DNA of 64,000 nt from Thermoplasmata archaeon (GTDB taxonomy: Archaea; Thermoplasmatota; Thermoplasmata; Thermoplasmatales; GCA-001856825). A program made the position numbers and the translations under genes. The stretch is taken from contig JAJYUZ010000001.1 in the NCBI GenBank assembly GCA_021792255.1, forward strand, positions 224,001 to 288,000, written 5' to 3'. This document shows, in pieces, positions 1 through 64,000 of this stretch (position 1 is the stretch's first letter; each line of letters opens with the position of its first letter). The notes below the pieces were generated by a model. It had not been told where the DNA came from. It did no database searches and was given only the letters and a program-made list of their open reading frames with translations.

Positions 1-33
1 GAAGACATAATAGGGGCGATGGTCGCGAGATGA
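1..33 (+). CDS. 3' end of upstream gene, probably dihydroorotate dehydrogenase catalytic subunit (partial)
   Basis: Frame 1 reads EDIIGAMVAR-stop, overlapping the pyrK start (ATGA). The xxIIG C-terminus and position next to pyrK fit PyrD. Confidence 0.45.
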   Translation, partial: EDIIGAMVAR

Positions 34-779
34 ATCACGCTCGGGTAATCGATATCGTCAAAGAGAACAAGGACGTGTTCACTCTCAGTTTCGATTTCAG
101 CATCGTCGCAAAGCCTGGTCAGTTTCTTATGGTCTGGGTGCCTGGTGGAAAAGAGATTCCGATGTCTCTTTCTCATATCACGAGCCCACCTTCAATCACT
201 TTCAGGGTCTTTGGAGAAACGACAAAATTCTTATCAGGTCTGAGGAAGGGGGATAGGATGTACTTTAGGGGACCGTACGGGAACTCTTACCCAGAACCTT
301 CTGGCAGAATAGCGTACATAGCAGGTGGCACCGGTCTCGCCTCTGTCTACTCTATGCTGTCAAAGTACATTGGAGATGTGTTTGTCGGAGCAAGAACAAA
401 GGACGACCTGTTCCTCCTGAAGAAAGGGTTCAAAATTGCAACCGATGACGGTTCTGCCGGATTTAAAGGAACGGTTATCGATCTCTTCGTTCCGCACGTT
501 GACGATTATGACTACGTCTTCGTGTGCGGGCCAGAACCAATGGCAAAGTCCTTGTTGGATAAAATCGACAGGAAAACCAAAACCAAGATATACTTCTCCC
601 TGGAAAGGTTAATGAAGTGCGGAGTAGGGATCTGTGACAGCTGCAGTGTCAATGGTATCAGGATCTGCAAAGATGGCACAATCTTCAGCATAGAAGAAGT
701 GTTGAAGATGAACGAGTTCGGTGTGTTTAAGAGAAGTGAATCAGGGAAAATAGAATTCTTCGCAAAAAACAAACGGTGA
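30..779 (+). CDS. pyrK: dihydroorotate dehydrogenase electron transfer subunit
   Basis: FAD-binding PGQF and GPYG, NAD-binding AGGTG and CGP, [2Fe-2S] motif MKCGVGICDSC...C. Confidence 0.9.
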   Translation: MNHARVIDIVKENKDVFTLSFDFSIVAKPGQFLMVWVPGGKEIPMSLSHITSPPSITFRVFGETTKFLSGLRKGDRMYFRGPYGNSYPEPSGRIAYIAGGTGLASVYSMLSKYIGDVFVGARTKDDLFLLKKGFKIATDDGSAGFKGTVIDLFVPHVDDYDYVFVCGPEPMAKSLLDKIDRKTKTKIYFSLERLMKCGVGICDSCSVNGIRICKDGTIFSIEEVLKMNEFGVFKRSESGKIEFFAKNKR

Positions 780-785
780 TTCTGG

Positions 786-1442
786 ATGTTCCAATCGGAT
801 TATCCGTACATTCCGTTGGTCCTACTCGTTGCACTCTTCTACGCAGCTTATGAAGATATAGCGAAGAGAAGGATAGCGACGATTTCGTTTCTTGCAATCG
901 ATATTGTTCTCTTTTTTTATTACGTTATTACAGCCTTCTGGGTCTCTTTTTTTCTGATTCCTATAATTGCCGAATTTTTCTTCAAGAGATTTTCTCTTCT
1001 TTTTTACATCATCATGATTGTTCCGCTCGTCTTCGATACTTCCGTGATCTCTATATCTCTCTCGTACTCAATACTACTAATCAGGTTGTTTGGGCTGTTT
1101 ATTCACAACTTTGGAAAAGGCGATGTAAAGGTCCTCCAAACTGTGGCACTTACAGTCCCTTTCTATCCGCATCTTTTGTTGCTTGACTCGTTATTTCCCC
1201 CGGTCCTGAGCGTGATTATGGTCGCAAGCATCTTGGGCACGATCTCTTCGGCTATCGTGTCCTCGCGAAAAGTTCAAAGCGGTTCAATTAGGAATTTTTC
1301 GCCTTCACCGCCCTCATTGGTTGAAGAAAACAACAAGTTCTGGATAGACGGATCAAAGTTGACTTACAAGATCCCGTTCGTCACTTTTATCGCCGCTGGA
1401 TACACTCTCTTATTTATCCTTTCATTACTCCGATTGGTCTAA
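786..1442 (+). CDS. A24-family prepilin/prearchaellin peptidase-like membrane aspartyl protease
   Basis: Multi-TM protein; first Asp motif AAYED..KRRI, GKGD (GxGD) motif, C-terminal IPFVTFIAAGY. Confidence 0.7.
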   Translation: MFQSDYPYIPLVLLVALFYAAYEDIAKRRIATISFLAIDIVLFFYYVITAFWVSFFLIPIIAEFFFKRFSLLFYIIMIVPLVFDTSVISISLSYSILLIRLFGLFIHNFGKGDVKVLQTVALTVPFYPHLLLLDSLFPPVLSVIMVASILGTISSAIVSSRKVQSGSIRNFSPSPPSLVEENNKFWIDGSKLTYKIPFVTFIAAGYTLLFILSLLRLV

Positions 1443-2859
1443 GTCTAGCAACGAGTTTTGATAATCCAGCGCACTCCACCGACTTTACGACCTGATCGAC
1501 GTCCTTGTAGGCCTTAGGCGCTTCTTCCTGCAAGACGTACTTTGTTGCTGCCTTCACGTAAATTCCCTGACCTTCCAAATCGCTCTTGACAGCCTGAGTT
1601 GAGTATTGCTTCACTGCTCTGCTGCGACTCATTACCCTTCCAGATCCATGGCAAGTAGATCCAAAGGTTTCATCCAATGCTTTCTGCGTTCCGACCAGTA
1701 CATACGATGCAGTTCCCATAGTACCTGGAATTATGACTGGATGTCCATAGTCTCTGTACAGATTTGATATCTCCGTCCTTCCGGCGGGAAAAGCTCTGGT
1801 TGCTCCCTTCCTGTGGACGACTACCTTTCTTCTTGTTCCCTCGATCGTGTGTTCTTCTACTTTTGCAATGTTGTGGCAGACGTCATACACTATGTCCATT
1901 TCTAGGCTCTCTGGATCCTGGTTCAACACCGAACCGAAACTTTCTCTAATCCGGTGGGTGACGATCTGTCTATTGGAGAACCCGAAATTCGCAGCTCCCC
2001 CCATGGCGGCGAAGTAATCTTGGCCCTCATCCGATTTGAAAGGAACCGAGGCGAGCTGTTTATCGGGGACAGAAATGTTGTATTTCTTCATGGCATCTTG
2101 CATGACTTCCAGATAATCCGTGGCAACCTGGTGGCCAAATCCCCTCGATCCCGTGTGAACCATTATAGTAATTTGTCCCTCAAAGTTCAGCCCGAATTTC
2201 CTGGCAAGGGCTACATCGTATATCTTGTCCACCAGCTGAACCTCCAGGAAGTGGTTGCCGGCACCAAGGGTACCGAGCTGGTTGAATCCTCGTGATCTCG
2301 CCTTCTGAGATATTTTACTTCTGTCAGAAAATTTCAGTACTCCCGCCTCTTCGATTCTCTCAAGGTCACGCTGCCAACCATAGCCTTCGCTTATGGCGAA
2401 CTTTACTCCTTCCGTTATGAAATTCTCCATTCTCCCGACGTTCAAATTAAGCTTGCTTTCTCTACCGACTCCAGAAGGGACCTTTTCGAACATTTCGTTG
2501 ACCAGTTCCTTTATCCGGGGTCGAACATCCCTTTCGCTAAGATTCGTCTTAATCAGTCTGACCCCACAGTTTACATCGAAGCCCACTCCTCCGGGACTTA
2601 TTACTCCCTCCTCCAAATCAAATGCCGCGACTCCGCCAATGGGAAAGCCGTATCCCAGATGAATGTCGGGCATGGCAAGAGATGCCTCAAGTATGCCAGG
2701 CAATCTTGCAACGTTGGTCACTTGATTGAGAGCCTCGTCCATCTGAATACCCTTAATCAGTTCGTCGTTCGCATAAATAATTCCTGGTACCCTTGTAGGT
2801 TCGTTCTGTTTCGGAGATATTTGGAACTTGCAGTCTCCGATTTTTTCAAGATCAAACAT
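1414..2859 (-). CDS. rtcB: RNA-splicing ligase RtcB
   Basis: MPDIHLGYGFPIGGV, DVNCGV, GNHFLE, HTGSRG, HRKGATRA, CHGSGR, EEAPKAYKDV motifs. Confidence 0.97.
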   Translation of the reverse strand: MFDLEKIGDCKFQISPKQNEPTRVPGIIYANDELIKGIQMDEALNQVTNVARLPGILEASLAMPDIHLGYGFPIGGVAAFDLEEGVISPGGVGFDVNCGVRLIKTNLSERDVRPRIKELVNEMFEKVPSGVGRESKLNLNVGRMENFITEGVKFAISEGYGWQRDLERIEEAGVLKFSDRSKISQKARSRGFNQLGTLGAGNHFLEVQLVDKIYDVALARKFGLNFEGQITIMVHTGSRGFGHQVATDYLEVMQDAMKKYNISVPDKQLASVPFKSDEGQDYFAAMGGAANFGFSNRQIVTHRIRESFGSVLNQDPESLEMDIVYDVCHNIAKVEEHTIEGTRRKVVVHRKGATRAFPAGRTEISNLYRDYGHPVIIPGTMGTASYVLVGTQKALDETFGSTCHGSGRVMSRSRAVKQYSTQAVKSDLEGQGIYVKAATKYVLQEEAPKAYKDVDQVVKSVECAGLSKLVARLRPIGVMKG

Positions 2860-3090
2860 TACCAATCTGAATCGTACGTCTTAGTATAACTGTTGCGTCA
2901 CACTTGAATGCCTATGATAATTATTCTGGAGGGCCCGGTCATTCCTAATCAGATAAGCCCTAGAGTTCTGTTAATTCCCCTTTGAAAACCCTATTTTAAT
3001 TTCAGGTTTCATTGACAGCACGATTTAAAAGCTAAAATTGGCCTTCTTAAGCGTCTTAAAATTAAATAATCAGTTAATGTTGCCCATAGG

Positions 3091-4281
3091 ATGCAAAACC
3101 GAGTTATAGTTGCAGTTTTGGTAATCGTTCTGGTTGTCGGATTGAGCGCTGGCATCACGACAGGATATTATCTAGGTCATGCGTCTAGCAGTAAAACTGA
3201 GACGCTCGCAGTCTTTGCCGCAGGTTCTACAACCTCCGTACTAGGCAACAGTTTTTATCCTCAATTTACGAACCTGACAGGTATAAAGGTGGATCCTACT
3301 TTTGCTGGCTCAGTCTCTGGAGCGAGCGAAATTGACTCGGGAATCCCATTCGATGTGTTCATTTCGGCCGCTGCAGGAGTTATACCACAGTATATGTTCC
3401 CGAACAAAACAGCTAATTGGATGGTCATTTTCGCCTCAAATGAAATGGCAATAACTTGGCTGAACAGCAGTTTCAGCATCACTAATCCTTACTGGTTTGA
3501 AAACCTGACTGCTGCGGGAATCAAGGTGGGGGTTTCGAACGCCAGTCTAGATCCGAGCGGCTTCCAGGCAATTGAAATGGTAAAGTTGGCTGGAATCCTG
3601 TATACGAATTGGACAAATCCTTACGTCAAGTATGCTTTCAATAACGATACAAAACTCTTCAATACTTACAATGAGGCCTGGAATTCCTGGTTCGGTCCAA
3701 ATGGAAACTTGGTCAGAGACGGGCTTGGAACCGGATATCCGCTGAATTACTCAATGGCACTCTACTATCAATTGTTCAACTATTCGTACAGGCATGGAAA
3801 TCTCATACCAACGACTGAGGAATTTGGGCTCAAGGATTATCTCAAGTCGGGATCCGTGGACTATGCACTCACCTACAAGTCTCAGGCATTAAATCAGAAG
3901 TTGGAATATTATCAAAAAGGGAACGGAATTAATGGTCTGTCGTCCTGGATTAATCTAGGAAACATCAGCAAGTCGGAGGTGACCTTCTATAGTGAGGTAA
4001 CGACCGCTGGTCCAGCTTACAGCAACATAGGAGACTTTCCTGGTGGTCCTATACTTTATTCCGCGACTATTCCCACTTCATCAAAGAACGCTCAGGTTGC
4101 CCAGCAACTAATTTACTACCTCATCACCAGCCTTGGAAGTTCTATGCTGAGGTCGTCGGATTTTAATCCTATCAGCGATCCCTTTATCTATTCACCAAGC
4201 TCATTGGCCCCGTCCTTCCTCAACGGAATCACTCAGCAGGTGCCGAACTATCTCCCAACTTCCTCCTACGAAGAAGTATGA
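3091..4281 (+). CDS. wtpA: tungstate/molybdate ABC transporter substrate-binding protein (WtpA-like)
   Basis: N-terminal TM anchor, FAAGS, GSV, DVFISAA, SNEMAI, DPSG, DYALTYKS; first gene of an ABC operon preceding moeA genes. Confidence 0.75.
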   Translation: MQNRVIVAVLVIVLVVGLSAGITTGYYLGHASSSKTETLAVFAAGSTTSVLGNSFYPQFTNLTGIKVDPTFAGSVSGASEIDSGIPFDVFISAAAGVIPQYMFPNKTANWMVIFASNEMAITWLNSSFSITNPYWFENLTAAGIKVGVSNASLDPSGFQAIEMVKLAGILYTNWTNPYVKYAFNNDTKLFNTYNEAWNSWFGPNGNLVRDGLGTGYPLNYSMALYYQLFNYSYRHGNLIPTTEEFGLKDYLKSGSVDYALTYKSQALNQKLEYYQKGNGINGLSSWINLGNISKSEVTFYSEVTTAGPAYSNIGDFPGGPILYSATIPTSSKNAQVAQQLIYYLITSLGSSMLRSSDFNPISDPFIYSPSSLAPSFLNGITQQVPNYLPTSSYEEV

Positions 4282-5069
4282 GGAAGTGGAATTCACTCTA
4301 TTTTTTATTTCTCCCTTTTTTTGCCGTTTACCTACTGTTTATAATTACGCCCATTTTCAGGACGCTTACCTTCGAAAGTTTAAGCTATATCTTGCGAGAT
4401 AGTTCGTCTGGAATATTACCGAGTTTGGGGTATACGTACCTCCTTGCGCTCTTGGTGGCACTGCTTTCGATCGGATTCTCGATCCCTTACGTCTATTTTG
4501 TCTCTAGGAACAGACACATAGTTCTAAAGTCCCTCGATAGTCTAGTCGAGTTACCTATTATGATTCCACACACTGTGGTGGGATTGATGATGCTAATTAC
4601 CTTCGAACCCACCATGCCGATTGGAAGGCTGATATCCAGAATCTACCCGGGGTACCAATTCCTGGATACCTTTCTCGCAGTGATTCTGACGCTGTTCTTT
4701 TTGTCCTCAGCGTACAGCATCAGGACTGTTCAGATATCATATTCGAGAGATGTTATGAAGTATGAGAATGTTGGGAGAACTCTAGGAATGACTCCTTTTG
4801 CAAGCTATTTCATCATCGGCCTGCCAATGATGGGAAAAGCACTATTAAGGGGTCTAATCCTTTCCTGGGCAAGATCCGTCTCAGAGGTAGGAAGCCTCTT
4901 GATAGTCGCCTTTTCGATCATTCCAAGTGGGATCCATCTTGCTGGAGTTTTTATCTACTATCAGTTCCTGGCAGGCAATCTGTCTTATGCAATAGCATCA
5001 TCTGCCATTCTGATAATCACCGGTCTAATAGCACTCCTTCTGGTTAAACTACTGGAGCGTGAAAGATGA
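4278..5069 (+). CDS. wtpB: tungstate/molybdate ABC transporter permease
   Basis: ELPIMIPHTVVG, EAA-like loop (YENVGRTLG), WARSVSEVG typical of ModB/WtpB. Confidence 0.85.
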   Translation: MRKWNSLYFLFLPFFAVYLLFIITPIFRTLTFESLSYILRDSSSGILPSLGYTYLLALLVALLSIGFSIPYVYFVSRNRHIVLKSLDSLVELPIMIPHTVVGLMMLITFEPTMPIGRLISRIYPGYQFLDTFLAVILTLFFLSSAYSIRTVQISYSRDVMKYENVGRTLGMTPFASYFIIGLPMMGKALLRGLILSWARSVSEVGSLLIVAFSIIPSGIHLAGVFIYYQFLAGNLSYAIASSAILIITGLIALLLVKLLERER

Positions 5070-5959
5070 TTCACATAGAGAATTATGTGGTAGAAAGAGG
5101 AGGATTTCGAATGGAGATTCCGGACCTTACCTTTGAGGGGAGGAAGAATTTCATCATTGGGAAGAATGGGTCTGGAAAAACCACTCTGCTCCAGTCCCTT
5201 GCAGGACTGGTGGATAGCTCTGGAGTATTCGAAGTTGGTGGTGAGAATCGTGGGGAATACCCTCCGGAGCAGAGGGGAATTGGTTACATTCCTCAAGACC
5301 TCCTTCTTTTTGGGAAAATGACCGTGAGGGCTAACCTGATGTCTCCAGTAAGGTATGGTAAGGGTGACGTGTCGATCTATTCTGAGCTCGTGGACAGAAT
5401 GGGACTAGTCAGTCTTCTTTCGAAGAAGGCAAACGAGATTTCGATGGGAGAGACACAGAAAGTGGCCATAGCTCGTGCCATAATATCCAAACCTTCCGTT
5501 CTTCTCATGGATGAACCATTCTCATTCCAGGATGAAATAGCTAGACTTGGCATGATCAGTTTGATTGACGAGCTCTCAGAGAAATATGGTTTTGACTACA
5601 TCTATGCAACACACAACTCAAGAGACCTTGAATTGGGCTTCTCGAATCTCGTTTCAATTGATCGAGGCAGGGTAATCGAGGCTGTGGATTCATTGTCAAA
5701 GGTAGAGCACTTCAGGACGATGTCGCTTCTGGATTACAAGAACCTTGCAATCGTCGATGGAAAGTACTATTTTCTGAACGAGGACTCTCTAAAATTTAGC
5801 GATCAGACAGGAGATGAGTACGAGATTGTTGGGAACGAGCCAGAAAAATATGTGCGACTCAAGATCGGTGGCAATTATTTCTTTGTTTCCATATCAAAGG
5901 AAACAAGTGGAAAGTACGTGAAATTGGATTTGAACAATGCTACGGAAATTGACTACTAG
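5066..5959 (+). CDS. wtpC: tungstate/molybdate ABC transporter ATP-binding protein
   Basis: Walker A GKNGSGKTT, Q-loop YIPQ, degenerate signature ISMGE, Walker B LLMDEP, H-loop ATH. Confidence 0.85.
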   Translation: MIHIENYVVERGGFRMEIPDLTFEGRKNFIIGKNGSGKTTLLQSLAGLVDSSGVFEVGGENRGEYPPEQRGIGYIPQDLLLFGKMTVRANLMSPVRYGKGDVSIYSELVDRMGLVSLLSKKANEISMGETQKVAIARAIISKPSVLLMDEPFSFQDEIARLGMISLIDELSEKYGFDYIYATHNSRDLELGFSNLVSIDRGRVIEAVDSLSKVEHFRTMSLLDYKNLAIVDGKYYFLNEDSLKFSDQTGDEYEIVGNEPEKYVRLKIGGNYFFVSISKETSGKYVKLDLNNATEIDY

Positions 5960-5992
5960 TAAACGTTTTAGAGATTGTCTCTATCATACTTC

Positions 5993-7186
5993 ATGGAGTT
6001 GAAATCGTTCATCAGTCTGGATGAAGCGATTAAGAAGAGTCTGAAATATAAACCTAAAGCTGGCTCGAAGAATGTAACCGCTATGGATGCTGTAGGTCAA
6101 TATTCTCTGGAGGAAGTCGTTTCCCCAACTTACTATCCTCAATTTGACAGAAGTGCAGTAGATGGTTACGCCGTGGATTCAAAAGAAACCATTTCTTCTA
6201 ATAAAACAAACCCCGCTAAATTTGAGCTGATAGGAAACCTTTATCCATCCTCGAGGGAAAAATTGAGAATTGGTAAAGGAAAGGCGGTAAAAGTCATGAC
6301 GGGTTCTAGAATCCCAATTGGTGCCGATTCGGTTGTAATGCTTGAGGACTCTTTCGAAGATGGAACCAATCTGAGTGTCTTTGTGCCTGTAAGAAAGTTT
6401 CAAAATATAAGCAGAAAAGGAGAGGATTTGAAGAAGGGTTTTCCTATACTAAAAAAAGGAAAGAGAGTGGACCCTCCACACGTTTCAGCTCTCGTAGAAT
6501 GCGGTATAGAAAAGGTCAAGGTTCTTTCCCTTTCAATTGGAATCGTTTCCACTGGGGATGAACTTGTCTCCGGAAGCATACGTAATTCAACCCTTCCACT
6601 TGTCCAATCCTTTTTTCAGCGCAAGGGATTCAGGGTCGTCGGTCACGGTGCAGTCGAGGACAACGAACTGTCTATCGAGCGTGTTCTGGGCACGATGAAG
6701 GAGGACATCATAATCGTAACCGGTGGGACTGGTCCCGGTGAAAAGGACCTGCTTCCAGCTATAATAGAGAGGAATGGTAGCTTCGTCTTCAGGGGCCTTA
6801 GAATTAGGCCAGGAAGAACGACTTCTTTTGGAATCTTTAGAGGAAAGATAGCATTCTTGATCTCGGGTCTTCCCGTCGCAGCACTGATCGCCTCTGAGAA
6901 TGTCATCCTCAGACTTATCCATGAGTGGTATGGGTTAATTGTGGAAGAAAAGGAGCAAAGAAATGGCATCATGGGAAGGAGCGTCGTCAACACTCTCGGT
7001 TTTAGGAGTTTTGTACGCGTGAAGGTCAAAAATGAACGAGGGGTTACGAAGGTCTACCCTTCTAGGGTGACAGGGTCCGGAGTGATATACTCTGTGATAG
7101 ACGCCGATGGAATGTTGGTAATAGACGAGAATTCGGAAGGAATTGAAGAGGGGGAAAGTGTGACCTTCGAGGTCCTCAGGTGGTGA
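5993..7186 (+). CDS. moeA: molybdopterin molybdotransferase MoeA
   Basis: PQFDRSAVDGYAV, TGSRIP.GADSVVMLE, STGDEL, TGGTG, IRPGR, SGLPVA. Confidence 0.93.
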   Translation: MELKSFISLDEAIKKSLKYKPKAGSKNVTAMDAVGQYSLEEVVSPTYYPQFDRSAVDGYAVDSKETISSNKTNPAKFELIGNLYPSSREKLRIGKGKAVKVMTGSRIPIGADSVVMLEDSFEDGTNLSVFVPVRKFQNISRKGEDLKKGFPILKKGKRVDPPHVSALVECGIEKVKVLSLSIGIVSTGDELVSGSIRNSTLPLVQSFFQRKGFRVVGHGAVEDNELSIERVLGTMKEDIIIVTGGTGPGEKDLLPAIIERNGSFVFRGLRIRPGRTTSFGIFRGKIAFLISGLPVAALIASENVILRLIHEWYGLIVEEKEQRNGIMGRSVVNTLGFRSFVRVKVKNERGVTKVYPSRVTGSGVIYSVIDADGMLVIDENSEGIEEGESVTFEVLRW

Positions 7187-7188
7187 AA

Positions 7189-9081
7189 ATGGCCAAGATA
7201 TTTCACATTTTGGTGTCTCCGGATGATGCAAGGTCGGTTTTAGCGTCTCAACTCAGAAGAGTCGTACATCAAGAGTCGAGAGACATTTCTGAGGCGTCTG
7301 GTTACATCTCGGCGGAAGACATCTATTCTACAGAAGATGTTCCACCGTTTGATAGATCAGAAGTGGACGGGTACGCAGTTGACCACGGGTCATTATCGGG
7401 AGCTGAGGAGGATTCCCCTAGAGAACTCGAGATCGTTGGCGAAATAGAGATCGGAAAGAAACCGGAAATTGAAATTAAGAATGGAAAGACTGCATACATT
7501 TCTACTGGTTCCATGGTGCCGAGGGGAGCAGACTCCATTGTTATGGTTGAATATACTTCAAAGCGAGGCAATAGAGTCAGAGTATTTAGGTCTGTGTCTC
7601 CAGGGGAGAATATTGCCCATGCAGGATCGGACTTCTTTATGAGCGAACCTATATTAAGGAGAGGGAGCCTGATAACCCCAGAGAGTGTCTCCCTTCTTGC
7701 ATCCTCTGGAATTGACAAGATCCTAGTCTATAAAAAATTGAGGGTCGGAATCTTATCAACTGGAAACGAACTGGTCAACCCCGGACAACATCTAAAAGTG
7801 GGTGAAATCTTCGACAGCAACTCTTACTATTTCAAGGCATCACTGGAAGAGACAGGCTTTGCCGCCTGTTCCTTGCTCGGGACACTACCTGATGATGAAA
7901 CACGTATGGAGAAATTTATAAAGAGCAATATAGATAGATATGAAGCGCTCGTATCTTCGGGTTCAACGTCTGCAGGCTTTCACGATTTATTGTACCGAAT
8001 CATTGAAGACCTGGGCGGGAAGATGTTGTTTCACGGAATCTCAGTCAAGCCTGGAAAGCCGACCTTCGCTGCATCCTTCGGGAAAAGCGTCTTCTTGGGC
8101 ATGCCTGGATTCCCTCTTTCTGCTGGCTCCGTACTGAAGTACATAGTGATTCCGTCCCTCAGAGGTGCCTACAATGCCAATCAGGAACCGAAAATTCTAA
8201 TTTCCCTTCCGTTCAGAATAAACTCAGAAAAGGGAAAGGATCTGATTCTACCTGCGATAATCAGCAGGAGCGGAAGGGCGTACCCCATATTTGGAGAATC
8301 CGGCTCGATCAGCAGGCTCTCGTACGCAGATGGATTTATTGCTATCGATAATACCAAGAATTACTACGATCGGGACGATAAGGTTCCTTTCTTTCCGTTT
8401 AACAACAAGAAGAGAGACGTCCTGTTCATCGGATCCAACGATCCTCTTTTCGAAAGGGTATTATTCGATGCTTCAAATTCTCCTACTGTTATCAATGCTG
8501 GTTCTTGGGGAGGGGTTGAAGCGATCAAACTTGGAGAAGCAGATGTGACCGGGGTTCATTTGTTGAAGGGTAAACAATACAACACGTTCTTGCTTCAGGA
8601 ACGGGGTAGCGATGAATGGGTCCTAGTTAGGGGATTCTCAAGAACGCAAGGAATGATTTCGAGAGATGGAATCAAATCTTTCTCCCAAGTTGTCAGCAAG
8701 GATATGATTTTCGTGAATAGAAACAAGGGTTCTGGAACCAGAGACCTTATAGAGAGCGAAATAGAGAGGGAATTAGGCTCTAGGTTTGCGAAGGAGAAAA
8801 TTAGAGGCTATTTTTGGGAAGCCAAGAGTCACGCAGCGGTCGCAAAGGCAATTCATCAGGGAAGGGGAGACGTGGGGGTATCCATAGAGTTTTATGCGAC
8901 AATTCTAGACTTGAAGTTCCACAAGATTCGGGATGAGAACTATGACTTAATCATGCAGAAGGACTTCTATAGCTCGTCGCAGGGAAGGAAGCTAATATCA
9001 AAACTAAAGGAGTCGACCAGGTATTCAAAGGAATTTCCCGGCTACAGATTCCCAAAGAATATCGGGGAAATTTTATCGTGA
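7189..9081 (+). CDS. moeA: molybdopterin biosynthesis protein MoeA fused to C-terminal PBP-like domain
   Basis: PPFDRSEVDGYAV, STGNEL, KPGKPT, then GSND, GSWGG, NRNKGSGTR, H..VA.AI..GRGDVG PBP domain. Confidence 0.92.
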   Translation: MAKIFHILVSPDDARSVLASQLRRVVHQESRDISEASGYISAEDIYSTEDVPPFDRSEVDGYAVDHGSLSGAEEDSPRELEIVGEIEIGKKPEIEIKNGKTAYISTGSMVPRGADSIVMVEYTSKRGNRVRVFRSVSPGENIAHAGSDFFMSEPILRRGSLITPESVSLLASSGIDKILVYKKLRVGILSTGNELVNPGQHLKVGEIFDSNSYYFKASLEETGFAACSLLGTLPDDETRMEKFIKSNIDRYEALVSSGSTSAGFHDLLYRIIEDLGGKMLFHGISVKPGKPTFAASFGKSVFLGMPGFPLSAGSVLKYIVIPSLRGAYNANQEPKILISLPFRINSEKGKDLILPAIISRSGRAYPIFGESGSISRLSYADGFIAIDNTKNYYDRDDKVPFFPFNNKKRDVLFIGSNDPLFERVLFDASNSPTVINAGSWGGVEAIKLGEADVTGVHLLKGKQYNTFLLQERGSDEWVLVRGFSRTQGMISRDGIKSFSQVVSKDMIFVNRNKGSGTRDLIESEIERELGSRFAKEKIRGYFWEAKSHAAVAKAIHQGRGDVGVSIEFYATILDLKFHKIRDENYDLIMQKDFYSSSQGRKLISKLKESTRYSKEFPGYRFPKNIGEILS

Positions 9082-9096
9082 GAAAACTGTGACCAG

Positions 9097-9585
9097 CTAT
9101 TCTTTATGCAGTTCGTGGTAGATATGACCCATCATAAAACTTATTGTTGAATACGCAGTCTTGGTCGCATCTGGAGACCCGGGTACGCAAAAGAGTTGTT
9201 TTTTGTCCTTAATGAATAGGGAGGAATTGGAAAGATATGCCAATCTTTCGTGGGACTCTGACCTAAATAATTCCCCAAATCCAATCATTTCCTTTTCAGA
9301 AATCTTCCTTAGGCTCTGAACAGTGACGTCTTTACTGCTGGGTCCGGTTCCCCCGACATATATGAACACATCATTGTCCCTGTTTGAGTAGTACGCATTC
9401 ACTATCTGCTCTTCGTCATCTTTGCAGATCAGCTTGCTCACAGTGTGAGAATCCTTGATGAACTCTCTTTTCAGGCTCTCTCCAGAAGAATCCGTTTCTT
9501 CTGTCCTGGAAGTTGAGACAGTGAGTATGAGAATCTTTAGCTTCTTGTCGAACCCTTCTTTGTGAACCATTTCTACACCATTCAT
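9097..9585 (-). CDS. moaB: molybdenum cofactor biosynthesis protein MoaB/MogA
   Basis: LTVSTSR...DSSG, GGTGPSSKDVT, GFGELFR, FCVPGSP. Confidence 0.9.
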   Translation of the reverse strand: MNGVEMVHKEGFDKKLKILILTVSTSRTEETDSSGESLKREFIKDSHTVSKLICKDDEEQIVNAYYSNRDNDVFIYVGGTGPSSKDVTVQSLRKISEKEMIGFGELFRSESHERLAYLSNSSLFIKDKKQLFCVPGSPDATKTAYSTISFMMGHIYHELHKE

Positions 9586-10007
9586 CCCTTTAATTTGCGG
9601 AGAACCCTGACACCCGAGATTTCTGTACCCCTGTACTGGCCCTTGTCATCCTTTTCTAGATACTTTACCATATCCCACACAGTTAAAAGCATAGAGTTGA
9701 CGCACATTAGAGATTCCATTTCTACACCTGTCTTGTAACGTGCCTTGACCGTGCAAGTGACCCTAACTCCGTCCTCTTCAACCTTCATAGACGGTTCCAC
9801 AGACTCCAAGGGTATTGGATGGCAGTGAGGGATCGCATTGGGGGTCAACTTCGCCCCGAGTATGCCTGCTACCTTTGATGCCTCGTCCACACCCCCTTTC
9901 TTGATATCGTTGTCTCTGATATTTCTGAGGGTAGATTCTTTAAGTCTAATGAACCCCTCTGCCTTGGCTTCTCTTTTTATTGCTTTCTTATTTCCAATGT
10001 CAATCAT
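9582..10007 (-). CDS. moaC: cyclic pyranopterin monophosphate synthase MoaC
   Basis: MIDIGNK, IPHCHPIP, TGVEMESL, WDMVK. Confidence 0.95.
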   Translation of the reverse strand: MIDIGNKKAIKREAKAEGFIRLKESTLRNIRDNDIKKGGVDEASKVAGILGAKLTPNAIPHCHPIPLESVEPSMKVEEDGVRVTCTVKARYKTGVEMESLMCVNSMLLTVWDMVKYLEKDDKGQYRGTEISGVRVLRKLKG

Positions 10008-10262
10008 AAAGAACTGTCATTTGAAAATGAGATTTCTTATCTTAACGTTTTGGTAAGTTCAAGATTTAACTCAAGAGGGTCCACAACACTACTGTCTCCG
10101 GAGAGCAGGTCGGCTATCGACTCAACGATATCTCACACCACCATTAAGCTCTTGAAATCTGATTTCCTCTTGCAAATTAGAGCTGGTGTTTTTAAATCCC
10201 GAGCGATAATCTTAGGAATAGTTAAATAATAGTAGTTTCATAATCTTCGTTGAGGTGTTCTT

Positions 10263-11933
10263 TTGACAACAGATAAGACATCAGGAAATGTCACCAAAGC
10301 GGCAGTCGAAGAAACTGCGGTCAAATCTGACAAGAAACTTAAACGTGCCTTGTCAACCTGGGACCTATTGTTCCTAAGTCTTGGAGGAATAATTGGTTCT
10401 GGCTGGCTATTTGCCGCTTCTGGTGCAGCTGTTTTAGCGGGTCCAGGTGCAATTTTTGCTTGGATCATAGGAGGACTGATTGTTCTCGTGGTTGCGATCG
10501 TTTATGCAGAGTTAGGGGGAATGATCCCTAGGTCCGGAGCAATAGTAAGGTACGGACAGTATTCACATGGTTCTTTTGCAGGGTATCTTTTTGGATGGGC
10601 ATATTTCCTTTCGGCCGTGTCGGTTCCTGCCATAGAAGCCGAAGCCGTCATAACTTATGCTGGAACTTACATAAAGGGGCTGGTAGCTCCGAATGCAGTC
10701 CTGTCTGGACTAGGCATTCTACTTGCTGCCCTCCTAATGATATTCTTCTTCTTCCTGAACTACTTGGGAGTTAAAGTGATGGGAAAGACGAATACAGGGA
10801 TGACATGGTGGAAACTTATAATCCCGGTCGGAACGGTTCTGCTCTTGCTCGTTGTGCATTTCAACATAGGGAATTTCGCACTACATAACGGATTGGTGCC
10901 GTACGGTTGGGCGAACGTGTTTTCAGCAATCTCACTTTCAGGAATAGTATTCTCGTACTTGGGATTCAGACAGGCACTTGACTACGGAGGAGAAGCAAAG
11001 ACACCACAAAGATCTATACCGTTAGCGACAGTGGGTTCAGTGCTGATAGGAATAGCACTCTACACGATGCTTCAGGTCGTTTTCATTGGACAGGTTAACT
11101 GGGCCTCAATGGGAATAGTTGCCGGATCTTGGAGTTCACTTTCGGGAGGGGTCGTAACTGCTCCATTTGCCACACTTGCGTCGTCTGCAGGACTTGTAGC
11201 TTTGACGTACCTCCTATTCGCAGATGCTTACGTTTCTCCATCCGGAACTCTTAACGTTTACCTTGGAACTTCACAGAGAACGCTGTACGGGCTCGGAACT
11301 CTTGGATTCTTCCCAAAAGGCATGATCAAAATCCACGAAAAACACAGAATACCAGTTCTACCACTGCTCATCTCACTCGTCATAGGGTTCGTTTTCTTCG
11401 CGCCATTCCCAAGCTGGTACAAGATGGTCGGTTTCATAAGTTCCTCAACAGTCTTCACGTACATTGTCGGCGGGAGTGCCCTAATGACATTCAGAAAACA
11501 TGCTGCAGACTTCAAGAGACCATTCAAGCTTGGAGGAGCTTCGATTCTGTCCCCAATAGCCTTTATCGGTGCTTCTGAAATTGTTTACTGGAGTGGATGG
11601 CCCCTGGTGGGTTACCTAGCTGTAGCAATTGGTATCGGGCTGGTCGTTTGGGCGGTTATGGTCTACGGATTCAAAGCACCAGGCAAGTTCTCCGCCAAAG
11701 ATCTGAAGGCAGGAGCGTGGGTACCAGTCTATATGATCGTACTTGTCATTCTCTCTTACATAGGCGGAACTACGTTTGGTGGGATAGGAATACTTTCATT
11801 CCCTCTTGACCTGATAGTAGTCGCAGTTGTGGGCCTCATATTCTACTTCTGGTCCCTTGCAAGTGGCTACAGAACCGAGGACATTGAAGAAATAGCGACC
11901 CTGGGCACGCAGTATGTTTCCCAGGAGGAATGA
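10263..11933 (+). CDS. APC family amino acid permease
   Basis: GGIIGSGWLF, YAELGGMIPRSG, FSYLGFRQ, GEAKTP; about 14 TM; GAGGTG SD before the TTG start. Confidence 0.9.
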   Translation: MTTDKTSGNVTKAAVEETAVKSDKKLKRALSTWDLLFLSLGGIIGSGWLFAASGAAVLAGPGAIFAWIIGGLIVLVVAIVYAELGGMIPRSGAIVRYGQYSHGSFAGYLFGWAYFLSAVSVPAIEAEAVITYAGTYIKGLVAPNAVLSGLGILLAALLMIFFFFLNYLGVKVMGKTNTGMTWWKLIIPVGTVLLLLVVHFNIGNFALHNGLVPYGWANVFSAISLSGIVFSYLGFRQALDYGGEAKTPQRSIPLATVGSVLIGIALYTMLQVVFIGQVNWASMGIVAGSWSSLSGGVVTAPFATLASSAGLVALTYLLFADAYVSPSGTLNVYLGTSQRTLYGLGTLGFFPKGMIKIHEKHRIPVLPLLISLVIGFVFFAPFPSWYKMVGFISSSTVFTYIVGGSALMTFRKHAADFKRPFKLGGASILSPIAFIGASEIVYWSGWPLVGYLAVAIGIGLVVWAVMVYGFKAPGKFSAKDLKAGAWVPVYMIVLVILSYIGGTTFGGIGILSFPLDLIVVAVVGLIFYFWSLASGYRTEDIEEIATLGTQYVSQEE

Positions 11934-11973
11934 GCCAACTAAGAGAGAGTTGAAGAAAACAATCAGCAACTCC

Positions 11974-11988
11974 TTTTTTCTTTTTTTT
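11974..11988 (+). terminator. oligo-T intrinsic terminator (archaeal type)
   Basis: TTTTTTCTTTTTTTT about 40 bp after the APC permease stop. Confidence 0.55.
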
Positions 11989-12115
11989 ACTATCTTTTCC
12001 CCTAATGAATGTTTTCAGTTGCTCTTGCAATAACCCTTTAAGCTGGCTTAATTTTTTACTTCAAGTGCATTGGCGTACGATAATTTAATTATTATATGTC
12101 GTAATCCATTGACAG

Positions 12116-14086
12116 ATGGAAGAAGCTGTTAGGAAACAGAAACTGTTTATCAGAAAAGTGGTTTCCCTATCTGCTGCGGGGGTCTTTTTGGACGGATATG
12201 ATCTCTTCATCATTTCTGTAGTTCTTATTTATGTTAAATCCCAGAACTGGATAGCGACCGGGGACTCAGGTGCTCTTCAGCAGGGGCTTCTGACGTCCAG
12301 TGCGCTGATAGGCATGTTTGTCGGAGCACTCTTCCTAGGAGGGTATGCCGACAGGGTCGGAAGAAGAACGCTTTATGTGATTGATCTGATATTCTTCGTC
12401 TTCTTTGGGTTCCTTACTGCACTTTCTTCAAACGTCACTGAGCTCATTATTTTCCGCTTTTTGCTCGGTATTGGGATAGGGGCAGACTACCCGATCTCCT
12501 CCACGTATGTTGCAGAATTCTCACCGAGGCAGCAGAGAGGCAAGCTCATAACGACAACCTTCATGTTTTGGGGAATAGGTTCGTTGATAGCTGCCGTTAT
12601 AGGATTCACCTTTGGGCGATTCGAATTTGTAAATCTTTTTGGAACACAAGTAGCCACTTGGAGAATTATGCTGGCATCTGGAGTAGTACCTGCCGTCGTC
12701 GTTCTCTTCCTGAGACATTCAATGCCTGAGTCACCGAGATGGTTACTGGCAAACAACAAAGTTGAAAAGGCAAAGAAGGTAATAGAAGAGATTAAAGCAA
12801 AATACTACCTGGACTACAGCAAGGATCTTTCCCAGGTAGAGCCAGAACGAAAAGGCAGGATATCGGAACTGTTGAACAGTGCCTACAGGAAAAGAACCCT
12901 GTTTTCTTGGGTCCCCTGGTTCTTCATGGATATCGGCGTATACGGAGTAGGTATCTCGATTCCACTGATCCTCGTTTCTATTGGTTTTAAGGGCAGCACC
13001 ATTCTGGATAAGGTTCATGCAATTCTAGGAACGATAATTATAGATGTATTCGTACTAGTGGGTTTCGTCGTTGCGGTTTTCATTATTGAAAGGATAGGCA
13101 GGCTTAGGCTGCAGGAGATCGGATTTCTAGGCATGGCGTTTGCCTCCCTCGCCTTCTCTATTTACTACGGGTACGGTATCTATCTGATGATGGCAATTCT
13201 CATACTGTTCGAATTCTTTGAAAACATGGGGCCCAACGTAACGACGTGGATCGTTCCGACTGAGATATTTCCTACACGTCTCAGGGCCACTGCACAGGGT
13301 ACTTCTTCTGCGTTCAGTCGACTAGGTGCCATCTTCGGTACCTTTACGTTCCCTCTATTCGTTCTCTATTACGGTTGGCACACCACTTTCCTCATCATAT
13401 TCTTCTTTATGATACTGGGCGCTCTGTCTACGTGGATACTCGGGATGGAGCCAAAGGGGTTATCACTGGAAGAGTCCTCCCTAGTGTTTCTGGAATTCTC
13501 AAAATATCTTGAGAGGCTGGGTGAAAAGGTCGAGAAAGCTTCGCAAGAACTCTTTGAAATGATAGTAAAGTACGATAACCTTCCGGCGAGGGCGGAATCG
13601 ATAAAATCCTTGGAGCACGAAGCCGACGAAATCGTTCACCAAATTTATGATAGAGTAAATCACATGCCAAAGCCTCTCGAATCCGTGGATGTGGGCAGCT
13701 TGGCAACCAAGTACGACGATATCCTCGACTTTATGGATGGTGTTTCGAAAAGATTGTCTCTCTTTAAGGTCAGAAAGACAGGGGAGATGGAGGACTTTGC
13801 AAAGGTCATACTGGCATCGGTTGCTGAGGTCACAACGGCTTTCAGGCTCTTCGGAAATTTTACCGAGAGCGATTCGTCTGAGATCAGGAGGGAAATCGTC
13901 AAGATAAATGAGCTCGAAAACAAAGCGGATGATATTCTCGAGAACTCTTACAGCACTCTGTTTGACTCCAAAGATCCTATAGAAGTCGTAAAGTTAAAGG
14001 AAATATATGAGCATATGGAAACGGTCACCGATAAATGCGAAGACGTGTCTGATATATTCAATGACCTGATCATAAAGTACACCTGA
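12116..14086 (+). CDS. MFS transporter (Pho84/PHT1-like) fused to C-terminal DUF47/PhoU-like domain
   Basis: MFS motif A GGYADRVGRR, GADYPISSTYVAE, PESPRWL, GPNVTTWIVPTEIFPTRLRA; C-terminal ~200 aa with LEHEADEI..DDILD and LENKADDI..E..TDKCEDV. Confidence 0.8.
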   Translation: MEEAVRKQKLFIRKVVSLSAAGVFLDGYDLFIISVVLIYVKSQNWIATGDSGALQQGLLTSSALIGMFVGALFLGGYADRVGRRTLYVIDLIFFVFFGFLTALSSNVTELIIFRFLLGIGIGADYPISSTYVAEFSPRQQRGKLITTTFMFWGIGSLIAAVIGFTFGRFEFVNLFGTQVATWRIMLASGVVPAVVVLFLRHSMPESPRWLLANNKVEKAKKVIEEIKAKYYLDYSKDLSQVEPERKGRISELLNSAYRKRTLFSWVPWFFMDIGVYGVGISIPLILVSIGFKGSTILDKVHAILGTIIIDVFVLVGFVVAVFIIERIGRLRLQEIGFLGMAFASLAFSIYYGYGIYLMMAILILFEFFENMGPNVTTWIVPTEIFPTRLRATAQGTSSAFSRLGAIFGTFTFPLFVLYYGWHTTFLIIFFFMILGALSTWILGMEPKGLSLEESSLVFLEFSKYLERLGEKVEKASQELFEMIVKYDNLPARAESIKSLEHEADEIVHQIYDRVNHMPKPLESVDVGSLATKYDDILDFMDGVSKRLSLFKVRKTGEMEDFAKVILASVAEVTTAFRLFGNFTESDSSEIRREIVKINELENKADDILENSYSTLFDSKDPIEVVKLKEIYEHMETVTDKCEDVSDIFNDLIIKYT

Positions 14087-14122
14087 TTGTCAAGTTTATC
14101 TATCAAGATTATATCCGTAAAC

Positions 14123-14350
14123 ATGGTAGAACTTAGGATCACAGTAACTCTCAAGAAGACGGTAGAAGATTCGGAGGGAGGTTCGGTCCTAAAAGCGCTC
14201 AAATTACTTGGGTATGACAACGTAAAAGACGTAAGAGCGGGAAAGGTCTACTTCATTACCTTGAGTAAAGGCAATAGACAAACCGGCAGAGAATTCTGTG
14301 AGAAATTGCTCGCAAATCCAGTGATCAATGAGTGTGTGGTTGATGAATGA
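14123..14350 (+). CDS. purS: phosphoribosylformylglycinamidine synthase subunit PurS
   Basis: VTLKKTVEDSEG, LGY, VRAGK, CEKLLANPVI. Confidence 0.93.
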   Translation: MVELRITVTLKKTVEDSEGGSVLKALKLLGYDNVKDVRAGKVYFITLSKGNRQTGREFCEKLLANPVINECVVDE

Positions 14351-16607
14351 GGAGAGGGCAAGGGAAGAGGTTCCTATTCTTGGTAAGTCTGTAGCAGAGC
14401 TCTCTAAAATTTCTAAACAAATGCACCTCGGCCTCTCGACTGATGAGATGTCAAGAATCGGGTCGTATTTTGAAAAAGAGGGGAGAGAGCCTACCGATGT
14501 TGAAATACAGGCCATAGCTCAGGCCTGGAGTGAGCACTGCAGTTACAAGAGCTCTAAGGTTCATCTAAAAAAGTACATTTTTGGAATTGGGAGGGAAAAG
14601 ATAGTGGCAGAGGGAGATGCTGGGTTGGTGTCCCTGGACGACGATACCGCTATTTCGTTCAAGATCGAAAGCCACAACCATCCCTCTGCAATTGAACCAT
14701 ATGGGGGGGCTGCAACAGGGGTAGGAGGGATTCTAAGAGACGTACTCAGCATGGGTGCGCAGCCGATAGCTGTGACCGATGTTTTATATTTTGGAACCAA
14801 GAGCGTCAAGGGCTTTCCGTCTCCTAAATTTATAGAAAGCGGAGTAATTTCTGGAATCAGGGACTACGGAAACCGGGTTGGAATCCCGACGGTCTCGGGA
14901 GGAATCGTCTATTCAGATTTCTTTTCACCCAATGTACTGGTGAATGTTGGATGCGTAGGAGTTGTTGATAAGCGAAAGATCATATCATCGGCCATATCTA
15001 AACCCGGCATCAAGCTAATAATTGCTGGAGGCAAGACGGGTAGAGATGGGATCCATGGTGTGAACATGGCTTCGGCCGTTATGGAAATTGGGGAAGAAGA
15101 TGTGACCACAGTTCAGTTAGGTAGTCCTATCACCAAGGAACCCCTCATTCACGCCGTGCTTGAGGCAAACGACAGGGGATTGATTTATGCACTAAAGGAC
15201 CTCGGAGGTGGAGGCCTCAGCAGCGTCGTTGGGGAGATGCTTCAATCAGGCGGTGTTGGAGGGAAAGTATTCCTGGAAAAGGTGCTCTTGAAAGAAAAGA
15301 GCATGAGACCATGGGAAATATGGATCTCGGAAAGTCAAGAGAGGATGCTTCTCGCAGTAAGAGAGGATCAGGTCAACTCCGTTCTGGAAATTATGGACAG
15401 CTGGGATGTGACATCTGCCGTAATTGGTGAAAGCGAGGCGGGAAAGAGGCTAAGGATCTTTTTCGAGGGAAAGAGCGTACTTGATCTCGATACAAATTTC
15501 ATGACTTCTCCAATGCTATACGAGAGACCGTCGTTGGTAAAGGAAAAACAAGTGATCCAGTGGCTTCCCAAGTACCCAACGGATTTTAGAAGAATTCTCA
15601 GGAATATGCTCTCCGATAAGAACGTCAGAACGAAGGAGTATGCAGTCAGGCAATACGATCACACTGTCAGGGGGAGTACCGTGATAGGACCGTTCACAGG
15701 AATAGTGGGAAGAGAAGGGCCATCTGATGCATCGGTAATTAGACCCAACTGGAGTAAAGAGACAGGGGTCGCAATCTCTCACGGATCTAATCCATTCTAC
15801 TCTTATATCGACCCCTATTTAGGCGGAAGGGCTGCAGTTGATGAAACGGTAAGAAACTTAATATCCGTAGGATCGGAACCTCTCGGATTTTCGGACTGCC
15901 TCAATTCAGGAAATCCAGAAAATCCAGAAATAATGGGAGAATTTATTGATATGGTCAGGGGACTTCACGATTCGGCCTATGCCCTAAATTTACCATTCGT
16001 CTCAGGGAATGTCTCCTTTTACAATGAGGCTGGTAGGAGACGGATTCCAACGTTCCCGACCATTCTCGGGGTGGGTAAAGTGGAGAATATAGAACGCTCA
16101 GTCACTCCCGATTTAAAGGGAATAGGGAATGCAGTTTATTTGGTCGGAGTCCCGACCACCGATATGGGAGGCTCGTTGTACTACAGACACCTAAAATTGG
16201 ACGGAGGAAGGGTACCATATTCTGATCCTGTGACACTTAAGAGAAGAGGCTGGAACCTGTTAAAAGCGATTCGGTCGTCTTGCATTAAATCGGTACACGA
16301 CGTTTCAGATGGGGGGATCGCGGTAGCGATTTCTGAAATGACCGTCGGGTCCGGAATAGGTGCTACTATAGATGTTGCTCCTCTTGGCCTCAGAAATGAT
16401 TTTGCGATATTTTCAGAGCCTCAATCAAGCTGGGTCGTAGAAGTTGGAGAGGATAGGGAAGAAGAATTTGTCAAGATTCTTGGGGATGACACGATATATA
16501 TTGGAAGGACACAGGATGCTAGATTTACCGTTGCCAGAGGAGAGGAGAGCGTGCTCGATGTAGATTTAGAATCTATTCTAAAGAACTGGAAGAAGGGTTA
16601 CAGATGA
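14343..16607 (+). CDS. purL: phosphoribosylformylglycinamidine synthase subunit PurL
   Basis: WSEHCSYKSS, ESHNHPSAIEP, GRDGIHG, DLGGGG, SESQERM, VSGNVSFYN, HDVSDGG. Confidence 0.97.
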   Translation: MNEERAREEVPILGKSVAELSKISKQMHLGLSTDEMSRIGSYFEKEGREPTDVEIQAIAQAWSEHCSYKSSKVHLKKYIFGIGREKIVAEGDAGLVSLDDDTAISFKIESHNHPSAIEPYGGAATGVGGILRDVLSMGAQPIAVTDVLYFGTKSVKGFPSPKFIESGVISGIRDYGNRVGIPTVSGGIVYSDFFSPNVLVNVGCVGVVDKRKIISSAISKPGIKLIIAGGKTGRDGIHGVNMASAVMEIGEEDVTTVQLGSPITKEPLIHAVLEANDRGLIYALKDLGGGGLSSVVGEMLQSGGVGGKVFLEKVLLKEKSMRPWEIWISESQERMLLAVREDQVNSVLEIMDSWDVTSAVIGESEAGKRLRIFFEGKSVLDLDTNFMTSPMLYERPSLVKEKQVIQWLPKYPTDFRRILRNMLSDKNVRTKEYAVRQYDHTVRGSTVIGPFTGIVGREGPSDASVIRPNWSKETGVAISHGSNPFYSYIDPYLGGRAAVDETVRNLISVGSEPLGFSDCLNSGNPENPEIMGEFIDMVRGLHDSAYALNLPFVSGNVSFYNEAGRRRIPTFPTILGVGKVENIERSVTPDLKGIGNAVYLVGVPTTDMGGSLYYRHLKLDGGRVPYSDPVTLKRRGWNLLKAIRSSCIKSVHDVSDGGIAVAISEMTVGSGIGATIDVAPLGLRNDFAIFSEPQSSWVVEVGEDREEEFVKILGDDTIYIGRTQDARFTVARGEESVLDVDLESILKNWKKGYR

Positions 16608-17395
16608 ACAGAGAGATCAATGTCGCAATATTAACAATGGAAGGCACCAACAACGAGGAGGAAGCATATCTCTCTTTCAGATTCTCTGGAACGTCCCCTG
16701 AAATAGTGCACTTGAAAAAGTTGGAAAATAGAGATAAGAAACTGAGCAACTACGACATTCTTTTTTTTCCAGGCGGGTTTTCTGCCGGGGACTATGTCAG
16801 GGCGGGAGCTGTGATGGCTGCGAGATTAAAATCTAGCCTGATGAAGGATCTGGAGGAATTCGTGGAGAGCGGAAAACCAGTAATGGGATCCTGCAACGGG
16901 TTTCAAGTCTTAGTAGAGTTGGGCCTGATCCCCAACGTAAATGGAGATTATGCCCTAGAAGCCGCTCTCGCACCGAACATTTCGAACAGATTTGAGGCGA
17001 GAACAGTTTATCTGAAAGTAGACAAGGGAAATTGTCTTTTTTTGAGGGAATTTGAAGATAACGAAATTATAAAACTGCCTATCGCTCACTCTGAGGGAAG
17101 GTTTGTTCCAAAGGACAAAGAGATTCTCGATAAGATAATAAAGAGCAGAATGAACGTTATTTCCTACGTAGACAGCAGAGGAAGGCAAGCTAAATACCCC
17201 TGGAATCCCAATGGGTCTGAGCGAAACATAGCAGGCGTCTGTAACAAACGGGGAAACGTTCTGGGAGTAATGCCACACCCAGAGAGGGTGTTTTACCGGT
17301 ACACGGAATCAGACTGGACGCGAGAAAACAGCAAAACTGGAATGGGAAACCCTTTCTTCAGAGGCGCAGTTCAATTTTTAAGAGAAAAATATTAA
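16604..17395 (+). CDS. purQ: phosphoribosylformylglycinamidine synthase subunit PurQ
   Basis: PGGFSAGDY, CNGFQ, IAHSEG, NPNGS, MPHPER. Confidence 0.96.
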   Translation: MNREINVAILTMEGTNNEEEAYLSFRFSGTSPEIVHLKKLENRDKKLSNYDILFFPGGFSAGDYVRAGAVMAARLKSSLMKDLEEFVESGKPVMGSCNGFQVLVELGLIPNVNGDYALEAALAPNISNRFEARTVYLKVDKGNCLFLREFEDNEIIKLPIAHSEGRFVPKDKEILDKIIKSRMNVISYVDSRGRQAKYPWNPNGSERNIAGVCNKRGNVLGVMPHPERVFYRYTESDWTRENSKTGMGNPFFRGAVQFLREKY

Positions 17396-17418
17396 TTGAT
17401 TTAGTCATACCGTTTCCA

Positions 17419-17970
17419 GTGAACCGACGCCTGTTTGTTGCAGTCATCGTTGTACTTTTAGCATGCGTTATCGTAGTCAATAGCCAAGCGTATGCACAGA
17501 CAACAGTCACTTATCCTACCATAAATTACCGCACGTACCAGGGTTATAACATAACAATAACGAACTCGATGTGGAATGATACAGTATATCCGGTGATATA
17601 CAGCGAGAACTTTTCCAACTACAACTGGAAAGATAGCCCATCCAAAAACTACATTCTTTTTGATTACGGGCTCACGGGATTAAATCCGTATGGAGCTGAA
17701 TTCATCGAGGCAATGGAATCCACCGGTAATCTGACCACACATAACGTGACTATCGCCTTCGAAAAAATAGCCCCATTGGATGCAACCGGCACAGGTTACA
17801 CTAATCAACAGAAATTGGATTCTGGTGCTTTGCCGGGATTTTCAAATTCTACACCGACCAGTTTCAATAATCCAAGCGTCAGGTCCCTGTATGGATATAT
17901 ATTTGCTGGAGGAGTCGTAGTTTCCATAGTAGCACTCTACTTCATATTCAACAGGAAGAAAGATGAATGA
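17419..17970 (+). CDS. hypothetical secreted, C-terminally anchored protein
   Basis: Signal peptide (AYA-Q), Asn/Thr-rich body with NxS/T sequons, C-terminal TM followed by NRKK. Confidence 0.7.
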   Translation: MNRRLFVAVIVVLLACVIVVNSQAYAQTTVTYPTINYRTYQGYNITITNSMWNDTVYPVIYSENFSNYNWKDSPSKNYILFDYGLTGLNPYGAEFIEAMESTGNLTTHNVTIAFEKIAPLDATGTGYTNQQKLDSGALPGFSNSTPTSFNNPSVRSLYGYIFAGGVVVSIVALYFIFNRKKDE

Positions 17971-19015
17971 GCTCTCTGGAAGAATCGTTCAAGAGCTTTT
18001 TAAGAAATATTACGAAGATTTAGACTCATTCGGAATCAAACAAATTGAAAAGAGGGAGCTTGCATTTTCCAGTTTCGGAAAGCAGGGAATGGTCAGACAC
18101 ACTTCATTTCCAAGCATGTCGAGCTTGATGGATTACGTCAGAATTAACACCCCTCTTCACTTCTACTACTCCAGTGCCTACTACGACAATCCAGAAGCTA
18201 CGATGGACAATAAGGGATGGAAAGGAGCGGATCTAGTCTTTGATATCGATGGTGACCACATTGAGGGTGCTGACAAAATGAGATATGCAGAAATGCTCTC
18301 CGTTGTCAAACAAGAACTTAAGAAACTTCTCGACCTTCTTACGGACGATCTAAGCGTTGGTAAACAGAACCTAGAAGTAGTATTTTCAGGAAGCAGAGGG
18401 TACCACGTCCATGTCTATTCGATTTTTGCTGCGCTGGAGTCACAAGAGAGAAGGGAGATAGTGGATTATATCTCTGGCAGGTGCATATCTTCGGAGTTTA
18501 GATCCACTACAAGGACCAAGTGGGACGAGAAGATTGAGTCTACAAGAGAAGGCTTATACCAGATTCTTGACTCGCCAGACAAGAAATGGAAACAAGAACT
18601 CGAAGAAGAGACGGGAGAATTAATAGGAGATTTTGGAAAGAGGGAGATAAGAAAGGGAGGTTATATCGATAGAAATGCGAAAAAGTTAGCCGTGAAGAGG
18701 TACGCATCAAAGATCGATGAGCCCGTCACAATAGACGTCCATAGGTTGATTCGTACTCCCGGAAGTCTTCACGGGAAATCTGGGTTAGTTGTAAAGATTC
18801 TGCCGTACGAACAGGTCGATAATTTCGATCCTCTAACAGATGCGATACCTCGAGTATTCAGGGACGAGATCGAAGTCAATATTACCAAGAAAGTCTCGTT
18901 GGATTTCTTGGGAGCCAAACAGGAAGTCCAAGAGGGAAGGACTGTCCTGCCCACCTATGCCGTACTGTATTCCGTTCTCAAAGGCGCGGCAGAGTTCGTC
19001 GAACCAACCAAATGA
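17963..19015 (+). CDS. priS: DNA primase small (catalytic) subunit
   Basis: REL, YYSSAYY..P, GADLVFDID, FSGSRGYHVH, IDEPVTIDVHRLIRTPGSLHGK. Confidence 0.96.
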   Translation: MNELSGRIVQELFKKYYEDLDSFGIKQIEKRELAFSSFGKQGMVRHTSFPSMSSLMDYVRINTPLHFYYSSAYYDNPEATMDNKGWKGADLVFDIDGDHIEGADKMRYAEMLSVVKQELKKLLDLLTDDLSVGKQNLEVVFSGSRGYHVHVYSIFAALESQERREIVDYISGRCISSEFRSTTRTKWDEKIESTREGLYQILDSPDKKWKQELEEETGELIGDFGKREIRKGGYIDRNAKKLAVKRYASKIDEPVTIDVHRLIRTPGSLHGKSGLVVKILPYEQVDNFDPLTDAIPRVFRDEIEVNITKKVSLDFLGAKQEVQEGRTVLPTYAVLYSVLKGAAEFVEPTK

Positions 19016-19049
19016 AATATTTAATTAGTTTGTGAACATATCCAGAGCA

Positions 19050-19283
19050 ATGGGAGCCATTAGGCCAACGCTGGTCAAAACGGTTGCAAGGCAAGTATAC
19101 GACGAGTACGAGCAATATTTGGGGAAGGACTTTACTCACAATAAAGAGATAGTTGACAAAGTCATACCAGACGCATCGAAGAAACTCAGGAACCTGGTGG
19201 CTGGCTACGTCACAACATACTGGAAAACAAAGAAGATACCAAGAAAGAGAAAGGAAGTTGAAACCGAAGATTTTTCTATTTAA
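19050..19283 (+). CDS. rps17e: 30S ribosomal protein S17e (eS17)
   Basis: MG.IRP..VK..A, DF..NK, SKKLRN.VAGYVT. Confidence 0.93.
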   Translation: MGAIRPTLVKTVARQVYDEYEQYLGKDFTHNKEIVDKVIPDASKKLRNLVAGYVTTYWKTKKIPRKRKEVETEDFSI

Positions 19284-20050
19284 ATTTCGGGTAATCCCAG
19301 TTTTTCCCTCAGAGTAAAGATCAGATGAACTGACTTATCATTTTTGATCACATCGTGCATCACGTACCTTTTCTTTTCAAGAGAAAGGATGGCGTTCCTC
19401 AGAGAGAATCTCCATTTCCTGGCCAAATCTATGTCATCGCTGCCAAGATTTGAGAGTAGTTCCAACGCGAGTGAGTCTCCTCCGACATCAATCCCCTTCC
19501 AGGGACTGGGATATTCTGTTATCCTTGCTACAACGTCATAGTTTTTGACTGGGACTTTCTTCCTGTCCAAAAACTTGTGCGCCTCAATTCTGTCTGATTC
19601 CACCCCCGCGTTCTCTTTAGACTCCATTACACCATAATAATTGAGTTTATAATCGAAAGCGTAGGCTCCAAGCTTATGGACGTTGAAAAAGGAATTCCTA
19701 GCTTTCATAGGATCAAATGTCCAGCGCACTTCTGAGTAACCCATTGACTTGGCCACTTCAAACTGGTGCATCTTTATTTCATATCCTACATTCTTGTCTC
19801 GGTACTCTTTGAGAACTCCTGCCATGTGCGAATAGAGGTATCTATAATTCCCGTCCGCCCCGGGGAAAGCAAGGCTAAAACCAATTACTTTTTCATCCTC
19901 TTTTGCGACCTCTACTAGTCCACCATTGTTGTTGATAGCCGTAAGCAGAGTTACGGGAGCAGGAGATTCTCCGACCATACCCCATATCACTCTTTGGATA
20001 CTTTCGACAGTCTTGTAATCTTCGACCGTAGTGGCCCTTCTGATCTCCAT
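19280..20050 (-). CDS. predicted GNAT superfamily acetyltransferase (COG3375-like)
   Basis: YSHMAGV..EYRDKNVG..IK..Q, WTFDP, N..FN..KLG, NYYG, SDR. Confidence 0.8.
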   Translation of the reverse strand: MEIRRATTVEDYKTVESIQRVIWGMVGESPAPVTLLTAINNNGGLVEVAKEDEKVIGFSLAFPGADGNYRYLYSHMAGVLKEYRDKNVGYEIKMHQFEVAKSMGYSEVRWTFDPMKARNSFFNVHKLGAYAFDYKLNYYGVMESKENAGVESDRIEAHKFLDRKKVPVKNYDVVARITEYPSPWKGIDVGGDSLALELLSNLGSDDIDLARKWRFSLRNAILSLEKKRYVMHDVIKNDKSVHLIFTLREKLGLPEI

Positions 20051-20080
20051 TTTGATGAGAATGCACCCTTACTTAAATTT

Positions 20081-21877
20081 TTAACTAGGGTCACTCGACT
20101 TCAAGCGGTTCTTGACCGCTATGCCTCTCTGAAACTCAATCATTTCGTCTCTGTTCAGGACCGCCCTTCCGTAAGATAGTAAATTGTCATCTCTATCAAC
20201 CACAATGACCTCATCGTGCGGTCTGATCGATGCATCGGCGTCGTCTACAAATTTTGCAAAAATATTCTTACCTTCCTTGACAAAATCGACGACCTCAGAG
20301 TCTATTACTACTCTGTGTGAAGGGTAGTCAAAATTAGAATGAATGAGTAAAGCCCCATCGTAATTCAAACTGAAAAGTCCATCAGATGCTCTGAGCGCAA
20401 GTATCGGTTTGCTTTCATAGAGAATATTCCTTATTTTGCCGGTGTTCTTGCTCCTTTGGAGGGTTATCCTCTCCCTGTCAAGGAATGAATAAAGCTCCCT
20501 GCCAAATTGATACTTGAAGATGTAATTAACTTTGCTGATAAGATACTCTTTCCATTCAGGTCTTTCAAATTTTGTAATGTCCTTTGAAGTATCATAATAC
20601 TCACCCGGAAATAGAGACTGAGCGACTGGATATGTTTCATCCATAAACATGGAAACGGTCCCGAATTGACTTTGCACGAATTCCGTTGGTTTCTCGACAT
20701 AGTAGGAAAAAGGCTTCTTGCTAATCGTGACCCCGGTCTGCTCAAGAGTGGCTTCTGACTTGAATCTCCGTATATCAGGGCGATTTAGAGTCTCTTCCCC
20801 CGAAAAAAAGACTGGTGACTTTCTAGAATGCGGCTCAAATTTCTCAAGGTACTCGTAAAATTCTTGTATTTTTCTGTAAGCTTCCAATAATAGAGGGTGG
20901 GCATGGGCACGATACTCGGCGAAGTTCCACATGTTTTCCGTTTTTATCTGCTGTCTTATGTTATCGAGTTCCTTCACGGAGACATATAGATTGTGCATTC
21001 CGATTATACTGATCCTTTCCTCCTCTCCAACCTTTGCCAGTTCTTTGGCCGTATATCTATCGAAATAAGGCGAAGCTGGTAATTCGTCCGCAAAGGAATC
21101 TAGTTCCACAGTACCTGTTTCCGTCAGAATTCTATTATCTCTTGCGTACTTGATATATGCAGATGAGTCAATAACGTCCACTCCCATCAAGAATAGAATC
21201 GGAAAAAACATTGGATGGCCAGCTCCAAATGCGTGAATCACACTGTTACTCTTTAGATTCATTTTGGAGTTCAAAATTGATTCCGCAACTTTGGAATACA
21301 TGTATCTCTCCATAAGAGGAACTATCCCCCCGATGGGAAAATATTGACTCTCAAGCGACCCCATCATCCTCGCACTTGCCCGTCTTAAATCCGGATACAT
21401 GCCTCCCTGAATGGGCAAGGCCACACATTTTCTTGTTTCAGATATTGCTTCTCTTCCTCTTCTGAAATTCTCTTCAATATCTCCCTCTATCTTTTCCCTT
21501 GAGTGATCCATCTCGGAGAAAATATCTCTAATTGTGATAATGTCTGAATTTATGTTTTCCTGGTATTTCACCATCTCGAGATTTCCTGCTTTCAGTTCTC
21601 CATACATGTGTTCCTGGAATGTCCCAGAGTCAGTCATTATCAACCCGGGAAAATCCAACAGATCGTGAACGTCTTTGCCTCCTTCGTAGCCTCCTTTCTT
21701 TAGGATATATGAGTTAGTAATTACGCCATTAAGCTTCATCTGCTTTGCTACGGAAATCCAAGGTTCAGACTTAAAGGGATGAATTACGGGAAGAAGAGCT
21801 GGCGTTACAATTTTTTTCCCGTCAATTTCCAGTTCTCCAACCCTAGCTAAACCATCTCTGTGAAGAATCTGGAACAT
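20081..21877 (-). CDS. tgtA: archaeosine tRNA-guanine(15) transglycosylase with C-terminal PUA domain
   Basis: DGLARVG, TPALLPVIHP, ITNSYI, MTDSGTFQ, GGIVPLME, HAFGAGHPM, DSSAY; PUA domain at C-terminus. Confidence 0.93.
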   Translation of the reverse strand: MFQILHRDGLARVGELEIDGKKIVTPALLPVIHPFKSEPWISVAKQMKLNGVITNSYILKKGGYEGGKDVHDLLDFPGLIMTDSGTFQEHMYGELKAGNLEMVKYQENINSDIITIRDIFSEMDHSREKIEGDIEENFRRGREAISETRKCVALPIQGGMYPDLRRASARMMGSLESQYFPIGGIVPLMERYMYSKVAESILNSKMNLKSNSVIHAFGAGHPMFFPILFLMGVDVIDSSAYIKYARDNRILTETGTVELDSFADELPASPYFDRYTAKELAKVGEEERISIIGMHNLYVSVKELDNIRQQIKTENMWNFAEYRAHAHPLLLEAYRKIQEFYEYLEKFEPHSRKSPVFFSGEETLNRPDIRRFKSEATLEQTGVTISKKPFSYYVEKPTEFVQSQFGTVSMFMDETYPVAQSLFPGEYYDTSKDITKFERPEWKEYLISKVNYIFKYQFGRELYSFLDRERITLQRSKNTGKIRNILYESKPILALRASDGLFSLNYDGALLIHSNFDYPSHRVVIDSEVVDFVKEGKNIFAKFVDDADASIRPHDEVIVVDRDDNLLSYGRAVLNRDEMIEFQRGIAVKNRLKSSDPS

Positions 21878-21919
21878 CTATCAATTCAAATTAAAAAATC
21901 AATGGTAGGTGGTGTACAC

Positions 21920-22201
21920 CTACTTCTTTAGGATAATTTCTATCGAGGAAACGTTGCTTTCTCCGTCTTCTCTCTGGACCTTTTCTGTTGCGATCTTTAT
22001 ATCCTGATACTTTACTTGGGTCTTCATCATTGATTCCATTCTGTTCCTCACAATTTCAGCAACATCTACCGCCCTCTTAATTGCCATTCCTCTGGCCTTT
22101 ATTGAGACTTCGTTTGCTCCGTTTGTAAAGAGCATTATTGTACTAAAAACGTAGTTTTCCGTTGGTTTTTTCCCGATGAAAATAGTGTTATTATCAGCCA
22201 C
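21920..22201 (-). CDS. albA: DNA/RNA-binding protein Alba
   Basis: IFIGKKP..NYV, IKARG.AI.RAVDVAEIVRNR, NVSSIEI; GGTGA SD before GTG. Confidence 0.95.
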   Translation of the reverse strand: MADNNTIFIGKKPTENYVFSTIMLFTNGANEVSIKARGMAIKRAVDVAEIVRNRMESMMKTQVKYQDIKIATEKVQREDGESNVSSIEIILKK

Positions 22202-22257
22202 GCGTATCACCAGGATTGTCCAAGTATCAAATAATATTTAAGACTTTCCGTACAACC

Positions 22258-22274
22258 GAGTGTGGGACAATATT
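22258..22274 (+). repeat. IS terminal inverted repeat (left)
   Basis: Exact reverse complement of 23529-23545. Confidence 0.95.
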
Positions 22275-23282
22275 CTAGGTTCTTCCAATCTGGAATAGGT
22301 TGTGCCACACTCCCATACTAGAGAGAGCACAATCTATTCTGTCGTTCCTCTTCTGTGAGACGCTCCATCCCAGCATCTTCTTGTCAGCAGAGAATGCCGA
22401 TTCCGAATTGCTCCTCTTGTGATATTCCTCCATATAGGAAGGAGTGTTTAGAATGAACTCCTTCATGGTCTCCCTCCACTTTAGTGGACCGTTCAGTGTA
22501 GCATTCTTTTTGGGGATTATGTATACGTCTGTGCCCTTGAACTCTTCAACGTACGATGGATAGGAGTAATAGCGATCCAATCTTATGCTGTTCAGATGTA
22601 CGTCTATGGACTTGAGCATCGTTATGGCCTTCAGATAGGCATCCTTTTCTGATCTTGTGGATGAACCATACGCAATGTACATCTTGGTCCCTAGATCCAT
22701 GAGGCGGAAAGTGAATGCGAAGCACTTCATCTTCCTTCCGTCGCTGGACTGTTCCTTGGCCTTCTCCCTCCTCTCCTTTGCGAATGAGTTGTACTGTTTC
22801 GTTATTGTGAGGGAATAGCCAGTCCCGTCGCCAGTCGCATCCGATTGCTCTAATCCCTTCCGTCTCAGCATAATGGTGTGGAGGTTTAATAGCGCAATCA
22901 TCACCCTCTCGTCTGAGTACAGTCTCTCTATACTTTTGTAGCTCACCCTCACTCCGGAGAGCATGGAAAATATCGCTAACATGTTGGAGAACATCCTGTT
23001 GGACCCTCCAACAAGCTGCTTTATCAGGAGTAGCTTCACTTTCTGCTCAAGGGCCAATGTGCCAGGTTTCCCTGGTCCCTTTGCTATCTTGATGGAGGAT
23101 ACAGCTTCCCTTATCAGGGGATCGAGTGACGTTATTGCCTTCTATATCCTGTAGGAGAACTCCTGTTAGTAAGTCCTCCAGTCCCTATCCTTGACTGGAT
23201 GTTCTATCTTATACCTCTTCCTTAGAACTGATTCAAGCTCCTCTAGCTTGTATTTGATGTAAACATCAAATACCCTGAGCAC
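22275..23282 (-). pseudogene. ISNCY-family DDE transposase interrupted by two in-frame stops near the N-terminus
   Basis: ORF 22275-23057 has DATGDGTG, RLDRYYS and YHKRSNSESAFS motifs. The same frame continues upstream as ...RDWRTY*QEFSYRI*KAITSLDPLIREAV... with TAA at 23166-23168 and TAG at 23142-23144. Confidence 0.8.
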
Positions 23283-23335
23283 AACAGTCAATATAACAAA
23301 GGGTTAAATAGTTATCTATAGATATCCATGTAACA

Positions 23336-23530
23336 ATGGTGAGAATGCTGGAGCTCAACAAGGGTAAACTGGTTCTGAGTGAGGATGAGGTAGAGGGTTT
23401 TCTTGAGAGAACTGTCACTCCCATAGGGATGTCAGGCAAGGCTGACGTTCCAAGACGCTACATAGGGAGGAGGGTCTACGTAATAATCACGAAGAACGTC
23501 GGCACTTTGCAGGGTAGAGGTAAAACATAA
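23336..23530 (+). CDS. DUF2080-like transposase-associated protein
   Basis: EGFLERTVTPIG.SGKADVPRRYIGRRVYVII; divergent from the transposase inside the IS. Confidence 0.8.
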   Translation: MVRMLELNKGKLVLSEDEVEGFLERTVTPIGMSGKADVPRRYIGRRVYVIITKNVGTLQGRGKT

Positions 23531-23545
23531 TATTGTCCCACACTC
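23529..23545 (-). repeat. IS terminal inverted repeat (right)
   Basis: Exact reverse complement of 22258-22274. Confidence 0.95.
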
Positions 23546-23816
23546 CGTACAACCAATTAAGATTGATGAATATAGTGTCCAGACAGCTACTCATAGCGCA
23601 TCAAGGAAACAAAAAGGTGGCACTGATCCAGCTGACAAGCAAAAAATGAACTAACCCAAATTTAATTCTCGAATGTTCTAAAAGCTTCGAAATTTCAGCT
23701 AGAAAATTTAATTCAGTAATTTTGTAAGCATATTCAGGATAACGTCATTAAGTATTATGCGTATATAAAGAAAGTAATTAAGGTAAATTATAAGTATGAG
23801 CTTATCCTAGCCGCTT

Positions 23817-24035
23817 ATGGCGACGGATAAGAAGTATACGACCGTTTCTTTGCCTACTCCGCTATTCGAAAAAATTCAAGAAAAAATAAAGGGAACCGGC
23901 TTTACATCGGTCAGCGATTATGTTACTTTTGTGCTTAGAGAAATTCTTACTCACGGGAGCGATCAGGAAGCCTTCAATGCAGAAGACGAGAAGAAGGTAA
24001 AGGACAGGTTAAGATCCCTTGGATATCTGGACTAG
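23817..24035 (+). CDS. ribbon-helix-helix (CopG-like) protein with C-terminal RLRSLGY motif
   Basis: YTTVSLP beta-ribbon, GFTSVSDYVTFVLRE helix; ends EDEKKVKDRLRSLGYLD. Confidence 0.85.
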   Translation: MATDKKYTTVSLPTPLFEKIQEKIKGTGFTSVSDYVTFVLREILTHGSDQEAFNAEDEKKVKDRLRSLGYLD

Positions 24036-24044
24036 GTGGGTTAG

Positions 24045-25433
24045 ATGAAAGTAGCAGTAATTGGACTAGACTGTGCCGCTCCAGATATAATTTTCAATAA
24101 GCTCAAGGCAGATCTACCGAACCTTGCTAAAATGATAAATAATGGAGTTTCGGGTAAACTGCGAAGTTGCGATCCTCCGATCACAGTCCCAGCATGGATG
24201 GTTATGGCGACTGGAAGATCTCCCGGAGAGCTGGGTCTCTACGGTTTTAGGTCAAGAATGTCAAACTCTTACAATGGAATAAAGATACCAACTTCACAAG
24301 ACATCAAGTTTGATAAAGTGTGGGACATACTTGGCAAGAGGAACAAAAAAAGCATTATTGTCGCTGTTCCACCATCTTATCCTCCACGACCCTTACCGGG
24401 CTTGATGGTTTCAGATTTTCTGACCCCTGATAAAGACAAGGAGTTCACCTACCCTCCTGGGTTGAAGAACGAGATTCTTAGAGACTTCCCGGATTACCAA
24501 TTTGATGTAAAATTCAGGAAACCAGAGAAGAAAAAGATCATCGATGAAATATATAAGATGACAGACACGAGATTTAGGATGACAGAGAAGATGTTGAAGG
24601 AAAAAGAATGGGACTTCTTCTTCATGGTCGAAATAGGAATAGACAGAATCCATCACTCTTTTTGGAGATACATTGATGAAGGGAGCCACCTCTACGAAAA
24701 TGACAAAGAAATGAAGGACAAGTTCATTTCTTACTTCAAGATGGTCGATTCCCATATCGGCAAGATGCTGGAAGAATTTGATGATGACACAGTAGTGCTG
24801 GTTGTTTCTGATCACGGCGCAAAGCGCATGAAAGGGGCGTTTGCAATAAATCAGTGGCTCATCAAAGAAGGATATCTCAAGCTCAAAGGTGGTACAATAA
24901 GTCAGGGAGCTTCCCTAGAAGACTTGGAGGTTGACTGGGCACACTCTAAGGCATGGGCCTGGGGAGGTTATTATGCGAGAGTCTTCCTGAACATAAAAGG
25001 AAGGGAGCCCGAAGGGGTAATCGAGAAAGAAAATGTGAGGAAAGAATTGGATCTTTTAAAGGAAAAACTGGGATCTATACGGGGGCCAAATGGAGAAGAA
25101 TGGAAGACGATAGTTTTTGAACCTGAGGAAAGATATGACGTCGTAAACGGAGACAGATCAGACCTTTTTGTTTACCTTGACGACCTAAGCTGGAGGGCAG
25201 CCGGTACTCTCGGGTACGGTACAGACTTCCTGCTTGAAAACGATACCGGACCAGATGACGCAGTCCACGACTACGACGGAATTTACATAATGTATAGGAA
25301 GAACAGGAAGATTGGCAAGGTCATAGACTCTAGCATTTTTCAGATTGCTCCAACGATTCTGGAAATATATAGAGTCAGGAAAACTTACGGAATAAAGGGC
25401 AAACCTTTGGAAGGTGTGGAATATGTCGAGTGA
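24045..25433 (+). CDS. alkaline phosphatase superfamily protein (nucleotide pyrophosphatase/phosphodiesterase-like, COG3379-like)
   Basis: VIGLD, PPITVPAW (Thr nucleophile), DRIHH, VSDHG, DDAVH..DGI, IAPTIL. Confidence 0.85.
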   Translation: MKVAVIGLDCAAPDIIFNKLKADLPNLAKMINNGVSGKLRSCDPPITVPAWMVMATGRSPGELGLYGFRSRMSNSYNGIKIPTSQDIKFDKVWDILGKRNKKSIIVAVPPSYPPRPLPGLMVSDFLTPDKDKEFTYPPGLKNEILRDFPDYQFDVKFRKPEKKKIIDEIYKMTDTRFRMTEKMLKEKEWDFFFMVEIGIDRIHHSFWRYIDEGSHLYENDKEMKDKFISYFKMVDSHIGKMLEEFDDDTVVLVVSDHGAKRMKGAFAINQWLIKEGYLKLKGGTISQGASLEDLEVDWAHSKAWAWGGYYARVFLNIKGREPEGVIEKENVRKELDLLKEKLGSIRGPNGEEWKTIVFEPEERYDVVNGDRSDLFVYLDDLSWRAAGTLGYGTDFLLENDTGPDDAVHDYDGIYIMYRKNRKIGKVIDSSIFQIAPTILEIYRVRKTYGIKGKPLEGVEYVE

Positions 25434-25959
25434 AAAAGGATTCGTACTATGGTTCACTGGCCTGCCTGGAGCAGGCAAGACCACATTAGCAGAAAGAATT
25501 AAAACGATCTTCACGGAGAAAGGGATGAAGGTCGAAATTCTGGACGGGGATGAAATAAGAAAGGGCCTGTCACGTGATCTTGGCTTCTCAAAAGAGGACA
25601 GGGAAAAACACAACGAAAGAGTGATTTTTGTTGCAAAGCTGCTCTCTAGAAATGGAGTTGTGACTCTGGTACCACTTATATCTCCATACAGAGAAGTCAG
25701 GGCTGAGGCCAGGAAGGAGATTTCGGATTTCGTGGAGGTATATGTTCGCTGTCCACTTGACGTTCTGATCAAGAGAGATCCAAAGGGACTTTACAAAAAA
25801 GCACTCGCTGGAGAAATAAACAATCTTACTGGATTGCAGGACCCATATGAGGAACCTATCTCACCCGAAATGATAATAGATTCCAATACTGAGACTGTCG
25901 AGGAGAGTGTAAGTTCGATAATGAGTTACCTAAAATCCAGGGGTCTGACCAATCACTAG
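25423..25959 (+). CDS. cysC: adenylyl-sulfate (APS) kinase
   Basis: WFTGLPGAGKTT, LDGDEIR, DLGFSKEDR, ISPY, RDPKGLYKKA, TGLQDPYEEP. Confidence 0.95.
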   Translation: MSSEKGFVLWFTGLPGAGKTTLAERIKTIFTEKGMKVEILDGDEIRKGLSRDLGFSKEDREKHNERVIFVAKLLSRNGVVTLVPLISPYREVRAEARKEISDFVEVYVRCPLDVLIKRDPKGLYKKALAGEINNLTGLQDPYEEPISPEMIIDSNTETVEESVSSIMSYLKSRGLTNH

Positions 25960-26250
25960 ACCAATTATGATTTATCTGAGCGGCCAGAATTCAAGTTTTA
26001 TTCAATAGACACCATAATAAGTCTTCGATATATTGGTGTGGCAAGGGGCATAAGCTGTTCTTAATAAATCAAGGTTCAAGACGATCCCTCCTCACTCAAG
26101 TGATTTTAGTAGACCTTCTTCGGCCCCAATAGTATAAGCCTATGAGAAAAATGTCTTTTAATGCTCGATAATCACGAAAAAAATTCCAGGAATTCAGCAA
26201 CTATATAGACAATATTCATTAACTTATAATTTATTATACAATGTAATGTC

Positions 26251-26847
26251 ATGAAAACCGGAAGAGAGACTGAATGGGTAAGGGTAACAGTCGTGATACT
26301 CATCATAATGATCGCAGCACTTTTCTCAGGCTTGGCGTACTCAAACTCAAGAACATACAGTCTGACTCTTGTTGTAGCCCCGGTTGCATCAGGAGGTTAC
26401 GCGGGTAATCAATTCGCTTTTTATGTTCTCGTCAACGGTAAATTAAGCAACTCTTCAGACATCGTTCTACCTTCGAATACGCTCATCAAGATTACCATAT
26501 TCGAACACGCCACGGACCTCTCGCCACCATTTGTAGATTCTGCACACGACGTTTTGGGTACACAGTTCAACAGAATGATGCTCTTCAGTAACGTCATAGG
26601 ACCAACTTCGCTAAATAAAGTACCAGATCTTTCAAGCGGTAGATATGTGATGCAGGTGAGTCCTAATGACCTTTCCGATACGTTCTCGATAAGCAATGGA
26701 GTCAACATCCCGGTCCCACCGTCATCAGTCGTAATAGCTTACATAACGTTCAATTCGCCGGGAACTTATAGCTGGGGAGACATGTGTAACTGCGGACCAT
26801 CGATGGACGTTCAAGGAGAAATGTACGGAAATCTGACTGTCGTATAA
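26251..26847 (+). CDS. membrane-anchored cupredoxin-like protein with atypical metal ligands
   Basis: N-terminal TM; C-terminal FNSPGTYSWGDMCNCGPSM..QGEMYGNLTV resembles cupredoxin ends. Confidence 0.55.
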   Translation: MKTGRETEWVRVTVVILIIMIAALFSGLAYSNSRTYSLTLVVAPVASGGYAGNQFAFYVLVNGKLSNSSDIVLPSNTLIKITIFEHATDLSPPFVDSAHDVLGTQFNRMMLFSNVIGPTSLNKVPDLSSGRYVMQVSPNDLSDTFSISNGVNIPVPPSSVVIAYITFNSPGTYSWGDMCNCGPSMDVQGEMYGNLTVV

Positions 26848-27039
26848 AATCGAGGAAATGATCAGGATCATTGATGATGGACTAGTGGATATTATGAAGA
26901 CTCTCCGGAAAACATCCTCCCGTGTAAACTTGAGGCTCACTATAGCTATGAACGTATGGCTTGTACTGTGACCGACAATGGGAAACAGAATGTGTGTGAA
27001 GAAAAGAAAATTCCATTCAATTTTAAATTACTTCTAAAC

Positions 27040-28053
27040 TTACTCCCTTTTCTCGTTATTTTGTAACTTTCTTCCACCCGTTGCCTTAATTATTCTATTC
27101 ATTATTGCCAGTCCGATTCCTTTCTCTTCAAAACCTTCAATGACTCCCCTCGAATACCTACTTTTATCAAGCTTCCTGAATGAAGGGAAGAGATTTTTGG
27201 CTACTTCGTAGAGGTCTTTCCTTGAACCCAGAACTATGGACTCAGAATTGATTTTTTTGGCCGTCTCTGCGCTTCCTATAAAGAGGGCATCGCCTCGCTT
27301 GCACTCTTCAAGAATTGTCTCTTCACTTATTCCAAGATAGAGCTCCTTTTCCGGGGCATAGTGTCTGTATTTCATACCGGGAGAAATCGGAGTATCGGAT
27401 GAAACTCCTGAAATCTTGACCTTCATTTTGAATATTTCCTTAAGGTCCTCAGCTGAGAATGCCCCTGGCCGAAGGATCATTATCTCACCGTCCTTGAATA
27501 TTACGACTGTGGATTCGACTCCAAAATATGCAGGCCCTCCATCTAGAATCAGACTCACCTTCGTCCCCAGGTCCTCAAAAACTTCGGATGCGAAGACTGG
27601 ACTAGGTCGTCCCGACTTGTTGGCACTGGGGGCAGCTATGGGTCTTCCGCTCTCCCTGATAAGCTCTTGAGGAATCCGGTGGGCCGGCATCCTGACCGCA
27701 ATGGTGTCCAGTCCTGCGGTCGGAACGATCCCTACGTTTTTCTTTTCAAGGACCACTGTGAGTGGGCCAGGCCATACCCGCTCGAATCCCTCCCTAATCT
27801 TGCCACGAAGCCCCTGAGCTACCGACTCCAGCTGTTCAAAATCATTTATATGGACTATTATGGGATTGTCTTGTTGCCTCCCTTTGATTGAGAATATTTT
27901 CTTGCACGCTTCATCATCTAGAGCATTTGCGCCGAGCCCGTAAACCGTTTCCGTAGGAAATGCAACAGTTCCACCCCTCCTGATTATTTCTGCAGCTTCT
28001 CTTATTCTTTCTCGGTCTGGGGAAATGGGATCAATCCTACGGATATTTTCCAC
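27040..28053 (-). CDS. sua5: L-threonylcarbamoyladenylate synthase Sua5
   Basis: AFPTETVYGLGA, KGR..DNP.IVH, WPGPLT, AAPSANKSG, SPGMKYRHYAP plus SUA5 domain. Confidence 0.96.
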   Translation of the reverse strand: MENIRRIDPISPDRERIREAAEIIRRGGTVAFPTETVYGLGANALDDEACKKIFSIKGRQQDNPIIVHINDFEQLESVAQGLRGKIREGFERVWPGPLTVVLEKKNVGIVPTAGLDTIAVRMPAHRIPQELIRESGRPIAAPSANKSGRPSPVFASEVFEDLGTKVSLILDGGPAYFGVESTVVIFKDGEIMILRPGAFSAEDLKEIFKMKVKISGVSSDTPISPGMKYRHYAPEKELYLGISEETILEECKRGDALFIGSAETAKKINSESIVLGSRKDLYEVAKNLFPSFRKLDKSRYSRGVIEGFEEKGIGLAIMNRIIKATGGRKLQNNEKRE

Positions 28054-28089
28054 TTTAGCCTCATGGCCTGCGTGAGTATAAGGATAGAG

Positions 28090-29649
28090 TCAGAAGTGGT
28101 CCTCTTTCTTGAGAAATAAGTTAAGAGAAAAGTAAGAAACTATGATATCGAGGATTATGGTAAGCGCGTACCCTTTCACATAATAAGAAATATTGAAGGC
28201 TATTACGTACCTTGCAGACGCAAAGACAAGAGCGTTAATTATAATGATTGGAAGCCCTATGGCAAAACTCTTCAGGAATATCCATCTGCCCCCGATTCCC
28301 TCCTGCGAAAGGGAGTAAACTTCTTTCGGAATTGCGTGGATCAGATACGCGCCACCAGCGAATAAGACCGCCGTCAGAATGATCGCAAAGTATGGATAAT
28401 TCAATAGCAGGTACGAAACTAGGGTTCTGTTTGCGAATGATATGATCACGATCAGTATGCCGTAGTAAATCATCCCTATACTGAGTACGCTTAACACTTT
28501 TGAAAAGAAGTACTGACGTCTGGAGATGGGGAGCGCGGAGAGATGCCACGCAGCTTTCCCCTCGAGTCCGATAAGCAGGATCAAATCAATAAGGAATACC
28601 AGAGAGACATAGGGAATGTAGAAAAATGACTGTAGAGAGCTAGAAGAAGTCGAAAGCAATTCGGGGATGATCGGCAGGATAAAGGTGATGGGGATCACCA
28701 TTATCATAATGGCCCCTCTCCTTCTAAACATTATTTTTAAATCCTTGTCGACAAGGGATGTGACTGGTCTTTTTAGCTTGAGTGTCGGACTTTTTTTGTG
28801 ATTTCGCGACACATCTGCGAACGTTTCCATCCTCTCTGAGAAACTCCTCCTGTGAAGGTACAAGTACGACGGATATACAATAGCAAACGTCCCTACGAAG
28901 GCTCCAAAAGGATAGACAGAAAGAGTCGAAATGTACTGCGATGTAACAGGAATGAAGTAATACAGGAACTGAGGAATCCTGATAAAAGTCTGAAAGGACG
29001 GGTTTGTTCCGACTTCAATTGCAAGTATGAAAACGACAAATATCAGAACCTGAAATACTTGACCAAGGTACAGCCTCTTAGTTTTCCTGTTGGTGTTCGT
29101 CTTGACAAATGTGACTCCAACAAGGAGTGAGATAAGCCTTGCAAAGTAGATGAATAGGACCGTGTACATTGTGAATATGACTATAGGAAGTGGATTCCTG
29201 GTCTCCACAGAAATGATTATCCCCGCAGGAATAGTAACGAAGGGGAGGTAGAACTCGTTGTACAAAAACAGTGAAATTGGGACCACTCTTCTTTCCACTT
29301 TCAGCGGAAGCTGCTTAAGGGGTGTCAGAAGTTTCATATCCCACACTCCTCTGTAAAATTGAGTATCACTCATTATGGCAAGAATCAAGAGCAACAAAAA
29401 CAGAATGAAACTGTCGCTGGACATTCCGGATTTTGTGGATATGCTCCCAATCCCAAACGACACTGAGATTATTCCATAAATGAATGTATTAACGTAAAGA
29501 GAGGAACGTACATTGTTGGTAAGATATCTCTTCGCATGAGTCACAGACTGCTTGTCATTCTTCTGAAATCTGGGGGTGTTCTTGAGGAATTGATACTTGA
29601 GCTCCGTGTTTAGGACCTTTGCAAGAAATAAATCACTTCGCAGAGTCAT
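28090..29649 (-). CDS. multi-pass membrane protein, ABC-2/permease-like
   Basis: About 12 TM in two halves, each with an LxxLP motif (LKQLPL, LSALPI); KDLKIMFR linker. Confidence 0.6.
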   Translation of the reverse strand: MTLRSDLFLAKVLNTELKYQFLKNTPRFQKNDKQSVTHAKRYLTNNVRSSLYVNTFIYGIISVSFGIGSISTKSGMSSDSFILFLLLLILAIMSDTQFYRGVWDMKLLTPLKQLPLKVERRVVPISLFLYNEFYLPFVTIPAGIIISVETRNPLPIVIFTMYTVLFIYFARLISLLVGVTFVKTNTNRKTKRLYLGQVFQVLIFVVFILAIEVGTNPSFQTFIRIPQFLYYFIPVTSQYISTLSVYPFGAFVGTFAIVYPSYLYLHRRSFSERMETFADVSRNHKKSPTLKLKRPVTSLVDKDLKIMFRRRGAIMIMVIPITFILPIIPELLSTSSSSLQSFFYIPYVSLVFLIDLILLIGLEGKAAWHLSALPISRRQYFFSKVLSVLSIGMIYYGILIVIISFANRTLVSYLLLNYPYFAIILTAVLFAGGAYLIHAIPKEVYSLSQEGIGGRWIFLKSFAIGLPIIIINALVFASARYVIAFNISYYVKGYALTIILDIIVSYFSLNLFLKKEDHF

Positions 29650-30382
29650 CTAGTACCTCGCTAAGCACTCTTCTCTTCCTTCTACTAAGCTCTAGTACGG
29701 TCGAATCTATTCTTGCAGTACCAGAGTCTTCGTTGAATTTCTTTAATTTCAGTATCTCTTTACCATCAGGGTCCACCACCCTACTGCCTCCCCAAAATAC
29801 CTGGTTTCGTTGGAGGCCGGCAATGTTCACATAAACTAGATACGATTGATACCCGACTGCCTTGGCTGGGAAGACCTTCTCAAAAAACGGATAGGAAGTA
29901 AAGGGAGAAGCAGATATGTTGATTAGTGCATCAATACCCTTTTCTGTCGAATCTTCGAAGAACAGATCGTAACAGATTTCAATTCCTAACTTGAATCCAT
30001 TGAATTCGACGGTAAGGGGTCTGTCTCCCCTCCTAAAATATCTCATCTCCTCGAATGGTCCAAAGTTTGGTAAGTGTTTCTTTTTGTAATAGTCGACGGA
30101 ATCCTTCACGACTACAACAGCAGAGTTGTAAAGGAATCTGTCTCTGAGAGGAGCACCGAAAATAACCATTCTTTCTCCGATTCTGTCCTGAACGTCTTGA
30201 ACGAACTCTCGACTCAAGGAGAATAAGTTCACATTGTCTCTGATAAGATATCCCGAATAGAACATCTCTGGAAATATCACAAGGTCAAAATCTTCATTTA
30301 GAGTCTGCTTAATGAGCCTTTCATTTGTCTCTTTGCCCTTGACTGGATTTAACTGCTTGAGAAGGACATCCAAAATCGCCAT
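29633..30382 (-). CDS. carbon-nitrogen hydrolase (nitrilase superfamily)
   Basis: E-K-C triad: FPEMF, YKKKHLP, EICYD. Confidence 0.9.
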   Translation of the reverse strand: MAILDVLLKQLNPVKGKETNERLIKQTLNEDFDLVIFPEMFYSGYLIRDNVNLFSLSREFVQDVQDRIGERMVIFGAPLRDRFLYNSAVVVVKDSVDYYKKKHLPNFGPFEEMRYFRRGDRPLTVEFNGFKLGIEICYDLFFEDSTEKGIDALINISASPFTSYPFFEKVFPAKAVGYQSYLVYVNIAGLQRNQVFWGGSRVVDPDGKEILKLKKFNEDSGTARIDSTVLELSRRKRRVLSEVLDDSAK

Positions 30383-30479
30383 TTTAGATTGTAATGAGTT
30401 CTGTTGATATGTATTTTCCTTTTGCTAGTTTCCAGAAAATCCAGAGCGAACGATATGAGAAGAGTAAAAATAAAAATAA

Positions 30480-31241
30480 TTATAGAGGTCTTGAGACCTC
30501 TGTTTCCACTGGATCGACTTCAATATTTATAGTGAGAACCTGTTCTGTTAGCTCTTCAGCAAGAGTCTCCTCTACAATCCTGTTGAAGTAGTCATTGTAC
30601 TTGCCATATAGGGTGTCGTAGAGCTTTAGTTGACTCACTATGATCGCCTCCATGTCTTCCTTGATTCTCATGTTTATTTCTCCTATCGATTCGAATTCGT
30701 TGTTGTCATAAACCTCAACGTGATCCGTCTCTTTCCTTATCTGAGCAAGCGCCCTGTCCGCGACTTCCTTTCTGTTGTCTTCAAATTCAAAAGGTCTCAC
30801 TGCAAATACCTTGAATGGGGTATTTTCACGCTTTAACAGTTTCACCATTTCGACTGCGCCTCCCGATCCTGTACCGCCTCCAAGAGTCGTGACTACGAGT
30901 ACCAAGTCAGTCCTTCGGAGAACCTGAACATCGATGAATGCGGAGTCTTCTTTGAAAGCTTTCTTTGCGACCTCCACATAACCACCAGAATCTCTGTTGT
31001 CCAGGACATATTCTGTCCCGATATTCATCGAGATGACATCGCTTCTCTTCGCGTTTGAAAGTGCGTCAGTATTAAGGCAGAACAAATTTACTTCCTTTCT
31101 CTTCTTGTTGAGCTCGGAAACTATATTGCAGCCCCCACCACCTATGCCTATGCATACGACGGAAGGTTCTAGGAATTTTTTACCACTTTTAAGACCGTTC
31201 GTCACTTTGTTTATTAAGTTAGCCCTATTCTTATCTATCAC
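30480..31241 (-). CDS. divergent FtsZ/tubulin-family protein, GTP-binding domain only (~253 aa)
   Basis: GIGGGGCN, NTD, LGGGTGSG signature, PFEFE, DNN; no T7 loop or C-terminal domain. GTG start at 31241 with GGGGTGA SD, overlapping the upstream RHH gene end. Confidence 0.85.
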   Translation of the reverse strand: MIDKNRANLINKVTNGLKSGKKFLEPSVVCIGIGGGGCNIVSELNKKRKEVNLFCLNTDALSNAKRSDVISMNIGTEYVLDNRDSGGYVEVAKKAFKEDSAFIDVQVLRRTDLVLVVTTLGGGTGSGGAVEMVKLLKRENTPFKVFAVRPFEFEDNRKEVADRALAQIRKETDHVEVYDNNEFESIGEINMRIKEDMEAIIVSQLKLYDTLYGKYNDYFNRIVEETLAEELTEQVLTINIEVDPVETEVSRPL

Positions 31242-31650
31242 TTTTTTCACCCCTCTGTCTCTCTTCTCTCTTCTCTTCGAAGGGAAGATCCTCAAAATTC
31301 AAAAGGTTCCTATCGTCAAGATACCCCCTGACTAGTTTGTTTAGCCACATTGGCAAAAAGTGTTCTTCATTGACTTTCCTTATGATGAACTCTATTGCAT
31401 CGTACCTGTCGGTGAAGAGACCCTTCATTACCATTTGATCCAGAGTATTCTGAGTTGCTTTGGAAAGCCTCACTTCAGTGTCTTCGACCGAGCGTTGCGT
31501 TTGAGGATGCTGTATGTAAGCATAGACGGCTGCACGTATGAGTTCCGATTTTGTCTTGAATCTGAGTGAAGTGCTAAGAAAGTCGTTTATTTCGTCGTCT
31601 TCTTGTGGCGTAAGACGAAGTGCAATTCTCCGGGTACTATTAGAATCCAC
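31231..31650 (-). CDS. tandem ribbon-helix-helix DNA-binding protein (CdrS-like position)
   Basis: RRIALRLT...FKTKSELIRAAV and TEVRLS...GLFTDRYDAIEFII give two RHH units; translationally coupled to the FtsZ-like gene. Confidence 0.75.
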   Translation of the reverse strand: MDSNSTRRIALRLTPQEDDEINDFLSTSLRFKTKSELIRAAVYAYIQHPQTQRSVEDTEVRLSKATQNTLDQMVMKGLFTDRYDAIEFIIRKVNEEHFLPMWLNKLVRGYLDDRNLLNFEDLPFEEKREERQRGEKSDR

Positions 31651-31795
31651 TTGGAACCAATCCTCTTGAAATAGTTATAGAGTTAACCCTATATAAATAT
31701 TTCTAATCATGGCATACAGTTAATTTAGTAGTTACCTAAAATAAATATTTTTAAAAATTAATCTTTTTGACGTTGTCTACACAATATTTTGGACA

Positions 31796-31891
31796 TTTGT
31801 CATGAAAACATGTCTGCAGTTGTTCGACGCGCTCTCTATGATTTGTCATACATTCTCGTCATAATCGAATGACAAAGTTCGCCGTTTGTCA
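31796..31891. promoter_or_regulatory. cluster of TTTGTCA(T) boxes, candidate RHH operator array
   Basis: TTTGTCAT at 31796 and 31842, inverted copy ATGACAAA at 31869, TTTGTCA at 31885, plus degenerate copies. Confidence 0.5.
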
Positions 31892-31963
31892 AAAGTTGTT
31901 ACCCGTTTGGCTTATGAAATTTATTCTTGTAAAAATTCTTAAAGCAGGTCTCCATTTCTCAAC

Positions 31964-32581
31964 GTGGATGAACAGAGCTATTCAGAGCTTCTAAGGAAGG
32001 TTAAATCTTCAGTCCAGAAGAGGGAAGAAAAGAAAAGATTTCAGAGCCCTAAACCAGAGATAATTACTGAGGGTAAGCTCACGATCATAAAGAATTTCAA
32101 GGACATAGTAGACGTAATCAATAGGGACGAATCTCACGTATTCAAGTATCTAATCAAGCAATTTGGATTATCGGGTGATGTCGCCGATGGACGACTAATT
32201 TTCAAGGGCAAGCCACCTGAGGGGAGCATAGAGAAGGCGATCCAAGAGTACCTCAGGATCTACGTTCAGTGTTATGAGTGTGGGAACTATGACACCGAAA
32301 TGATTAGAGAGAATAGAAATGAAGTTATAAGGTGCAAAGCCTGCGGAGCTGAAAGACCTCTTTATGCTCACAAAGAAATAAGGTATTCTGAAGAAAAAAT
32401 AGAGGAAGGCAAGACGTACGAGCTTGAGGTCACTGATTTGAACAGGGATGGCGATGGAATTTCAAAAAAAGGAGATATCACCGTAATTATCCCAGGTGCC
32501 AAGAAGGGGCAAAAAGCAAATATCAGAATAGATAGAATTCGTAAGAATTACGCTCTTGGCATCTTGGTGAAAAAGAGTTGA
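31964..32581 (+). CDS. eif2b: translation initiation factor 2 subunit beta with C-terminal TRAM domain
   Basis: Y.ELL, RF..P, G..TII.NF, zinc ribbon CYECG..DT..CKACGA, TRAM domain (GDG, IPGA..G). Confidence 0.93.
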   Translation: MDEQSYSELLRKVKSSVQKREEKKRFQSPKPEIITEGKLTIIKNFKDIVDVINRDESHVFKYLIKQFGLSGDVADGRLIFKGKPPEGSIEKAIQEYLRIYVQCYECGNYDTEMIRENRNEVIRCKACGAERPLYAHKEIRYSEEKIEEGKTYELEVTDLNRDGDGISKKGDITVIIPGAKKGQKANIRIDRIRKNYALGILVKKS

Positions 32582-32910
32582 TTATCCTAGATACAAACGT
32601 CCTAATTTACGCAATCAAAACGAAAATAGATCTGACCAAATTTATTGACGAGGAAATCGCAGTACCAACGTCCGCGATCAAAGAACTCGAGAAGTTATCC
32701 AAGAAAAATGCAGATGCAAAGTTGGCTTTGAAACTTGCCGAAAAATATAGGACAATCAAGGTCGAGTCTATAGGTGATGATGGAATAATAGAAGCTGCCG
32801 TAAAGTACGGTGGAAATGTCCTAACCAACGACAGGATACTCCAGAAGAGTCTGAAGGGAAAGAATATTAGAGTCACTGCAGTGACAAAGGGAATGGTCAG
32901 AAAATTATGA
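32578..32910 (+). CDS. PIN domain protein (Fcf1/Utp24-like)
   Basis: ILDTN, ELEKL, DD.II, TND acidic tetrad. Confidence 0.8.
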   Translation: MIILDTNVLIYAIKTKIDLTKFIDEEIAVPTSAIKELEKLSKKNADAKLALKLAEKYRTIKVESIGDDGIIEAAVKYGGNVLTNDRILQKSLKGKNIRVTAVTKGMVRKL

Positions 32911-33563
32911 AGCCCGTGCTTCTAGACTTCCTCAAGAGCATAGCGCTCAATCATAAGGGGGGTAAGATGATTCTAAACACCTCGGAACTAGCCAAGGATC
33001 TCAATATTTCACAGCAATCCGTCTCGAGATATCTGATTTTGCTGGAGAAGGATGGTTACCTAGTAAGAAGAAGAATTGGAACTGGCGAAGAAGTCACAAT
33101 GACCCAAAAGACATACGATGAACTTAAGGGTCAGATGAACACGATCCAATATATTCTTGGCTCATCGAAGGACGTATTCGTCGAGGGAACGCTTTTCACA
33201 GGATTGGGAGAAGGTTCTTACTATATTTCGCGCGATGGCTATGTAAACAAGATAAAAGAATTCCTCAAATTCGTGCCATTTCCTGGCACCATGAATTTGA
33301 GGCTCACAGACGACTATTCTAGCTTCAATTCGATCATCAACAAGATTTCTGGATTTGACGTCGAACCGTTTGAGCAGGATGGAAGAAAATTCGGCGCGAT
33401 ACGACTCCTTAAAGCCACGATGTTTGGGAACAAAGTGGGTATCGTACTTCCCGAGAGGACGCACTATGAAAGGGTCCTTGAAATTATTTCACCCGACAAT
33501 CTGAGAGACAAGTTTGGACTTAAGGACGGAGACAAAGTTAGCCTGACCATCCATAAAGAGTGA
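32907..33563 (+). CDS. ribK: CTP-dependent riboflavin kinase with N-terminal winged HTH (RbkR-like)
   Basis: HTH ISQQSVSR..LE.DG, kinase GLGEG.YY, PFPGTMN, PERTHY, LEIISP..LR. Confidence 0.9.
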   Translation: MKPVLLDFLKSIALNHKGGKMILNTSELAKDLNISQQSVSRYLILLEKDGYLVRRRIGTGEEVTMTQKTYDELKGQMNTIQYILGSSKDVFVEGTLFTGLGEGSYYISRDGYVNKIKEFLKFVPFPGTMNLRLTDDYSSFNSIINKISGFDVEPFEQDGRKFGAIRLLKATMFGNKVGIVLPERTHYERVLEIISPDNLRDKFGLKDGDKVSLTIHKE

Positions 33564-33578
33564 CGGAATAATACAGAC

Positions 33579-34049
33579 CTACAGAATGCTGTCGCTTATT
33601 TCGTCCGTTTCCATCTCTCTCTCGCAGTAGTGGCATTTAAATGATAATGGATTCTTGGAAATGAGCGTGAAGGAAGGTTTTACGCTCCCCTCCATGTTGG
33701 AGATGCATCTGCCGTTACTGCACTTGAGTATTCCCGTAATAATGTCGGGAAGTTTGACCGTAAATTTCTTGATTGCTTCGTAGTCCTCTACGATCGTTAT
33801 CGTAGCCCCTTCTGCGATTAGTGCTATTTTGTTTAATTCTGAAGAGTCCAGGATCCTTTCCTCGATCTTGATCACGTCCTTGAGTCCCATTTTTTTGCTC
33901 TTTACGTGAATGGCTATACTTACTGTGATCCCGGGATCGCTGGAAATCTTTAGTATCTTCAGAACCTGGAAAGCTCTTCCCACCGGAATGTGATCTATGA
34001 CCGTCCCTCTCCTTATCTTTTCTACCTTCAACATTTTTTCTTCTGTCAT
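33579..34049 (-). CDS. pyrI: aspartate carbamoyltransferase regulatory chain
   Basis: GTVIDHIP, KDVIKIE, Zn site C.N..CIS...CHYC. Confidence 0.96.
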   Translation of the reverse strand: MTEEKMLKVEKIRRGTVIDHIPVGRAFQVLKILKISSDPGITVSIAIHVKSKKMGLKDVIKIEERILDSSELNKIALIAEGATITIVEDYEAIKKFTVKLPDIITGILKCSNGRCISNMEGSVKPSFTLISKNPLSFKCHYCEREMETDEISDSIL

Positions 34050-34973
34050 CTAATCACCCCTTAATATCAGGTCCAGAATAGCCATTCTTACAGGTACTCC
34101 GTAGGATGCTTGCTTGAAGTATTTGGCCTGTGGAAGGTTGTCGACTTCTGACGGAATCTCGTCGACCCTTGGCAGGGGATGCATAACGATCAGATTCTTC
34201 CTTCCCCTCGATAGGAGAGAAGGCCTTATGACATAGATTCCGGCAACTTTCTTGTATTCTTCCAGATCCGGGAATCTCTCCTTTTGGATTCTCGTAACGT
34301 AAAGAACGTCTATGTCTTCAATCACCTCATCTAGGTTCTTTGTTTCCTTGACTGGTACCCTCTTCTCAATATCCTTCTTGATGTGTTTAGGAATTTTCAG
34401 TTCTTCCGGGGAGATAAAGTAGAGAGAGATATCGAACAAGGAGAGGGCTTTGCTGAGAGAGTGAACAGTTCTTCCATATTTTAAGTCGCCAACAAAACCA
34501 ATACCCTTGCCGCTTACGGGTCCCGATTCTTTCCATATTGTAAAAATATCCAAGATAGTCTGTGTTGGATGCTGCCCAGCACCATCTCCGGCATTTATCA
34601 CCGGCACGTCCGCAAACTCTGAGGCCAATCTTGCAGCCCCCTCAGAAGGGTGGCGAAGGACTATTGCATCTGAATAACCATTGACTATCCTGATTGTGTC
34701 CGAGAGCGTTTCACCCTTAGAGACAGAAGTACCCTCAAGAGCGCCAAATCCTAGAACTCTTGCCCCGAGTCTCATCGCAGCTGCTTCGAAGCTCAGTCTA
34801 GTCCTGGTACTCGGTTCGTAGAATAGGGTGGCAACGATTTTGTCCGAAAGCGGTTTCTCGGGATGGCCTGAGCTTGAGTATGGCAACATCTTATTCGCTC
34901 TGTCAATGACCTCCATAATCTCTTCAACATTTAGATCGCTAATAGAAACGATGTCTCGGTTAAGCCACATCAA
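34050..34973 (-). CDS. pyrB: aspartate carbamoyltransferase catalytic chain
   Basis: FYEPSTRTRLSF, NAGDG..QHPTQ, GDLKYGRTVHS, TRIQKER, MHPLPR. Confidence 0.98.
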   Translation of the reverse strand: MMWLNRDIVSISDLNVEEIMEVIDRANKMLPYSSSGHPEKPLSDKIVATLFYEPSTRTRLSFEAAAMRLGARVLGFGALEGTSVSKGETLSDTIRIVNGYSDAIVLRHPSEGAARLASEFADVPVINAGDGAGQHPTQTILDIFTIWKESGPVSGKGIGFVGDLKYGRTVHSLSKALSLFDISLYFISPEELKIPKHIKKDIEKRVPVKETKNLDEVIEDIDVLYVTRIQKERFPDLEEYKKVAGIYVIRPSLLSRGRKNLIVMHPLPRVDEIPSEVDNLPQAKYFKQASYGVPVRMAILDLILRGD

Positions 34974-35023
34974 TTATTGAACAACGCGCGTAATAAATAT
35001 TTATCCTTGATGCATTCAGGCCC

Positions 35024-35827
35024 ATGCGACAAATTATACTTCATGGAGGAGTCGGAAGTAGTAGCGATCTAAGTGCGCTTCTCGATAAATACGCATCATA
35101 TTCTATCAACTATGAGGATCCATTGGACGCGGTCGTGGCGGCAGTAAAGTACATGGAAGACGACCTAAATTTTAATGCAGGAACGGGATCAACAATGAGG
35201 TTGGACGGGAGTATTCAGATGGATGCTGCGGTCATGATCGATGGCAATTTCGGGTCCGTCATAAACATTGAATACGTTAAGAATCCGGTGCAGGTTGCAA
35301 GAGAGGTCATGGAGGGTACACCTCACGTTATTCTTTGTAGCGATGGAGCTACCAAATTTGCAAGAGAGAAAGGTCACCCACAATATGATCCTTCGACGGA
35401 TAAAGCTAAGAAAAGGTTGGAAGACGCAAGAAAGGTTGCGACTAAGGATCCCAGATTTTTCTATTCGAGTCCACTGTCTGTAGACACGGTGGGAGCAGTA
35501 GCAAACTTTGAAGGAAAGATAGCGGCAGCACTATCTACCGGAGGATCTAGTCCGATGATGAGAGGGAGGGTTGGCGACACACCAATTCCGGGTTCGGGCA
35601 TATTCGTGAAGGATGGATTTGGAATCGTCGCGACGGGAATCGGAGAGGAAATAATCAGGAGACAACTTTCATTTGCTCTATACTGTAAGAAAGAGAGGTT
35701 GGAAGACGAATGGAAGATCGTCGCTGCAAATTCTGAATTCTCATTAGGAGTTGTGGGGTTCAATGGTCAAAAACCATTCGTCCTTGCAAATAGATCAATG
35801 GCCCACGGCTTTGCGACGGTGGAGTAG
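35024..35827 (+). CDS. isoaspartyl peptidase/L-asparaginase (Ntn hydrolase)
   Basis: HGGVG, FNAGTG, QMDAA, DTVGAV (Thr nucleophile), STGG, GRVGDTP, TGIGE. Confidence 0.9.
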   Translation: MRQIILHGGVGSSSDLSALLDKYASYSINYEDPLDAVVAAVKYMEDDLNFNAGTGSTMRLDGSIQMDAAVMIDGNFGSVINIEYVKNPVQVAREVMEGTPHVILCSDGATKFAREKGHPQYDPSTDKAKKRLEDARKVATKDPRFFYSSPLSVDTVGAVANFEGKIAAALSTGGSSPMMRGRVGDTPIPGSGIFVKDGFGIVATGIGEEIIRRQLSFALYCKKERLEDEWKIVAANSEFSLGVVGFNGQKPFVLANRSMAHGFATVE

Positions 35828-36173
35828 CGCTACGGGAGAGAGTCGGTGATTACCGAAGCCATTTGTCGTCAAGTTACCAGGATTAGACCATAACAAGTGT
35901 GGCCTCTGTCCATTCTAGATCTGGAAATTACCTCTCGCCCCAGACTTGTCTTCTCCAATTTGGAGAAGTAAATTCTTTTTTAATCCCATAGATTGCTTCG
36001 GCAATTTGAACTATATCTTTGCACAAGAAAGAACTCATCAGGGCAACTTCCGATGACAGCCGACATGCATCAAGGAGTAAAAATCACTACCACACAACAG
36101 GGGAATGCGGCAAAATCGTCTGGGAAGTGGGAATATCTAAATATCGAAATAATTTGTCAAATTGGTAGTTAGC

Positions 36174-37166
36174 ATGCCAGATGATGAAACTTATCAAGAT
36201 ACGGATGCTGAGTTAATAGAAGTTCTAAAGGGCTTGAAGACGAGCATTAAGATTTTTGGCTGCGGCGGATCAGGATCAAATACAATTACCCGAATTATGG
36301 AAGAAGGTATACAGGGGGCAGATGTAATTGCGGCAAACACTGATGCCCAGCATCTTCTCTTGACCCAAGCCTCAAGGAAGATTCTGCTTGGGAGGAGGAC
36401 TACCAGAGGGTTAGGTGCAGGTGCCCTTCCACAGATAGGAGAAATGTCAGCAAGAGAGGCTGAAATAGACATCAACGAGGTCGTAGAGGGTTCGGACATA
36501 GTTTTTGTGACTGCTGGAATGGGAGGAGGGACAGGAACTGGATCAGCTCCCGTCGTTGCTGAATTGGCCAAGAACGCTGGTGCACTCGTTGTTTCGGTTG
36601 TGACCACGCCTTTCAAATCGGAAGGTGCGATGAGAAAGGAGAATGCGCTGTGGGGTCTGGAGAAACTGAAAGAGAAATCAGACACGATAGTGATCATTCC
36701 AAACGACAAACTCCTGGAAATAGTTCCTAGATTGCCTCTAAACGAAGCGTTCAGATTCGCAGACGAAATTTTGATGAAATCCATAAAGGGACTGACTGAA
36801 CTCGTCACGAAACCCGGACTCGTAAATCTGGATTTTAACGACTTGAAGACCGTCATGAAAGATGGCGGAACAGCAATGATAGGAATGGGACAGTCGGGTT
36901 CTCAGGATAGGGCACTTGAGGCGGCCAAGAAAGCGCTGACTTCTCCGCTCCTAGACCTAGAAGTCTCCACTGCTACTTCTGCCATAGTTTCGGTCACTGG
37001 AAGTTCAAATATGTCGGTAGAGGAAGCTCACACAATCCTGGATGAGATCAAGAAGAAGATAAACCCGAATGCGAGGATAATATGGGGAGCCAGAATAGAC
37101 GAGACTATGAAAAATGATATAAAGGTATTAGCCATACTGGTGGGAGCCAAAAACAAGTACGTTTAG
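36174..37166 (+). CDS. ftsZ: cell division protein FtsZ (FtsZ1 type), lacking C-terminal tail
   Basis: GCGGSGSN, NTDAQHL, GLGAG, GMGGGTGTG, PFKSEG, T7 loop LVNLDFNDL, IIWGA; upstream of secE-spt5. Confidence 0.96.
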   Translation: MPDDETYQDTDAELIEVLKGLKTSIKIFGCGGSGSNTITRIMEEGIQGADVIAANTDAQHLLLTQASRKILLGRRTTRGLGAGALPQIGEMSAREAEIDINEVVEGSDIVFVTAGMGGGTGTGSAPVVAELAKNAGALVVSVVTTPFKSEGAMRKENALWGLEKLKEKSDTIVIIPNDKLLEIVPRLPLNEAFRFADEILMKSIKGLTELVTKPGLVNLDFNDLKTVMKDGGTAMIGMGQSGSQDRALEAAKKALTSPLLDLEVSTATSAIVSVTGSSNMSVEEAHTILDEIKKKINPNARIIWGARIDETMKNDIKVLAILVGAKNKYV

Positions 37167-37178
37167 AGGTAGCCCCAT

Positions 37179-37403
37179 ATGGTTGACATGGATGATAGGA
37201 TTGAAGGCATAGAGGACTCTATTACTGATCGAGTCAAGAGAATCGGGAGAGGAAAGTATTCAAGAATACTTAAAATGGCCAAGAAACCTACGAGAGATGA
37301 GTTCGGAAGGTCGTCACTGATTACCGGTGTCGGAATCATCATTATAGGTGGAGCTGGCTTCATAATATATCTTCTGATGAACGTTATATTCAAGGTGCCG
37401 TGA
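37179..37403 (+). CDS. secE: protein translocase subunit SecE/Sec61-gamma
   Basis: RILKMAKKPTRDEF followed by one TM with G..GFII; conserved position. Confidence 0.92.
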   Translation: MVDMDDRIEGIEDSITDRVKRIGRGKYSRILKMAKKPTRDEFGRSSLITGVGIIIIGGAGFIIYLLMNVIFKVP

Positions 37404-37404
37404 A

Positions 37405-38220
37405 ATGGTAAAATGGACTATTGACGGCAAAGATTCTGAAGTGGGAACAAACAAGAAGGTCCTCTTCAATCTTGTCATTGAAAATGACGAATCAAGCGAA
37501 AAAGAGGGAGTCTTTGAACTGACTCTGGATATTCACGAGCAAAAGGAAGAAATTGAGTGGTTTCTGATCGAGGAGCAAAAGAGAGGTAAACAGATCGCAA
37601 TATCTCCCAAGAACCAGGATGTGTTGAAGGTACAATACAAGCTTAAACCCAAGGCATCCACAATTCATCCGCTATCGGTGGAAACCCCGAAGGGTGGAGA
37701 GATAGGAGATTATGTCACAGTAGTTCTGAAATCGGATGGAGTTCCCAGCAATTTATTTTCAATCAAGGTAAAACAGACTATCATAGTAGTCAAGACCACC
37801 ATCGGTCAAGAGGTAAAGATTGCACGGGACATAGGAATGAAAGCGAAGATCGAAAACCAGGACTATCTATTTTCTATTCTAGTTCCTCCGGAGGTCAAGG
37901 GATACATTTTCATAGAGACTCTGTACCCTGACAGGACGATGGGCCTGCTCAGAACAGTAAGAGGTGCAAGGAACATGATAGCAGGTGAAGTTCAGCTTTC
38001 AGAAATACAGGATTATTTGGTCTCAAAACCAGCAGTCGATTCACTGGGAGTTGGGAATTTTGTGGAAGTCACTGAAGGTCCATTCAAGGGTGAAAAGGCC
38101 AGGATTACCCACGTTGATGCTCAAAAAGACGAGATCACGCTCGAACTACAGAACGCGATCGTACCCATACCGCTGACCGTCAAGGCGGATTCAGTCAAAT
38201 TATTGGAAAAAGAGGTCTAA
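37405..38220 (+). CDS. spt5: transcription elongation factor Spt5/NusG with ~120-aa N-terminal extra domain
   Basis: NGN domain VKTTIGQE..GYIFIE, KOW domain VEVTEGPFKGEKARI. Confidence 0.92.
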   Translation: MVKWTIDGKDSEVGTNKKVLFNLVIENDESSEKEGVFELTLDIHEQKEEIEWFLIEEQKRGKQIAISPKNQDVLKVQYKLKPKASTIHPLSVETPKGGEIGDYVTVVLKSDGVPSNLFSIKVKQTIIVVKTTIGQEVKIARDIGMKAKIENQDYLFSILVPPEVKGYIFIETLYPDRTMGLLRTVRGARNMIAGEVQLSEIQDYLVSKPAVDSLGVGNFVEVTEGPFKGEKARITHVDAQKDEITLELQNAIVPIPLTVKADSVKLLEKEV

Positions 38221-38223
38221 AAT

Positions 38224-38691
38224 ATGCCGCAGGAAATATCAATTATGGTTGAAGGAGGAAAGGCAACAGCTGGACCTCCTCTTGGACCAGCCCTTGGACC
38301 GATGGGAATAAACATCGGCCTCGTGCTGAAGGAAATAAACGACAAGACGAAATTGTTCTCTGGAATGCAGGTTCCCGTCAAGGTCACCGTTGATTCAGAG
38401 ACGAAAAAATTCGAAATTTCGGTGGGCAAGCCACCCGTTTCCGCTCTACTCAAGAAGGAACTCGGAATAGAGACGGCCACCGGAGCTTCCAAAACGAAGC
38501 TGTCCGGAGACCTGAAGTTGAGTCAGATAAAGAAAGTGGCGGAGATGAAAATTGACAACATGAACGCCGCTTCGATCAAATCGGCTATAATGGAAGTACT
38601 TGGCACTTGCGTGTCAATGGGAATAACCGTGGATGGTAAGGACCCCAGGGAAACACAAAAACTTATTAAAGATGGGTCCATCGCTGTCTAG
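38224..38691 (+). CDS. rpl11: 50S ribosomal protein L11 (uL11)
   Basis: GGKATAGPPLGPALGP, GTCVSMG. Confidence 0.97.
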   Translation: MPQEISIMVEGGKATAGPPLGPALGPMGINIGLVLKEINDKTKLFSGMQVPVKVTVDSETKKFEISVGKPPVSALLKKELGIETATGASKTKLSGDLKLSQIKKVAEMKIDNMNAASIKSAIMEVLGTCVSMGITVDGKDPRETQKLIKDGSIAV

Positions 38692-38726
38692 AGTAGAAGA
38701 GCAAACTTGCTCGCATCACTACTCTG

Positions 38727-39380
38727 GTGAATCCAATGGATAGCGAAACTTTGAAGAAGAGCTTGGAAGAGGCAATAAGCAAGTCTCCCAAGAGAAATTT
38801 TGGTGAGTCTGTCGACCTTGCGGTTAACCTCAAGGACGTCGATTTATCAAACCCGAAAAACAGAATAAACGAAGAAATTATACTGCCGAATGGAAGAGGA
38901 AAGAAAGTCAAGATCGGCCTCATATCTGGTAACGAAATGGCTTCTAAGGCCAAAGGTGCGGCTGACAAGTTCATTTCTGCGGAAGAACTTGACAAGATGT
39001 CGGATGACAAAAGGGCAACGAAGAAAATGGTCAACGACGTTGACTTCTTCATCGCCGAAGTAGCCCTTATGCCAAGAGTCGGTAAGATACTCGGTGGAAT
39101 CATGGGACCAAGAGGGAAAATGCCAAGGCCTCTTCCGTCCAACGTTGATCCCGTTCCAGTAATCAACAATTTAAGAAAGACTGTAAAGGCAAGGAGCAAG
39201 GAAAAACCAGTAGTTCACATTGCAATAGGTACCAAGGATATGGAAATAGAAAAGATAACTCAGAATGGACTCGAAGTACTCAAAAGAATCGAATCCAAAC
39301 TCGAGAAGGGAGAGGACAGTATCAGGACAGTCTACGTCAAGACATCGATGGGGCCAGCAGTAAAGGTAGAGGTGAAGTAG
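38727..39380 (+). CDS. rpl1: 50S ribosomal protein L1 (uL1)
   Basis: RNF.ESVDL, LPNGRG, GPRGKMP, YVKTSMG. Confidence 0.96.
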   Translation: MNPMDSETLKKSLEEAISKSPKRNFGESVDLAVNLKDVDLSNPKNRINEEIILPNGRGKKVKIGLISGNEMASKAKGAADKFISAEELDKMSDDKRATKKMVNDVDFFIAEVALMPRVGKILGGIMGPRGKMPRPLPSNVDPVPVINNLRKTVKARSKEKPVVHIAIGTKDMEIEKITQNGLEVLKRIESKLEKGEDSIRTVYVKTSMGPAVKVEVK

Positions 39381-40235
39381 ATGAAGGAAAACAGGTTTTC
39401 CGAACCAAAGGACGTGGCAATAAAGTCGCTCTCCGAGGACATCAAGAATTCAAAATCAATCGCCCTCGTCGGTATAGATAGGGTTCCGGGAAAACAGTTC
39501 CAGGAGATAAGAAAGTCCCTGAGGGGGAAGGCAAAGATAAAGGTAGTAAAGAAGACGCTCCTCAAGAGGGCATTTGATGGAATGAACAATGAAACGATCA
39601 GAGGTATGGAGAATTACATGGATGGCCCTGTGGCTGCGATATTCTCGAAGGAGAATCCTTTCCGACTCTTCAAGGAGATAGAAGCGAGCAGGACTAAAGC
39701 ACCAGCCAAGGGAGGAGAGATTGCACCAGAAGACATTATCCTTGAGGCTAAACCAACAAATCTGAAACCTGGACCGGTGGTCGGTGAGCTTCAAAAGGCT
39801 GGAATACCGGCATCAATTGACCAGGGAAGAGTAGTCATTCGAAAGGAGACCGTTCTCGTCAAAAAAGGGGACAAGATATCCAAGGAAAAGGCAATCGCCC
39901 TCTCGAAACTCGAGATTCTCCCACTGGAGATAGGTCTCGATTTCAGGGCAGCCTATGAGGATGGAATCGTCTTTGACAAGAGTATTTTGGGTTCCTCGAC
40001 ACAGAATTTCCTGAACAAGCTGTCTTCCGGACATTCGAGGGCTATAGCGCTTTCGATTCATTTAAACTACTACAACGGGGAAACCACTCCCATCTTCCTG
40101 TCGAATGCGTACAGACATGCGATCGCACTCAGCGTGGCAGCATCCTATCCAACTAAAGATAGCATCCGACTGCTATTAGCCAGAGGAAACTCTATTGCAG
40201 TCTCACTTGAAGGCAAAGTTTCGAAGGAGGCATAG
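39381..40235 (+). CDS. rpl10: 50S ribosomal protein L10/P0 (uL10), short form
   Basis: QEIRKSLRG, NPFRL, APAKGG.IAP.DI, PGPVVGELQ..GIP. Confidence 0.94.
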   Translation: MKENRFSEPKDVAIKSLSEDIKNSKSIALVGIDRVPGKQFQEIRKSLRGKAKIKVVKKTLLKRAFDGMNNETIRGMENYMDGPVAAIFSKENPFRLFKEIEASRTKAPAKGGEIAPEDIILEAKPTNLKPGPVVGELQKAGIPASIDQGRVVIRKETVLVKKGDKISKEKAIALSKLEILPLEIGLDFRAAYEDGIVFDKSILGSSTQNFLNKLSSGHSRAIALSIHLNYYNGETTPIFLSNAYRHAIALSVAASYPTKDSIRLLLARGNSIAVSLEGKVSKEA

Positions 40236-40288
40236 AAAATGTTTAAGACACTTAGTTTATTATGTGGGAGTAATTAGGGGTGAAAAGT

Positions 40289-40594
40289 ATGGAATACATA
40301 TACAGCGCACTGATATTGAACTCAGTTGGAAAACCCGTCACTGAAGATGGCATAACAGAGATACTTAAGGCGGCTGGAGTTACACCTGACCCAGCCAGAG
40401 TGAAGAGTCTCGTGTCTTCACTAGAAGGAGTAAACATAGAAGAAGCAATTAAGTCATCTATGGTAGCTGCTCAGCCGGCAGCACAAGCGGAACCTCAGAA
40501 GAAGGAAGAGAAGAAGGAAGAGAAAAAAGAGGAAAAGAAAGAAGATAAAAGCGAGGAAGAAGCTGTCGCTGGACTCGGTGCCCTGTTCGGGTAG
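40289..40594 (+). CDS. rpl12: 50S ribosomal protein L12/P1
   Basis: [14 protein letters not shown]-rich hinge, C-terminal GLGALFG. Confidence 0.96.
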
Positions 40595-40772
40595 ATTGAT
40601 CGATGAGTCCGCGATCAATAATTTTATTTCTTCTATTTTACATATTACCCCTAGGTATTTTTGGGTACGGACTATATTCCAAAATTCTAATGCTTGACCT
40701 TATTGGATTAGTCTGGTTGATATCTGCATTCTTTATCAACTCGATGAAAGAATAAATGGAACTTCCCTTAAT

Positions 40773-41954
40773 TTAGATCGTGGAGTTAGTTGAATCGCCC
40801 GCTTTGTTCTTACCCTTTAACGTCAGAAAGACCAGGATCGCAATACCCGCAGGGAGAACTGCTAGACCCCAGATTTCGTACGGAATCTGAAGATATGAAA
40901 GCAGGAATGACCCATAACTCGGACCCATTCCTCTACCTACGGAGTTGAAGAAGTTATAGACCCCCATGTGCGTTCCGATTCTTTTTCCAGACGAAATTTC
41001 CGCCACCATTGCATTTCCGGTGGGCGTCACGGCGTTCTCTCCCATGGTCACAATGAACATTGAAAGCATGAACTGCCACAGCACGTGATCAAACGCTATT
41101 GAAAAATAGCCTATCATGTACAGAACTGTCCCTATTATCAACCCGTTCCACAGACCTATTCTTCTGACGATCCTATAGATGGGAAGCTGGAAAGCTGCAA
41201 CGGCGATTCCGTTTACGAAATAGATTAAACCGATTGCAGCGGTAGATAGGCCCTCGAAGTGGTTTGCGTATATCGATAGCGTCACAGAGAACTGGGAGAC
41301 TACTACGAACAGGAAAGCTGTCGCTATTCCAAACGAATAGAGACGTTTTTCAAGATTTCTAAACGAGAATTTTTCTTCCTCTCTTGCTTGCCCCTTCTTG
41401 TCTCTCAGGAATAGGAACAGGGGGAGTGAGATCACGGCACTCAAGGCTGCCGTGAAATAGATATATGGATAACCAAACGAGGATGCAACGATTCCTGCCA
41501 CTGCGGGACCGAATGCCCAACCGAGATTGGAAGCGACCCTCATGTAGGAGAAACCGGCAAGCGGCACATCGCTGCTCAGTGAAAGCAGCGCATTTAAGGA
41601 CGGCATAAACAAGGAACCGACAGACTGATTGAGGATGAATAGGAGGATAAAGATTAGAGGTACCGGGAAGAGAATTGAAGATAGGAACAGCATTAGGAGG
41701 GTCCCGACGTACGCCGTAGCAAATGTGATAATGATTCTTCTATAACCGTACCTGTCTCCCAGATGGCCAGCGTAAATCTGGATGACCCCTCCAAATATGG
41801 CATTAATCGCAAAAATTAGACCAATCAGGAGGAGGGAAATTTTCAGCATATTGTTCATGAAGAGGGGTGTGAATCCCCACACTCCTCCAGTTCCAAAGGT
41901 CCTTATCGCTGAGCCGATCGAAATGATAAAGACATTTCTTCTATCCGTAAGCAA
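40773..41954 (-). CDS. MFS transporter
   Basis: Motif A GHLGDRYGYR, NLGWAFGP, 12 TM. Confidence 0.88.
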   Translation of the reverse strand: MLTDRRNVFIISIGSAIRTFGTGGVWGFTPLFMNNMLKISLLLIGLIFAINAIFGGVIQIYAGHLGDRYGYRRIIITFATAYVGTLLMLFLSSILFPVPLIFILLFILNQSVGSLFMPSLNALLSLSSDVPLAGFSYMRVASNLGWAFGPAVAGIVASSFGYPYIYFTAALSAVISLPLFLFLRDKKGQAREEEKFSFRNLEKRLYSFGIATAFLFVVVSQFSVTLSIYANHFEGLSTAAIGLIYFVNGIAVAAFQLPIYRIVRRIGLWNGLIIGTVLYMIGYFSIAFDHVLWQFMLSMFIVTMGENAVTPTGNAMVAEISSGKRIGTHMGVYNFFNSVGRGMGPSYGSFLLSYLQIPYEIWGLAVLPAGIAILVFLTLKGKNKAGDSTNSTI

Positions 41955-41963
41955 GTCCCTCTA

Positions 41964-43376
41964 TCAGATCAGGGGTTTTCCATCCATGTCAGGAGGAATT
42001 TCACAGTTGAAAATCTTAAGAATGGTCGGAGCCAGATCATAAATCGATGCCGTGATCGGCTTAGGTGAAATTCCAGGACCGATCAACCCGAAAATTCCCT
42101 TTATTCTGTGGTGTGCAACCTGTCTAGTTCTATAGGCCATTTTCTTCTCAGGGATGTCCGTCGCCCAGAGATGTCCAGACAGCTGGAACCGCTGATGGTA
42201 AATTTCATTGGTTATTGCGACTACGTCTGGTGCTTCTGATAAGTATTGCCCCCAGTAGACCTCTTCCCCCCGCATGACTTGCTTAAAGACTTGCTTGTTC
42301 GTCTTAGATTTCAGGGACTTGAGTCTTTTGGTGAGATCTTCAACTATCTGGTCCTTCTCTTCGATGAACATCGGATTGACATAGAACAGTCCCTCGTCAA
42401 GAGCGAGGACTTTAGACTCTTTCCAGTCGATGAGCCTCTCAATCTCAAACTCCATGCTGCTATCGAGGTCCTTAATTCTTTTGACTATTCGCACTTGCAT
42501 TCCGTCAGGAAGACTCCTTGCTACTTTGTACAGACCAGTCTTTTTGCCAAAATTGACCACGGATTCTCTAGAAAGCATAGGATTCTTTGCTTCCTTCTTT
42601 GCGAGGAGCCCTTCCTTCGCGAGGTACTCATTCGCGTAGAATTCATCCTCAATGGGCCCGTTGCCGTGGTCACTCATCAAGAGGGTGTATCCGTCCTTGT
42701 TCTTTGAAAGGATGCGGGAAATACCTTCATCGTTTACCTTAAAGTTTCTTTTCATTATGTTTTCATTATCCCACATAAAATGGGAGACGTGGTCGTTCAT
42801 AGTTATAGATAGGTGGATGAGATCGTTGTTCCACAAACTTTCAGCCATCTCGAATCTTGACTGGACTTCCTTTTCGATGCCATCCATCGTTTGTTCCGGA
42901 TTTTCGTTCCTATTGAAGAGATGTATTTGTTCCTTGACATAACTCGTTGGAATGTTCTTTTCAAATTCTTCCGGGTAAACCCACGTTCCTTCTCCGTGAG
43001 GAATTCCACTCAACATGACACCGTTGACCTTCTTGGGAGGAAAGGTAGATGGCATGTCTATGATTGCGACACGCTTACCACTATCCGAGAGAATATCCCA
43101 GTAGTCTTTCCCGTGAAATCCCAGTGAGTTGATGTTCTTTATCTTCATATTCTTCCAGTCTATTTTAGACCAGAAGTATACTCCCATCTTTCCTGGATTC
43201 CTTCCCATAGAGTAGGACTTCCACCCAGGTTGAGTAATATAGGGTATCGTGGAAAGTAGAGGACCATGAAGTCCTTCGTTCAAGAACTTTGCAAAACCGG
43301 GATACATTCCTTGTTGGATGTACGGGAGTATGGGATCCCAACTTGCCCCGTCTATCCCTACAACCACAACTTTCAT
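41964..43376 (-). CDS. alkaline phosphatase superfamily protein (COG3379-like)
   Basis: VGIDGA, STIPYITQPGW, DHVSH, MSDHG, HH..GIF, DLAPTIL, PPDMDGKPL. Confidence 0.85.
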   Translation of the reverse strand: MKVVVVGIDGASWDPILPYIQQGMYPGFAKFLNEGLHGPLLSTIPYITQPGWKSYSMGRNPGKMGVYFWSKIDWKNMKIKNINSLGFHGKDYWDILSDSGKRVAIIDMPSTFPPKKVNGVMLSGIPHGEGTWVYPEEFEKNIPTSYVKEQIHLFNRNENPEQTMDGIEKEVQSRFEMAESLWNNDLIHLSITMNDHVSHFMWDNENIMKRNFKVNDEGISRILSKNKDGYTLLMSDHGNGPIEDEFYANEYLAKEGLLAKKEAKNPMLSRESVVNFGKKTGLYKVARSLPDGMQVRIVKRIKDLDSSMEFEIERLIDWKESKVLALDEGLFYVNPMFIEEKDQIVEDLTKRLKSLKSKTNKQVFKQVMRGEEVYWGQYLSEAPDVVAITNEIYHQRFQLSGHLWATDIPEKKMAYRTRQVAHHRIKGIFGLIGPGISPKPITASIYDLAPTILKIFNCEIPPDMDGKPLI

Positions 43377-43410
43377 TCAGGTCGAATGAACTACTGATAT
43401 AAAAGAAATT

Positions 43411-44199
43411 TCAATTTCTAAGGAGCGCATCCGCCAGTGCTATCGGCTTCAAAAGAGTCTCTACCAAGTAGAATGGGTGATCAATCTTTCCGCCTCTTGA
43501 ACTTCTGACGCCATACGAAAGAGCGTTATTCTTAATGTACGTCTTCGCTGTCGCTCTGAGATAGGAATACCTTTTCCTGGCGAGCCTCCAATAAGAATCG
43601 AATTCTGAATGGTCATGGTAGACGTAAGCGTCTTTCACAAATAGCCCTCGGTAGCCTATCTTTGTTGCTTTAAGATTTATGTCGTAATCCTCGGCCCCAC
43701 CTGCGATCGAAAGATCAAATCCACCTAGCTTTTCGAAAATTTCCCGCTTCCACGCAGAGTTGCCCATTGGTAGATAGACGATACTCTGAGGAACAAGGTA
43801 GTCGTAGACGTAATCCTCTAGTTCATTCACATATCTCTCCGGACCCGACCTTGGATTCCCATGTTTTGCTGGGCCTCCGGTGAAATCAGCCCGTGATTCT
43901 TCGATTGGTTTGACGAGGTTGTCTAACCACGATTCCGACGCAATCTCATCGGTATCAATATAGGCGATGATGTCACTCTTGACTAGGCTGAGTGACTGAT
44001 TTCTCGTTTCCACAACATTTCCTGGCAATAGCTCAAATCTTGCACCAAATTCCTTACAGACTTGCTCTATGTCCCATTTGGTACCGCCATCAGCAACGAA
44101 AATCTCGTCAGGTTTCCTGTTCTGTTTCATTAACGAGTTTAGAGTAGAAGAAATTCTTCTGTCGTTGAATGAAGTTATAAGAACGGTGATCGTAGACAA
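43411..44199 (-). CDS. glycosyltransferase family 2
   Basis: VLITSFN, ADGG, RN, YIDTD (DxD), GGFD, AEDYD. Confidence 0.9.
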   Translation of the reverse strand: MSTITVLITSFNDRRISSTLNSLMKQNRKPDEIFVADGGTKWDIEQVCKEFGARFELLPGNVVETRNQSLSLVKSDIIAYIDTDEIASESWLDNLVKPIEESRADFTGGPAKHGNPRSGPERYVNELEDYVYDYLVPQSIVYLPMGNSAWKREIFEKLGGFDLSIAGGAEDYDINLKATKIGYRGLFVKDAYVYHDHSEFDSYWRLARKRYSYLRATAKTYIKNNALSYGVRSSRGGKIDHPFYLVETLLKPIALADALLRN

Positions 44200-44379
44200 A
44201 GGGTACCCCCGCCATGCAATCTTATTTCACTATTAATCTTTGATATGAGATCAGTTTAGATTTTTAACCAGATCTTTGAACTTATTTAGCATCGGCTCCT
44301 ATCCAAATTATTACGTGCCTTATTTTTAGTCCATTTGGATGTTAAAGGATATTTTATACAAAGACCTCATAACTAAGAA

Positions 44380-45390
44380 GTGCTGACCATCGTTTATCCG
44401 AAAATCAAGGTCGCAAGTGGGACAAAGTCCTACGTCGACACTGTCCTAGGTGGCATAAGCGAGGCGCATTATCCCTTTTCCTCAATTGGAATAAGAAAGA
44501 TTGAATTTTCCGTAACTGGAAAGCCATTGGGAGGAATTGTCTCTCAGAGGATGGGTTTACTCTTGCACAGAAATCTCAGTCACCCGATTCACGCATTGGT
44601 CCCAGAAGTAAGTCCGGAAGGAGTAGACGTGGTAACAATACACGATATCATCCCCTTCCTAAAATCATCGGAATTTATCAAGAATGCGTACGACAGATCG
44701 GCTTACAACATGATGTATGAGCGCGCTCTTAAAGCTAAGATATTGATAGTTTCGACCGAGACCGTCAAGAAGGAGCTGGTGACTTCCCTCAACATAGCAG
44801 AAGAGAGAGTTAGGGTCATCTACCAGGCAATCGATTCTTCAAAATTCGCCCACAGCGAAAACAGCCCGTATCCTGAAAACGGAAAGGTACACCTCGTGAC
44901 GGTAGGGGATTTCAACCCAAGAAAGAGGTTTGATTTGCTGTATGAAATGGTAGCTAGAAACAAAGATATGGAACTGTACCACCTTGGCCCTGTAAACTCT
45001 TGGAAGGATCGTGCTTCCAGGTTGAGCGATCTTGCCAAAAAAAGTGGAAACATTTTTCTAAAAGGGGAAGTAAACGAAGAGACCCTCATTAGATATCTTT
45101 CAAACGCTGATCTTTTTGTCTTAATCTCAGAAGCCGAAGGATTTGGAATACCCCCCATAGAAGCCATGTCCTGTGGAACCAATGTCGTCCTGAATGATCT
45201 TCCTATCTTCAAAGAGACTATAGGAGAGTTCGGATTTCTTAGCAGCACCGATAGATTCGAGGAAACAATCTTGTATGCTTTAAAGAATAAGAAGAAGAGC
45301 GAAGTGCTAAGAAATCACTCCTTAAAGTATTCTATCAAAAAAGAGATCGCAGATCTGCTATCAATTTATCAGGAGATTGGAGAGAGCTAG
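44380..45390 (+). CDS. glycosyltransferase family 4 (GT-B)
   Basis: VTIHD, G...PRK, S.AEGFGIPPIEAMSCG. Confidence 0.9.
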   Translation: MLTIVYPKIKVASGTKSYVDTVLGGISEAHYPFSSIGIRKIEFSVTGKPLGGIVSQRMGLLLHRNLSHPIHALVPEVSPEGVDVVTIHDIIPFLKSSEFIKNAYDRSAYNMMYERALKAKILIVSTETVKKELVTSLNIAEERVRVIYQAIDSSKFAHSENSPYPENGKVHLVTVGDFNPRKRFDLLYEMVARNKDMELYHLGPVNSWKDRASRLSDLAKKSGNIFLKGEVNEETLIRYLSNADLFVLISEAEGFGIPPIEAMSCGTNVVLNDLPIFKETIGEFGFLSSTDRFEETILYALKNKKKSEVLRNHSLKYSIKKEIADLLSIYQEIGES

Positions 45391-45575
45391 CCGTCCCAGA
45401 ATAGCATGAATTTAGCTCGGTCTGACAGTCGGAGAGTACATATCGTAACGGCTAGTGACAACAGAAATGTGGTTCGACATCTATTGTTATTCTTAATTTT
45501 GGATGATTGACCAGATTCTATCAATCGGTAAATTAATAGGAAAAGCTTTTATTCTAAGTATATATTGTCTGACTA

Positions 45576-46193
45576 ATGTCACACATACTACTAAAAGGGT
45601 GGCATAGGTATAAGGAAAGAGGCAAATATTCCTGGAGATCGTCTCTGGTAATAGCATTCGTAGCCACGATTCTGCTTTGGTGGCTCCCTATTTTTGGACC
45701 AATGCTTTCTGGGTACGTTTCGGGTAGAGCTTCCGGATCAAAATATAAGGGTGTCATTATCACCGCACTAGTCGCAGGCATTATCGGAGTTGCATCGTTC
45801 GTATTAACTTACATCTTTTCGGTCCCAACTTACGTCACTTATTATCTGTCATCGGTAATCATATACCATCTTCAAACAATCTCTCCATACTCTGCATGGC
45901 TGCTCTCTTCTACCAGCCAAATGTTTACAAATTTCCCTTACTATCTATCTTTCTTTCCCCCCAACTGGGCAGTACTGGTAGCATTCGGATTCATTGGGGG
46001 AGGAATGTCAGAACTCCTGATAAGGGATACAGAAAGGAAGAGCGTTCTGTCTGCAAGACATCCAATCCACAATGATGCAAAGGCGCTGACTCCCAAACAA
46101 GTCGAATATGCACCACCAGCAGATCCTCACCCACTGCTAAAGAAGATAATAAGAGACAAAGATATACAAGAATCCTCTGAAGATTATATCTGA
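45576..46193 (+). CDS. hypothetical membrane protein
   Basis: About 4 TM with WWLPIFGPMLSGYVSG and FGFIGG motifs, hydrophilic tail. Confidence 0.7.
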   Translation: MSHILLKGWHRYKERGKYSWRSSLVIAFVATILLWWLPIFGPMLSGYVSGRASGSKYKGVIITALVAGIIGVASFVLTYIFSVPTYVTYYLSSVIIYHLQTISPYSAWLLSSTSQMFTNFPYYLSFFPPNWAVLVAFGFIGGGMSELLIRDTERKSVLSARHPIHNDAKALTPKQVEYAPPADPHPLLKKIIRDKDIQESSEDYI

Positions 46194-46234
46194 TGCCATG
46201 GTCGAAAGACCAGGACTGCAAAAAAAAGCAATTT

Positions 46235-46381
46235 TTATTCTTTTAATTTTTTCCTAAATTCCGCAACCTCTTCTTGTAATGCCTTGTTGAGTGGATTTTT
46301 TCTGGCTTTCTCTTCTAGTTCTTTGAGTTTATTCTCCAAATTCTTCTTTTTCCTATCAAGGTCCCTCTTTCCGAGTGCCAT
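46235..46381 (-). CDS. small basic coiled-coil protein (48 aa, not in ORF track)
   Basis: Hand translation MALGKRDLDRKKKNLENKLKELEEKARKNPLNKALQEEVAEFRKKLKE*, followed by a T-tract on the coding strand. Confidence 0.6.
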   Translation of the reverse strand: MALGKRDLDRKKKNLENKLKELEEKARKNPLNKALQEEVAEFRKKLKE

Positions 46382-46437
46382 GAATCTTCAAGAAATTACT
46401 ACATTATCTACTTTCTGATTCTGTATACCGGGGCGAT

Positions 46438-46743
46438 TTAGTATGAATAAGTTATCCCTGTCACCTTTAAGGCATTTCTTAGTCTAGTCTTTGAAATGAT
46501 TACAACATCCTTGTGTCTAACGATCGAATCGAAGATAGGTTGAGAAGCAAATACCTTGAGATTGGAATCATCGTACAAGATGGAGTACGAGTTCGAGTGC
46601 TTTACTAAGGATATCTCGACGTGAGGAATCATCTTGCACAAGTTGTCGGCACAAGGTCCCTTCGTGTACTTTAATTCAAGATAGATCTCCTTTATGCCAT
46701 TGGTTACAACGATCTGTCTCGCACCTTCGGTAAGAGTTATCAT
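46438..46743 (-). CDS. small Cys-containing protein (HesB/CC-motif-like), coupled to copA
   Basis: MITLTE.A start, GPCADNLC motif; ATGA overlap with the copA stop. Confidence 0.65.
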
Positions 46744-48809
46744 GGTTTAAACCTCTTCAGCAGCAGAGAATTCAAGACGACTGTCGTCGAGCTAAAAGCC
46801 ATCGCAAAAGCTGCAAGAAAAGGCAGTGAGTTATATATCCCTGCTCCAAACAGCGGTATCAATGCTCCCGCCGCGATTGGAATCAGTATTATATTGTAGA
46901 AGAAAGCCCACATAAGATTCTGCTTAATCTTACTGATCGTCATTTTACCGAGCTTGAGACTTACGTAGACGCCGTAGAGCTTGTCCTTCATTAGCACTAT
47001 TCCTCCAGTCTCCTTTGCAACATCTGTACCGCTACCGATCGCAATTCCCAGATCCGCCTTTGCCAGCGAGGGAGCGTCGTTTATTCCATCTCCGACCATC
47101 GCGACTATCTTTCCGGTTCTCTGAAGGTCCTCAATTTTTTCCAATTTCTGATTTGGTTTGACGCTAGCAACTATGTTGGTTATTCCAACTTTGCTTGCTA
47201 TCGCCTTTGCGGTTGTCTCATTGTCTCCACTTATCATCCACGTCTCTACGCCAATTCTGTTTAGCGCCTGAATTGCTCTTATACTATCATCCTTTATCGT
47301 ATCTGCGAGGGCAATTAATCCTGCAATTTTCGATTCTATAGAAACAATCAGTACAGTTTTCCCTTCTCCTTCGAGCTTTTTTATGTCGCTCTCCGCATTG
47401 GTCGTAGTTATGCCGTTATCAGAAAACAGGTCTCTGTTTCCAACCAGTACCGTCTTTTCTAACTTACACGATACTCCCTTCCCAGGAATGTAGTTAAAGT
47501 CTTTGGGAAATTGGATTTCAGTGTTTTCTTCTCTTGCTTTTTTCACCACAGCCTTTCCAACAGGGTGCTCAGAATTTGCTTCAGCCGCAGCTGCAAATTT
47601 TAGAATTTCCTGTTTGCTATAAGTCGAAAGTTCTATGATGTCGGTAACCTCCAGTTGACCTTCAGTTATAGTCCCGGTCTTGTCGAATGCTACCGTATTT
47701 ACCTTGCTCGCAATCTCAATGGATTCCCCCCCTTTGACCAGTATTCCATTTTCAGCGGCTTTCCCTGATGAAACCATCAGAGCTGCAGGCGTAGCAATAC
47801 CGAGAGCGCATGGGCAGGCTATTATGATAACGGACACGAAGACCAGTAGTGAAAAAGTCAACCCTATATGCCCCAGATAGAGCCAGTAAAGGAAGGACAG
47901 AATTCCAATCAAGACTACAGTTGGAACAAAATAAGAGGAAACTCTATCAGCCAATTTTTGAATAGGAACCTTCGCCGAGTTTGCGTTCCTCACAGTTTCA
48001 ATTATTTCCGAGAGAGCAGTATCTTCCCCCACTTTCTCAGCCATTATTTTAATTGCGCCTGAGAGATTGATCGTCCCTCCAATTACCTTGTTTCCAGCTT
48101 TCTTGTCCACCGGCAAACTTTCTCCGGTTATCATTGATTCGTCAACCGATGAGAACCCTTCTACCACCCTGGAGTCTGTAGGAATTCCCTCACCAGGTTT
48201 CACTAGGAGCAAGTCTGAAACCTTTATCTCTTCTGCTTTCACCCCTACTATCTCTCCGTTCTTGATCAGGTGGGCTGTTTTAGGAATGAGTGAAACGAGC
48301 TTGCTGAGAGCTTCAGACGCCCTTGCTTTGGTCAGGTGCTCCATCAACGTACCGGTCAGAATAAGGGAAATTATCGCTGTTGAGGTGTCGAAGTATATTC
48401 CTGCCGATGGAAATAATGAAGGGAACAGGACGACTACAGCGCTGTATGTCCAAGCAGCAGAGGTACTGATCGCTATGAGGGTGTCCATGTTCCCGGCTCT
48501 GTTCTTGAAAGCATCTATCGTACCTCTATAGAACTTCGATCCGGGATAAAACTGCACAACAGATGCCATTATCAAAGTGACAAATACCCAATATCCAAAA
48601 TGAATAATATAAGTGAATAAGATAACAGGAATGGTAAGGACCCAGGAGACCGTAAGCATTATCTTTAATTTCTTCAGTTCCTTCTCAGGTTCTTCGAACT
48701 GATCTTTGCACGCTTCGCTGCAAAAGTAATAGTTCTTGCCGTACTTGAAACTTTTAATTGTAGCAGTGGTTTGATCTACATACATTCCGCAGATTGGGTC
48801 CCTCGCCAT
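46740..48809 (-). CDS. copA: copper-translocating P1B-type ATPase with N-terminal YHS/TRASH domain
   Basis: [37 protein letters not shown] and MAFSS Cu(I) ligands; likely start at 48809. Confidence 0.95.
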
Positions 48810-48837
48810 TCGGTTCTCTCCTTTGACTACTGATTTA

Positions 48838-49035
48838 TCAGCAGCATCCGCCCTTGTGTGAATGCCCCGACGATTCGTGAGCGTATTTGTCAGGGTGTGC
48901 GTCGAACTGTTTCTTACAGTCGTTGCTACAAAAATAGAAAGTCCTCCCCCCGTGTTCTTCACTTATTGCCGTATTTGCATCAACGGTCATACCGCACACT
49001 ACATCTTTCTCATTCTTTCCTTTATGAAACATCAT
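48838..49035 (-). CDS. YHS/TRASH-domain copper chaperone (CopM-like)
   Basis: KDVVCGM...FYFCS..C..F...P.KY, His-rich tail ending GGCC. Confidence 0.85.
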
Positions 49036-49075
49036 ATCACCGGTCGGAAATTGTACCCTGATATTAAAGCGTGTT

Positions 49076-49092
49076 TTGTGCATGATGCATAA
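49076..49092. promoter_or_regulatory. imperfect palindrome, candidate CopT/CopR site
   Basis: TTGTGCAT-G-ATGCATAA immediately upstream of the TTTAATAT TATA-like box of the chaperone-copA unit. Confidence 0.45.
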
Positions 49093-49181
49093 TTTATGAG
49101 ATTCAGGTAAGCCAAACTGATCGACGATTGACTTCAAAACTGGAAGGGACTATTTTTTGGATGAGATAGCCTCAGTTGGTA

Positions 49182-49703
49182 CTACTTCTCCGATCTCGTC
49201 AGCTTCTTGTTTAGATCACCTTTGCAATTTTCACAACAGACATAGTATTCGTGGTTCTTGTGCTTCAATGTTAGGATCCCTTCATTTATTTCCTTTCCGC
49301 AATAGTCACAGTACACTCTGACGTTCGTAGCAATGTTATCAAAGTTCTGTCGTTTTTTAACGATATTGACATTACTGTATTTGATGCTCTTTTTGAGTAG
49401 GTTCAAATCGGATAAAACGACGTACTTTCCATTGGCTAGTTCGAGGACTTCTATCCTATCTTCCTCTGGTACCTGTTCGAGATTATCGATTTCTAGAAGA
49501 ACCATTTTCTCGTCTTCTGGAGGAGATATATTGACCGTGAAGCGGGTAATGACTCCATTAGTAATGAGGGACTTAATAGCAGTACGAACAGTGTTCCTGT
49601 TTAGATTTGTAACTCTTGCTATTTCATTTACATTTTGCCTAGAATCTTCAAACAATGTCCTAAGAACTCTTGACTCAGTTTGAGACAAATTGATTTTTGT
49701 CAT
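49182..49703 (-). CDS. Lrp/AsnC-type HTH regulator with C-terminal TRASH domain (CopT/CopR-like)
   Basis: L.EDSR..EIA...NRNTV..I..L...GVI.RFT HTH; CDYCG...YYVCCENC. Confidence 0.88.
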   Translation of the reverse strand: MTKINLSQTESRVLRTLFEDSRQNVNEIARVTNLNRNTVRTAIKSLITNGVITRFTVNISPPEDEKMVLLEIDNLEQVPEEDRIEVLELANGKYVVLSDLNLLKKSIKYSNVNIVKKRQNFDNIATNVRVYCDYCGKEINEGILTLKHKNHEYYVCCENCKGDLNKKLTRSEK

Positions 49704-49884
49704 AACGAATTCTATCCTCAATAGTATCCATTTCCCCTGTAAGAATTTTATGCAAATCGATTATATTTGGATCATTAAATTATTCAGAATGATTATTTTT
49801 ATCACGTCAATATATTTCCCCCTTGTCTGAGACTATTTGACGTTCTACAGAGAGCCTACCTCACTTTTATAATATCAATAGAAC

Positions 49885-50742
49885 ATGTCAAATTATATGT
49901 TCAGAAGAGATCTGTTAAAGGATAAAGTCGTCCTGGTAACTGGTGGTGGAACCGGAATCGGGAGAAATATGGTTGATAAGTTCGGTTCCTTAGGAGCAAA
50001 AATAGCAATCTTGGGAAGGAGAGAAGAAGTTCTTGAAGAAGCGAGAAAAGACCTCAATTCAAAGGGAATACGTTCGATATCGCATAAATGTGATGTCCGA
50101 TCTCCGGACCAGATTAAGGAAGCGATAGATTACTTTGAAAGTGAATTCGATCACATTGACGTACTAGTGAATAACGCTGCAGGGAATTTCGCATATCCTA
50201 CTGAAAAGTTGTCTGCCCACGCGGTCGATTCAATCTTGAACATCGTGCTTCATGGGACAATTTACACGACGCTAGAAGTTGGAAAAAGATGGATTAATTC
50301 AGGTCGAAAAGGAGTCGTTCTCGATATGGTGACTCCGTATTCTTGGACTGGATCAGCATATGTGGTTCCTTCTGCAGCTGCTAAGGCAGGGGTATTGGCA
50401 GTCGTGAGATCTCTGGCAGTAGAATGGGCAAAGTACGGCATTAGGCACGTTGCTATTGCACCCGGGATATTTCCGACAGCGGCTACTCAAAAGAATTTGT
50501 TTCCCTTACCTGGAATGGAAGATCGACTGAAGGAAAGGGTTCCCCTTGGTAGAACTGGTAAGATGGAAGAAATTGCTAACTTAGCATCGTACCTGATATC
50601 GGACGAAGCCGCATTCATAAATGGCGAAGTGGTTACCATCGATGGCGGAGAATGGTTAAAAGGAGCGGGTGAGTTCAGTGATCTTTCCGTTCTCACTGAT
50701 GAACAGTGGGAACTGATGAGAAAAATCTCTACGGGAAAGTGA
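49885..50742 (+). CDS. SDR oxidoreductase, 2,4-dienoyl-CoA reductase-like
   Basis: TGGGTGIG, GRR, NNAAGNF, SAAAKAG, SLAVEW, IAPG, INGEVVTIDGG. Confidence 0.88.
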   Translation: MSNYMFRRDLLKDKVVLVTGGGTGIGRNMVDKFGSLGAKIAILGRREEVLEEARKDLNSKGIRSISHKCDVRSPDQIKEAIDYFESEFDHIDVLVNNAAGNFAYPTEKLSAHAVDSILNIVLHGTIYTTLEVGKRWINSGRKGVVLDMVTPYSWTGSAYVVPSAAAKAGVLAVVRSLAVEWAKYGIRHVAIAPGIFPTAATQKNLFPLPGMEDRLKERVPLGRTGKMEEIANLASYLISDEAAFINGEVVTIDGGEWLKGAGEFSDLSVLTDEQWELMRKISTGK

Positions 50743-51855
50743 AACGTCCAAATATAGTCAAGAGAAAACAGAGAGTAAAGCCCTAAATAAAACTGAAATC
50801 GTCTCAGCAAGTTCTGTGTCGACCCAATATGATTTCTTCAAAGTGGCAAATTTTAGAAATTCACCTTACATATATAATTAATAATATTGAAATTTGATAA
50901 TGAATTATTCTGTAATGTATATACCGTAACTTAAGATACTATATAGCTGATAATCTTTAACTAATAATTTTTAGACATTTTTTTTTACTATTTTGATTCT
51001 CATGTTAAGTTTCTAAGATAATAGATGAGATCACTGGAGATTTACATAATCAAAAGTTAATCCCGACAATTAAGTCGTACTGGTCACACACTAGCCAGCT
51101 AGTTGCTATAGTAAGGAAGATTGGGACCATCGACATTGTCTGGTGTTGGTTCCGGACAAGATTTACTAATAAATTATTTTGTACCCCACACTCTTCTCCA
51201 TATTTGGAATGCTCTGTCATTAAAACTACATTTATCAGACTCGACTTAAGGTGATTCTCCATCTCAATGCTCTTCTCTTCAAAATCTTATTTTTAAATGT
51301 CATCATTATAATTATAAGTTGGAGAGAGCATTGGAATTCATTTCTAAAGGATATTCTAACACTAATCCGTGCAATCGAACTAACGTTGCAGTTATCTTGC
51401 GAGATCCCAATAATACTGACTGGAAGACTTCGTTTCACATTCAATGGCTGGTCGTCGAACTCGTTTCAGGGATTGTATTGATGTATAACTACGGTTATAC
51501 GTCATGTTTCAAGAATAAACGTAGAGGTATTGGAAGTTTATTTAATCAATAATGGAAATATCGTTACTCGAGTAATTTAGTGATGAAATCTCTATTACTA
51601 CTAACTCATAACCGTTCCCGCATTTTGAGAGCACGATTAAACCGTATCTCTTTCCTCTGAGAGTTTGTTGGGTGAAGTTAGCACGGCAACTTCGAAACCG
51701 CGTCTCAAAAATACTGACTTAACTATTGCCTCTGAAAATTTGTTGGTGCGGAATGAGGCCATTTCCAGTTATACATCCTAACGTCACTTCCTCCACTTTA
51801 ATGAATCTCTTTCATGTTGGAACTTCTCAGCAAGGTTGTACGCTGTAGCCCTTCC

Positions 51856-52575
51856 TCAGATCCGATAGTTCACCAAGTCGTCTTCTTGTTCTATGAAATT
51901 TTCCTCTTCCGTCTTATCTAGCATGTGCCCTCCCTTTTTCTTTTTAGTCTCCAGGTAAAACGAGTTGTGCTCGTTAGGCGGAATAATCAGAGGTATCCTG
52001 CCCGTTATCTTTACCCCGTGGAATTTTAGATCTTCTATTTTAAGTGGATTATTCGACATAAGTCTGATTGACTTGACGTGCAGTGACTTTAGCATATGGG
52101 CGGCTATTGCGTAATCTCGTTCATCCTCCTTAAACCCCAGAACTTTGTTTGCTTCAAATGTGTCAAATCCACCGTCCTGAAGCTGGTATGCCCTGATCTT
52201 GTTTGCAAACCCAATTCCTCTTCCTTCCTGTCTCAAGTAGAGCAGCACTCCGAATTTCATCTCACCTATCATCTTCATTGACGCTTCTAGTTGGTCCCTG
52301 CAATCACAGCGGAGTGATCCAAGGGCATCGCCAGTTAGACATTCTGAATGAATCCTTACTGGAACATCCTCTTTCTCATACACATCTCCGTGGACTAACG
52401 CTGCGTGATCTTTTCTATCGAAATCATTCTGAAAAGCCACGACCTGAAAACCTCCAAATCTGGATGGAAGATCCGCTATAGCAGTAATTTTAACGCACGT
52501 CTTTATTGCACCCGGACATGAATGGTTCAGGTTCTCATTTATCAAATGACTAATCTCTTCTTTGTCTATAGACAT
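51856..52575 (-). CDS. ribA: GTP cyclohydrolase II
   Basis: VRIHSECLTGD..GSLRCDC, YLRQEGRGIG..NK, DERDY, SNNP.K, YL.TKK...GH. Confidence 0.93.
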   Translation of the reverse strand: MSIDKEEISHLINENLNHSCPGAIKTCVKITAIADLPSRFGGFQVVAFQNDFDRKDHAALVHGDVYEKEDVPVRIHSECLTGDALGSLRCDCRDQLEASMKMIGEMKFGVLLYLRQEGRGIGFANKIRAYQLQDGGFDTFEANKVLGFKEDERDYAIAAHMLKSLHVKSIRLMSNNPLKIEDLKFHGVKITGRIPLIIPPNEHNSFYLETKKKKGGHMLDKTEEENFIEQEDDLVNYRI

Positions 52576-52820
52576 TAAATTCACCAAATTGTTTGCCGCT
52601 TATCCACTCTAAGGATAAAAATGACTCCTAAAGGGTCGGATTTCTACTAATTAAGGAATATTAGTTACTATATAACCCATATAATGTAAATTGGCATATC
52701 GAATTGTCAAAAATCCTTTACTCTTAGAAATGGATAATTTTCACCGCTCAAGCTCCAAAAATGGGAATTTCTGCAGGCTAGAAAATGAAAAGATTGTTGT
52801 CCTGGCCTTGAGATTTTATA

Positions 52821-53288
52821 TTAAACCAATTTTAAACGCATTTCGTTGGTTTGCTTAAATCCGAGATTCTCGTACAAAGTTCTACCCTGATTAGAGGCAT
52901 GCAGAGAAATCCTGTCGTACCCGTTATCTTTACTCCACTTTATTGCTTCAGTTACTATTAAGGAAGCCACACCCATTTTCCTGTATTCTGGCAGAGTGTA
53001 CATCGAGAGAAGATAAGGATACTCCAATTTATTCATATCCGGCCTTGGTTGATCTTCCTGAATTAAAATACAGCCTGAACCAGCAACTTCTCCGCTTAGT
53101 GTCTTCACCATAAGAGGTATCAACTTCTTTTCTAGCAATTTTTCTTGTATCCAATTTTGAGTCAAATTACGATGATCCTCGAGAGACTTTGAGAGGTCAG
53201 GATAGATGTCTCTCCACATTAACATCCTGTGTTCTATTAATAAACTGAGGTCATCAAGAGCACCTAAATAGGCTACAAATTCCTTCAT
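52821..53288 (-). CDS. GNAT family N-acetyltransferase
   Basis: MYTLPEYRKMGVA acetyl-CoA motif, LHAS..G..LY..LGF. Confidence 0.88.
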   Translation of the reverse strand: MKEFVAYLGALDDLSLLIEHRMLMWRDIYPDLSKSLEDHRNLTQNWIQEKLLEKKLIPLMVKTLSGEVAGSGCILIQEDQPRPDMNKLEYPYLLSMYTLPEYRKMGVASLIVTEAIKWSKDNGYDRISLHASNQGRTLYENLGFKQTNEMRLKLV

Positions 53289-53534
53289 AAATTCGCCCTC
53301 CCTTGCTATATGAAGCTCCGTTATTTGATTCTTTATTTATAACCTGATCCCTTTTCTATGAAGGACCGAAATTTCACTGATGAAGTAACGCATGTTCATT
53401 GACATCCAATAATATGTAAAGAATATGTCTAATTACATACTAATCATTAAATATAAATGAAAAATACTGCTTTTTCTGTGTCTGAAATGCACATTGAATT
53501 TGCGAGACGATCCCCGCTTCGTGGATCCGGCTTG

Positions 53535-54458
53535 TCAAAACATCTCCCAGATTTCAGGCTTGTAATCCATCGAAAGAGTAAGACCTATAGAGATTTTTAG
53601 TCTGCTATAAAATGCAAAAGCCTCAGAAATGTGCTTCATTGCACGGCTCTTCTCTAGGAAAGTTACCACCCTTAGATCATTTCCCACCTTTCTGTAAAAT
53701 ATATTGTATCTCTTGATCCCCTCAGAATCGAATAGGTTGAGGAGTACGTTAAGGGTTCCTACATCCAAGGGAACCTCGTAAATATTTGATTTTACAGCAA
53801 TTGGTTTCAATCCCGATTTTGAACCCTTTTTTCCATAGATTAACATTCGATGCTCTTTACTGTCTGAAAGGTCACTTACAACCTCCGCAATTGCTCCATT
53901 TTCGAACTCAGATTTTACGTCCTTATTCTTCAGTAATGAGAATGGAATTGCGTATTCCAGAACGTGCACCGGGAACTCTTTGTTTTTTAAGTCCAAATGT
54001 TCAATAAATCCAGTTGAGGGGAATAAGTCAAGCTCTTTCACTAGATGTTTCAAAATGTCATACTGAGTCAAGACCTCAGATATTTGAGGGATAACATTGT
54101 GATGAAACCGAAAACGAACCGTCAGCCGTCCCGTTTCAATTGTAATATTGAATGAAGTGGTGGAATCAACTTTGTTCAAGCTAGAAAGAAGATCAAAAAT
54201 AGACTTCTCTATTTGCAGGGTTGCAACAAGAAATCCTTCATTTTCAGCAGTTTGTGTTAAAAAATTAATCGACTTATTGTCTAATTCAGTGTCCAGTTTT
54301 GGAATAAATACCGACAAAATTCTTTCGCCACCTTTGGAATCAATGGATCCTTGGAAAGTATGACCCGTGGCTTTAGAAAGACTGAATGCACGATCATCTT
54401 TGTTAAAAACGATTCTGCACTCCATATCTAGAATTTTGTCGATGTCCTTTAACAACAT
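53535..54458 (-). CDS. hypothetical protein (paralogue of 54554-55408)
   Basis: 307-aa ORF sharing DI.K.LDM, FRFH and S.G.I..LD..N...P motifs with the divergent neighbour. Confidence 0.75.
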   Translation of the reverse strand: MLLKDIDKILDMECRIVFNKDDRAFSLSKATGHTFQGSIDSKGGERILSVFIPKLDTELDNKSINFLTQTAENEGFLVATLQIEKSIFDLLSSLNKVDSTTSFNITIETGRLTVRFRFHHNVIPQISEVLTQYDILKHLVKELDLFPSTGFIEHLDLKNKEFPVHVLEYAIPFSLLKNKDVKSEFENGAIAEVVSDLSDSKEHRMLIYGKKGSKSGLKPIAVKSNIYEVPLDVGTLNVLLNLFDSEGIKRYNIFYRKVGNDLRVVTFLEKSRAMKHISEAFAFYSRLKISIGLTLSMDYKPEIWEMF

Positions 54459-54553
54459 CTAAAGTTAATCACGTCTGAAATTAATACTTATCTGAATGGG
54501 GCCCTTCTGCAGACTGGAGAATACTTATTAAATTGGACTTAATACAGCTCATA

Positions 54554-55408
54554 ATGATTTATGACATAAACAAAAGGCTCGACATGACATTTAGTCTATC
54601 TACTCCCCTGAACAGTTATGTACTTTCTACTATTGTCAAAGACAATCAAGTTCCAATCAACGTTTTTACAAACGGAAACGACATGTACTTTAGCTTCTTT
54701 TTAAGCCGGGTATCTCCAACCGATCGGGCTCTTTTAGAAACTTTTAACCCAGTACTGTTGGGCGACATCGTGGAAATTACCGAAAAGGTCGACAATCCGG
54801 TGATAAGGGCTGTCAGTGAAAACACTAACCTAGCTTCGACTCTGGCCAACGGTGAATTGTTCACAAAAGGTAGAGGGGTTTATACCAGTTTTAGATTTCA
54901 CTCGTCTCAACTGAAAGAGGTTGGCAATCTTCTTAAAGCGGTCATCTCCTTATACGAAAATATCGATGAAATAAGGATGGTCCATTCTGAGGGCATTATC
55001 AAAGTACTAGACGAAATTAATACAAGAATACCGCTATCGGCAGTTACCTTTGCCTTTACCAAATCGAGTAGTAAGAAGTTTGCCTTAGAATGGAGGAACA
55101 TTCTAAAGGACCCCTTTGGCGGAATTCTGTATGATCTAGAGAAAGATGGAAAGGTTGAAAATTATGACATGCTAAAGGAGCCGACGTCCAAATTCCTTAG
55201 GGCCCTGGACAAAGATCACATCCCGCTAGCTTCGCACTTGGAATTCCACGGTTCTGATACCGTCAAATCAATCACGCACGTCCCTAGCTTCCTTCTGAAA
55301 CCCTTTTTGGTAAGACTCTATGAAAATACAGATTCCCTTGAGGGTTTTAAAATACTCAGTATTGAAAATTATTTAGAGGAAAGGGAAAGACTTAACGTAA
55401 TTCAGTGA
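54554..55408 (+). CDS. hypothetical protein (paralogue of 53535-54458)
   Basis: Same shared motifs; TTATTAAA TATA-like box about 25 bp upstream of ATG 54554. Confidence 0.75.
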   Translation: MIYDINKRLDMTFSLSTPLNSYVLSTIVKDNQVPINVFTNGNDMYFSFFLSRVSPTDRALLETFNPVLLGDIVEITEKVDNPVIRAVSENTNLASTLANGELFTKGRGVYTSFRFHSSQLKEVGNLLKAVISLYENIDEIRMVHSEGIIKVLDEINTRIPLSAVTFAFTKSSSKKFALEWRNILKDPFGGILYDLEKDGKVENYDMLKEPTSKFLRALDKDHIPLASHLEFHGSDTVKSITHVPSFLLKPFLVRLYENTDSLEGFKILSIENYLEERERLNVIQ

Positions 55409-55584
55409 GACCAGCTATATAGATTTCCTTAAGAATTATTTAGTTCCTATACTCAACTACCATACCCTGCTTAATTTTTCTTGCACAAGCGCGACTTTTT
55501 ACCTAAAAAAGGTCCTTGTCTTCCCTCCGAATTACTTAGCGTCAGAGAAATATATAAATGGGTCATAGCCATTATTGGAATGTA

Positions 55585-56658
55585 ATGACGGGTGAATCCA
55601 TTAACGTAGCAAGAGTGGCTGAAGAATTCGAGCTAGACAACGAATTCACTTGGGGAAGCGATGTCAAAATAACGGGAAGGTCTGGGGCAGTACATAAGTT
55701 CGACCTAGTGGTTACATCAAAGAAAGATGAGAGTATCAAGATCGCTGTCCTAAATGGTATTTCGGATGACCTTGTCAGCGACATAATGAAATTCAACGCC
55801 ATTTCCAGTGATTGTGGAATATCTCTAAAGGCGTTAGTGGTCTCGAAAGACCTTGATGATACGGAGATTAACCTTACCCAGATGTACAGTATTATTACAA
55901 TAGATCAAAGGAAGGGCCGAAGGGTAAAATCTGACGTTTTTGGGGTTAAAGATCTAGATGAGTCCCTCGGAGGGGCTATGAAACGGGGGAACGTCTATAT
56001 GGTTTCTGGGAAGACTGGAGTAGGAAAGACAACTACGTGCACCCAGTTCCTCGTTCAGGGTGCAAGGATGGGAGAGAAAGGGGCCATCATACTTACTGAT
56101 ACGAGGGGAGCCGAGTATGTCGCCAATGCCAAGACATTCACATTCGGATTCGAAGAGTATTATAAAGAAGGGACCATAGAAGTAATAGAGCTCTCAGACA
56201 GAATTAGAGAGCTGAAAGAAGAAGTCCTTGAAAGCTTAAAGAACAGATCAAAGTACATCAACAAGTTGACAGGCGAAATAAACAAGATAATCTTGGAAGC
56301 AAATATCTCGCGGTTGGCAATAGACCCTATTACGCCAATGATCGTCGAAAATGACGATTTTGTCAATCAGTTCATGATGGCCTTGGCAATACCACACACC
56401 TTCATACTGATCACGAGCCCGGTGATGAAGAGCGATGTCAGTATGTATGGAATTGAGGAATACTTTGTCTCGGGTATTATCAAACTGGAAATGGATGATC
56501 CGGCTGCGGGAATCAGGAAAGCGTCCATTGTCAAGATGAGAGGTGGTACCTACAATCCTTATCCATTCTACTACAAGATTACCCCCAAAGGAATAATCTC
56601 ATCTCAATCTGAGAGGGATTCAAAGTCTGGTTCTATTTTCAAGAGAGTGGAGTCATAG
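55585..56658 (+). CDS. KaiC/RAD55-like ATPase with N-terminal restriction-endonuclease-like domain
   Basis: N-terminal GRSGAVHKFD motif; GVKDLDESLGG, Walker A GKTGVGKTT, Walker B RLAIDP, KMRG; TATATAAA about 27 bp upstream of ATG 55585. Confidence 0.82.
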   Translation: MTGESINVARVAEEFELDNEFTWGSDVKITGRSGAVHKFDLVVTSKKDESIKIAVLNGISDDLVSDIMKFNAISSDCGISLKALVVSKDLDDTEINLTQMYSIITIDQRKGRRVKSDVFGVKDLDESLGGAMKRGNVYMVSGKTGVGKTTTCTQFLVQGARMGEKGAIILTDTRGAEYVANAKTFTFGFEEYYKEGTIEVIELSDRIRELKEEVLESLKNRSKYINKLTGEINKIILEANISRLAIDPITPMIVENDDFVNQFMMALAIPHTFILITSPVMKSDVSMYGIEEYFVSGIIKLEMDDPAAGIRKASIVKMRGGTYNPYPFYYKITPKGIISSQSERDSKSGSIFKRVES

Positions 56659-56718
56659 CTTTTTCGAAGATAACACACATAATGGTATTTCTGAGCCTCA
56701 GATCACGTCAAGGATTAA

Positions 56719-59313
56719 TCATTTCTTGTACCTGAGGTACTTTCCGTCTCTGATGTACTTGCCATCCCTGACAAAAAAACTCCTTTTTTCGTGTCTGATC
56801 ATGAACGCTAATGCAATTGCCAAAAGACTTACTGCAACTGCTCCCGCGATTCCAATGAGCGCAAAATTTGGAGGAACAAGCGTCACCACAACTGCTGCAG
56901 AATTCCCACTGATTACGACTTTTCCCGTGACGTGACTTCCCGTATATCCAAATGGTGCGTTGAGGGTGTAATTGTAGGAGCCATTAGGTTCACGGAATAC
57001 TAAGAAGCTCTTTGTCGTGTTTTGAGTAGCGACGATGGAAATACCATTGAATGTTTTTCCCTCAAGGGTCACAGACCATTTTTTCCCCACAGATAGTCCA
57101 GATTGAGTTACGTTAAGCTCATAGGTGACCATTGCCCAACTAATTTGCCGAACGAGAGAACTCCCGTTAACTGTCACGTTTCCTGCGTATTCGACGGCTG
57201 AAAAACCAGCCAGGGGCTGAATCGAGTACTCAAAGCTTCCGTTACTCAACTTGAAAACTATGCTTCCATTAGTGGATATCCTGGTGTTGTTATTTACCGT
57301 TATTTCCCAAAAAGTGCCATTTGTGAGGCCAGTCTCGGCGAACATCACTTGATATGTAACCAAAATGAATGTTTCGGTCAGTTCAATTGAGTCCCCGACT
57401 ATTGAGAACGACCCACGATATGGGTCGGGACGATAAAGTTTGTACCCTGTCGAAACTGTAAAGTTATATGAGCCGTTTATTTCTGTGAATGAAATCGAGC
57501 TCAAATTGGAAGAAAAGGAAGGGCCATTAGTGACGTTGATGTACCACTGGTATTCAGGGGGCAGGTTTTGTTTACTGATTGTGACATTGAACAATTTATA
57601 GAACGTCAAGGGAGAGCTTGACGGATAAGGTGATACTGGTCCGCCGTTGACTGTGAAATTTCTTGAGGTCTCGAACGGAAGAAGTGTGTACCACTCACTA
57701 TTGACAGAGACGTTGTAAGTATACGTACCGTTTGGTTCCATAAATGAAATTGTGTTGGTCTTTGAGTTGTAGTATTGGGGGTCAGTGATGTTCAGGTACC
57801 AGGTCAGGTTTCCAGGTTGACTTAGGGGCAGGCCTGTTTCATAGAACGACACTTCATAGATCCTTAAGAAAAGTAGGGCAATGGAGACCGGTAGACCAGA
57901 GACTTTGAATGTGCCGTTAGAAGGGAATGGACCATACGTGGAGATTCCGCTCCTCACAGTGTAGAGATACGTACCATTGGGGAGCGTAAGGGAAATGGTC
58001 TGGGTCGTTGATGAAACCTGCGTAGAATTTGAATTGTTAACAGTCACGGACCAACTTGACCCTGAGGGTAACCCCGTTTCGGTAAATTCTATTTCGTAGG
58101 TTAATAGGTTAAAAGCGATAGGTACGGAGATAGATTTACCGTTGACCAAAAATGAACTTAATAACAACGGGGTGGGATAATAATCCTTATCAGCGGTCGA
58201 AATCGTAAACGTGTAACTCCCGTTCGAAAGATTTGCAATTATTATCGAGGAGTCGGATGAGAGAGACGGTTCTCCAGTTATATTTACGTACCAATATGTA
58301 CCAGCCGGAAGTTTTGAGTTGTTTAGCTGTACAAAGCTTACTTGGTAGAGTTTGGGATAGAAATTTATTGCAACAGAATAACTGCCACCACTGATCACGA
58401 ACAGTCCAGAGTTGGGATTAGGGTAGTAATTCCTATCGCCAGATGCTATTGTGTAGTGATACGTACCATTCGGCTCGTAGAACAGATTAATACTGCCGAC
58501 AATGGGAAAACTCTGACCATTTGTAAGATTAACATACCATTTGTTTCCAGATGGAAGTCCAGTCTCTTGAAAAATGACTTGATACTTCACCAGAACTGCC
58601 GTAATCTGAGCTGTATTGGATTGGTTAGTAATAGTTGTTGGTGAGCCGTTTGAAGTCCCCATATCACTGACATCTACCCAGAAGAAGTAAGTGGCATTTC
58701 CGGTCGGAGTGAAAGTGTAAGAGGACGTCGTTACGTTGGTTTTCGTCCCGTTTAGATACCAACGATAGGTAAAATTTCCGGTACCGCCAGTGACCGTCGA
58801 TTGAAGCGTTAATGTCTGCCCCACGTTGATCGTTTTGCTTGAAGGCGAAATGCTCACAGAAGGAGCTGAATCGACTGTGACACTTGCATTACTTGAAATC
58901 GCTGACTTGCCCTCACTCGTTACATTGACATAAATGATGTAACCTCCTGGAGAGGGGGGAGTAAACAAATATTTGGAAGAAGTCGTACCAACGACGGGTT
59001 TACCACCCAAGTACCAGGTGTACGTGTAACTCAGAGATTGATTAGAAGTGGTCGCGGTAATCGTTACGGATTGACCAATATCTAGTATTGAACTCAGGGG
59101 AGAAATTGATACTGTAAAGCTTGTAAGCATGTGCTGTGCTAGTTGAGATGGACTGGATAATGGGCGACCATTGTCACTGTGGGCTGCAGTTGGAAAAATC
59201 TGATTCGGTGTTGTCGAGATGAAAGCATTAGTAAAACTTGACATCAAAATGAATGTTACAACTGCGATCGTAAGAACCACAAGCTTCCGTTCCGCACTTA
59301 CATTCATTTTCAT
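56719..59313 (-). CDS. surface glycoprotein: 2 PKD/Ig-like modules, 7 thermopsin-C-terminal-type repeats, C-terminal TM
   Basis: Signal peptide, repeated Y.V.F.ETGLP.G..W.V...NG.Y.Y modules, many NxS/T sequons, TM plus basic tail. Confidence 0.85.
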   Translation of the reverse strand: MKMNVSAERKLVVLTIAVVTFILMSSFTNAFISTTPNQIFPTAAHSDNGRPLSSPSQLAQHMLTSFTVSISPLSSILDIGQSVTITATTSNQSLSYTYTWYLGGKPVVGTTSSKYLFTPPSPGGYIIYVNVTSEGKSAISSNASVTVDSAPSVSISPSSKTINVGQTLTLQSTVTGGTGNFTYRWYLNGTKTNVTTSSYTFTPTGNATYFFWVDVSDMGTSNGSPTTITNQSNTAQITAVLVKYQVIFQETGLPSGNKWYVNLTNGQSFPIVGSINLFYEPNGTYHYTIASGDRNYYPNPNSGLFVISGGSYSVAINFYPKLYQVSFVQLNNSKLPAGTYWYVNITGEPSLSSDSSIIIANLSNGSYTFTISTADKDYYPTPLLLSSFLVNGKSISVPIAFNLLTYEIEFTETGLPSGSSWSVTVNNSNSTQVSSTTQTISLTLPNGTYLYTVRSGISTYGPFPSNGTFKVSGLPVSIALLFLRIYEVSFYETGLPLSQPGNLTWYLNITDPQYYNSKTNTISFMEPNGTYTYNVSVNSEWYTLLPFETSRNFTVNGGPVSPYPSSSPLTFYKLFNVTISKQNLPPEYQWYINVTNGPSFSSNLSSISFTEINGSYNFTVSTGYKLYRPDPYRGSFSIVGDSIELTETFILVTYQVMFAETGLTNGTFWEITVNNNTRISTNGSIVFKLSNGSFEYSIQPLAGFSAVEYAGNVTVNGSSLVRQISWAMVTYELNVTQSGLSVGKKWSVTLEGKTFNGISIVATQNTTKSFLVFREPNGSYNYTLNAPFGYTGSHVTGKVVISGNSAAVVVTLVPPNFALIGIAGAVAVSLLAIALAFMIRHEKRSFFVRDGKYIRDGKYLRYKK

Positions 59314-59487
59314 GATAACATTTATCTACAAATTATATCGAAGTATTTAATAATTATTTTCGTCGTATTGCCGTCCACAATGCATCTTGTGAAATCATCA
59401 CTACATAGTTTGGTCAACTTAGATACAAAGTCGTTCATTATTAAAGATGGAGTGTGGAAAAAAGAGGGCAGGTTCATTTCAAGCTCT

Positions 59488-62400
59488 TCATTTATTACCC
59501 TTAACCTTCTTAATCTTGAGGGGACTTCCCTCCCTCTTGAACAGACTCTTTCTACTGACCATAATATAGAAGACCAGGACAGCCACGATCACGGCAATTG
59601 CTGCTATTATAATCGATATCAGAAGATAGTTAGGCAGCGGAGTCACCTTCAAACTGGTTGTAACAGCATCCCCGACGACAGTGATGCTCCCCCTGACTGG
59701 AGTTCCCTGATAGCCCTGTGGGAGTGTGACTACATAAGAATACGAACCATTGGTCACGTAAAAGGTAATGGAATCTGTGGTGGAGTTTATAGTCTGAACA
59801 TTCTCCTGTCCACTTTGAGTGATCGTAGTCACAGTAACGGACCACGTTGCACCGGCTGCTAGACCGGTTTCGATTACCGTCACGGGATAAGTCACCGCAG
59901 TCCACGTTATCGTATTCTTGAAATTACTTCCGTTCACTACCACAGTTATCTGATAATCCTGTGTTTTGTATCCCGCCAATCCACCTATAGTGAAATTATA
60001 GGTACCGTTGACCTCGTTGAAAAAGATCGAGCCAGTAGAAGATCTAGTTACATTACCACTCGTGCTGACGAGCGTAACGTTCCATTTCATTCCAGAAGGC
60101 AGACCAGTTTCGGGGAACGATATGTTGTAGAGAAATGGCGAAAATGTGATCCGTTCAAAGGTAGGGGCTCCACTCACGGTGAACGTCCCACCATAGGAGA
60201 AGTATATCTTGTTCGAAGTCTCAATAATATAAGAATATGTTCCATTTGGTTGGACGAATTCCAAACTACCCCCAGTGGAATTGTAAGTCTGACCACTCGA
60301 TAGGTTGACAAACCACATCGTACCGAGGGGAAGTCCTGATTGACTGAAAGAAACGTTATAGCTCAGTAAAGAAAACTGAACGGAATCCGATGTCGGACTA
60401 CCAGCTACGGTAAATAATGATGAGAACACAACGGGTTTGTACTGTTTGTTGGCTGTGGCTAACGTGTAGGAAAATGTTCCATTGGACAGCGTAAAGGTAA
60501 TCACGCTGAAAGTTGAGGAATAAGACTGTCCGTTGGAAAGGTTCACAAACCATTCCGTTCCTGTTCTCAGCCCAGATTCAGAGAAGGTCACCCAGTAAAC
60601 GACCGGCAAGAAGACGAGAGATTGGGAGACCGTGCTACCGCTGACAGTGAACGAGAATGAGCTCACAGACTGCGATGACAACTTGTATGTCTTGTTTCCT
60701 GTCGAAATCGAATAAGAATATGTGCCGTTGGGTTCGAGGAAATTTATGTTATTAGAGACCGAGGAATACGTATTCCCGTTAGTGATGTTGACAAACCACT
60801 TCGTACCGAGGGGAAGACCAGTTTCGGAGAAAGTGACACCGTAGATAAGTTTGGTCAGAACTGTGACGCTGATTATGTTTGAGTGTACATACGCAGGGTC
60901 AGTGTTTATGTCCGTCACGTTAACATAGAACAGGTAGATGCCCGGCAGGGTAGCCGAAGAGGTAACAAACCTGTACGTCGAATTTACTGCACCGGCTACG
61001 ACCTGGAACGAAGTAGTGCCCGGCAATTGCACGTACCATTGATACGAGAACGCTCCAGATCCTCCACTTATTGAGACGTTAAGAAGGGACGAGTTTCCCC
61101 TGTCTATCACGGAAGACAACGGATTGGTCAGAGAAAGGGATCCAGACAGTTGACTGTTTACTACAAAGGTGACAGTGACTGATGCTGTTGCACCGTCTGC
61201 ATCGGTGGCAATAAATTCTACGGTATAGTTCCCCCTGGCGCTGAAAGTAATAGCGGTCCCTGAAATGGTATAATCACCAGCGGCAGAACCACCAGATGGA
61301 TACATGCCCACTAGCCAGGAATAGCGGTACGGAGGGGTTCCTCCGACAACGTTGCCATTTATGGATTGACCGACATCAGTCTGAATAGTTCCCGTGACTC
61401 CAAAGGAAGCCTTGGGGAGTGGATTTACGATTATGGTTAACGGAGAGGCTTTAGCAGACGAGTTGCCCTCAGTAACGTTAAACCAAATTTTGTAAAGGCC
61501 CGGAGTAGAGACGTTTAGGGAATAGGTGCTGGAATTTCCTACAATACCAGACACACCTCCTATCCCCCACGAGTACGAATATGAACCGGTACCTCCCAGC
61601 ACTGTTGCCTGGAAAACCTGGGCGTGGTTTACGTCTATTGCGGTTACGCCGGCAGACGGGTACGAGGAAATAGAGGCAGTCAGGCTGATGATTGCTGAGA
61701 CAGCTACATTGTAACTAGTCGATGTAGCGGAAGAATACGAATCACTAACCGCTACCTTGACGATGTAGTTGCCTGACTTGCTGAACGTCACTTGATTTCC
61801 CGAGGTGTTATAGTCTCCCGTCGCTGATCCCCCATTTGAAAGAGTCACTGTCCAGGAATAACTGAAAGGAGGAGTCCCATACCCTGATTCTACTGACGCG
61901 ACAACAGGGCTCCCGACACTCGTCGTTGCAGGGCTGATAGATATCGAAGACTGAGCAATATCGCCGTTTACCTTGACCTCCTGGTAAACGTCTCCCGTGT
62001 CTCCGACTATAGTATCCTTGACGTAGAGAAATACATAAAAAGTGCCCGACGTGCTTGAGGTAAAGGTATAGGATTGAGGAGAAGCCCCGGATGTGTACCC
62101 TGTATTGGGTGCGGAGGGTGTCGACGAATTCTGCAACACCCATTGATATTCATAGGAACCACTACCTCCACCAAAACTCCCAGTGATGGATTGGCTCTGT
62201 CCTGCGTCGATGGTCGGAACCGACGACGGAGAGGTGATCCTCACTATTACTAGACTGCTGGAATATATTTTGACCGTAGTATTGTTGTACGCAACCCTGC
62301 CGTCCGAGTCCCTAAGTTTTAGGCTCAACGTGTAATTCCCGGATTGACTCAATCCGATCTGGTGACCGTAATATGTCACAGGAGAGGAAGATCCATTTTC

Positions 62401-63999
62401 TGGCGCGACAGTCCATGTGTAGTTGAAAGGAGCAGTACCATAGCCGGGTTTTACGGTAGCATTTATCAGTCCATCAATTACGGTAGAAGTTGGAGATATT
62501 ACTATGGAGGATGTTGTGGGTAGTCTGTTAACGGTGACGAGAAGAAGAGTCGAGTTACTCGCGGGGGAATAAGCGCTATCGGTAATCACGAGATAGTATG
62601 TGTAATTGCCTGGGACCGTCGGAGTCTGTAGCAAAGATAGAGTACTGTTGTTAAACCGTCCTGATGCATTTGTTCCGCTTATCTTATCGCCACTCGAAGT
62701 TCCGTTCCTGTACCACTGATACGAGTAGGATGGAGTCCCTCCCTTTATCTTCAGAGTCGAGCTCAGACTAGTGGAGTTTCCTACGTCAAGGGAGGATGCA
62801 GTTGCCTGGATGGTGAAGTTGACAACGAGAGGCGAACTCACGTCTATACCCACAGTCTCAGTGGATGTAGCCCCGTACTTGTCTTCCACCTTTATGAAGA
62901 CAAAGTAATTCCCTGTCCCCGTAAATGTCAGGACGTTGTCAACGTAATTGGAATTGCTGCTTCCCAGAGTATAATCCTTCGCAGGCGTATTGTTGCTTGA
63001 GTAATTAACTATCCAAGAGAACGTAAAAGGGGGGGTTCCTGTACCGGACTGAACAGTGACAACCCATGGAGTACCTTGATCCAGGGTTATTGTTGGGTCA
63101 CTGCTTCCACCAAATGTTTTTTTTTGCTCTTGTATGAGGGGTTGCAACCCCGAACCGTACTGGGAAGAATTTGTCGCGGACTGCACACCGCTCGAACTGC
63201 CCGGTTGGAGGACGATGATCGGGGATGGATTGACCGTTATTAGAGCGGATGATGAAGCCACGACTCCCACCGAATCGACCACGGTCAGCGTGATCGTGAA
63301 ATTACCAGTATCGGCGAAGGTGAAGGTGTTGCCTGCCTGCGTAATGCCCTGTCCAGAAGGATAGGACCAGATGTAAGTGTATGGCTGGGTCCCGTTCACG
63401 GTTGTGTTCGTGAAGGTCACACTGTTACCGGTGTCGATGGTGGTCGAGGAAGGCGAGATACTGACAGTGGGTAGTGCGTTGACTGTCACGGTTATTGAAT
63501 TCGTTGACGTGACCGTATCTCCCAGCGAATCGGTAACTACTGAGCTGACGTCATACTGTCCTGCAAGAGAGAAGGTGATAGTGTTCCCGCTAATGGAATA
63601 TGCTCCGAACTTGATCCCTCCACCGAGAGAAGACACAGAATAGCCTACTGTGTAGGTACCAGTCCCACCGGACACCGAGTTCGAAAAAGTGACAGTCTGT
63701 CCATTGTCCACCGTGGTGGGTGTCACAGCAGATATGGTGATCGAGAGCGGGGCATTGACCGTAATGATAGCGGAAATAGACGCGCTAAGTCCGTCTTCGT
63801 CCACTACTTTGACCGTCACAGAATAGGCCCCTCCCGTATTGAAAGTTATCTGATTGCCTGAAGACGTATAATCCCCAGAAGCGGAGCCTCCTCCCGACAG
63901 CGTAACGGTCCATAAATATACGAAGGGGAGAGTCCCATAACCAGACTGAACGGAGACCGAGACGGGACTGCCTATGTCCGGGTTGGTGGGCGAAATGGA
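59488..63999 (-). CDS. very large surface protein (5' end beyond window): at least 11 PKD/Ig-like modules, 5 ETGLP-type repeats, C-terminal TM
   Basis: Frame stays open to the window edge (SISPTNPDIGSPVSVSVQSGYGTLPFVYLW...); repeated GGT..Y.Y.W modules; Ser/Thr-rich. Confidence 0.88.
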   Translation of the reverse strand, partial: SISPTNPDIGSPVSVSVQSGYGTLPFVYLWTVTLSGGGSASGDYTSSGNQITFNTGGAYSVTVKVVDEDGLSASISAIITVNAPLSITISAVTPTTVDNGQTVTFSNSVSGGTGTYTVGYSVSSLGGGIKFGAYSISGNTITFSLAGQYDVSSVVTDSLGDTVTSTNSITVTVNALPTVSISPSSTTIDTGNSVTFTNTTVNGTQPYTYIWSYPSGQGITQAGNTFTFADTGNFTITLTVVDSVGVVASSSALITVNPSPIIVLQPGSSSGVQSATNSSQYGSGLQPLIQEQKKTFGGSSDPTITLDQGTPWVVTVQSGTGTPPFTFSWIVNYSSNNTPAKDYTLGSSNSNYVDNVLTFTGTGNYFVFIKVEDKYGATSTETVGIDVSSPLVVNFTIQATASSLDVGNSTSLSSTLKIKGGTPSYSYQWYRNGTSSGDKISGTNASGRFNNSTLSLLQTPTVPGNYTYYLVITDSAYSPASNSTLLLVTVNRLPTTSSIVISPTSTVIDGLINATVKPGYGTAPFNYTWTVAPENGSSSPVTYYGHQIGLSQSGNYTLSLKLRDSDGRVAYNNTTVKIYSSSLVIVRITSPSSVPTIDAGQSQSITGSFGGGSGSYEYQWVLQNSSTPSAPNTGYTSGASPQSYTFTSSTSGTFYVFLYVKDTIVGDTGDVYQEVKVNGDIAQSSISISPATTSVGSPVVASVESGYGTPPFSYSWTVTLSNGGSATGDYNTSGNQVTFSKSGNYIVKVAVSDSYSSATSTSYNVAVSAIISLTASISSYPSAGVTAIDVNHAQVFQATVLGGTGSYSYSWGIGGVSGIVGNSSTYSLNVSTPGLYKIWFNVTEGNSSAKASPLTIIVNPLPKASFGVTGTIQTDVGQSINGNVVGGTPPYRYSWLVGMYPSGGSAAGDYTISGTAITFSARGNYTVEFIATDADGATASVTVTFVVNSQLSGSLSLTNPLSSVIDRGNSSLLNVSISGGSGAFSYQWYVQLPGTTSFQVVAGAVNSTYRFVTSSATLPGIYLFYVNVTDINTDPAYVHSNIISVTVLTKLIYGVTFSETGLPLGTKWFVNITNGNTYSSVSNNINFLEPNGTYSYSISTGNKTYKLSSQSVSSFSFTVSGSTVSQSLVFLPVVYWVTFSESGLRTGTEWFVNLSNGQSYSSTFSVITFTLSNGTFSYTLATANKQYKPVVFSSLFTVAGSPTSDSVQFSLLSYNVSFSQSGLPLGTMWFVNLSSGQTYNSTGGSLEFVQPNGTYSYIIETSNKIYFSYGGTFTVSGAPTFERITFSPFLYNISFPETGLPSGMKWNVTLVSTSGNVTRSSTGSIFFNEVNGTYNFTIGGLAGYKTQDYQITVVVNGSNFKNTITWTAVTYPVTVIETGLAAGATWSVTVTTITQSGQENVQTINSTTDSITFYVTNGSYSYVVTLPQGYQGTPVRGSITVVGDAVTTSLKVTPLPNYLLISIIIAAIAVIVAVLVFYIMVSRKSLFKREGSPLKIKKVKGNK
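60304..60816. repeat. 30-bp direct repeat (1 mismatch) inside surface-protein modules
   Basis: GTTGACAAACCAC(A/T)TCGTACCGAGGGGAAG at 60304-60333 and 60787-60816, 483 bp apart and in frame. Confidence 0.8.
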
Positions 64000-64000
64000 G

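What the first reader, a model, noticed from the sequence alone, without database searches (positions are those of the whole stretch)
30480..31650. FtsZ paralogue reduced to its GTP-binding domain, coupled to a tandem-RHH regulator: candidate filament-capping or regulatory module
Seen: a ~253-aa protein with T1 (GIGGGGCN), T2 (NTD), a degenerate T3 (NRDSGG), T4 (GGGTGSG), T5 (PFEFE) and T6 (DNN). It has no T7 synergy loop (NxDxxD) and no C-terminal activation domain; a ~70-aa helical acidic tail follows instead. It has its own SD and overlaps an upstream double-RHH gene. Established: an RHH gene (cdrS) directly upstream of ftsZ2 is a conserved euryarchaeal arrangement, and FtsZ polymerisation and GTP hydrolysis need the T7 loop of the adjacent subunit. 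Inference: this ftsZ2-position protein could bind GTP and dock onto the T7 face of FtsZ1 without extending the filament, acting as an end-capper or nucleator. Alternatively it is a repurposed tubulin-like switch.
Basis: partly seen in the sequence, partly recalled or inferred. Interest (0 to 1): 0.82.

Follow-up and report, generated by a model that had tools for sequence, protein, structure and literature searches.

The report
Half-FtsZ with its own RHH regulator
An acid-loving archaeon keeps, under strong selection, a two-gene operon that pairs a doubled DNA-binding regulator with a cell-division protein (FtsZ) reduced to its GTP-binding half, a form that cannot extend a normal filament and is not described in the papers I could search.

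Summary
Window 30480-31241 (-) encodes a 253-aa protein with only the FtsZ GTPase domain, one long helix and a disordered acidic end. It has no T7 loop and no C-terminal domain. It overlaps by 11 nt a 139-aa tandem ribbon-helix-helix (RHH) gene (31231-31650).

It is neither a pseudogene nor an assembly error. The pair is present in 24 of 24 loci of the family, dN/dS is about 0.06, and contigs from other studies are identical. Short relatives occur across class Thermoplasmata.

Profile scores, signature columns and the CdrS-like partner point to the FtsZ2 lineage. The tree alone cannot root it.

New for this genome:
- All three full-length FtsZ are FtsZ1-type.
- The only other FtsZ2-line protein is a 289-aa two-domain FtsZ fold without GTP motifs, behind a second tandem-RHH gene.
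- A unique cluster of four TGACAAA boxes lies upstream of the operon.

The capping idea is plausible but untested. The complex prediction gave no answer. Five complete genomes of a sister family keep the half-FtsZ without any full-length FtsZ, which argues against capping as the universal role.

This scan has already noted the same module on other Thermoplasmata DNA (at least 10 notes). I found no paper describing it.

The parts
31231..31650 (-). Tandem-RHH gene, 139 aa. Repeat 1 is about residues 6-50 (31501-31635). Repeat 2 is about residues 58-95 (31366-31479). A family-specific C-terminal extension covers residues 96-139 (31234-31365).
   Evidence: ORF. NCBIfam CdrS NF058555 matches at 1.1e-5, 25.3 bits, below the cut-off of 100, on residues 8-55. 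hhalign to the Pfam-positive double RHH_1 family covers both repeats, E 7e-16. Orthologue present upstream in 24 of 24 family loci. dN/dS median 0.058 over 54 pairs.
30480..31241 (-). Half-FtsZ gene, 253 aa from GTG 31241. The stop codon is at 30480-30482.
   Evidence: Orthologues of 250-282 aa in 23 of 24 other genomes of the family. Contigs of three runs are identical over 30300-31262.
30687..31163 (-). FtsZ GTPase domain, residues 27-185, with T1, T2, altered T3, T4, T5 and T6.
   Evidence: PF00091. Motif positions. AF2 pLDDT mostly 86-97 in this part. Foldseek top hits are FtsZ, about 189 columns at rmsd 2.3-2.4. dN/dS 0.035.
30543..30686 (-). Single long helix, residues 186-233. It is the H7 equivalent running on where T7 and H8 would follow.
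   Evidence: AF2 secondary structure. No conserved NxDxxD. Tail dN/dS 0.089.
30483..30542 (-). Disordered acidic C-terminal end, residues 234-253. It holds a conserved alternating motif (LTINIEVDP, 30510-30536) found in the four genera of this family but not in the sister family.
   Evidence: pLDDT below 50. Alignment. Position. Function unknown. Its likeness to FtsZ C-terminal peptides was considered and is not claimed.
31248..31254 (-). Shine-Dalgarno-like GGGGTGA, 6 nt before the GTG start. It lies inside the end of the RHH gene, which suggests translational coupling.
   Evidence: Read from the sequence. The anti-SD match is from recall.
31796..31891 (.). Four TGACAAA boxes, three in one orientation and one inverted. 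They lie in the 313-bp spacer between the RHH gene and the divergent aIF2-beta gene. Candidate operator.
   Evidence: 4 of the window's 20 copies lie here. This is the only cluster of 3 or more within 120 bp among 341 sites in the 1.59-Mb genome. At least one exact copy is present upstream in 12 of 21 f1 loci (own included) with the full 340 nt, and in 3 of 4 loci of the sister family f5. Binding not tested.
31690..31697 (-). TTTATATA, a TATA-box-like word about 43 nt before the RHH start codon.
   Evidence: Read from the sequence only. Inference, not tested.
36162..37166 (+). Context: a full-length FtsZ1-type gene (334 aa) followed by secE, nusG and L11. It is one of three possible T7-bearing partners in the genome.
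   Evidence: Tubulin plus FtsZ_C. TIGR00065 400 bits. Inside the FtsZ1 clade. Partnership is inferred only.

Best explanation
This is a conserved chromosomal operon of the cdrS-ftsZ2 kind, remodelled.

The first gene is a single-chain double-RHH DNA-binding protein. It most likely autoregulates the operon through the unique cluster of TGACAAA boxes upstream.

The second gene is translationally coupled to it. It is an FtsZ2-line protein that keeps the nucleotide pocket and the 'top' (nucleotide) face. It has lost the T7 loop and the whole C-terminal domain, that is, the 'bottom' face.

Such a protein should bind GTP. It could accept the T7 loop of a complete FtsZ-family subunit, but it cannot offer one. 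When it joins a filament end it is therefore a dead end.

I commit to this reading: in this genome it limits or tunes assembly of the FtsZ1-type filaments as a natural bottom-defective subunit. This would be a cap at the growing end, possibly also a sequestering partner. Its dose would be set by its own regulator.

Shown: the architecture, its conservation and selection, the ancestry signals, and the uniqueness of the box cluster.
Inferred: GTP binding, docking on FtsZ, capping, and autoregulation.
For: Architecture.

Nucleotide-site residues and lower-subunit residues of the composite active site are invariant or nearly so in the 28-row family alignment: G34, G35, N57, D59, G87, G122, E154, R157. 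Passages of PMC8936486 name D46, G72 and R143 of S. aureus FtsZ as the lower-subunit partners of the upper T7 loop. Equating them with D59, G87 and R157 is my motif-based mapping.

The same passages say that monomers add by their GTP-bound top face to the T7-exposing bottom end, that bottom-interface mutants are toxic, and that MciZ caps that end.

Selection: dN/dS has a median of 0.06 over 7 unsaturated pairs. It is 0.035 for the GTPase part and 0.089 for the tail.

Conservation:
- 37 short database clusters carry PF00091 only.
- 23 of 24 other genomes of the family have the orthologue.
- 58 of the first 60 class-wide rows, each from a different genome, are open frames of 237-322 aa.

FtsZ2 line:
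- hhalign gives 8e-32 against FtsZ2-like and 3.8e-23 against FtsZ1-type.
- Signature columns give 7 FtsZ2, 1 FtsZ1 and 12 neither, of 20.
- The RHH partner is homologous to the one in front of full-length FtsZ2-like genes.

Possible partners: three FtsZ1-type genes with a canonical T7 are in the genome.

Boxes.
Against: No binding, GTP or DNA assay exists.

T3 is altered (NRDSGG), so gamma-phosphate sensing may differ.

Five complete genomes of sister family f8 hold only the half-FtsZ and a second FtsZ-like protein in an open frame of 284-311 aa. They have no full-length FtsZ1-type. The half-FtsZ therefore has a role that does not need canonical filaments.

D59 is replaced in some class-level relatives.

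The tree gives three separate clades and cannot show descent from FtsZ2.

The TGACAAA boxes lie 146-241 nt before the RHH start and nearer the divergent aIF2-beta gene. They may serve that gene. Exact copies are missing upstream in 9 of 21 family loci.
Confidence: 0.35

Rival explanations
1. Dedicated pair. The half-FtsZ works with the protein of the second RHH-linked module. In this genome that is the 289-aa FtsZ-fold protein without GTP motifs. In sister families it is a full FtsZ2-like protein. The two would form a heterodimer or co-polymer with divided labour, one giving the nucleotide pocket and the other the bottom face. It would not be a cap on FtsZ1 filaments.
For: Both modules co-occur. 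In family f1 the half-FtsZ is in 23 of 24 relatives and the 289-aa protein in 21 of 24. Both modules were seen in the genomes checked for it in f5 (G028), f4 (G027), f10 (G150), f11 (G175) and f8 (G160).

Five complete f8 genomes have these two as their only tubulin-family proteins.

The 289-aa protein folds as a whole FtsZ: pLDDT 88.6, about 304 columns, TMq 0.78. It keeps an invariant Asp where the second T7 aspartate aligns.
Against: No binding test was run on this pair.

The T7 of the 289-aa protein is degenerate (N to G, first D to S).

The f8 counterpart (L102) shows no T7 motif either.

Co-occurrence among kin is weak evidence.
Confidence: 0.25
2. GTP-sensing partner of its own regulator. 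The half-FtsZ binds the C-terminal extension of the tandem-RHH protein, arranged like a type II toxin-antitoxin or a co-repressor pair. It would tune transcription of division genes to the GTP level, or be held inactive by the RHH protein.
For: The genes overlap by 11 nt, and the SD-like word lies inside the upstream gene. The RHH family has a conserved 45-aa extension beyond the two repeats. Both genes are equally constrained. There is a unique box cluster upstream.
Against: The canonical cdrS-ftsZ2 pair has the same gene order without any such complex being reported (passages of PMC7439475). Nothing here tests binding.
Confidence: 0.15
3. Self-assembly by a non-canonical interface, for example the long helix pairing as a coiled coil. 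This would give a scaffold of its own.
For: A 48-residue helix projects from the domain. The tail is under purifying selection (0.089). The protein is kept in genomes without canonical FtsZ.
Against: pLDDT of the distal helix is only 67-69. The tail sequence varies much between genera. No test of self-association was run.
Confidence: 0.1
4. TubZRC-like DNA segregation cassette, with a DNA-binding adaptor, a tubulin-like motor and centromere-like repeats.
For: An RHH DNA binder, a tubulin-family GTPase and four iterated boxes are present.
Against: The profile matches FtsZ at 1e-28 but TubZ and RepX only at 5e-8 to 5e-10. The elements needed to polymerise are missing. The locus is chromosomal and inherited vertically across a class, with housekeeping neighbours.
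Confidence: 0.04
5. Pseudogene, frameshifted FtsZ2 or assembly artefact.
For: None beyond the short length.
Against: Orthologues have the same length across four genera and beyond. dN/dS is about 0.06. No FtsZ_C-like sequence follows the stop, and the next gene starts 97 nt later. Contigs of runs from other studies are identical, with 0 gaps.
Confidence: 0.01

Closest known systems
cdrS-ftsZ2 operon of Euryarchaeota (Halobacterium salinarum, Haloferax volcanii; PMC7439475 and PMC8406309). I saw passages of the first and only the search listing and abstract of the second.
   Same: An RHH gene sits directly upstream of, and is co-oriented with, an FtsZ2-line gene. Canonical small-RHH plus full FtsZ2 pairs are present elsewhere in the same phylum.
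   Different: The regulator is a 139-aa single-chain double RHH with an extra tail, not a small single RHH. It scores 25.3 bits against the CdrS cut-off of 100. The FtsZ partner lacks T7 and the C-terminal domain. The module coexists with a second RHH-FtsZ2-like module.
Bottom-interface FtsZ mutants and the end-capping inhibitor MciZ (passages of PMC8936486). SulA also binds the same face of FtsZ. For SulA I saw only the entry title of 1ofu. Its mechanism is recalled.
   Same: It would work like them. Either the top face is intact and the bottom face defective, or the bottom (T7) end of FtsZ is occupied, so growth at that end stops.
   Different: Those are point mutants or unrelated small proteins of bacteria. 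This is a natural, conserved FtsZ paralogue of archaea with its own regulator. No functional test exists.
FtsZl1 family (Makarova and Koonin 2010, PMC2875224; passages).
   Same: A tubulin-superfamily protein that lacks the canonical C-terminal domain and sits beside conventional FtsZ.
   Different: FtsZl1 has a coiled coil and an alpha-helical C-terminal domain, lacks T6-H7 and lies in vWA operons. This protein keeps T6 and H7, is 253 aa long and is RHH-linked.
'Non-canonical' or uncharacterised archaeal FtsZ-like sequences seen in trees (PMC9856176; PMC9723716).
   Same: PMC9723716 mentions uncharacterised Thermoplasmata sequences branching between FtsZ2 and CetZ. These may include this family.
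   Different: No truncation, RHH pairing or function is described in the passages I saw.
Alpha/beta-tubulin division of labour (recalled, no call).
   Same: An analogy only for the rival 'dedicated pair' reading: two paralogues that have each lost a different activity.
   Different: No evidence of a heterodimer here.

Membership tests
Tubulin/FtsZ superfamily | GTPase domain above the Pfam gathering score (PF00091) | tested here: met
   69.2 bits against a cut-off of 33.
Tubulin/FtsZ superfamily | Signature GGGTG[ST]G (T4) and the fold | tested here: met
   GGGTGSG at residues 121-127. Foldseek top hits are all FtsZ.
Canonical FtsZ (TIGR00065 equivalog) | Whole-protein score at or above the curated cut-off | tested here: not met
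   72.8 bits against 295.2.
Canonical FtsZ (TIGR00065 equivalog) | C-terminal domain (PF12327) | tested here: not met
   Not found in the protein. A genome-wide search finds it only in the three full-length FtsZ.
Canonical FtsZ (TIGR00065 equivalog) | T7 synergy loop NxDxxD | tested here: not met
   No conserved motif in the 28-row or 10-row alignments.
Archaeal FtsZ2 lineage | Nearer to FtsZ2 than to FtsZ1 profiles | tested here: met
   hhalign 8e-32 against 3.8e-23. phmmer 1e-14 to 1e-19 against 1e-7 to 1e-13. Signature columns 7 to 1, with 12 neither.
Archaeal FtsZ2 lineage | Branches inside the FtsZ2 clade | tested here: inconclusive
   The 14 short proteins form one clade (SH-aLRT 99), and FtsZ1 forms another (100). 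The AU test cannot choose a sister group (p 0.842). Branches are long.
Archaeal FtsZ2 lineage | cdrS-like RHH gene directly upstream | tested here: met
CdrS (NF058555 equivalog) | Score at or above the curated cut-off; small single-RHH protein | tested here: not met
   25.3 bits against 100. The protein is 139 aa with two RHH repeats. In a phylum-wide search, 0 of 151 genomes scored over the cut-off.
RHH superfamily | Homology to a Pfam RHH_1-positive family | tested here: met
   hhalign probability 98.6, E 7e-16 over both repeats. The partner family has RHH_1 twice at 2e-11.
CetZ | Closer to CetZ than to FtsZ | tested here: not met
   The profile scores 1.2e-13 and 3.5e-13 against CetZ structures 4b45 and 4b46, and 7.9e-29 against FtsZ.
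TubZ/TubR partition system | TubZ-type GTPase able to polymerise, on a plasmid or phage | tested here: not met
   TubZ and RepX score 5e-8 to 5e-10. The locus is chromosomal and conserved across a class. That TubR is a winged-helix protein rather than an RHH is recalled.
FtsZl1 | Coiled coil plus alpha-helical C-terminal domain, no T6-H7, vWA operon | tested here: not met
   Features from passages of PMC2875224. Here T6 and H7 are present, and the neighbours are aIF2-beta and a CN hydrolase.
Type II toxin-antitoxin pair | The RHH antitoxin binds and neutralises the downstream gene product | not testable with these tools
   Only the gene layout resembles it.

The most novel reading that the evidence does not exclude
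In Thermoplasmata the FtsZ2 line has split into two RHH-controlled proteins that have each kept a different half of the FtsZ mechanism. One is a GTP-binding half-FtsZ. The other is a two-domain FtsZ fold that in this genome has lost its GTP motifs. Together they would form a heteromeric tubulin-type machine with divided labour. In lineages without any canonical FtsZ this pair would be the whole FtsZ-type division apparatus.
Probability: 0.2. Interest if true: 0.85.

Novelty: new variant of a known kind. Interest (0 to 1): 0.66.

Why it matters
Known negative regulators of FtsZ assembly (MciZ, named; SulA, MinC and MipZ by title or recall) are bacterial. I found no archaeal counterpart in my searches.

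A conserved FtsZ paralogue has been cut by evolution to the nucleotide-binding half. Deliberate bottom-interface mutants give a protein of the same kind. It is therefore a ready-made candidate for an archaeal filament-end regulator.

It is easy to test in vitro with the organism's own FtsZ proteins.

The family also persists in complete genomes with no full-length FtsZ. This raises the question of how those archaea divide and what a tubulin-fold GTPase can do without a polymerisation interface.

The doubled regulator and its unique box cluster give a handle on archaeal cell-cycle transcription beyond haloarchaea.

Tried and rejected
Complex prediction: FtsZ1-type alignment A2, two GTP and half-FtsZ alignment A1 gave the verdict 'no answer', with scores 0.00 and 0.00. 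It says nothing either way.

Expression: no RNA holder is listed for window 30300-32000. Co-transcription is therefore untested.

The 289-aa protein:
- As a single sequence against the FtsZ1 profile it was not significant (E 0.3).
- Pfam found nothing in it.
- Only the family alignment gave a signal.
- L102 against the 289-aa family was not significant (E 0.16).

C-terminal motif LTINIEVDP: I compared it with the C-terminal peptides of FtsZ1 and FtsZ2 proteins. The likeness to GLDAEIDSV-type ends is slight and the motif is not terminal, so I claim nothing.

Tiny membrane protein downstream, reported in earlier notes on other genomes:
- The 97-nt spacer has no ORF of 20 aa or more with an ATG, GTG or TTG start on the operon's strand.
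- A 44-aa hydrophobic frame starts only at ATA. It is broken by stops in orthologous loci.
- I rejected it for this family.

Stand-alone FtsZ C-terminal domain elsewhere in the genome: not found with PF12327.

Tree as proof of FtsZ2 descent: rejected, because the result is a three-clade star.

Literature: seven searches and passages of eight papers gave no description of a half-FtsZ with an RHH partner. Searches failed on term format and were re-sent.

The pseudogene, assembly-error and TubZRC readings were rejected, as set out under the rival explanations.
Full report
**What is there.**
On the minus strand, window 31231-31650 encodes a 139-aa protein and 30480-31241 a 253-aa protein.
- The longest frame of the second gene starts at TTG 31295.
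- The conserved start is GTG 31241. A GGGGTGA word lies 6 nt upstream of it.
- This GTG lies 11 nt inside the end of the upstream gene. The two genes therefore look translationally coupled.

Pfam sees only the tubulin/FtsZ GTPase domain (69.2 bits, cut-off 33) and no FtsZ_C. The FtsZ five kilobases away (36162-37166) has both domains. The FtsZ equivalog model gives 72.8 bits against a cut-off of 295.2.

An AlphaFold2 model built on 28 relatives has pLDDT 82.5. It shows a confident GTPase fold, one helix over residues 186-233 and a disordered acidic end.

Its best structural matches are all FtsZ. They cover about 189 columns at rmsd 2.3-2.4, that is, the N-terminal domain plus helix H7.

A family profile matches solved FtsZ at 7.9e-29, CetZ at about 1e-13, and TubZ or RepX at 5e-8 to 5e-10.

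The window protein has a T7-like YNDYFN, but it is not conserved. No short relative has NxDxxD where full FtsZ proteins have it.

**It is a real gene.**
The word-indexed protein search returned 81 proteins.
- The best 37 have E 3.7e-153 to 1.6e-50 and 38-97% identity. They are 162-273 aa long and carry PF00091 alone.
- From rank 38 on (E 1.3e-14 and weaker), 43 of 44 are full FtsZ with both domains.

Among 60 related genomes, 23 of the 24 other genomes of the window's family (f1) have a strong orthologue in an open frame of 252-285 aa. The miss is a 61%-complete genome.

In all 24 family loci, including the window's own, an orthologue of the 139-aa gene lies directly upstream.

Synonymous sites are mostly saturated. 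Where they are not:
- dN/dS is 0.05-0.15, median 0.06, over 7 pairs.
- It is 0.035 for the GTPase part and 0.089 for the tail.
- It is 0.058 for the RHH gene over 54 pairs.

Contigs of three public runs from two studies match 30300-31262 with no differing letter and no gap. A fourth run, from a third study, matches 30300-30979.

Close relatives do not have a full-length gene here, and nothing downstream looks like a lost domain.

**Wider distribution.**
The same pair occurs in other families of the order.
- Four loci of f5 have a 124-126-aa RHH (one is a 183-aa frame) followed by a 243-287-aa FtsZ.
- One locus of f4 has the pair.
- One locus of f7 has a degenerate copy.

In a sample of 201 genomes of the class, 193 match the family profile at E 1e-15 or better. 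The first 60 rows come from 60 different genomes, and 58 of them are open frames of 237-322 aa. That tally includes one unpublished genome, G279.

In the representative library, 17 proteins reach E 1e-30. Thirteen of them are 239-303 aa long.

The nearest labelled relative is an 'I-plasma' Thermoplasmatales MAG, at 78% identity.

Earlier notes of this scan describe the same module in at least ten other Thermoplasmata genomes. My results agree with them, and I tested their main points independently here.

**Ancestry.**
The genome holds five PF00091 hits: three full-length genes (334, 363 and 396 aa), the half-FtsZ, and a 183-aa fragment-like ORF beside orc1/cdc6.

In an 82-row tree, all three full-length genes fall in a clade of 32 with SH-aLRT 99. 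That clade also holds the secE-nusG-linked genes, so it is FtsZ1-type. Two other genomes of the family have the same set.

Elsewhere in the phylum, canonical small-RHH plus full FtsZ2 pairs are common.

Three kinds of comparison place the half-FtsZ nearer to these FtsZ2-type proteins.
- phmmer gives 1e-14 to 1e-19 against them, and 1e-7 to 1e-13 against FtsZ1-type.
- hhalign gives 8e-32 against 3.8e-23.
- Of 20 columns that separate the two types, 7 match FtsZ2, 1 matches FtsZ1 and 12 match neither. The FtsZ2-type matches include the DNN of T6 against PND in FtsZ1.

The tree itself is not decisive. In a reduced 56-row tree the 14 short proteins from four families form one clade (99) and FtsZ1 another (100). 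The AU test does not reject either arrangement of the three groups (p 0.842).

I read it as an old duplicate of the FtsZ2 line. I mark that as supported by similarity and gene order, not by tree topology.

**The regulator.**
The 139-aa protein matches the CdrS model weakly on residues 8-55 (25.3 bits, cut-off 100).

Its family alignment aligns over both halves with a second family in which Pfam finds RHH_1 twice (probability 98.6, E 7e-16). It is therefore a single-chain double RHH. It also has a conserved 45-aa extension.

That second RHH family sits upstream of full-length, 343-366-aa FtsZ2-like genes in sister families.

**A second module in this genome.**
The second RHH family is also present in this genome, outside the window, at G000:C3:410298-410639. 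There it overlaps a 289-aa ORF that Pfam does not recognise.

That ORF is conserved in 21 of 24 family relatives. This query did not find it in the 20 genomes of other families searched.

Its family profile matches FtsZ2-like proteins (probability 92.7, E 4.4e-7, 194 columns).

Its model (pLDDT 88.6) superposes on whole FtsZ structures over about 304 columns at only 13-15% identity.

Its T1 and T4 motifs are gone. Of the T7 residues, only the second aspartate position is kept.

So in this family the FtsZ2 line survives as two complementary remnants, each behind its own double-RHH gene.

**Candidate operator.**
Four TGACAAA boxes lie at 31796-31891, between the RHH gene and the divergent aIF2-beta gene. 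Two of them form an inverted pair.

The genome has 341 such sites. This is its only cluster of three or more within 120 bp.

At least one exact copy lies in the matching upstream region in 12 of the 21 f1 loci (own included) for which 340 nt were available, and in 3 of 4 f5 loci. These genomes are kin, so the counts are not independent. The boxes could also serve the neighbouring gene.

**Mechanism.**
Passages of PMC8936486 state four things.
- FtsZ monomers add through their GTP-bound top face to the filament end that exposes T7.
- D46, G72 and R143 of the lower subunit meet the upper T7 loop.
- Bottom-interface mutants are toxic.
- MciZ caps that end.

By my motif mapping, the half-FtsZ keeps those lower-subunit positions as D59, G87 and R157. 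These are invariant in the 28-row family alignment. The protein has no bottom face at all.

The most economical reading is therefore a natural terminal subunit. It would cap or tune filaments of the three FtsZ1-type proteins, and its dose would be set by the coupled regulator.

Against this as a general answer, five complete single-contig genomes of family f8 contain only the half-FtsZ and a second FtsZ-like protein in an open frame of 284-311 aa. They have no full-length FtsZ1-type gene. The family must have a role that does not depend on canonical filaments.

That favours the rival in which the two RHH-linked proteins work together.

No call measured binding.

I give the cap reading 0.35 and the dedicated-pair reading 0.25. 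The remainder goes to a regulator-bound GTP switch, self-assembly, and the disfavoured partition and artefact readings.

**Comparison with what is known.**
By gene order and homology this is a variant of the cdrS-ftsZ2 locus (PMC7439475, passages).

It fails the membership tests for canonical FtsZ, CdrS proper, CetZ, TubZ and FtsZl1 (PMC2875224, passages).

Seven literature searches and passages of eight papers gave no description of it. The nearest mention is of uncharacterised Thermoplasmata FtsZ-like sequences between FtsZ2 and CetZ in one tree (PMC9723716).

**Verdict.**
- It is a new variant of a known kind.
- Interest is 0.66.

Noticed in passing
G000:C3:410298-411501 (outside the window; locus L205:499-1702): A second tandem-RHH gene (113 aa, Pfam RHH_1 twice) overlaps a 289-aa ORF. 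The ORF folds as a whole two-domain FtsZ but has lost the T1 and T4 GTP motifs. It is conserved in 21 of 24 family relatives. Its RHH is the orthologue of the one in front of full-length FtsZ2-like genes in sister families.
   Followed up: yes
L005:1396-1947 (G000:C3, about 114.2-114.75 kb): A 183-aa ORF directly after an Orc1/Cdc6-like gene. It matches only the second half of the tubulin GTPase domain (PF00091 1.1e-8, residues 36-125) and lacks the GGGTG signature. Similar 251-256-aa ORFs occur in two other genomes of the family.
   Followed up: partly
window 36162-37166: The secE/nusG-linked FtsZ1-type protein (334 aa) ends right after the globular C-terminal domain, with no linker or C-terminal peptide. 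Its two paralogues (363 and 396 aa) end in GLDAEIDSVM and GLDWNIDSV. It may be unable to bind a membrane anchor such as SepF, which the genome has.
   Followed up: no
window 36153-36159: One more TGACAAA copy lies immediately before the start of the FtsZ1-type gene. A single copy is within chance expectation.
   Followed up: no
G119, G160, G155, G368, G201 (family f8, complete genomes): These genomes have no full-length FtsZ. They hold only a half-FtsZ (open frame 243-260 aa) and, in four of the five, a second FtsZ-like protein in an open frame of 284-311 aa. The second protein is RHH-linked in the two genomes checked. How these archaea divide is open.
   Followed up: partly
P0084, P0085, P0087: Three representatives of 744-840 aa match the half-FtsZ profile in two separate stretches each (E 1.8e-46 to 1.6e-38). 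They may be tandem fusions or merged gene calls.
   Followed up: no
window 29633-30382: A CN-hydrolase gene (PF00795) follows the half-FtsZ after 97 nt on the same strand. It is the conserved downstream neighbour in 20 of the 24 family loci, all of them in this genus. It is not the neighbour in the other genera, so it is probably not part of the module.
   Followed up: partly
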